A stretch of DNA of 63,350 nucleotides, filler included, from Reclinomonas americana ATCC 50394 (lineage: Eukaryota), in the NCBI GenBank assembly GCA_048213135.1. It is 41 parts of 41 records of this genome, joined end to end, with 100 filler letters (N's around TTAATTAATTAA, not from the genome) between each part and the next. Parts side by side here need not be neighbours in the genome. Positions count along the whole stretch, not along the records: positions 35,740 to 37,186 come from AFZH01025609.1; positions 37,287 to 38,733 come from AFZH01025610.1; 39 more parts are not named here. One strand, given 5' to 3'. How positions within the stretch are numbered: position 1 is the first letter of the stretch; each line of letters begins with the position of its first letter. Under the pieces are notes generated by a model. The model searched no databases. It worked only from the letters and a program-made list of their open reading frames with translations, and was not told the DNA's origin. Positions 1-63,350 of this stretch are shown piece after piece. The position numbers and the translations under genes were made by a program.

Positions 1-72
<72 letters not shown>

Positions 73-90
73 ACACACACACACACACAC
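1..90. repeat. (CA)n microsatellite, representative of many (CA)n/(GA)n/(GAG)n tracts (e.g. 1340-1445, 3119-3195, 7596-7690, 20064-20130, 29321-29422, 32328-32443)
   Basis: Directly visible; the tracts usually sit at contig ends or inside introns. Confidence 0.98.
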
Positions 91-172
91 AAAGCCTACA
101 ATGTCCAGCACTCAGTCCAACAATCAATCAAATGCGACGACCCCGACCGGTGATCTCGCCCGCACCCACAAC

Positions 173-207
<35 letters not shown>

Positions 208-1337
208 AAGCGGCGGAGTGCGTTTGTGTGCATGTGTGTGTGTGAGAGAGAGAGAGAGAGCGAGCACAGATCATGATCAAACGCCGCTTTTGAGAACAGG
301 AGAGTGAGAGTGAGACAGACACACAGACAGACACACACACACACTTTCTCTCTCTCTCTCTCACACACACACCGCGCCTACAATGTCCAGCACCCAAACC
401 CAGTCCAACAACCAATCAAATGCGACGACCCCAAAAGCATTTCTCCTCTCCCTCTCCCTCCCTCCCTTCCCCCTCTCACACGCAACTCGCGCCATGCACC
501 AACACAATCCATCTCAACACATTCACCGTCGCCCTAAACAACGATCGGCAACTCCTTGCCGCACGAGCTCCGCACGCAGAACTTCCCGCCCGCGCATTCG
601 CCGCCTCCCACGCACTCGCCCCCAAAAACGCTAATGCCACCACCGCAATGAGCATGTAGAGTGCGGCGGAGAGGTAGAGCAGAAAGTTGACCGAGTCGCA
701 CGCTCCCCACGACATTGCGCGCACTTTGGTCGAGGAGAAACCCTTCTTTTTCTTGCGTGGTTTCCCCTTTCCCGGAGAGCGTATACGAGAGAAGCTGCTT
801 GCGACTTGTGAGTGAAGCAGTCGCCTCCGCTCACTGACTGCTGCGTTTGATTGATTGTCCTCCAGTCAATGCATGAACTTCGCGGAGCTTTTCTCTTTCC
901 TTTGTCAAGCGCTTGCCCCTCAGAAACGCTAATTCCACCGTCACAATGAGCAAAGTAGAGTGCGGTGGAGAGGTAGAGCAGAAAGTTGACTTGGTCGCAC
1001 GCTCCCCAAGAACGCACAAAAAAACATCATCTTTATCGCGTTTTTCTCCACCGTTTCACCGTTTCGTTTTCCCAATAGTGCGCACATAGGAGAAGCACCA
1101 TTCGGCAGAGGAGGCGAGCGCGTTGCGTCGTCTTGGCTGTTTTGACGGATTGTCCCGCAGTCAATGCATGAACGTCGCGGAACTTTTCAGTAGTCTCTCT
1201 TCTCGTGTGCGCGCAAATGATGCATGACAAGAGACTGCGCCTGTTGGCATGCACCACAGTGGCCTCACTGCTGCTCATGTGCACTCTGCTTGTGGAGGTG
1301 TGTTCGGAAAATCCATTGACATATGCGCACACATAGA

Positions 1338-1387
<50 letters not shown>

Positions 1388-1413
1388 GAGAGAGAGAGAG
1401 AGAGAGAGAGAAG

Positions 1414-1446
<33 letters not shown>

Positions 1447-1461
1447 GACGACGAACGAACG

Positions 1462-1561
1462 NNNNNNNNNNNNNNNNNNNNNNNNNNNNNNNNNNNNNNN
1501 NNNNNTTAATTAATTAANNNNNNNNNNNNNNNNNNNNNNNNNNNNNNNNNNNNNNNNNNNN
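1462..1561. other. Artificial contig spacer N44-TTAATTAATTAA-N44 (first of 40, recurring about every 1.55 kb; last at 61819-61918)
   Basis: Identical 100-nt block with stops in all six frames, repeated 40 times; composition and taxonomy switch across it. Confidence 0.99.
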
Positions 1562-2035
1562 AACGCCAATGGCGACCCCGTCCGCTTTGCGGACTACGGC
1601 CTGCCCATCATCGCCGACGACGTGCCGGATTTCGCCGGGCCGCTCGCCGGCATCCTCGCCGGGCTCGATTGGCTCGCCACGAATCGGCCGGAGACGGAAT
1701 GGCTGGTTAGCGTCGCCGCCGACACGCCCTTCATCCCGCGCGACCTGGTGGCGCGGCTGCATGCAGCGCGCGAAGAGGCCGGCGTGCCGCTCGCCTGTGC
1801 CGCTTCAGGTGGTCGGACCCATCCGGTGATCGGGCTCTGGCCGGTCTCTTTGCGCCAGGATCTGCGTCACGCACTCATGGTCGAAGACGAGCGCAAGGTC
1901 TCGCGCTGGGCGGCGCGCCATGGTGTGGCCATGGCCGAATGGCCGGCCGAGCCGGTCGATCCCTTCTTCAATGCCAACCAGCCGGACGAGCTCGCCGAAG
2001 CCGAGCGGCTCTATGCCATGCTCGGCAACGCCTGA
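1562..2035 (+). CDS. mobA: Molybdenum cofactor guanylyltransferase, 5'-truncated (Alphaproteobacteria-like)
   Basis: [37 protein letters not shown]...[11 protein letters not shown]...HPVIGLWP...[12 protein letters not shown], classic MobA motifs. Confidence 0.93.
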
Positions 2036-2062
2036 AGCCGAAGAGGTTGGCCGCCTCTCGCG

Positions 2063-2464
2063 TCAGCTCTCCAGCAAGGCTTTCAAGCGCGCGAGGTCGG
2101 CCGCCACCCATTCGGCGTCGCGCGCGAATTCGTCATCGGTCATCTCCGGGCGCCTGAACAGCGTGAACATCACCTCGCTGCCGCTGCCATTGGCGAGTGT
2201 CCGCATCGGATTGTGCATCGGCGCGCCATGGTCAGGGATCACGGCGTGATCGAGCACGCCATAGCGATTGGGTTCGCTGAACATCACCCGCATCGGCCCC
2301 ATCGGCGTCTTCGCATGATAGGTCATGCCTTCGACATGAACGAACGCGCCGCCGAGGCCCTCTGCCCATTTCGGGAAGTTCATGGGGTCGGCGAGGAAGC
2401 CGTAGACCTCCTCGACCGGCCGGTCGATTGCGATGCTGATATGGCGTGTCGGCAGGACGGGCAT
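2063..2464 (-). CDS. SRPBCC / polyketide cyclase-like family protein
   Basis: 133 aa; SIAIDRPVEEVYGFLADPMNFPKWA at the N-terminus and C-terminal helix DAEWVAADLARLKALLE; GGAGAGG RBS upstream. Confidence 0.85.
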   Translation of the reverse strand: MPVLPTRHISIAIDRPVEEVYGFLADPMNFPKWAEGLGGAFVHVEGMTYHAKTPMGPMRVMFSEPNRYGVLDHAVIPDHGAPMHNPMRTLANGSGSEVMFTLFRRPEMTDDEFARDAEWVAADLARLKALLES

Positions 2465-2499
2465 GATCGCCTCTCCGTCGTTTTCATCAATCGATATTA

Positions 2500-2514
2500 G
2501 AACATAACATGAAC
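2500..2514 (-). promoter_or_regulatory. Alphaproteobacterial-type LexA box (GTTC-N7-GTTC)
   Basis: + strand GAAC-ATAACAT-GAAC, about 36 nt upstream of the SRPBCC start codon and abutting a TAATAT -10-like hexamer on the minus strand. Confidence 0.7.
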
Positions 2515-2633
2515 AAAATTTCCTGTCATCGCGGATCGGTGATGGGTCGTGCGCGAGCCCGCCGCGGATCGATCAAGAATCCGCCGGCTTCGCCCGGCCT
2601 CTTTCCCGGCGGCGACGGATGAGGAGATTCGCG

Positions 2634-3018
2634 ATGGAGCACAGTATCGGCGTCGGCCTGACGGTTTTCGTGCAGCACGGACGGGAGCAGCAGGCCGCCG
2701 ACTTCTACAGCGAGGCCTTCGAAGCGCGGCAGCTCCGCAAGCACAGGGTCGATGGCGAGCTTGCCGGGGTCGAGATGCTCATCGGCGCAACGCGGGTGTC
2801 CGTCGCCGGCTCCAACCCGCGCCGCGAGGAGGAGCCGTCCTATGGCGGCCCATTCTTCCCCAAGGCGGCCGGCGCGGTCAGCACGATCATCCAGCTGACG
2901 GTGCCCGATATCGAGGCCTGCTTTGCACAGGCGATCGTGGCCGGGGCGGCGCTGCGCGACCGCGTCCAGACCGATGTCGAGGGGCGACGGGTCGCCTCGC
3001 TGTTCGATCCGTTCGGCC
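2634..3018 (+). CDS. VOC/glyoxalase (PhnB-like) family protein, 3'-truncated
   Basis: AADFYSEAFEA...IQLTVPDIEACFAQAIVAGA...GRRVASLFDPFG; GAGGAG RBS before ATG 2634. Confidence 0.85.
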
Positions 3019-3118
3019 NNNNNNNNNNNNNNNNNNNNNNNNNNNNNNNNNNNNNNNNNNNNTTAATTAATTAANNNNNNNNNNNNNNNNNNNNNNNNNN
3101 NNNNNNNNNNNNNNNNNN

Positions 3119-3197
<79 letters not shown>

Positions 3198-3222
3198 CAA
3201 GACATAGCCGCACAGCACGCAC

Positions 3223-4225
3223 CCTCGCCCTGAATCGGCTCAATCACAATCGCAGCCGTCTCCTCCGGCGGGCACCGCGTGTGCAAAATAAACTCCAACT
3301 GGTTGAGGCACATCTTGACCGTCTGCTCCTCGCTCATTCCCTGCTCCGTCTTGTAGCGGTACGTGTACGGGAACGGCGCAAAGTCAATGCCACCCGGCAA
3401 CTGACCAAACCGCTGGCGGTAATACAAGCGACTCAGCGTCATGGCCATGCCTGCATGCTCGGTGAGTGACACGGAACAAAACAACGTCAAGCACTCAATG
3501 CCCAGCGCAACTCATGTACAATCGTCCATGGAAAGCGCCCTCGTAGCAGATAATGTAGTTGCGCCCGGTGGCCGCACGTGCCAACTTGACAGCGTTCTCC
3601 ACGGCCTCAGAGCCCGAGTTGGCTACACAAGGCGGAGGTCAGTTGTGAAGAACAACAGTATGCAACGCAAAGGACGCAACTAAAGATGAGCGAGTCGAGC
3701 TTGCGCGGCACCAACGCCAGCAGCTTCTCCGTCAGCTTGAGCGTCGGCGCACCCAGGTAGCAGCTGGCCTGCGTCAGAAGCACCTGCGCAGCCTGATCCT
3801 GAATCGCCTTGACCACCGTCGGGTGGCAGTGACCCGTGCTCGTCACACCTGTGGCCCCGCCCCCGAGTGAGTCTCTTGTATGTGCATGTGTGTGTGTGTG
3901 TGTGTGTTTCTCTCTCACCAATGCCACTGGTGAAATCGAGATAGCCACGAGAGTCGCCACCGACAGTGTAGACGCGGCATCCGCTGCCCTTCTCCACCAC
4001 CAGTGTCTCTGCAAAGCGACCAATGGCGGGGCTCATGTTCTGCGCGAGGCGGTCGTAGGGCGCAGGAATGGGCGGCAACTGCGGGGCAGTCGACGCGGAG
4101 AACGCGCGACGAAGAGTCTGTGTGTGTGTGTGTGTGGAGAGAGGAGAGAGAGTGAGATGTCTGTGCATGTGAGGTGTGTGTGTGCGTGTGTGTGTGCGGA
4201 ATGCAACTGTGAGAAGTGGTCGCAT
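3223..4225 (-). CDS. Class III PLP aminotransferase (4-aminobutyrate aminotransferase-like), eukaryotic, multi-exon, 3'-truncated, with probable mitochondrial presequence
   Basis: Spliced (GT-AG) translation [16 protein letters not shown]...[24 protein letters not shown]...[17 protein letters not shown]...[12 protein letters not shown]...[12 protein letters not shown]. Confidence 0.88.
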
Positions 4226-4676
4226 TCCACGCGCGTGCTGCTGGTGTTTCGGGAGTGAATGCCTCCCGCTCTTTCGCGCGGATGAATATTCGAATAAGTG
4301 AATCGGAATTTGTAAGCGCGTCAAAGAAGAACTGCGATTTTAATAGCAACACACAGAGAGATGCAGGCACCACCGGGCGACACACATATTTCGTCGGGGG
4401 TTGATTAAGAGGGAAGACGATGTCGCTCCCTGGCGGGCCCGCGCATACACAACACATTGTACACACACACACACATATGAAGAGAGGGGAAGATAGAGAC
4501 GGAGAGCAACAACAGCAACGACCAAAACACTCACATAAGAACAACAAAAACAAAACAAACTCAGAACTGATTTCTTNNNNNNNNNNNNNNNNNNNNNNNN
4601 NNNNNNNNNNNNNNNNNNNNTTAATTAATTAANNNNNNNNNNNNNNNNNNNNNNNNNNNNNNNNNNNNNNNNNNNN

Positions 4677-4906
4677 TCGTTGCCCGTGCCGTAGCAGGCG
4701 ATGAGACCGAGATTGGGCAAGGCTTCGATCAGAGCGGCGTCCGTTTTCCAGCTGCCTATCGTCAGGAGCACCCGTGCCGCGGCCGCTCCGGCCGGCAGCG
4801 CGTCCGGCGCGGAATGTGTCATCGGCCCGAGCACTTCGTATCGCTCCTCCAGACGCGCGAGCAGGCGCGCCGGCATGCGTGGCGCCATCAGGATCGTCGG
4901 CTTCAT
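4677..4906 (-). CDS. D-2-hydroxyacid dehydrogenase family, N-terminal fragment (bacterial)
   Basis: MKPTILMAPRMPARLLARLEERYEV...DAALIEALPNLGLIACYGTG; GGAGG RBS. Confidence 0.8.
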
Positions 4907-5138
4907 GGCTGAAAGACCTCCGAGGGAATGTTGCATCGCAGCACTTGCCCGCGCTGGCTTCAACAACCCTGGGCGCCGGTCTGCCATATCGCGGATGCAA
5001 CCCGGAAACGCCGAGGAATCGCGGGAGTTTTCGCAGCTGCGCCTCTCGCCTGCGACAAAAAAGCCGGATATCGTTTCCGAAGGCGTAACGCTGAGTCCAG
5101 CGCGCCTACGAACCGATATGTCTTCAGAGGGGTACCCG

Positions 5139-5453
5139 ATGGATCATCTCGCCGACGTCAAGAAGTTCGCCAAGAAGCCGGTCAACGAGGCCGCCTTCGC
5201 CGGCATGAGCAAGGCCTATGCGCTGGTGATGAGCAAGCCCGATACGCGCTATGTCGCCTGCTCGGACCCCGCCGAACTCGAGCGTGTCCGCGAGAACTTC
5301 CTGAAGAAGAAACTCGGCCTGAAGAGCGCCGATCTCGATGCCTCCATCAAGGCGACCTGCGATCATATGAAGGCCGACAAGACCAAGTCGCGCCTGACCT
5401 TCTACTATCTGCTGGCCGAGCATTACGGCAAGCTCGACGCCTTCGTGAAGTAA
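5139..5453 (+). CDS. DUF2853 family protein (bacterial)
   Basis: VACSDPAELERVRENFLKKKLGL...KSRLTFYYLLAEHYGK matches the recalled family pattern. Confidence 0.8.
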   Translation: MDHLADVKKFAKKPVNEAAFAGMSKAYALVMSKPDTRYVACSDPAELERVRENFLKKKLGLKSADLDASIKATCDHMKADKTKSRLTFYYLLAEHYGKLDAFVK

Positions 5454-5475
5454 GCCTGAAGCCCGCTCCATACTG

Positions 5476-5498
5476 ATGGCGCCCCTCTTGGGCGCCAT
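5476..5498. terminator. Probable hairpin terminator between convergent genes
   Basis: ATGGCGCCC-CTCTT-GGGCGCCAT perfect 9-bp stem. Confidence 0.5.
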
Positions 5499-5617
5499 TC
5501 GTATTTCGAGGCCGAGCCATCGGCTGTACCTGGAACGGCCCGAGCATCAGATCCACATGGCCGTGCGGGCCGATTGCCCGAGATCGCGATCCTGCGCTGG
5601 GCTCGGCGCCGGGCAGT

Positions 5618-6134
5618 TCAACGCGCGAAGACCCGGTCGAGCGGCGGCAGGATGCGCAGGAGCTCGTCCTGCCGGTCCTGCAGGCTCGGCGGGAAGATCA
5701 GGCGCGTCCCCAGAGTCTCGCGGGTCTCGTCGATCAGGAAGCCCGGATCGTCCGTCGCGATCTCGATCAGGATGCCGTCCGGGCCGCGGAAATAGATCGA
5801 CCGGAAGTAATGCCGATCCTTGACCGGACTCGCGGCGATCCCGAAGGTGTCCTGCAGCTTACCGGCCATCGCGGCGAGATCGGCCTCGTCCCGGGCGCGG
5901 AATGCGACGTGATGGATCACGCCGGCCCCGAGCCTGGGGCGTGAGCGCTCGCGCCGCCGGTGCAGGCACAGTCGCCCCCCTGGGCCGCCATGCGCCGAGA
6001 AGATCAAGTGTTCGCCCGCGCTCGCGACTTCGGCGAAGCCCAGCACCTGCGTGAGGATCCGCGCCATCAGTTCGGTGCCGCGCAAGCTCAGGGTCACGCT
6101 ATGGAGTGCGCGGACAGCAAAGGCCTCGGGGAAT
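5618..6134 (-). CDS. Ring-cleaving dioxygenase-like VOC protein (MhqO-like), C-terminal half
   Basis: LHSVTL...GAGVIHHVAFRA...PVKDRHYFRSIYFRGPDGILIEIATDDPGFLIDE...LGTRLIFPP. Confidence 0.88.
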
Positions 6135-6234
6135 NNNNNNNNNNNNNNNNNNNNNNNNNNNNNNNNNNNNNNNNNNNNTTAATTAATTAANNNNNNNNNN
6201 NNNNNNNNNNNNNNNNNNNNNNNNNNNNNNNNNN

Positions 6235-7518
6235 ACTGCGTGCACACGAACGCCAATTGTATCACCGACGCTGACACGAGTTCCGGAGGCCAGATAGCGA
6301 CGGCCCGTCACGCCCGACACCACTCGACGGTGTCGCACGTCAAGCACAATGGCCTGCTCCTCGCCGACTCCAACGACATCCGACTGCACTCAACAAAGTG
6401 AGTCGTTGCAAAAACAAGGGCCATGGCGATGCGACTTACAAGAGCAGTCGCGCCTGCCACCACACCACAGTGCGCACCGAGGCCGGAGAGCAGGGTGACC
6501 TCGAAATATGCACTGCCTTCGGAGGCACCAGCGACCAGAGGCGGCTGCACCACACGGGAGTGAGCATCACTGCAAACTCGGCAAGGAGCGCGATACCTGT
6601 CATACCTGTAGCACCATGCAGCGGGGCAACAGCGAGTCGTTGCCCACAATCAGCAGTCCTTCGTCGTCCATGTACGCACACAGCCCACCGGTACTCAGCA
6701 TGTATGGCGGTGGCACTGCAACGGGACAAGCCAACGGTGAGCAATCCTCGCTCTCCCTTCATCGCGAACAGGCAAAACACACCTGCATCGCCGAGCAGCA
6801 AGCGCCGCCGGTTGACACACGTGTTGTGAAGCAGTCTATCCGTAGCGCTCCACTCGCTCGGGTCCTCGGCACAAAATTGATCCAGCGCCGCCTCTGCCTC
6901 GCGCAGAGCGTCGTCACCAACTGCATGACGAATCAGTGTCGAAGTGCGCACAGCCAGCAAGCTCACGCCACGCAACTGCACGCACTCGACTGCGCCTCAC
7001 TTTCGATGCGGCAGGCAAGAATCGCATACTGCAGTGCCGTGGCTGCTGCGAGGCGACATTGTGCCATCGGATCACTCAGCACGCATTCGACGGTCAGCAA
7101 CAGAAAGTCGGTGTGTTTCAGCAGCCGAATGCAAAGCTGAGGATCTGCGTAGCAGGTGAGACTTACGCGCGTGAGGGAAACCACAACACGGTACTCACGC
7201 ACCCATGAGCAGATGCGTCAGCAGGCGGTATCCGTTGACTCTATCCTCCGGGCTCTCCTCATTCAGGCACAGTCGGCCGAAACAATCGTCCCATCGTCCG
7301 CGCAGCGCTGCATCACGGATAGTGTGAGCAGCGAAAGAGAAAGCGACTCACAACTGCTGCTGCCTTCAACCTCTGTCCATACATCGATGCAGCGTCTCCT
7401 GCAGCAGGCGCAGCGCGGTCGCCCGCAATTGCCAGTCCTCGGTCTCCAGCAGGGCGATGACCAGGGCGGCGATGCCCTCACCGATGGTTATTTCGCTCAT
7501 GTGGGCAGGGGCTGCCAT
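6235..7518 (-). CDS. Eukaryotic multi-exon protein with a possible SPRY-like domain, partial
   Basis: Exon fragments SAYFEVTLLSG and RRYLASGTRVSVGDTIGVRV resemble SPRY motifs; exon structure not fully resolved. Confidence 0.35.
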
Positions 7519-7791
7519 GGTAGGGGAAGAGAGGAGGGTGGAGGAGGGAGGAGGGAGGGTAAGGGGGAGGAGGAAGGGAAGGGAAGGGAGGGAAGGGAGG
7601 AGGAGGAGGAGGAGGAGGAGGAGGAGGAGGAGGAGGAGGAGGAGGAGGAGGAGGAGGAGGAGGAGGAGGAGGAGGAGGAGGAGGAGGAGGANNNNNNNNN
7701 NNNNNNNNNNNNNNNNNNNNNNNNNNNNNNNNNNNTTAATTAATTAANNNNNNNNNNNNNNNNNNNNNNNNNNNNNNNNNNNNNNNNNNNN

Positions 7792-9174
7792 ATCATAGCA
7801 ATCGCAGTCGAGATGAAGATCGCCATCATCATCATCATCATGATCATCATCGTCGTCGCCATCGCAGTCACAGCAGTCGACATCGACGCGACGACGACAG
7901 TGACGCTCGACGTCGACATTACCACGATCATCATCATCATCATCGCAATCACAATCACAATCACAATCGCAATCACAATCGCCATCATCATCGCAGTCGC
8001 AGTCGAAGCAGTCGAAGCAGTAGCAGCAGTGGGAGCGATGGTCGTCTGGAATGGGAAGTGCCAGTCTCGTATGCCACTCCGCGCACGGCAGAGGCCGCGG
8101 CAGCAGTGTCGGCCGCTGTGCAGTCGCGGCCAGTGTCGACTGCGGCGGCCTTGTCGCCCGTGTCGGCAACGTCGGGTGGGCATCGCAGCAGCAAGCCGCG
8201 GAGGTATCGCTTGCCGGCGGCGTCGCCGTATGATCGGCGGCAGCATGCGCGCTTTGATGATGAGGAGGGACACTACAAGTATCGGTTGGGCGAGAGCTTG
8301 ACGCAGCGATGTTGCGTGTCGAACTGCTCTTGGCCGCCTGTGCTCGTTTGCTGGGATTGTCGACTTGTCTTCTGCTTCTCTCTCTCTCTCCGCCGCTGCT
8401 GTTGGCTTCACTTTTCTGTCTGCCACTCTGTCGCCCTCCCTTGCCTTGTCTTGCTTTGTGTCATTGTGCGCCTGCCTGCTGCTGCTGCTGCTGTCTCTGT
8501 ACTTGCACTTTTCGCGCTGACTGTTTCGCGCTGCCGGCGCTGTCTCTCGCCCTCTCGGCTTCTTGTCTCGTCCCCTCACTGTGTCTCTCTGTTTGTCTGT
8601 ATTCCTTCTGTGTTTCTCTCTCATGGATGCGCACATTCTCAATTCCTGTTTCCCGTCTCTCTCCTATCTCATACGTTGTTTATCTCTCTTGAACTCCTCT
8701 TTCCCAGTTTGTCTCTGCGGCTCTTTGCATGTTACTATTGTCTGTCCTATCCTCCTCCCTCCTCCTCCTTCCCCCTTCCTTCCCCTTCCCCCTTATCCCC
8801 CCTCTTTCCCCCTCCAACAGACAAGGTCCTCGGCTACATGGGCGAGGGCACCTTTGCGCGCGTGCTGGAATGCTTTGACCGACAGGCGCGTCGGTTGGTG
8901 GCGGTGAAGGTGGTGCGCTCGGTGCCCAAGTACACCGACAGCGCCGAAATCGAATGCTTCATCCTGCACCAACTGGAGCGTCTGCGTGGCGCGGGCAGGC
9001 AGCCGACGCACTGCGTGGAGCTCATTGACAATTTCATGTACCGCGGACACGCCTGCCTGGTGTACCCCAAGTACGGACCGTCACTGTACGACTTTTTGAA
9101 GAAGAACCACTTTCGGCCGTTTGCCTTGGGGCATGTGCGTGACATGTCGCGCTCGCTTCTCGAGGCCGTGGCCT
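7792..9174 (+). CDS. CLK/LAMMER-family dual-specificity kinase, partial; His/Arg/Ser-rich N-terminal region; intron 8311-8820
   Basis: DDEEGHYKYRLGESLTQR|YKVLGYMGEGTFARVLECFD...VAVKVVRSVPKYTDSAEIE...GPSLYDFLKKNHFRPF. Confidence 0.9.
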
Positions 9175-9429
9175 GTTGCGTTTTTTACTGCACATATATG
9201 TGTGTGCGTGCTCGTTTGCTCTCGAGTATGCTCACCCTCCCCGCCGCGTNNNNNNNNNNNNNNNNNNNNNNNNNNNNNNNNNNNNNNNNNNNNTTAATTA
9301 ATTAANNNNNNNNNNNNNNNNNNNNNNNNNNNNNNNNNNNNNNNNNNNNCGCGGAAGAATTTCACGCGCGAAGAAACGGACTGTAAGTCGACACGGATTT
9401 CTTGCACTGGAAGGAGCAGAAGGTAGAAA

Positions 9430-9783
9430 GGAGAAGGATAACATTGCGATTCATTCTTTCAGAACGCAAGCAGCAAGCAAAGTGACTCTCGACGTCCCTT
9501 CTGATCATGATTGTCCATTGTCTATTGTCCCTTCACTCAAACAATCAACATGCCGAAAGCAAAGAGGAAGAAGACACACGAGATGACCATTCTTCACTTG
9601 CAGAATGCAAGCAGCCAGCTAGCTACCTATTACCTATGCATTCATTGTCCCTTTCCCCAATAGTCCATTGTCCATTGTCCCTTCCATTACACAATCAACA
9701 TGCCGAAAGCAAAGAGGGAGAAGACACACGAGAAGGAGATAACATTGTAATGCATTCTTCACTTGCAGAACGCAAGCAGCAAG
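9430..9783. repeat. Degenerate tandem repeat, about 150-bp unit, about 2.3 copies
   Basis: ACAATCAACATGCCGAAAGCAAAGAGGRAGAAGACACACGAGA at about 9541 and 9691; CAGAAYGCAAGCAGC three times. Confidence 0.8.
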
Positions 9784-10466
9784 TCGTCATCAACTGTCAG
9801 TCAACGGCATTCCGACAAATATGGAAAGCAAAAATGGCGGGAAAAGCAGTCAGGAATGAGCAGCAATTGACAGGGCCTAGGGGGTGCAAGCTCACCTTTC
9901 ACCTGCAGGCATATAGAGTGCGCCGAGCAAGAGACAAACACAAATAGAGAACAACAGTCACGTGAGTACGCGCACATTAATCGAATTCGGAGGAAGAAAC
10001 TCGCATAGGTCGCGCAACTATTTCTTTCCTGTTGATGTGGCGCAAGGGAGAGGCAGGGAAGGAGTGAGTCAGCACCAACGCCATCCCAAATGAAACAGCC
10101 GGAGTACACCAACTCACAAGTTTGGAGATACTTCTTGGAAACAACCGCAAGCACGGATGCTCGCAGCTCGACAACGCGTGAGCGTCGCCGTGGAATTTAC
10201 GGTGTTCGATGTGGGAATGCACCAAGCCCGGCACTGCAAAGCAGAATGCACACACATTAACATTCATATCATTCCGGATCCGCGCACCGCTATGTTTAAC
10301 ACGTACTCACCAAGTGCCGATCAACGTGACAGACGCAACCGAAGCCGTCGCGAAGACCCAGGAAGGGTCGACGCAGGTCTCACATTCGGAATCCCGGGCC
10401 CCCGAGGAAACAGATCCAGATCGCACAGCAAGAGAGGAGAGACGTGCAGAAGAATGCAGAAAAACA

Positions 10467-10528
<62 letters not shown>

Positions 10529-10919
10529 GACGCTGCGTCACAACACTCGTCCGTGACCACCACTGATGGTCTCGCGAGAGCGAGCTGCGCTTGCGCGCAT
10601 CAGTGTGCGGACGTGTCTCTCTCAACAGGCAGATAAAAAAAACTGAGAACCTGAGAATTATGCGAACGAGAATATATGCATAGGTACAGAGGAATCGCTG
10701 CGATCGCCAGATCCTGTCTGTCACAGAGAATCGACACGACGCGACCAAGATTCCTCCGTCAGTGTTCCACACTTCCTGTTCTCACGTGCACCAGTTTTTT
10801 GTTGCAACNNNNNNNNNNNNNNNNNNNNNNNNNNNNNNNNNNNNNNNNNNNNTTAATTAATTAANNNNNNNNNNNNNNNNNNNNNNNNNNNNNNNNNNNN
10901 NNNNNNNNAGCCGTCTTGG

Positions 10920-11335
10920 CACCTTCCTCCTCCACTGCAGTAGTCCCATCGCTCAAGACAGAGACAGTTGCAATCGCGGACGGCGCACCGGCTTTCATTC
11001 AGTCTAGATATCGATCTTGGTGCAGTGCCATCGCTCAAGACAGAGACATTGACGGAAGAACAACGAGCTCGAGTAACACCGGCTTTCATTCAGTTGCCGT
11101 TTCCTCCACAGCAGTGGTCCAAGACAGAAACAGTTGCGATCGCCGAAGGAAGAACAACGAGCAACACCGGCTTTCGTTCAGTGGCTTGTCTTGGGTGTCT
11201 TCCTCCACCACAGCGGCAGTCCCATCGCTCAACACAGGGCCACGGACAGACGAACAACGAGTAACACCGGCTTTCATTCAGTTGCCGTTTCCTCCGCCTC
11301 CTCCTCCTTCTCCACTGTAGTAGTCCCATCGCTCT
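10920..11335. repeat. Degenerate tandem duplications overlapping the 3' end of the adjacent gene
   Basis: CACCGGCTTTCRTTCAGT four times (about 10986, 11077, 11165, 11265); GTCCCATCGCTC recurs. Confidence 0.75.
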
Positions 11336-35739: not shown

Positions 35740-37101
35740 GGCATTGTTCAATGTGACATTAGCGGATGTAATATACAAATTGACATCTGTTTTAGTCATA
35801 TCTAAACCGCATGAATAATCACCACCCTCTTCATCTGGATAATTAACAAATGAATGTCCGAAAATCAAACATTTTGACATATAATCAGGGTTATTGAAAG
35901 ATGCATCAGTTGATGTAACTGAATATGTTGGTCCAACAGCATTATTAACAAGACCATGATTTGAAACTTCATAGATCTCTTCAAGGTATTTAAGAGTTGT
36001 TCCAGCATTCAATCTTGATGTTACTTGAGGTAATAATGGGTAAAGCATACCATTTGATGCTTGGAATTGCCATGTAATTGTTTTTGTTTTGTCGACACTT
36101 GGATTACCATTAAATACTACTGATGCTAATGAGGTAGATGATGTAGCTGTTAATTGAAGACCACATGTTATTGATCTAACTTTTGTATAGTTACCGCCTA
36201 ATGTAAGATTAATCACATTATCACCAGCGGATAAACTACCTTTTGACATAACAACGATTTGTCTTGATGGAATAATAATAGATTTTCTTGGATTCTCATC
36301 AGCCATTCTCAATTGATCTAATACAATTTGGTTATATTGTGTTGAATGTAATGATTGAAGATAAACATATGTAATATTCATCTCATATGTAGCTTGACCA
36401 GCTGAGCTATTTTGTAATGCAAGGAGAGCTGATTTAAGTGTAAAATCAAAGTAAAGTTTGCTTCTAACATTAGCTAATGGAATGAAATCATTGTGGAAAA
36501 ATGAGCAAACACGTCCAAGATCGAGAATATAGTATACATATGAACCAGCAGGAACAGCTGAAAATACACGAGCTTGTCCAGCGCCATCATTTGGAGCATT
36601 CAATAAACCTAAATTATGATCGCTTGAGTTTGTTTGAATTGCACTATTAGCAGGATTGACAGCACCTTGAGCCAATGCACCCCATGCGTAACCATCGGAT
36701 TGTCTGTTAAGATCTATTTCTTTTTGATCTCTCATAATATGGCATTTTAATGCCATTGCTTTAGCTAAATCATTGCAACTCCAAATCTCTTCAGAATCAG
36801 TACCAAATCGACATGAACCAAAAATATCAGACACAGCACGAAGATAAGAATCTGTATCTGTACCCTGAGTTACTTTTACACCAACAACGAAATATGATTT
36901 ATTAGGTTTAAAATTAGAATCGGGCATATAAATACGACCTGTATCAGATGGAACATAGAGAGCTTTGTTACCTGAAATAAAATTATGTGTCTCTGGAATA
37001 CAGTGATCAGAGCTAATCTTTGGAATTTTTCTATCCACTTGCAAGTGAACTGGTAACTCGCTTGGTAAAATATTTGAGTTTGGATGAGTTGTATTCTGCA
37101 T
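35740..37101 (-). CDS. Probable major capsid protein (double jelly-roll) of a Polinton-like virus / virophage-type element, variant A, 3'-truncated (454 aa visible)
   Basis: Intronless AT-rich contig; SFFHNDFIPLANVRSKLYFDFTL, KVRSITCG, WQFQASNGMLYPLLP, LIFGHSF...SCGLDMT...VNLYI resemble PLV MCP motifs; beta-strand-rich pattern. Confidence 0.75.
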
Positions 37102-37107
37102 ATATAA

Positions 37108-37185
37108 CTATATTAAAGATAATTTTTTACGTAATCGTCTTTTAGATTTTGTATTTACAGTATTCAAAGTAGTATTATTATATTC
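37108..37185 (-). CDS. 3' end of upstream element ORF (EYNNTTLNTVNTKSKRRLRKKLSLI-stop); identical copy at 38655-38732
   Basis: Open frame from the contig edge to TAG, 6 nt before the capsid ATG. Confidence 0.45.
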   Translation of the reverse strand, partial: EYNNTTLNTVNTKSKRRLRKKLSLI

Positions 37186-37286
37186 TNNNNNNNNNNNNNN
37201 NNNNNNNNNNNNNNNNNNNNNNNNNNNNNNTTAATTAATTAANNNNNNNNNNNNNNNNNNNNNNNNNNNNNNNNNNNNNNNNNNNN

Positions 37287-38648
37287 AGCGTTGTTCAATG
37301 GAACATTAGCGGATGTAATATACAAATTAACATCAGTTTTAGTCATATCTAAACCGCATGAATAATCACCACCCTCTTCATCTGGATAATTAACAAATGA
37401 ATGACCAAAAAGTAAACATTTTGACATATAATCAGGATTATTGAAAGTAGGTTGTAAAGGGTCTATGTAATATGCTGGTCCTACAGCATTATTGACAAGA
37501 CCATGATTTGAAACTTCATAAATCTCTTCAAGATATTTAAGTGTTGTTCCAGCATTCAATCTTGATGTTACTTGAGGTAATAATGGGTAAAGCATACCAT
37601 TTGATGCTTGGAATTGCCATGTAATTGCTTGTGTTTTAGTAACATCAGGATTACCATTATATACTACTGAGGCTAATGCGGTAGATGATGTAGCCGTTAA
37701 TTGAAGACCACATGTAATTGATCTAACTTTTGTATAGTTACCGCCTAATGTAAGATTAATCACATTATCACCAGCGGATAAACTACCTTTTGACATAACA
37801 ACAATTTGTCTTGATGGAATAATAATAGATTTTCTTGGATTCTCATCAGCCATTCTCAATTGATCTAATACAATTTGGTTATATTGTGTTGAATGTAATG
37901 ATTGAAGATAAACATATGTAATATTCATCTCATATGTAGCTTGACCAGCTGAGCTATTTTGTAATGCGAGGAGAGCTGATTTAAGTGTAAAATCAAAGTA
38001 AAGTTTGCTTCTAACATTGGCTAATGGAATGAAATCATTGTGGAAAAATGAACATACACGTCCAAGATCGAGAATATAGTAAACATATGATCCAGCAGGA
38101 ACAGCACTAAAAACACGAGCTTGTCCAGAAGCTTGATTTGGGGCATTCAATAAACCTAAATTATGATCGCTTGAGTTTGTTTGAATTGCACTATTAGCTG
38201 GATTGACAGCACCTTGAGCCAATGCACCCCATGCATAACCATCGGATTGTCTGTTAAGATCGATTTCTTTTTGATCTCTCATAATATGACATTTCAATGC
38301 CATTGCTTTAGCTAAATCATTGCAACTCCAAATCTCTTCTGAATCGGTACCAAATCTACATGAACCAAAAATATCAGACACAGAACGAAGATAAGAATCG
38401 GCATCTGTACCCTGAGTTACTTTTACACCAACAACGAAATATGATTTATTAGGTTTAAAATTAGAATCGGGCATATAAATACGACCTGTATCAGATGGAA
38501 CATAGAGAGCTTTGTTACCTGAAATAAAATTATGTGTCTCTGGAATACAGTGATCAGAGCTAATCTTTGGAATTTTTCTATCCACTTGCAAGTGAACTGG
38601 TAACTCGCTTGGTAAAATATTTGAGTTTGGATGAGTTGTATTCTGCAT
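37287..38648 (-). CDS. Probable major capsid protein, variant B, 3'-truncated
   Basis: Colinear with 35740-37101; 22 aa differences in 454 by manual count, no indels. Confidence 0.75.
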
Positions 38649-38833
38649 ATATAACTATATTAAAGATAATTTTTTACGTAATCGTCTTTTAGATTTTGTA
38701 TTTACAGTATTCAAAGTAGTATTATTATATTCCNNNNNNNNNNNNNNNNNNNNNNNNNNNNNNNNNNNNNNNNNNNNTTAATTAATTAANNNNNNNNNNN
38801 NNNNNNNNNNNNNNNNNNNNNNNNNNNNNNNNN

Positions 38834-40279
38834 TGATGCCGATACGCTGTTGAAGTTTGTGCAAGACTGCCGCGCCATTGGCATCACGTGCCCCATCTTT
38901 CTTGGCGTCATGGTATGTGTGTCTCTAGTATTTTTTACAAGGGGCACTGGACCGAGGCTTACGTCTCTAACCTCCACGCATACAGCCGATTCGCGAGTAC
39001 GACCAGTGGGCACGCATGGTGGAGCGTTCACACACGGTCGTTCCGGCCTCAGTACACGCACGACTGGATGCAGTGAAGCACAATCCGGTGGAGGTGCGTC
39101 GCGTTGGTGTCGACGTGTGCGCCGAGCTGTGCCAGGAGCTATTCCGGCGTGGCCACCGCTACTTTTACCTGTACACCATGGACATTGTCGAGTGTGTGCC
39201 GCAAATCCTGCAAAAGCTTGGATGGGCTCCCGAATCTCCCGCCAAGCCCTATCCGTGGGAGGCGGTGCGCGTGCTTTTTGTGGTTGCCTTGCCTTCTGCT
39301 GACTCTCATTCTCATGCAAACATCGTCGTTTCAGTCGTACACCGGCACGCGGACTTCCGAGAGCGTGCGCCCCATTTACTGGCAGCACCGACCGTACTCG
39401 TACTGCCTGCGCACGCGTCACTGGGGCCAGAACTTCCCGTCAGGTCTGTGGACCATGGGCCAAGAGTCGCGTCCAGACTTTCTCCCCTTTGATGGTGCCG
39501 ACTACTTGAGCAATCACTACGTGCCGGGAGTTGGGTCTTGTGTGGGGTTTTGAGAAATGCACGGGTGCCGAACGAATCTGACGTGAGTGGCGCTCCTGCA
39601 GACACCATTCGATCGTCGCAAGGCATGGCATCCGTCACCGTCGAGCGACGAGGACATCCAGGCCGTGTTTGAGAACTTTGTGGCTGCCGATCCTGAGGTT
39701 CCCGCACTGCCGTGGATGCCACACGCGCGTGCCATGTTGCCGCTTGAGATGCGCGACAGTCTCATGCAGGTGCACACTGCTCGAGTGTGTGTTTTTGTCG
39801 TCCCCTCCTCCTCACATCTGACGTTGTCGTATTACAACAGCTGGTGCGATCAGGCTGCTGGCCTATCAATTGGCAGCAGTGCGTGGAGGGTGCATCGTCC
39901 GAGGACCCGCTAGTAGGCTGGGGCGATGAGGGCGGCGTTGTGTATCAAAAGGTGGTGTTCTTTTTCCCCACTTGTGCGAAGGCGACTGAGAGATGAGTGT
40001 GTTGATTCCACGTCGGTACATGCGGCAGGCGTACATTGAGTTTTTCTGCTCGCCGGAGAAGCTTGCGACGCTGTTGCCGCGGCTGCAGTCGAGCAAGTCC
40101 CTGACGTATGCGATTACAAACCGAGAAGGTTTGTGTGCTTCGGGTCTGCGCTGCTGCCGCCCTCTCATCAACGCGACTACAGGTGACGTGTGGCACACAA
40201 ACATGCACCGATCCGCCACCGTGACGGCTGGTCTGTTCCCCCGACGTGAGATGATTGGAGCCACGGTGGTGAGTATTCC
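38834..40279 (+). CDS. MTHFR: Eukaryotic methylenetetrahydrofolate reductase-like protein (end of catalytic domain plus regulatory domain), multi-exon, partial, divergent
   Basis: FVQDCRAIGITCPIFLGVMPI...ESVRPIYWQHRPYSYCLRT..W...GWGDEGGVVYQKAYIEFFCSPE...GLFPRREM. Confidence 0.85.
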
Positions 40280-40404
40280 NNNNNNNNNNNNNNNNNNNNN
40301 NNNNNNNNNNNNNNNNNNNNNNNTTAATTAATTAANNNNNNNNNNNNNNNNNNNNNNNNNNNNNNNNNNNNNNNNNNNNTCTCTCTCGTCTCTCTCTCCT
40401 CCTC

Positions 40405-40477
<73 letters not shown>

Positions 40478-40900
40478 CTCTCTCTCTCTCTCTCTCTCCA
40501 CTCTCTCTCACCATCAGTCTCTGTCTCTGTGGCCAAATGCAATTCTTTGCGCAGAAACTTGCGCTGTTTGGCAGTGGACTCGGAGGCAACGGCTTGTAAT
40601 TGCTCAACAACGCCCTTGACGTCGACTGAATAGGCGCACAAACAAGAGAGAAAGAGAGAGGGGAGTGTCAGTGAGGATCTTGTTATAGTTTTTTCGTGTT
40701 TTCTTGCGGAACTCTTGCCGTGTCCTTGTCCCATGGTGCACCTCTCTCATGCACACACACTCTCCTCTCGTTTCGCAGAGTGAGTGGGTGAGTGGAGGCA
40801 CACACTGACGAGAGAAGTGAGTTTGATGAAATCGAACACGTCCTTTGACGTTCTTGTTTTGACGGCATGTCTCAAGTGCCTGCCTTTGTGCACTGACTAT

Positions 40901-41147
40901 TGTAGTTGCTTACATGCAGAGCAACAGGATTCATGATTGACAGCTGAGGATTTCGTCAAGTTTTTTCGCCTCTGAAGTTCAATGCATTGGTTATTTCGAA
41001 GAGAAGTGTCTGCTTTTATGTCGCCTGATGTAGTTGCTTGCACGTAGAGCAACAAGAGTCATGATTGACGTCTGCGGATTTATTCAAGTATTCTCCCCTC
41101 TGAAGTTCAATGCATTTGCTGTTTCGAAAGAAGTCTCAATGTCTGCT
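40901..41147. repeat. Two degenerate direct repeats, about 128-bp period, intergenic
   Basis: TGTAGTTGCTT...AGAGCAACA...TCATGATTGAC...CCTCTGAAGTTCAATGCATT at about 40901 and 41029. Confidence 0.8.
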
Positions 41148-41427
41148 TGTGTGCGCTGCCTGGCGTGACTGCTTGGGTGTAAATCAGCAGAATTCGGTGT
41201 TCAGTGCACTGATTGTCATGAAGGGAACCCACCAGTGATCGCCTGTGTAGTGCACCATTGACGGCAGTTGCTTGCATGGAGAGCAGCATTGTCGATTCGC
41301 TCCTCTTGCTTGCGAGCCGCCCCATGAGCATGCAGCGCTGGGGCTCAAATCCAAGCGCCTCGATCTTCCCACCTGCAACACACACAAATGCATACACTCT
41401 TTGCGGCCTCTCCCCCTTGCACTATCA

Positions 41428-41751
41428 CTACGCCGGGGAGGGCACCGCGGTGCCAGGTGGCGCCTCGGGTACCACTGGTGGTGGCGGTGGCGGTGGTGGT
41501 GGAGGAGGTGCGGCCGCGGTGATCGCGTCCGGGTCGGGGAACGGACGGGCGCCAATCATTGCCTGCACGTCCTCCTGACTCATCACCTCGTGCTCGATGA
41601 GATACTCGGCGATGCGGTTCAGCTCCTCGCGGTGCTCCGTCAGCAGCTCCTTGGTGCGTCCGTACGCCTGCTCCACCAGCTCCTTCACTTGCATGTCGAT
41701 GCGGCGGGCGGTGGCGTCCGAATAGGGGCGGCGATGCAGGCCTTGTGACTC
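41428..41751 (-). CDS. m-AAA/FtsH protease (AFG3/paraplegin-like), last exon
   Basis: RPYSDATARRIDMQVKELVEQAYGRTKELLTEH...IAEYLIEHEV...IGARPF. Confidence 0.88.
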   Translation of the reverse strand, partial: ESQGLHRRPYSDATARRIDMQVKELVEQAYGRTKELLTEHREELNRIAEYLIEHEVMSQEDVQAMIGARPFPDPDAITAAAPPPPPPPPPPPVVPEAPPGTAVPSPA

Positions 41752-42530
41752 CTGTGTTGTCGACAAATGAGCGACACTCAGAAGAGGGAGAAGGAAGAGA
41801 GAGATGAGAGAGATGGGAAGGCAGNNNNNNNNNNNNNNNNNNNNNNNNNNNNNNNNNNNNNNNNNNNNTTAATTAATTAANNNNNNNNNNNNNNNNNNNN
41901 NNNNNNNNNNNNNNNNNNNNNNNNATGAGGCACACGAAAGTGGGGCGTTGCACGCCGTCTGCGGGAGGTCGCACGGCTGCCAGCTGCCGCTGATGAACTG
42001 AGCAATGCAGTCTCCTTCGGCGCAGTGGCACTCTCGGGGTGAGAAGTGGGTGTCGCGGTCGTTGATGAGTGAGAATCATCCTCCGCAGTGCCGCTGCGTC
42101 GTCGTCGTCGTCGTCGTCGTCGGTGTCGTTGGGTGTGCGACTGGTGAGTGCGCGACGCGGAAGCAGATGCTGCGCTCATCATGAGGCAAGGAAGCCGGGA
42201 GCACCACGCCCGCCTACAGTCAAAATTTCGGAGAGCAAATGTGATCTTGTACTTCGTTTCAAGAGCGCACCACCAGCTGGACCTGCATGGCAGTCAAAGA
42301 TGAGTGAGCTGTATGATCACTGTTGCTGTGTGCAGCGCAACACATGTTATCGATAGAAATGCAGTCCCTCAATGCCGCGAGCCAAACACCACCAAGCACA
42401 AACCGTGCACCAAGTACCACGTGCAATCTTCTTCAAACACTCAAGAGACACAAACAACGACATAGACTTCACTCGTCTGAACACACCTCCTCAAGTCGTG
42501 ATGGAGTGCCGACAAACCGAGAGAGATCGG

Positions 42531-43210
42531 TCAGTCACGCGAGCGCCCACATTCCGCGCCAGCACCGTCGGCGACGGGAAAGTTCACGCAGAGGAACTTG
42601 CGCAGCTTAGCGCATTTCACACCTGCAGCAATCAGCTGGGCGTCTGTCATAGGTTTGCAGCCGAAATCGGCTGGATTGCACGTCGCGCCGACAGAGGGGT
42701 CTGCCAGCAGGTTGTCCAAGTCCAAGTTGTCGACGTTGTACTCGGTAATGACCCATTCTGGCGTGGCCCATTCGAAGGCGAACTTGCGCGGCTTGTAGCT
42801 GGGCAGGCCATAGAATACCGCATCCTCCGGTGGACAGCATAGCACGATCCACGTCACACCATCCGGTTGCCGGGCCGCCAGAATCGTCTCACACACAGCG
42901 ACTCGATCCGCCGCTGGCCCCACCCACACTCGAAGACACACGCGTTGTCGATATGGGTCGCCTCTCTTCCTCGGCAGCACACGCAGAAGAGGCACAGTCT
43001 CCACAGACACCGCAGTGCCGTCGACCACGCACTTGGCCAGCGACTGTTGCAGGTGACAGAGGGCGGCTGAAAACTGTTGCGAATCAATCGCACCACCGGC
43101 ACCTCGCACTTCGTACTCGGCAAGATCGGCAGCGATAAAAATCTGCCCATCCATCTCCACACACCGGCTGCCTCGCAACAACTCACGGGGATCCACTGCA
43201 CGGCCGCCAT
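42531..43210 (-). CDS. Hypothetical eukaryotic protein (short first exon MAAVQWIP, intron, long second exon)
   Basis: ATG 43210, GTGAGT donor and CAG acceptor join in frame to IFIAADLAEYEVR...; no family recognised. Confidence 0.5.
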
Positions 43211-43286
43211 TCTGCGCGACAGCCTCCGGCCACTTTTGTCGCCACTTCTTCAGCGGCGGTGGCTTGCCTGTGCAGTGAGAGGGAGG

Positions 43287-43329
<43 letters not shown>

Positions 43330-43469
43330 AGAGAGAGACGCCTACTTGTAACGTAAAACCGTAAAAGGTNNNNNNNNNNNNNNNNNNNNNNNNNNNNNNN
43401 NNNNNNNNNNNNNTTAATTAATTAANNNNNNNNNNNNNNNNNNNNNNNNNNNNNNNNNNNNNNNNNNNN

Positions 43470-43550
43470 GTCTCCGAGCTCGACGCGCTGCGCGCCCGGA
43501 TCGGTGACGATCCGAAATCCTGGCTGCCGATCTTCATGGGGAGGGACTGA
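43470..43550 (+). CDS. virB4: Probable VirB4 type IV secretion ATPase, C-terminal tip
   Basis: VSELDALRARIGDDPKSWLPIFMGRD-stop; G.DP..WLP.F is the usual VirB4 C-terminus. Confidence 0.6.
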   Translation, partial: VSELDALRARIGDDPKSWLPIFMGRD

Positions 43551-43552
43551 CG

Positions 43553-44485
43553 GTGCGCATGCAAATAGTCGTGCTCGTGCTGCTGGCAACCGGGTTCGCG
43601 GACCCCACCCTTGCCGCCGTGCCGGTGAATGACGGGGCAATTCTCGACCGGCGCACGGACGAGACCGCCAAGAAGGTCGAGATCAAGCTCATCACGGGCA
43701 AGACCCAGACCTACACGCAAGGCATCAACTGCTCGGTGACCAAGCCGAAGAAGGACAACGCGGTCACGAGCCCGACGCAGAAGCCTGATGCGGGCCGCGG
43801 CGCGGCGACCCTCGATCGGGCCGATCCGACCATCAAAACGTCGCCGGCTTTCGCCAAGCCGACGACGACCGGGTCCACGAGCACTGGGGCACAGCCGGCG
43901 ACCGACTGGACGGCCGGGCCGCGCACTGATCGCGAAGGCACGGGCCAGGTCATCGGCGGCATGGAGACGGTGCAGGCCTCGCTTCAGCCGAACCGCCGGG
44001 TCTTCGAACGCATGGGCCGCGAGGTCGGCTCGGACGGGACCCTGATGGAGGCCATGGACCGTAACAGCGCGATCCGCACGCAGACGGGGCTCACCTTCAA
44101 CGAGGCCATCCACGGCGTGTCTTTTCTCACGCAAGCCTTCAACCTGCCCAATCTCGCCGCCGCCTCGATGTCGAGCCAGGGCACGCGCGGCGTCACGCTG
44201 CCGACATCGGCCCGCGGACAGGCTAGGCCGCCACAGACGATCAATCTATGTCCGGCCGGGATGACAGGGGAGGGGACCGCCGCAAGCCCCTGCGTGGCCG
44301 CGGGCTGCTCGACGACGCCCTACGGGACGACGCCGGCGTCGGGCTGCGTCGCCCGCCGCTACAACGACACGGCGGGGAATGTCTCCTTTGCGATCGAACG
44401 CGAAGCTGCGCGGGCGAATGCCGCGCAACAGCCGCTGTCGAGCGATGAGCTCATGGCCGCGGTCCGACAGTACCAATCTCGCTGA
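43553..44485 (+). CDS. Exported type IV secretion-associated protein (VirB5-like N-terminal PVND motif)
   Basis: Signal peptide then AVPVND; lies between the virB4 tip and a PVID protein. Confidence 0.55.
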   Translation: MRMQIVVLVLLATGFADPTLAAVPVNDGAILDRRTDETAKKVEIKLITGKTQTYTQGINCSVTKPKKDNAVTSPTQKPDAGRGAATLDRADPTIKTSPAFAKPTTTGSTSTGAQPATDWTAGPRTDREGTGQVIGGMETVQASLQPNRRVFERMGREVGSDGTLMEAMDRNSAIRTQTGLTFNEAIHGVSFLTQAFNLPNLAAASMSSQGTRGVTLPTSARGQARPPQTINLCPAGMTGEGTAASPCVAAGCSTTPYGTTPASGCVARRYNDTAGNVSFAIEREAARANAAQQPLSSDELMAAVRQYQSR

Positions 44486-44505
44486 ACGCGAAGGGAGCGA
44501 TCGTG

Positions 44506-44910
44506 ATGCGCAAGTCCGTCCAGACCGTGTGTGTGAGCATCGCGGCCGTGCTTTTCGGAGCCGCCGCCTCGGCCCAGACGCCGGTGATCGACAACGCGAA
44601 CCTGCGCAAGGCGCAGGAGATCGCGACGACGACCAATAGCATCCTCGCTGCCGACCGGCAAATCATGCAGTTCACCCAGAAGACGCTTGCCGCCGTGACC
44701 GGCGATCGCACCAGCCAGGCGGGGCAACTCTCCCAGATCGCGCTCGGTGGCGGCAGCTTCTCGATGGGCGGCGCGCCGTCGCTCGGCAGCGTGATCTCCG
44801 GGGGATCGCTGTCCTTTGCGGGGATGGGCGGCGGCTCGCAGAACATCGTTTCGGGCCTCATCAACGGCCTGCAGCTCGTGAAGACGATCTCAGGCCTGAT
44901 CAACGGCCAG
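44506..44910 (+). CDS. VirB5-like minor pilin, 3'-truncated
   Basis: Signal peptide ASA|QTPVIDNANL...helical...AVTGDR; operon context. Confidence 0.6.
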
Positions 44911-45010
44911 NNNNNNNNNNNNNNNNNNNNNNNNNNNNNNNNNNNNNNNNNNNNTTAATTAATTAANNNNNNNNNNNNNNNNNNNNNNNNNNNNNNNNNN
45001 NNNNNNNNNN

Positions 45011-45075
<65 letters not shown>

Positions 45076-45133
45076 GAGAGAGAAAGAGAGAGGCAGTGTG
45101 TGTTACGTGCTTATGGTGTGTTTCTGTTTCCAG

Positions 45134-46454
45134 AGCGCATATGAGCAGCGTAGCTACCGCAAGGTAGCGGAGTTTCTTGCATGTGGTGTGCGCGGGCGCG
45201 TGAAGAAAAAAGTGGCGGAGCGCCTGTGGACTGACGAGGCGAATGGGTTGCGGATGACTGCCTTTGCACTGTCTGTGGATGGCGCCGGATGATGCCACCG
45301 TCGTCACGCTCCTTCGCATGGTGCCGATCGGCTTTTTCAAGAAGGTGGTTGCGCGCTGTCCCTGGTGGCCTGTCGCTGCGGTCGTCACTGGTCGACTACC
45401 GGCGGTGCTCGATGCAGTCCGCGCACGAGCTCAACTCGAGGATGTTCCGCTGCTGGAGTCAGTGATGGACTATACGGCTCTCGACTTTGCACTGCGAGCG
45501 GCTGTCAGCGTTGGCGATGGCGTCGCCATTCGTTACCTCAGCGGTCTCGCTCTGCCAGCTGCCAAACGCCGGCGCATGCAGTTGACGTTGTTCAACTGCG
45601 TGCGCCACTGCATCGGGCGGGGGAAGGAGGCCGTCCTCAATGACCTTCGTGAGTCGTGGCCACTGCACAACTTGGAGGCGAGTGCGCACCTCGAGTTGGC
45701 GGCCGCCACCAACGACGTGGAGACGGTGCGGCGGCTGCTGGACGAAGGCGTCGCCGACCCCACCGTTGACGACAACTTACCGTTTCGACAGGCCGCGTTC
45801 CGTGGCCATACCGAGGTGGTGGCTGCGTTGCTCGCTGACGATCGTGTCCACCCGGAACGACCGCATAACGTGCCTTTGCTGTATGCGTGCGGTAGGGGGC
45901 ACGTGGGAGCTGTGTCGCTGCTGCTGAGGCGCGATGAGGTGATTGTGGGCGGCGGGACCGACGATATGTTTACTCTCGAAAGCTGGCAATATCCAGGCAC
46001 ACCGGCAGATCCGGATGTGCAAGTCGTGGACACTGCCGTCGATCCTGATCCCTTCATAGCATTCTTCTTGAGTGAGGATATTCTTCCCGGTTCACCGCTG
46101 GAGGTTGCTGTGCGGTCGACTGATTGTGCCATGGTTCGAATGCTGCTGCAAGATGACGTGTTGCGCCATCCACGCGAGGCTAGTTTTCTGGGGGAGTCAC
46201 TGCCCGACATCAACGAAGAAGACGTGCTGCGGGCCTTCCTGGACAATCCGCGCTACTGGGAGAATTATTATGACGACCATGCTTTTGTCGTATGCATTTT
46301 GCATGACTGTGGACTTTTACCGTCGATCAAGGTGCCGTGTCTGTTGGAGTATCCGCGCTTTCGACCGCATGTGGACTCGCATGCCATGGGCGATTGCATC
46401 GTCGACTGCGTCGATGTTGGAGGACTTGCGGATCGGTCGCTTGAATCTGTGGTG
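45134..46454 (+). CDS. Ankyrin-repeat protein (eukaryotic), partial; one apparent frameshift at 45263-45265
   Basis: ADPTVDDNLPFRQAAFRGHTEVVAALLADDRVHP...PLLYACGRGHVGAVSLLL; removing one T of TTT joins the frames into MTALHCLW. Confidence 0.85.
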
Positions 46455-47199
46455 NNNNNNNNNNNNNNNNNNNNNNNNNNNNNNNNNNNNNNNNNNNNTT
46501 AATTAATTAANNNNNNNNNNNNNNNNNNNNNNNNNNNNNNNNNNNNNNNNNNNNGGCCGCCGCACCCTCCCACTCCACCGCCGGTTGCTGTTGGCGTCGG
46601 TGGTGAGGCCCGAGGCGACAGAGACACCGCACACATTGGCAGTGCCGGTGGCAGTGTAGATGTACAAGCTGGCAGCAGACGAGGCGTTGACGGTGCCTCC
46701 CACAGCTGTGTACGTATACGTGGCCTGAATGGCGGTCAAGGTGACGACAAAGGTCAGCGAAGTGTTGGTGATGTCGATGATGGTGACCGATCGAGTTGGC
46801 AGCGGTGAGGGTGGCACCGGCGCCAGCAAAGGCGGGCGCGGCAGTTCCCCGGGATCCAGCCGCGGTAGTAGCAGGCCCATCGACAGAGTGCCGACAGTGG
46901 CAACAGCGACACCGTCGGCCGAAAGTAAGTACGGATCCAAAGCCACCGCTACCACTGGTGATGGCGGCAGTAAGGTTGGCCACACAGTTGACAATGGTGC
47001 TGGCACAGCGCCCACGGACCTGCAGCCCACAATACATTCACGCGCGCGATTGCCGGCAGTAAGAGTGATTTCCAGTTGCGAAGCAGTGTCGAGCGCGCAG
47101 CAGTGCCGTTGCCAGTGTCGTTCTGCGCAGTCACGCGGATGCGGCATGTGGTGATCGCGCCACCATTCGATCCCGTCCTGCACCACCGTGCAAGTGAGG

Positions 47200-47780
47200 A
47201 TTGCGCAACACAACGGGAGCGCTCCATTTCATCACACTCACCATGGCACCACCAGCAGTGTAGTTGGCGAATGACCGCAGCAGCCTCCTGCGCCTCAGGG
47301 CCGTCGGCTGAGTGGAACAGCAGGTCGGCTACCACCCACAACTTCCGGCCATTGATCTCCGCCACAAAGCCATTCCGAAGCTGATTCATCGACACGGTGA
47401 GCTGTTTGTATGCTGACTTGTTGCTCGTCTCTGCAAGACCATTCTCGAGCGTAAGCACCTCGAGCGTAAATACGGCTCATCACTACCCGCGTATGCGCAC
47501 CTGGTGGCGTGAGACCAACGCACGGGAAGTAGCGGGATTTTCCAGAGCGCAGCTCATTGGCCGGCCGATTGACAATCGCCAGGTGCAATGCACCTGTTGG
47601 TCGCTGCGCGCGTGTGCTCAGTGACTCTGCAGCAGCGTAACAACGAAAACAGTCAGTGCACGCATGGCGGCAACAAGCAGTCCACAGCACTCACCCTTGA
47701 AGTCATCATAGTCTGTTTTTTGCAAACAATGCCACCACTTCGAATTCGTCAGCGCCGGCCTCTGCTGCCCTGACCTCCAT
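47200..47780 (-). mobile_element. Possible decayed CACTA/EnSpm (Plavaka-like) transposase remnant
   Basis: TGALHLAIVNRP...R...VGLTPPG, frameshift, LENG...LWVVADLLFHSADGPEAQ...HCWWCH; stops upstream. Confidence 0.4.
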
Positions 47781-49643
47781 CGCGTTATCATACTGCAATC
47801 AAGAGAGTCTCCCTTAGTCAAACAAACTGCAAAGTGAGCAGCTAAGAGCAACGGCGGCCTACCGTCAGTGAGACACCACTGTCAGTGCCGCGAATCTGAT
47901 CGTCGGTGCATGGCACAAAGGCCATCTTGCCGCCGGCAACAACATTTGTTGGAATGACGCACAGCAATTGGGTACTGCGTGGACGACCGGCGGAAAGCAN
48001 NNNNNNNNNNNNNNNNNNNNNNNNNNNNNNNNNNNNNNNNNNNTTAATTAATTAANNNNNNNNNNNNNNNNNNNNNNNNNNNNNNNNNNNNNNNNNNNNT
48101 TGTCGTCGCGAGTTGCGGCCGGCGGTCTTGATGCCGAGGAGTGAGACGGCACGGATGAGATTGGGCGTGTTGTTTGAGTGCACAGTCGATGGAGTGGGAT
48201 GAGCTCGTTGAGAATGTTATTGTGGAGGCGGAGCTCCGAGGGCGGTGAGAGTGTGTGGAGTGTTGCGGGCAGTGGCGGAGGACGTTAGTGACGAACACGA
48301 ATGTGAGTGGAGAGGGACTGTTGATGAGGTGTGTGTTTGGCGGGCGGACATATGTCGCTGGGCGTGTGGCCATGGGAGGCTCGCGAGTGATGTGTGAGTC
48401 CGATGCGGAGGACGGGCCAGCTGGTAAGTGTGCCTCGTCATTCATGCTGGATTGTTGGGTGTCGTTCTTATGTGCGCTCCTGGTGCAGGTTGGAGTGCCA
48501 ATGCACTGGGTTTGTGAATCATCTTGCTTCACATCGTTGTTGTTTTGCTCACTCACATGTTCCGCGGCCATGGCCAGGTGCATTCCATCGACACGGGTCC
48601 GCAGCTCGTTCTGATGCCTCCTGTTGCGTTCCACTTTGATGCTCGCTTCATGCACTCTGCGCTCACTCGCTCACTCACAACGTCGTGCTTGTACGCGCAG
48701 CTTCGCCCAGGCGTGGTGGACACGAGAGCAGTGGGCGGTCCCTCGTGTCGGAGGTGTGATTCGTGCGTGCCTTGATGTGTCACACTGCTCTGATTCCTCC
48801 TTTCCCGGCAGAGTGATGTCGACTCCGTCGCTGACGCGGGTGGCGATGCTCGTCGGGAGCCTGCCTCCGAGGTCTGCACCACCACTACTTCGCACGTCTC
48901 ATCCCTCTTTATTCATGTTTCTGTGGCACAGGTCAGCGAGGCGCACATTGGCCTTCAGTTCCGGCTGTACGCCTGGAGCGACGCACTGCTCTACGGAACC
49001 AAGCACGACGCTGCTGCGCATGTGAGATATCGCTTCTTTTCCTTCTCGATGTGCATGTGCGTCACACTCACTCGCCACGCTTGCAGTACGGCACGGTCAC
49101 CGAGCTGCTTGCATCGTACCGCGAGTGGATTCATGCGGCCGACGTCGAGTACCTGGAAGCGAGGCTGCCGAATGCACGTCGAGAGCATCCTGTATTTACT
49201 CGCATGACCGACGTTTTGCGCGATGCCGAGCGGTTGGCAAAGGAGGAGCGGGTGAACAACAGGATGAGTCGCATCACGGACGAGTATCTGCGCTCGTTGC
49301 CGGAGGTCGCCGAGAGCATCAGGTTGGTTGGCGAAAGGAATCTGCACGCTGCATTTCTTATTTCTTCTCCCTTTCCGATATCATCCTCCCTTCTCTGTGT
49401 TGTCGCCTTCCCGCTTCCGCACCCCCCTTCCGTCTTCCTCCTTCAGTCTTTCCCCCTTCCGTCTTTCCCCCTTCTGTCTTTCCCCCTTAAGCTTCGGTCT
49501 TCCCCCTTCGTCTTCCCCCTTCCGTCTTCCCCCTTCCGTCTTCNNNNNNNNNNNNNNNNNNNNNNNNNNNNNNNNNNNNNNNNNNNNTTAATTAATTAAN
49601 NNNNNNNNNNNNNNNNNNNNNNNNNNNNNNNNNNNNNNNNNNN

Positions 49644-51086
49644 CAGTGACAGTTGGTGGCAACGGACTGCTGCTGCCGACTGGAACGCCGCCGTTCACGT
49701 TCAGTGTGTGCGTGCAGTACTCGCCGACACCTGGATCGTACTTCAAGGTCGGGACGACGGAGTTTACTGGAGGTGAGTTGATTGTGGGGGGAAGAGGGGA
49801 GGGGAATCGGAGGAGAATGAGTTGGATGGCTGACTTTGTGGCACACGACAGTGTCGACGACGTCTGGATTCACGCCGAGTGTGATCAATCGAGTGGGAGC
49901 TGGAGCGGCGTTTACGATTCTCGGGCGAGGTCTGTCGACGAATGATGTTGTGCGACTGGAGGTGGGATCGATGACGTGCACGGCGAGTGGCGGCAGCTTC
50001 CCGGTGATGGTGAATGGGTCGGTGAGCGGCGGACCGGGAGCGCGACAACTGGCGGTGACAGCGCAGGGTGCGACGGCGGCGGCCGTAAGCGCTGGAAACT
50101 GTGCAGTGTGCATTCGGTTCGGCAACGTCGGCAACTTTTCACTGGTTGGATCGGTACAACTCGTCGTGGCTGACGCGACGTCTGCGAATCCGCCAGCCAT
50201 GGCCGCGCTGTCTGGGCGAACGATTCAGATCAGCGGCACTGCGATGCCAGACGTGAGCACCGATCCGCTGGCGTTTGTGCTGTCGTCGGGAACGTGCACT
50301 GGCACGCCGTCGAGTGTGGTGACGATGACGAGCATGCGGACGGTGGACACTCTGATCACACTGACGATTGACGCCAGCGCGACTGCAGCCGGGGCGTACA
50401 CGGTGTGTGTCCGGTGGCTGGCGACGAGTGCATACACAACGGCGAGTGGGTCAGCGGCGGCTCTGAATGTTGGTGAGTATCTTGGGAACGAGCTTGGTGG
50501 GGCAAGTGAGTGACTGACATTGTTTTATGTGCACGCACAGCCACGTGGTCAACTCAGGTACCTCGAGCCGTGTTCACGGTGACAACGCCGAGTCAGACGA
50601 TTGCGTTGACGGGAAGCTCGTTGGTGAATGTGAGCGGCGACACGGCGGCGTTTGTGATTTCGACGAGTTGTGCGGCGGCAGCAACGACTGCCGTGATCAG
50701 TGTGTCGTCATCAACGCTGCCGACGAGCATGGTGCTTGCGGTGAATGCGAGCAGTGTGGCGGCGGGATCGTATGTGCTGTGTGTGCGATGGAGCAATGCT
50801 GCGTTTGCGCAGTACACGCAAGTTGGGAGCCTTGGAGTTGGTGAGTGGTAGTGGGAGAGGGAGTGCATATGTGTGTGTGGTGGATGTGGATGTGAGTGGT
50901 GGAGCAGTGTCGGCTGACTCGTGTGTGATTGTCTTTCGTGTGTGTGGCGTCACAGCCAATGTGACGAGTCTGTCGGTGCCTGCGATCAACAACCGAACGG
51001 GACAGACGGTGTCGCTGAGTGGAGCGGGATTTGTGACGCTGCTGTCGAGTAGTCTCGGGGCGGCGTATGATGCGTCGGCGGTGATT
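49644..51086 (+). CDS. Surface protein with tandem about 100-aa Ig/IPT-like repeats, roughly one to two per exon, partial
   Basis: Recurring FSVCVQY, CAVCIRF, YTVCVRW, YVLCVRW...Y..VG; Ser/Thr-rich; phase-1 GTGAGT introns. Confidence 0.65.
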
Positions 51087-51186
51087 NNNNNNNNNNNNNN
51101 NNNNNNNNNNNNNNNNNNNNNNNNNNNNNNTTAATTAATTAANNNNNNNNNNNNNNNNNNNNNNNNNNNNNNNNNNNNNNNNNNNN

Positions 51187-51798
51187 GGGCGACACTGCTG
51201 CCGCTGGCGCTCCGCCGCGGTCCGTAGTGATTCCTCCGTTGCCTCTGGCTCGCCTCACTGGCAACTCGACCACACCCAGTACCGCTGCTGTTGCGTTTGG
51301 CGCTGCCCCGGTTTTTTTCTTTTCGTGTTCTTTTTCCGGTGGTCACTCATTATGTATGTGTCCACACAGGCTCCGCTGGCGAGTGCGGCAGCGACCGATG
51401 CCAACGAAGGCGGAGTCGGCCGTGCGACGCCACTGCCACCGCCGCAACTCGGCGTTGTCGGGCGCCCATCGCCGACTTTGCCTCCGCCGCTTCCAGCCGC
51501 CCGCGCTCTGCCACGGTCGGGTGCAATCGAAATGGGTGCGCTGGCTGGCTCTCGTGGTCCTCTTCTTGGTCCGGACGGTGTAGGAGGCGGATTGCAGCCT
51601 ACCTCAGGCGCCTCGCGACCGCAACCCATGGGACGCGAGCGTCCGGCCACGCTCCTCGGCGAGAGTGGAATCGCCGGCATGCCGGGCATGATGATGCCGC
51701 CTGGCATGCTGCGTCGTCCGCCGGGCCCGCCACCGCGTGGTCCTGGCTCGCAGACGCCTCTACCTCCACCTCCACCGCCACCATCCTCACAACTGTAA
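51187..51798 (+). CDS. Proline-rich C-terminal exons of an unidentified eukaryotic gene, copy 1
   Basis: Intron 51290-51369 joins in frame; ends PPPPPPPSSQL-stop. Confidence 0.6.
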   Translation, partial: GRHCCRWRSAAVRSDSSVASGSPHWQLDHTQYRCCCVWRCPGFFLFVFFFRWSLIMYVSTQAPLASAAATDANEGGVGRATPLPPPQLGVVGRPSPTLPPPLPAARALPRSGAIEMGALAGSRGPLLGPDGVGGGLQPTSGASRPQPMGRERPATLLGESGIAGMPGMMMPPGMLRRPPGPPPRGPGSQTPLPPPPPPPSSQL

Positions 51799-52950
51799 TC
51801 GACCTAAGTGTATTTTTCTGTGTTATTGACAGTTTGCGGGGTGGGAGGGGGCGAGGTCAGAACAAGGCACTGATTCTTGTATATTGGCCAACTAGCGGGG
51901 TACCGCTGGTCCCCAAGCTGCCGGGGCTGCGACGCGTCGGATTCATGCCTCGACCGTAATTACGTGACTTTTGCGCGCGAAAACGCAACGTTGCTTTTTT
52001 TCATTTTGCGAGAGAGAAAAGATGAGCGCGCGACGCCACTCTCTGGCCGGTGCGGTGACCTCCACTCACCAGCCGCATCCACACCGTCGACACGAACAGG
52101 CCGCAGTGAGCGGGAGTGGTGGAGCAGGCGCACCGCGCGTCGTTGGTTCCGCCTCGCGTCACACCCCAGCCACCTCTGCTGCCGCGCGCACCTCGACCGC
52201 CGCGGGTCCAGTGTCGGCCGGCCGCTCCGTCAGTGCCACGCGACGACGCAAGCCGGGGTGGAATGTTGCGCACACCAAAGAGAGAGAAGTACAGAGAGAG
52301 TGGGTGTGTCAGTTCAAGTCGCCCCTCTCACGCACAATCGTGAACAGAGCACTGTTTCTGATCTGGAGACACTGCGACCGACTCCCGAGGAACAGGTGTG
52401 TGCACTCAGTATGAGGAAGAGAAAGGTGCGTGTGCTGACAGTTGCTCTTCGTGCCAACAGCGGCGTCGCAAGGAGCAGAGTCGATCAAAGAATTTGGAGC
52501 GCGCGCGTGTCGAGTGGGAGGGCAAGCTCAAGTCTCTGGGTGCGTGCATATGTGTGTTTACTATGTGCAGTCGCCACACTCACATGTGAGACAGAGTGGG
52601 GAGGAGGTGTTCGACGATTGGATTTTNNNNNNNNNNNNNNNNNNNNNNNNNNNNNNNNNNNNNNNNNNNNTTAATTAATTAANNNNNNNNNNNNNNNNNN
52701 NNNNNNNNNNNNNNNNNNNNNNNNNNACACACACACGCGCGCCTGTTCACTGTCTGCTCACAAGTCGTGTGTAGACACACACACAGAGGAGACGCGCGCG
52801 ACACACAAACACTGACAACAAAGCGCGTGTGTGATGGCAAACCGTGCAATGGACAGAGCGAGCACTGTCCACGTGCGTTGTCTCTCAGAAAAATCACTCC
52901 AAGAGCGCTCTCTGTGCGCCTTCTCTCACTCACACACACTTCCACACGAG

Positions 52951-53975
52951 ATGGGCGACTTGTCTGGGGCCATTGAGTTCATCAAAGGTCGGTGTGCAGC
53001 GTGCCACACAAATAGCACACAGAGAGAGAGCAACAGAGAGAACAGAGAGAGAGAGTTGTTTCTCTCACACACAGAGGGAGAGCACAGAGAGCAGAGTGAG
53101 TGACAGGCAAACAGTGAGCACACGCACACACACACAAAGAGTTCTCTCTGACAGTGTAATTGTTCGGAGAGTGCTTACGTCGTCTTCTCTTTCTCCTTTC
53201 TGTCTCTTTGTGTGTGCGTGTGTGCAGATAAGCTCTACTTCATCTCGCTCAAGTCCGCTCCGGCCGACTCGGATCAAGAGCACTTCTTCTCGGTCGACGA
53301 GGTGTTGTTCTACGAGCCCTTTTTCGCCGATTTTGGTCCGCTTCACCTCGGCTCCACCTACCGCTTTTGTCAGCTGTTGGATGAGAAGCGAAAGGTGTGT
53401 GTGTGTGAGAGAGAGAGAAGTTGTTGATTTTTACTTGGAGTGTGTGTGTGAGCCGTTTGGTCTGGTTTTTCGTCACTCATGACGTGCATTTCGGCAGACG
53501 GAGGCACGCCGGATTTACTTTTACTCGAGTCACGATGGACACAAGAGAGCAAATGCCGCGTGCTTGATCTGCCTGTATGCTGTTGCGTGAGGCAAACTCG
53601 GCGCACCCCTGTTTCTTTTTTTCCAACTGTATCTCACATCAAAACCGATGATATAGTTGCTGCGATTGGGTCGGTCGGCGGAGGAAGCGTATGCGCCGTT
53701 TGTCGGCATTTACCCGCCGTTCATTCCGTTCCGCGATGCGTCGTTTGGGATCAGCACGTACAACCTGACGATTCTCGACTGTCTGCGCGGCATGCAGCGG
53801 GCGGTGGAGAACAAGTTTTTCGAGTACGACAAGTTTGATGTGGACGAGTATGAGCACATGGAGAGGGTGGAGAATGGCGACATGAATTGGATCGTGCCGG
53901 GCAAGTTTCTCGCCTTTTCCGGGCCCAATGCGGTGGCACAGGAGTTTGATGGGGGATTGAGGACGTACATTGTAG
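52951..53975 (+). CDS. CDC14: Cdc14 dual-specificity phosphatase, N-terminal part (exons 52951-52987, 53228-53394, 53498-53581, 53657-about 53975)
   Basis: IEFIKDKLYF...[23 protein letters not shown]...KRANAACLI...PFRDASFG...[31 protein letters not shown]. Confidence 0.95.
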
Positions 53976-54123
53976 GTGAGCGAAGGGAAAGGGGATAAAG
54001 GGAAAGGGAGACAAAGGGAAAGGGAGAAGGATGGGGAGTCGTGCTTTGTTTGGTTTCTGTTTCGGTGTGGTATTCTCGTGATATTTGTTTTGTTTCTGTG
54101 TCTGTTATTCATTCTGGAGACTT

Positions 54124-54162
<39 letters not shown>

Positions 54163-54262
54163 NNNNNNNNNNNNNNNNNNNNNNNNNNNNNNNNNNNNNN
54201 NNNNNNTTAATTAATTAANNNNNNNNNNNNNNNNNNNNNNNNNNNNNNNNNNNNNNNNNNNN

Positions 54263-55695
54263 GGTGCAGGCATGCCATCGAGACGGCAGCCTTGTGCCAG
54301 TGGAACTGTCGGTGGTGGAGTGCGAGGTGAATGAGCGACGAGTTTTCGCCGTGTACATGATCGAGGCTACGGAGAAGCTGGCGGCTATGAGAGCAGCCAC
54401 GCTGCAGATGGAGAAGGTGAGGGAGAAGGGTAGGGGGGAGAGAGAGAGCATGGTGCGGTGTACTGACTCGTCGCTTGTAATGTGTGTGATGCAGGCCGAG
54501 TGCATGATTCACACGTTCCCCGAGGGCATGATCATGTCGGATCTGCAGGGCAAGATCCAGCAAGTGAACGAGGCGGGTCTGCAGTTGTTCGGGTACTCGA
54601 ATGCAGCGGATCTGGTTGGTCGCAACATCCGCGTGCTGATGCCCATGCCACACTCGGAGCGACACGACTCGTTGCGTGTGTCATGAAAGTAGGAGTATGA
54701 ACCAGAGAGGCAAGCTGATTGTTCTTTTGTGTGGCATGCAGGTACATGGCGCACTACCTCGCAGCGCAGGCAGCGCCGGACGGTCAAGTCCGTGCTCTGG
54801 CGCAGCAGTTGCGGCAATAGCTCTTTTTGTGACTCACTGTTCTCTTTCATGGCCGCACACTCATCGTGAGTTTCCATGCAGTGGTCGAGAGGTGCAAGCA
54901 CTGTGCAAGAACGGGTCGATGATTGCCGTGCGCGTGCACGTGCTTGATGTGTCGGTACACGGCGAGCGATGCTTCTGTGCGCTGGTCCAGAGCAATGTGG
55001 ACGAGGCCAAGGTGCGCGCTGGATTCGAGGAGCGCATCGACGAGATGACAAACATGCTGTCGATGACATCGGATGCTGTTGCGTGAGCTGACAGATTGCG
55101 TGTCAGTGACGTGCTTTTACTCATGCTCCGTGAGCGACAGATTGTGTGGGCGGACGAGAATGGCGATGTAACGTGGTGCAATATGGCTGTGCCGCGCCTC
55201 CTGGGCTACACGGTGGAGGAGTTGACAACTGCACAAGGTGCGTTGACTTGATAGATGCGGAGTTCAAGGCTCGTGACTGACGCGTGTGGCGCAGCGGTGC
55301 CACGAGTAACGCTGCAAGTACTGCTGAAACCACTCACTGTGCACGACCTGGTGCAATGCGGTAGAGCTGGCTTGGCGGCTGAGGTGACACGCAAGGATGG
55401 GCACAAGTTGTGTTTCTGTGACCTGTTGAGTAGCAATCAATGTGACTGTGTTGTGATTACTGACGCGCTGGGGTGTTTGTGTAGAGTGCTGCTGATGGTG
55501 CGCGGCACTGAAGAGAATGTGGAGGGACAGCAACGGATCATTGTGTGCTTCTCGGAGCCGAACTCGCAGATGCGGGCGATTCGAGAGCAGCACGAGCGCA
55601 ACGACAACCTGCAGGAGGTGAGGAGACACGGAGATGCTGGTGCTTGACTGCAGCTATGCTCATGCGTCGTAATGGTTGCAGCTGTTGGGCATGTC
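54263..55695 (+). CDS. Multi-PAS-domain sensor protein (at least 3 PAS repeats), multi-exon, partial
   Basis: HRDGSLVPVELSV; EGMIMSDLQGKIQQVNEAGLQLFGY...LVGRNIRVLMPMPHSERHDSYMAHYL...REVQALCKNGS; DAIVWADENGDVTWCN...LLGYTVEEL. Confidence 0.88.
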
Positions 55696-55795
55696 NNNNN
55701 NNNNNNNNNNNNNNNNNNNNNNNNNNNNNNNNNNNNNNNTTAATTAATTAANNNNNNNNNNNNNNNNNNNNNNNNNNNNNNNNNNNNNNNNNNNN

Positions 55796-56412
55796 TGGCG
55801 ACACTGCTGCCGCTGGCGCTCCGCCGCGGTCCGTAGTGATTCCTCCGTTGCCTCTGGCTCGCCTCACTGGCAACTCCACCACACCCGGTACCGCTGCTGT
55901 TGCGTTTGGCGCTGCCCCAGTTTTTTCTTTTCGTGTTCTTTTTCCGGTGGTCACTCATTATGTATGTGTCCACACAGGCTCCGCTGGCAAGTGCGGCAGC
56001 GACCGATGCCAACGAAGGTGGAGTCGGCCGTGCGACGCCACTGCCACCGCCGCAACTCGGCGTTGTCGGGCGCCCATCGCCGTCTCTGCCTCCGCCTCTT
56101 CCAGCCGCCCGCGCTCTGCCACGGTCTGGTGCAATCGAAATGGGTGCGCTGGCCGGCTCTCGTGGTCCTCTTCTTGGTCCGGACGGTGTAGGAGGCGGAT
56201 TGCAGCCTACCTCAGGCGCCTCGCGACCGCAACCCATGGGACGCGAGCGTCCAGCCACGCTACTCGGTGAGAGTGGAATCGCCGGCATGCCGGGCATGAT
56301 GATGCCGCCTGGCATGCTGCGTCGTCCGCCGGGCCCGCCGCCGCGTGGTCCTGGCTCGCAGACACCTCTGCCTCCTCCTCCACCGCCGCCGCCACCATCC
56401 TCACAACTGTAA
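55796..56412 (+). CDS. Proline-rich C-terminal exons, copy 2 (contig near-identical to 51187-52626)
   Basis: Colinear over the whole contig, with scattered SNPs and small indels. Confidence 0.6.
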
Positions 56413-57518
56413 TCGACCTAAGTGTATTTTTCTGTGTTATTGACAGTTTGCGGGGTGGGAGGGGGGCGAGGTCAGAACAAGGCACTGATTCTTGTACATT
56501 GGCCAACTAGCGGGGTACCGCTGCTCCCCAAGCTGCCGGGGCTGCGACGCGTCGAATTCATGCCTCGACCGTATGCACTTTTGCGCGCGAAAACGCAACG
56601 TTGCTTTTTTTCATTTTGCGAGAGAGAAAAGATGAGCGCGCGACGCCACTCTCTGGCCGGTGCGATGACCTCCACTCACCAGCTACATCCACACCGTCGA
56701 CACGAACAGGCCGCAGTGAGCGGTAGTGGTGGAGCAGGCGCACCGCGCGTCGTTGGTTCCGCCTCACGTCACACCCCAGCCACCTCTGCTGCCGCGCGCA
56801 CCTCGACCGCCGCGGGTCCATTGTCGGCCGGCCGCTCCGTCAGTGCCACGCGACGACGCAAGCCGGGGTGGAATGTTGCGCACACCAAAGAGAGAGAGAG
56901 AAACAGAGAGTGTGTCAGTTCACGTCGCCCCTCTCACGCACAATCGTACACAGAGCACTGTTTCTGATCTGGAGACACTGCGACCGACTCCCGAGGAACA
57001 GGTGTGTGCACTCAGAATGAGGAAGAGAAAGGTGCGTGTGCTGACAGTTGCTCTTCGTGCCAACAGCGGCGTCGCAAGGAGCAGAGTCGATCAAAGAATT
57101 TGGAGCGCGCGCGTGTCGAGTGGGAGGGCAAGCTCAAGTCTCTGGGTGCGTGCATATGTGTGTTTACTATGTGCAGTCGCCACACTCACATGTGAGACAG
57201 AGTGGGGAGGAGGTGTTCGACGATTGGANNNNNNNNNNNNNNNNNNNNNNNNNNNNNNNNNNNNNNNNNNNNTTAATTAATTAANNNNNNNNNNNNNNNN
57301 NNNNNNNNNNNNNNNNNNNNNNNNNNNNACAAGCATTTGTGAAGGAGAGCGGGGAATGACATGAACGAGAAGGGCAGAGAAGTGGGGAGGGAGACGGGAG
57401 GGGAAGGGAGTGAGTTGTGTGAGTGTGAGATATGAATCGGGGCACAGCTGGGCGCGGGACGGACGAGAAGTCATGACGCTGTGGATTCACTTTTAAAGCC
57501 ACCTCTGTGTGTGGCCCA

Positions 57519-58571
57519 TCACCAATGCAGGTTGGGGTCCGTGCGACAGCGGAACACCACCACTTCGGCCTCCTCCACCAAGAAGCACCGCAGTACCATC
57601 TCCGGCAGACACCGCGAATCCACTTCCTTTTGCGCTTCCTGCACGGCCTGCAGAGCTCGTCGCGCGCTCTCGAGTTCGTGGCAGGCAGCGGCAAACGGTG
57701 ACGACCACACGCGCACGGTCTTGTCCTTGCATCCACTCACCACGTGCTGCCCGTCGGGAGAGACGGCCACAGACATCACACCCGAGTACGTTTCCAATCG
57801 TCGCACCTCCTCGCCACTTGCCAGCGACCAAACTCGCACCAACCCATCATCGCCTCCACTCACCACGTGCCGACCGTCGGGCGTGATCGCCACGCAGAAC
57901 ACGTACTTGCCCGCGTGACCCTCCAACCGGTACACCTCGTCTCCGCTCGTCAGCGACCACACTCGCATCGCCTTATCCCCCGCACTCGCGAGGTGCTGAC
58001 CGTCGGGAGAGACAGCGACCGACGATACGCGATGGCCGGGGACATCAAACCGCTGCACGAGTTCACCACTTGCCACGGACCACACGCGAATCGATTCGTC
58101 AAACAAGCCACCTCCACTGACAATGTGCCGCCCGTCGGCGGTGACGGCAACACACAACACCGCGGCGATGTGTCCGTCCAACAGTCGCACCTCCTCACCA
58201 CTCGCCAGCGACCACACTCGCACAGTCATGTCTGCACTCCCGCTCACAATGAACCGATTGTCGGGTGTGACCGCCACTGCATGCACCTGTCGCGTGTACC
58301 CATCCAGCTGTCGCACTTGCTCGCCGCTCTCCATCGACCACACGCGCACGCTTTCATCCTCGCCTCCACTCACCACGTGCAGACCGTCGGGCGTGACAGC
58401 CACTGAGCGCACCCACCACGAGTGCCCGGCGAACAGACGCACTTGCTCGCCACTTGCCAGTGACCACACACGCACAGTCTTATCAGAGCTTCCACTCACA
58501 AAGTGCTGACCGTCGGGTGTGACAGCGAGGCACAGAACACCACCAGTGTGACCTGTCAGACACCGGTGCAT
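57519..58571 (-). CDS. WD40-repeat protein (7 repeats), intronless
   Basis: Seven GH...V..VAVTPDG...VSG..D..VRVWS units. Confidence 0.93.
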   Translation of the reverse strand: MHRCLTGHTGGVLCLAVTPDGQHFVSGSSDKTVRVWSLASGEQVRLFAGHSWWVRSVAVTPDGLHVVSGGEDESVRVWSMESGEQVRQLDGYTRQVHAVAVTPDNRFIVSGSADMTVRVWSLASGEEVRLLDGHIAAVLCVAVTADGRHIVSGGGLFDESIRVWSVASGELVQRFDVPGHRVSSVAVSPDGQHLASAGDKAMRVWSLTSGDEVYRLEGHAGKYVFCVAITPDGRHVVSGGDDGLVRVWSLASGEEVRRLETYSGVMSVAVSPDGQHVVSGCKDKTVRVWSSPFAAACHELESARRALQAVQEAQKEVDSRCLPEMVLRCFLVEEAEVVVFRCRTDPNLHW

Positions 58572-59176
58572 GACGCAAGGGTGAGAGTCGCGCACAGCAC
58601 GACAAATTTTCCGCTCACTTGCTCCTTTTGTGTGTGATCACGCGCGCGCGCATCTCTCAATGGGTAATCTGTGCTCGAAAGTCGCCGATGTTGCGCAACA
58701 CGCAGGCACGCGTGACATTAACGGCAGTGGTGGTGACGAGAAGTACGCACACGCACGCACNNNNNNNNNNNNNNNNNNNNNNNNNNNNNNNNNNNNNNNN
58801 NNNNTTAATTAATTAANNNNNNNNNNNNNNNNNNNNNNNNNNNNNNNNNNNNNNNNNNNNTCTTTCTCTCTCTCCCCTTCCGTCGACTCAAATGTGCCTC
58901 TTTCGCAGACATCGCCGTGTGGTGATTGCTGCTTGCAGTGCTGGTGCAGTCTGTGCGCTGTGTGCCAAGTACACCGCGAGATCCGACACTTTTCGTTGCA
59001 CAAGAACCCACCGCTGGAGCTGGGTGTGCCACACGCCCAGGGTGCCATGTCCAGCGTACCACCGGCAGTGGAGCTGCAGCAAGTGCGACGCTAGTCGCAC
59101 GATGGCACTCTTTCCTCACAACACTCCTTCTCTGTGACACTGTGTTGATTGTAAATTCTTTTTTTCATTTCTCCAC

Positions 59177-63350: not shown

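Follow-up and report, generated by a model that had tools for sequence, protein, structure and literature searches.

A putative double jelly-roll major capsid protein gene in two variants on AT-rich contigs of the Reclinomonas americana assembly

Two AT-rich contigs from the genome assembly of Reclinomonas americana are, with a probability that we put at roughly two in three, micro-variant fragments of a small double jelly-roll (DJR) double-stranded DNA virus (Bamfordvirae), and the long open frame that both carry would be its major capsid protein gene. The most likely placement of the virus is with the polinton-like viruses (PLVs) or the virophages; this placement is drawn wholly from context, because the structure scores do not separate the capsid groups.

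Results

Two AT-rich contigs share one long frame

The window, by which we mean the whole 63,350-nucleotide stretch of DNA that was analysed, consists of 41 contigs of 1427-1461 bp each, joined by spacers of the form N44 + TTAATTAATTAA + N44. Two of them stand apart in base composition: contig A (35740..37186, minus strand, 1447 bp), a putative fragment of a virus-like element, has a GC content of 0.333 and contig B (37287..38733, minus strand, 1447 bp), which has the same end points, one of 0.334, against 0.501-0.683 in the other 39 of the 41. They differ from each other at 77 of 1447 positions (94.7% identity); scored by column majority, the figure is 97%. Eukaryotic genes (such as Sec23/24, F-box, ankyrin and WD40) are found among the other contigs, at least one of which looks bacterial (a DeoC/LacD aldolase, a match to a bacterial DUF and 66% GC). 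An Rfam search of the whole window returned no matches.

The capsid-candidate frame lies on the minus strand of both contigs, each of which has 87 nt of sequence ahead of the gene and stops inside it at the other end. The frame starts at the ATG at 37101 in variant A (P0001; 35740..37101) and at the ATG at 38648 in variant B (P0002; 37287..38648), and in both it continues for 454 codons to the contig end without a stop, 3'-open and incomplete. Because the frame runs off the contig, the gene is about 26 codons short; those missing from P0001 are C-terminal, as judged against the full-length relative P0003. The preliminary description had reported two contigs of about one-third GC, an uninterrupted 454-codon frame and a tightly packed upstream ORF, all of which we find on both contigs; its view that the virus is probably intact draws no support from the gene, which the contig end truncates.

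The coding frame of contig A contains a single stop, which is the TAG that ends the upstream ORF; each of the five other frames has 27-55, and the chance of a 456-codon open run at the base composition of this contig is about 8e-16. Because of these values, and of a dN/dS of 0.19 between the variants, we conclude that the frame is a real, constrained gene.

The upstream ORF is represented by its last 25 codons and TAG, which encode a basic tail (...KSKRRLRKKLSLI before the stop) and lie at 37108..37185 (minus strand) on contig A; the copy at 38655..38732 (minus strand) on contig B is identical. The stop is placed 6 nt before the capsid-candidate ATG, the two ORFs share one reading frame, and the 6-nt intergenic spacer has no purine-rich ribosome-binding (Shine-Dalgarno-like) motif. 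Read-through of the TAG, which would fuse the two ORFs, was considered and rejected: the start Met of four lineages falls in one aligned column and stands, in all four, just before a conserved HPN(S/D)N motif. Read-through is also disfavoured by the 19 glutamines of the frame, all of which are CAA or CAG, as they necessarily are because the frame has no stop. Elsewhere in the upstream region, a TCTA motif is located 42-45 nt before the ATG. We take TCTA to be a virophage late-promoter element; it was dropped as promoter evidence, with about 0.5 matches expected in 87 nt (a rough estimate for the same composition).

Differences between the variants are concentrated in predicted loops

P0001 and P0002 differ at 59 codons, 37 of them synonymous and 22 nonsynonymous. 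The two variants that had been proposed are 94.7% identical and under purifying selection, with a dN/dS of 0.19 that is reduced to 0.06 outside three hypervariable patches. The patch at 36580..36588 (minus strand; codons 172-174, DGA versus QAS) belongs to a loop inserted in the first jelly roll and modelled at low confidence. The other two are in predicted loops of the second jelly roll: one at 36079..36099 (minus strand; codons 335-341), where indels also occur among the relatives, and one at 35899..35928 (minus strand; codons 392-401), where nine of the ten residues differ. Half of the residues (50%) are predicted as coil, and these hold 19 of the 22 amino-acid differences; the larger indels among the five relatives are all within predicted loops. 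Such a concentration of differences and indels in modelled loops would be expected for the exposed loops of a capsomer.

The protein belongs to an orphan sequence family

An exhaustive search of 1.84 billion representative sequences, which stand for about 15 billion proteins, identified only three relatives, namely P0003, P0004 and P0005, which are 480-529 aa in length. P0003 is full length (480 residues, 61% identity) and comes from a contig of 5,538 bp; P0004 is encoded on a contig of 19,278 bp. Together with P0001 and P0002, these form the five-member family considered here. A word-indexed protein search gave one match with P0001, two with a five-sequence profile and two with a profile of P0005 and P0004, and no members beyond those from the exhaustive search. 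The peptides FFHNDFIPLANVRSKLYFDFTL, NGMLYPLLP and LIFGHSF...SCGLDMT, which the preliminary description had presumed to be known PLV capsid motifs, are all found in the frame, and the columns that hold them are conserved across the five members.

No relative was found in a viral collection (described as 2.9 million IMG/VR contigs), in metagenome contigs or among 185,579 prokaryote species, each represented by a single genome; these scans gave pattern matches, none of which was confirmed by tblastn. A tblastn search of 50,697 phage records gave a single chance-level match (E 0.1, 14% coverage). None of the five members matched any capsid family in Pfam, and Capsid_NCLDV (PF04451) and Capsid_N (PF16903) were not reached even at E<=10; the Pfam matches to G8 (E 0.2) and MCLN_ECD (E 0.031) were both below the cut-off and were rejected. 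PHROGs gave no match for any of the five at E<=1, nor for P0001 alone at E<=10, and NCBIfam gave none for the five. Sequence searches of the PDB produced only chance-level matches (E 0.08-1), among them Ta0289 (E 0.85-0.99) and Cullin-4A (E about 0.09), which we treated as chance. The family is thus an orphan, one that no sequence method names, and the possibility raised earlier of an undescribed capsid lineage is borne out to the extent that three relatives in 1.84 billion representatives make it barely described. As a lead, the protein-language-model clusters nearest to P0003 and P0004 (score 0.97-0.98) consist mostly of viral hypothetical proteins, and a few of these clusters have a minority Pfam content of Capsid_N, DJR-like or Capsid_NCLDV.

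The predicted fold resembles double jelly-roll capsids

The structure was modelled on P0003 in two independent AlphaFold runs. The model from five sequences has a pLDDT of 54.4 and a pTM of 0.47, with 190 of the 480 residues at pLDDT below 50, and the separate model from three sequences has a pLDDT of 35.4. At modest confidence, the P0003 models contain two beta domains that correspond to two consecutive jelly rolls in one chain. The first (approximately 36307..37002, minus strand; P0001 codons ~34-265) matches model residues 35-266, and the second (approximately 35740..36282, minus strand; codons ~274-454) matches model residues 275-473; in P0001, the second is cut before its last predicted strand.

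With the five-sequence model, Foldseek returned 85 matches in BFVD at E<=1e-3. The top named proteins are giant-virus major capsid proteins, and giant-virus proteins at the head of the listing have E values of 2e-11 to 1e-9. At rank 10 is protein M4QM72 of Tetraselmis viridis virus S1 (E 1.6e-9), which is unnamed in the table and comes from what we take to be a PLV. Further matches include a Sputnik-like virophage and mavirus (E about 5e-7 to 9e-7), tectivirus-like phages and STIV, as well as a few non-capsid proteins (a BTB-domain protein, an F-box protein and a bracovirus protein). The same model gave 121 matches in the PDB at E<=1e-3, headed by PBCV-1 Vp54 (1.8e-10), and the best 30 of the 121 are all DJR capsid or D13-type proteins.

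When the five-sequence model was compared with 48,161 chains by VIA-align, nine chains reached Z>=8 and the top seven came from entries of viruses with DJR capsids, with Z scores of 10.1 and, for a second chain, 9.5 for PBCV-1, 9.8 for ASFV p72, 9.7 for Faustovirus, 9.6 for EhV-201, 9.4 for the Orf scaffold and 8.6 for mavirus. The two domains (residues 35-266 and 275-473) both have further matches among single-jelly-roll capsids, and a second VIA-align comparison superposed the first domain on ASFV p72 with Z 11.8 and an rmsd of 3.0 Å over 158 residues. Carbohydrate-binding modules, phage tail-tip proteins and PNGase F are listed too, at Z 5.5-7.3. For the three-sequence model, PRD1, PBCV-1, PM2, STIV, SGIV and D13 are the only ones among the matches listed. 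DJR capsids thus head every structure search.

Whole-chain TM-scores are only 0.17-0.29 (rmsd 15-25 Å, Foldseek), so the model does not reproduce the way in which real capsomers pack their two domains; the match to capsids rests on local 3Di similarity and on superposition of the single domains. Jelly rolls are common folds. Nevertheless, because both weak P0003 models retrieve DJR capsids at the top with Foldseek, and the better of them with VIA-align as well, the protein is most likely a DJR major capsid protein, and the capsid assignment of the preliminary description is supported by these predicted structures at modest confidence. The scores fail to distinguish NCLDV (giant-virus), virophage and PRD1-type capsids: PRD1 scores Z 9.7 where the top is 11.8 in the second VIA-align comparison, and 7.2 where the top is 10.1 in the search of 48,161 chains.

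Discussion

Our preference for a PLV or virophage comes from the setting of the gene. Excerpts of PMC10120064 describe low-GC PLV and virophage insertions of 15-30 kb in protists, and attribute lone capsid genes on short contigs to micro-variant copies; part of a second report gives 34% GC for endogenous PLVs and 35% for virophages in a host of 47% (bioRxiv 10.64898/2026.07.28.741278). Low GC in a GC-rich assembly, short contigs carrying micro-variants and compact genes match what these two sources, in those parts, report for endogenous PLVs of protists, and all of these features but the compact genes match their virophages as well. Low GC relative to the host and micro-variant copies, both found here, are typical of PLVs and not exclusive to them. 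One relative (P0004) sits on a 19.3-kb contig, and the Foldseek match to M4QM72 is the one link to PLV capsids, although at 616 aa M4QM72 is longer than any member of the present family (480-529 aa), and no sequence similarity to anything in the viral collection of 2.9 million contigs was detected. Virophage capsids share the DJR fold (mavirus 6G45: Z 8.6, rmsd 4.6 Å over 166 residues; Sputnik 3J26: Z 6.5; both VIA-align), and virophage genomes are described in a partial text of PMC8547959 as 15-30 kb and low in GC. Compared with our family, the virophage capsids in the BFVD listing have a greater length (573-606 aa), and they share no sequence similarity with it. PLVs are elements of 14-40 kb that combine capsid, single-jelly-roll penton and FtsK/HerA-type packaging ATPase genes with genes for replication and integration, often with terminal inverted repeats, and virophages have four core genes (capsid, penton, ATPase and cysteine protease). 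Within the 1447 bp of each contig there is no penton, packaging ATPase, polymerase or integrase gene, no terminal repeat and no junction with host DNA.

The best structural scores overall belong to giant viruses (Foldseek E 1.8e-10 in the PDB; VIA-align Z 9.5-11.8 for PBCV-1, ASFV p72, Faustovirus and EhV-201), and their capsids also lead the BFVD matches. The gene could accordingly encode a divergent paralogue of the capsid protein, carried by a giant virus (Nucleocytoviricota) or a mid-sized relative that infects the protist or is integrated in it, instead of belonging to a 15-40 kb polinton-like element. Many giant viruses have low GC and tight gene packing, as seen here, Vp54-type proteins (413-437 aa) are similar in length to the family, and neighbours in the protein-language-model atlas are often labelled Nucleocytoviricota. 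We nevertheless consider this reading unlikely. A ranking of DJR families from a model of pLDDT 54 is unreliable, and PRD1 trails the best match by only about 2 Z units in the second VIA-align comparison; none of the five members reaches the giant-virus capsid models of Pfam; AT-rich contigs number only two of 41 in the window; and micro-variant pieces of 1.4 kb would fit small repeated elements, of the kind described in excerpts of PMC10120064, better than one large genome.

The bacterial-looking DNA in the assembly, to which at least the aldolase-bearing contig of the window belongs, raises a different possibility, that the capsid is from a membrane-containing DJR phage, tectivirus-like or undescribed, of a bacterium in the protist culture. 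The significant structural matches include the capsids of PRD1 (P3), PR772, PM2, STIV, Gluconobacter phage GC1 and Bacillus phage Wip1, PRD1 P3 shares the two-jelly-roll architecture (Z 9.7 on the first domain; Foldseek E 1.4e-8), and phages typically space their genes closely. We find this origin improbable, as PHROGs and NCBIfam match none of the five members, the phage records yielded the one chance-level tblastn match, and the lack of any relative across the genomes of 185,579 prokaryote species means that this is not a common prophage. Nor does a Shine-Dalgarno-like purine run precede the ATG, and the GC content of the bacterial-looking contig is twice as high, 66% against 33%. In length, the family falls within the eukaryotic-virus capsids of the BFVD listing (about 400-620 aa) and exceeds the prokaryotic DJR capsids there (345-399 aa); PRD1 P3, PM2 P2 and STIV B345 (269-395 aa) have short loops, whereas loops are extended by long insertions in the present family (model residues 116-214). 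The weak model (pLDDT 54.4) also leaves room for a protein that is not part of a virion, either a cellular or organellar jelly roll (lectin- or glycosidase-like, for example, from an AT-rich organelle, a symbiont or a contaminant) or a repurposed capsid-derived gene such as a D13-like scaffold. Organelle genomes appear in GC-rich eukaryote assemblies as AT-rich, gene-dense DNA, which contigs A and B resemble; poxvirus D13-type scaffolds score like true capsids (Z 9.3-9.7); and the carbohydrate-binding modules and PNGase F at Z 5.5-7.3 are single jelly rolls. Such an identity is, in our judgement, very unlikely. In four structure searches on the two models, the top rows are all viral DJR capsid or scaffold proteins, the non-viral jelly rolls score 3-5 Z units lower and match one domain only, three sharply diverging loop patches on a constrained background are the pattern of an exposed capsid surface, and a cellular or organellar gene should have many homologues, not three among 1.84 billion representatives.

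We therefore return to a small DJR virus of the PLV or virophage type, for which we infer a eukaryotic host. The contigs would derive from a virus-like element associated with the GC-rich protist, whether as several integrated copies or as a population of viruses in its culture. On the analogy of DJR capsids with solved structures, the chain would fold as two eight-stranded jelly rolls, three chains would form a pseudo-hexagonal capsomer, and the capsomers would tile an icosahedral shell; by the same analogy, the three variant patches may be the outward-facing loops of the capsomer, its fastest-changing parts. The upstream ORF would be part of one tightly packed gene block with the capsid gene.

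On the current view, small DJR viruses such as PLVs and virophages occupy much of the genomes of protists and act in favour of giant viruses or against them; the capsids of these small viruses have diverged so far that profile searches overlook many lineages. What we describe is a new sequence family within this known kind; taken alone, it adds one more divergent capsid gene and does not amount to a new type of system. It is possible, if somewhat doubtful, that P0001-P0005 are first glimpses of an undescribed lineage, at the family level or higher, of small DJR viruses of under-sampled protists, with a capsid that lies beyond the reach of the present PLV, virophage and giant-virus profiles; the large viral and metagenome collections that we searched gave no sign of the lineage. 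Were that so, its complete genome, for which the 19-kb contig of P0004 is perhaps a candidate, could differ in gene content from the known PLV and virophage groups. The capsid family points to a lineage that would go unnoticed in current screens, and it flags Reclinomonas americana as a host, or a source, of such virus-like DNA.

Two variants of one gene

On the minus strand of two AT-rich contigs, A (35740–37186) and B (37287–38733), the putative capsid ORF begins with ATG and runs for 454 codons to the contig end without a stop (products P0001 and P0002). In contig A, the coding frame holds a single stop, the upstream TAG, compared to 27–55 in each of the other five frames, and the chance of an open run this long at that composition is ~8e-16. 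The uninterrupted frame reported in the preliminary description is real in both contigs, though it is open at its 3′ end; as the reading frame continues off the contig, the ORF is truncated rather than complete, and the full-length relative P0003 extends ~26 residues beyond the window copies. The tightly packed upstream ORF was also confirmed: its last 25 codons and TAG (37108–37185 / 38655–38732, minus strand; ending …KSKRRLRKKLSLI before the stop) are identical between A and B, and in both a 6-nt spacer, TTATAT, separates the TAG from the capsid ATG. The two ORFs share a reading frame (37099–37185 / 38646–38732), with the TAG and two codons between them, and a read-through fusion was considered. 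We favour two genes, because the Met start is conserved in all four lineages. Some 42–45 nt upstream of the capsid ATG, A-rich sequence surrounds a TCTA motif (37143–37146, minus strand) that resembles a late-promoter element of virophages and giant viruses; by a rough estimate ~0.5 such matches are expected by chance in 87 nt, and we therefore do not treat it as evidence.

The contigs differ at 77 of 1447 positions (94.7% identity). Within the ORF, 59 codons differ (37 synonymous, 22 nonsynonymous), giving dN 0.031, dS 0.164, and dN/dS 0.19, as for a real gene with two variants under purifying selection; dN/dS falls to 0.06 once three patches (codons 172–174, 335–341, and 392–401) are excluded. 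The differences are unevenly spread. Contig positions 1–331 (36856–37186 / 38403–38733, minus strand), which take in the end of the upstream ORF, the spacer, and capsid codons 1–82, are identical except for the first base, an absence of differences with P ~8e-11 at the downstream rate; positions 801–1000 hold only one difference, and the remaining sequence differs by ~7%. Such a patchwork suggests that the copies have recombined or undergone gene conversion, or that they share paths in the assembly graph.

Relatives of the putative capsid protein

No match that names the protein was found by sequence in Pfam, PHROG, NCBIfam, or PDB. An exhaustive phmmer search (E≤1e-3) of 1.84 billion representatives, standing for about 15 billion proteins, gave three relatives, each the sole member of its own 90% cluster: P0003 (480 aa, 61–62% identity, on three contigs, longest 5,538 bp), P0004 (507 aa, 32%, on two contigs, longest 19,278 bp), and P0005 (529 aa, 34%, on one contig of 2,657 bp). 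The divergent capsid lineage that had been anticipated therefore appears as a nearly orphan family. Word-indexed protein searches added no members, and no relatives were confirmed in 2.9 million viral contigs or in the JGI metagenomes scanned. Across all five members, the motif HPN(S/D)N is almost invariant within the first 12 residues, preceding a predicted disordered arm (residues 1–38 of the P0003 model). A C-terminal strand, L(Y/W)V(I/F)YE(Y/V)E, is conserved family-wide and is missing from the window copies because they are truncated. The peptides listed earlier as motifs of polinton-like viruses (PLVs) are conserved within the family, the comparison being among its five members alone.

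Predicted fold

The structural check proposed in the preliminary description was run on P0003. With three sequences, AlphaFold gave a poor model (pLDDT 35.4), for which the matches listed were PRD1, PBCV-1, PM2, STIV, SGIV, and the poxvirus scaffold D13 alone. The five-sequence alignment gave a middling model (pLDDT 54.4, pTM 0.47, 190 of 480 residues below 50) with two beta-rich domains (35–266 and 275–473), a helix between them, and low-confidence stretches at 116–214, 335–344, and 385–408. Double-jelly-roll (DJR) capsids head the matches to this second model. Foldseek found 121 PDB matches at E≤1e-3, of which the best 30 are all DJR capsids or D13-type scaffolds (best, PBCV-1 Vp54, E 1.8e-10). 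The BFVD search yielded 85 matches (E≤1e-3). Major capsid proteins of giant viruses head its named rows, and a protein of Tetraselmis viridis virus S1 ranks tenth (E 1.6e-9); those listed include tectivirus-like phage capsids, the coat protein of STIV, mavirus, and a Sputnik-like virophage, together with a few non-capsid rows (one BTB, one F-box, and one bracovirus protein).

VIA-align, which is independent of Foldseek, compared 48,161 chains and placed nine at Z≥8, the top seven from entries of DJR-capsid viruses (Z 8.6–10.1); at Z 5.5–7.5, carbohydrate-binding modules and capsids with a single jelly roll each aligned with one of the two domains, and middling Z values are common with this method. 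A further comparison placed the first domain on ASFV p72 (Z 11.8, rmsd 3.0 Å, 158 residues). Whole-chain TM-scores are 0.17–0.29 with rmsd of 15–25 Å, so the model does not reproduce how the two jelly rolls pack against each other. In a protein-language-model look-up, viral hypothetical proteins make up most of the nearest clusters, and capsid Pfam content occurs as a minority in a few of them; recognition scores are low, and we take these neighbours as a lead consistent with a capsid. We regard the DJR assignment, based on a predicted model, as supported, not proven, and put the probability of the capsid interpretation, at fold level, at roughly 85%.

In solved DJR capsids, the capsomer's outward-facing tower is built of inter-strand loops. 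When the A/B variation is mapped onto the model, predicted coil (50% of residues) holds 19 of the 22 amino acid differences and strands hold three, and the three hypervariable patches map to low-confidence loop stretches. Large indels among the family members also fall in predicted loops, several within the same stretches. Fast-changing loops over a strongly constrained core would fit an exposed capsid surface.

Affiliation

The two contigs were described as AT-rich in a GC-rich set, and the values bear this out: 35740–38733 is exactly contigs A and B (1447 bp each), with GC of 0.333 and 0.334 versus 0.501–0.683 across the other 39. The window is not one locus; its 41 contigs (1427–1461 bp, joined by N44 + TTAATTAATTAA + N44) are unrelated and placed in decreasing order of length, so adjacency carries no linkage information. 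GC-rich contigs with frames uninterrupted over 370–485 codons (18683–20128, plus; 57522–58637, minus; 45258–46454, plus; 15570–17024, minus) encode eukaryotic domains (Sec23/24 sandwich and helical, a 7-blade WD40 protein, ankyrin repeats, and F-box). Contig 14019–15469 (GC 0.66) is possibly bacterial, judging from its DeoC/LacD-family aldolase ORF (14020–15027, minus; E 2.9e-25), which also weakly matches bacterial DUF2090. Several GC-rich contigs end in GA/CT-type dinucleotide repeats (about 34140–34200 and 40324–40450; ERER… runs in ORF translations), which are probably assembler break points.

Structure scores place giant-virus capsids first, but in the further comparison PRD1 and D13 trail the leading match by about 2 Z units (Z 9.7 versus 11.8), and a model with pLDDT ~54 has no power to rank families. 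None of the five members matches Pfam Capsid_NCLDV or Capsid_N, which speaks against a typical giant-virus capsid. The tectivirus-like matches would suit a known phage capsid, but PHROG has no match for the family, no relative was confirmed in 50,697 phage records or 185,579 prokaryote species genomes, no Shine-Dalgarno-like run was seen before the capsid ATG in the upstream contig sequence, and the protein is longer than the prokaryotic capsids among the BFVD matches listed. We favour a PLV/virophage-type element of the protist because of the 33% GC, which stands out in a eukaryotic assembly that is GC-rich, the micro-variants on short contigs, the compact genes, and the presence of one relative (P0004) on a 19.3-kb contig. 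Based on this context, such an affiliation is the most likely placement, at somewhat better than even odds.

Passages from three sources support this picture. Those of Bellas et al. 2023 (PMC10120064) describe insertions of 15–30 kb in which GC often falls, explain capsid genes that stand alone on short contigs as pieces of larger insertions, and report short-read assemblies broken by many micro-variant copies. An excerpt of a Halocafeteria preprint (bioRxiv 10.64898/2026.07.28.741278) gives 47% GC for the host, 34% for PLVs, and 35% for virophages, and one of a Cafeteria paper (PMC8547959) gives virophage genomes of 15–30 kb and 27–51% GC. The sequence family is new and nearly orphan, and belongs to a well-known kind of protein; its importance would grow if the full element carries an unusual gene set.
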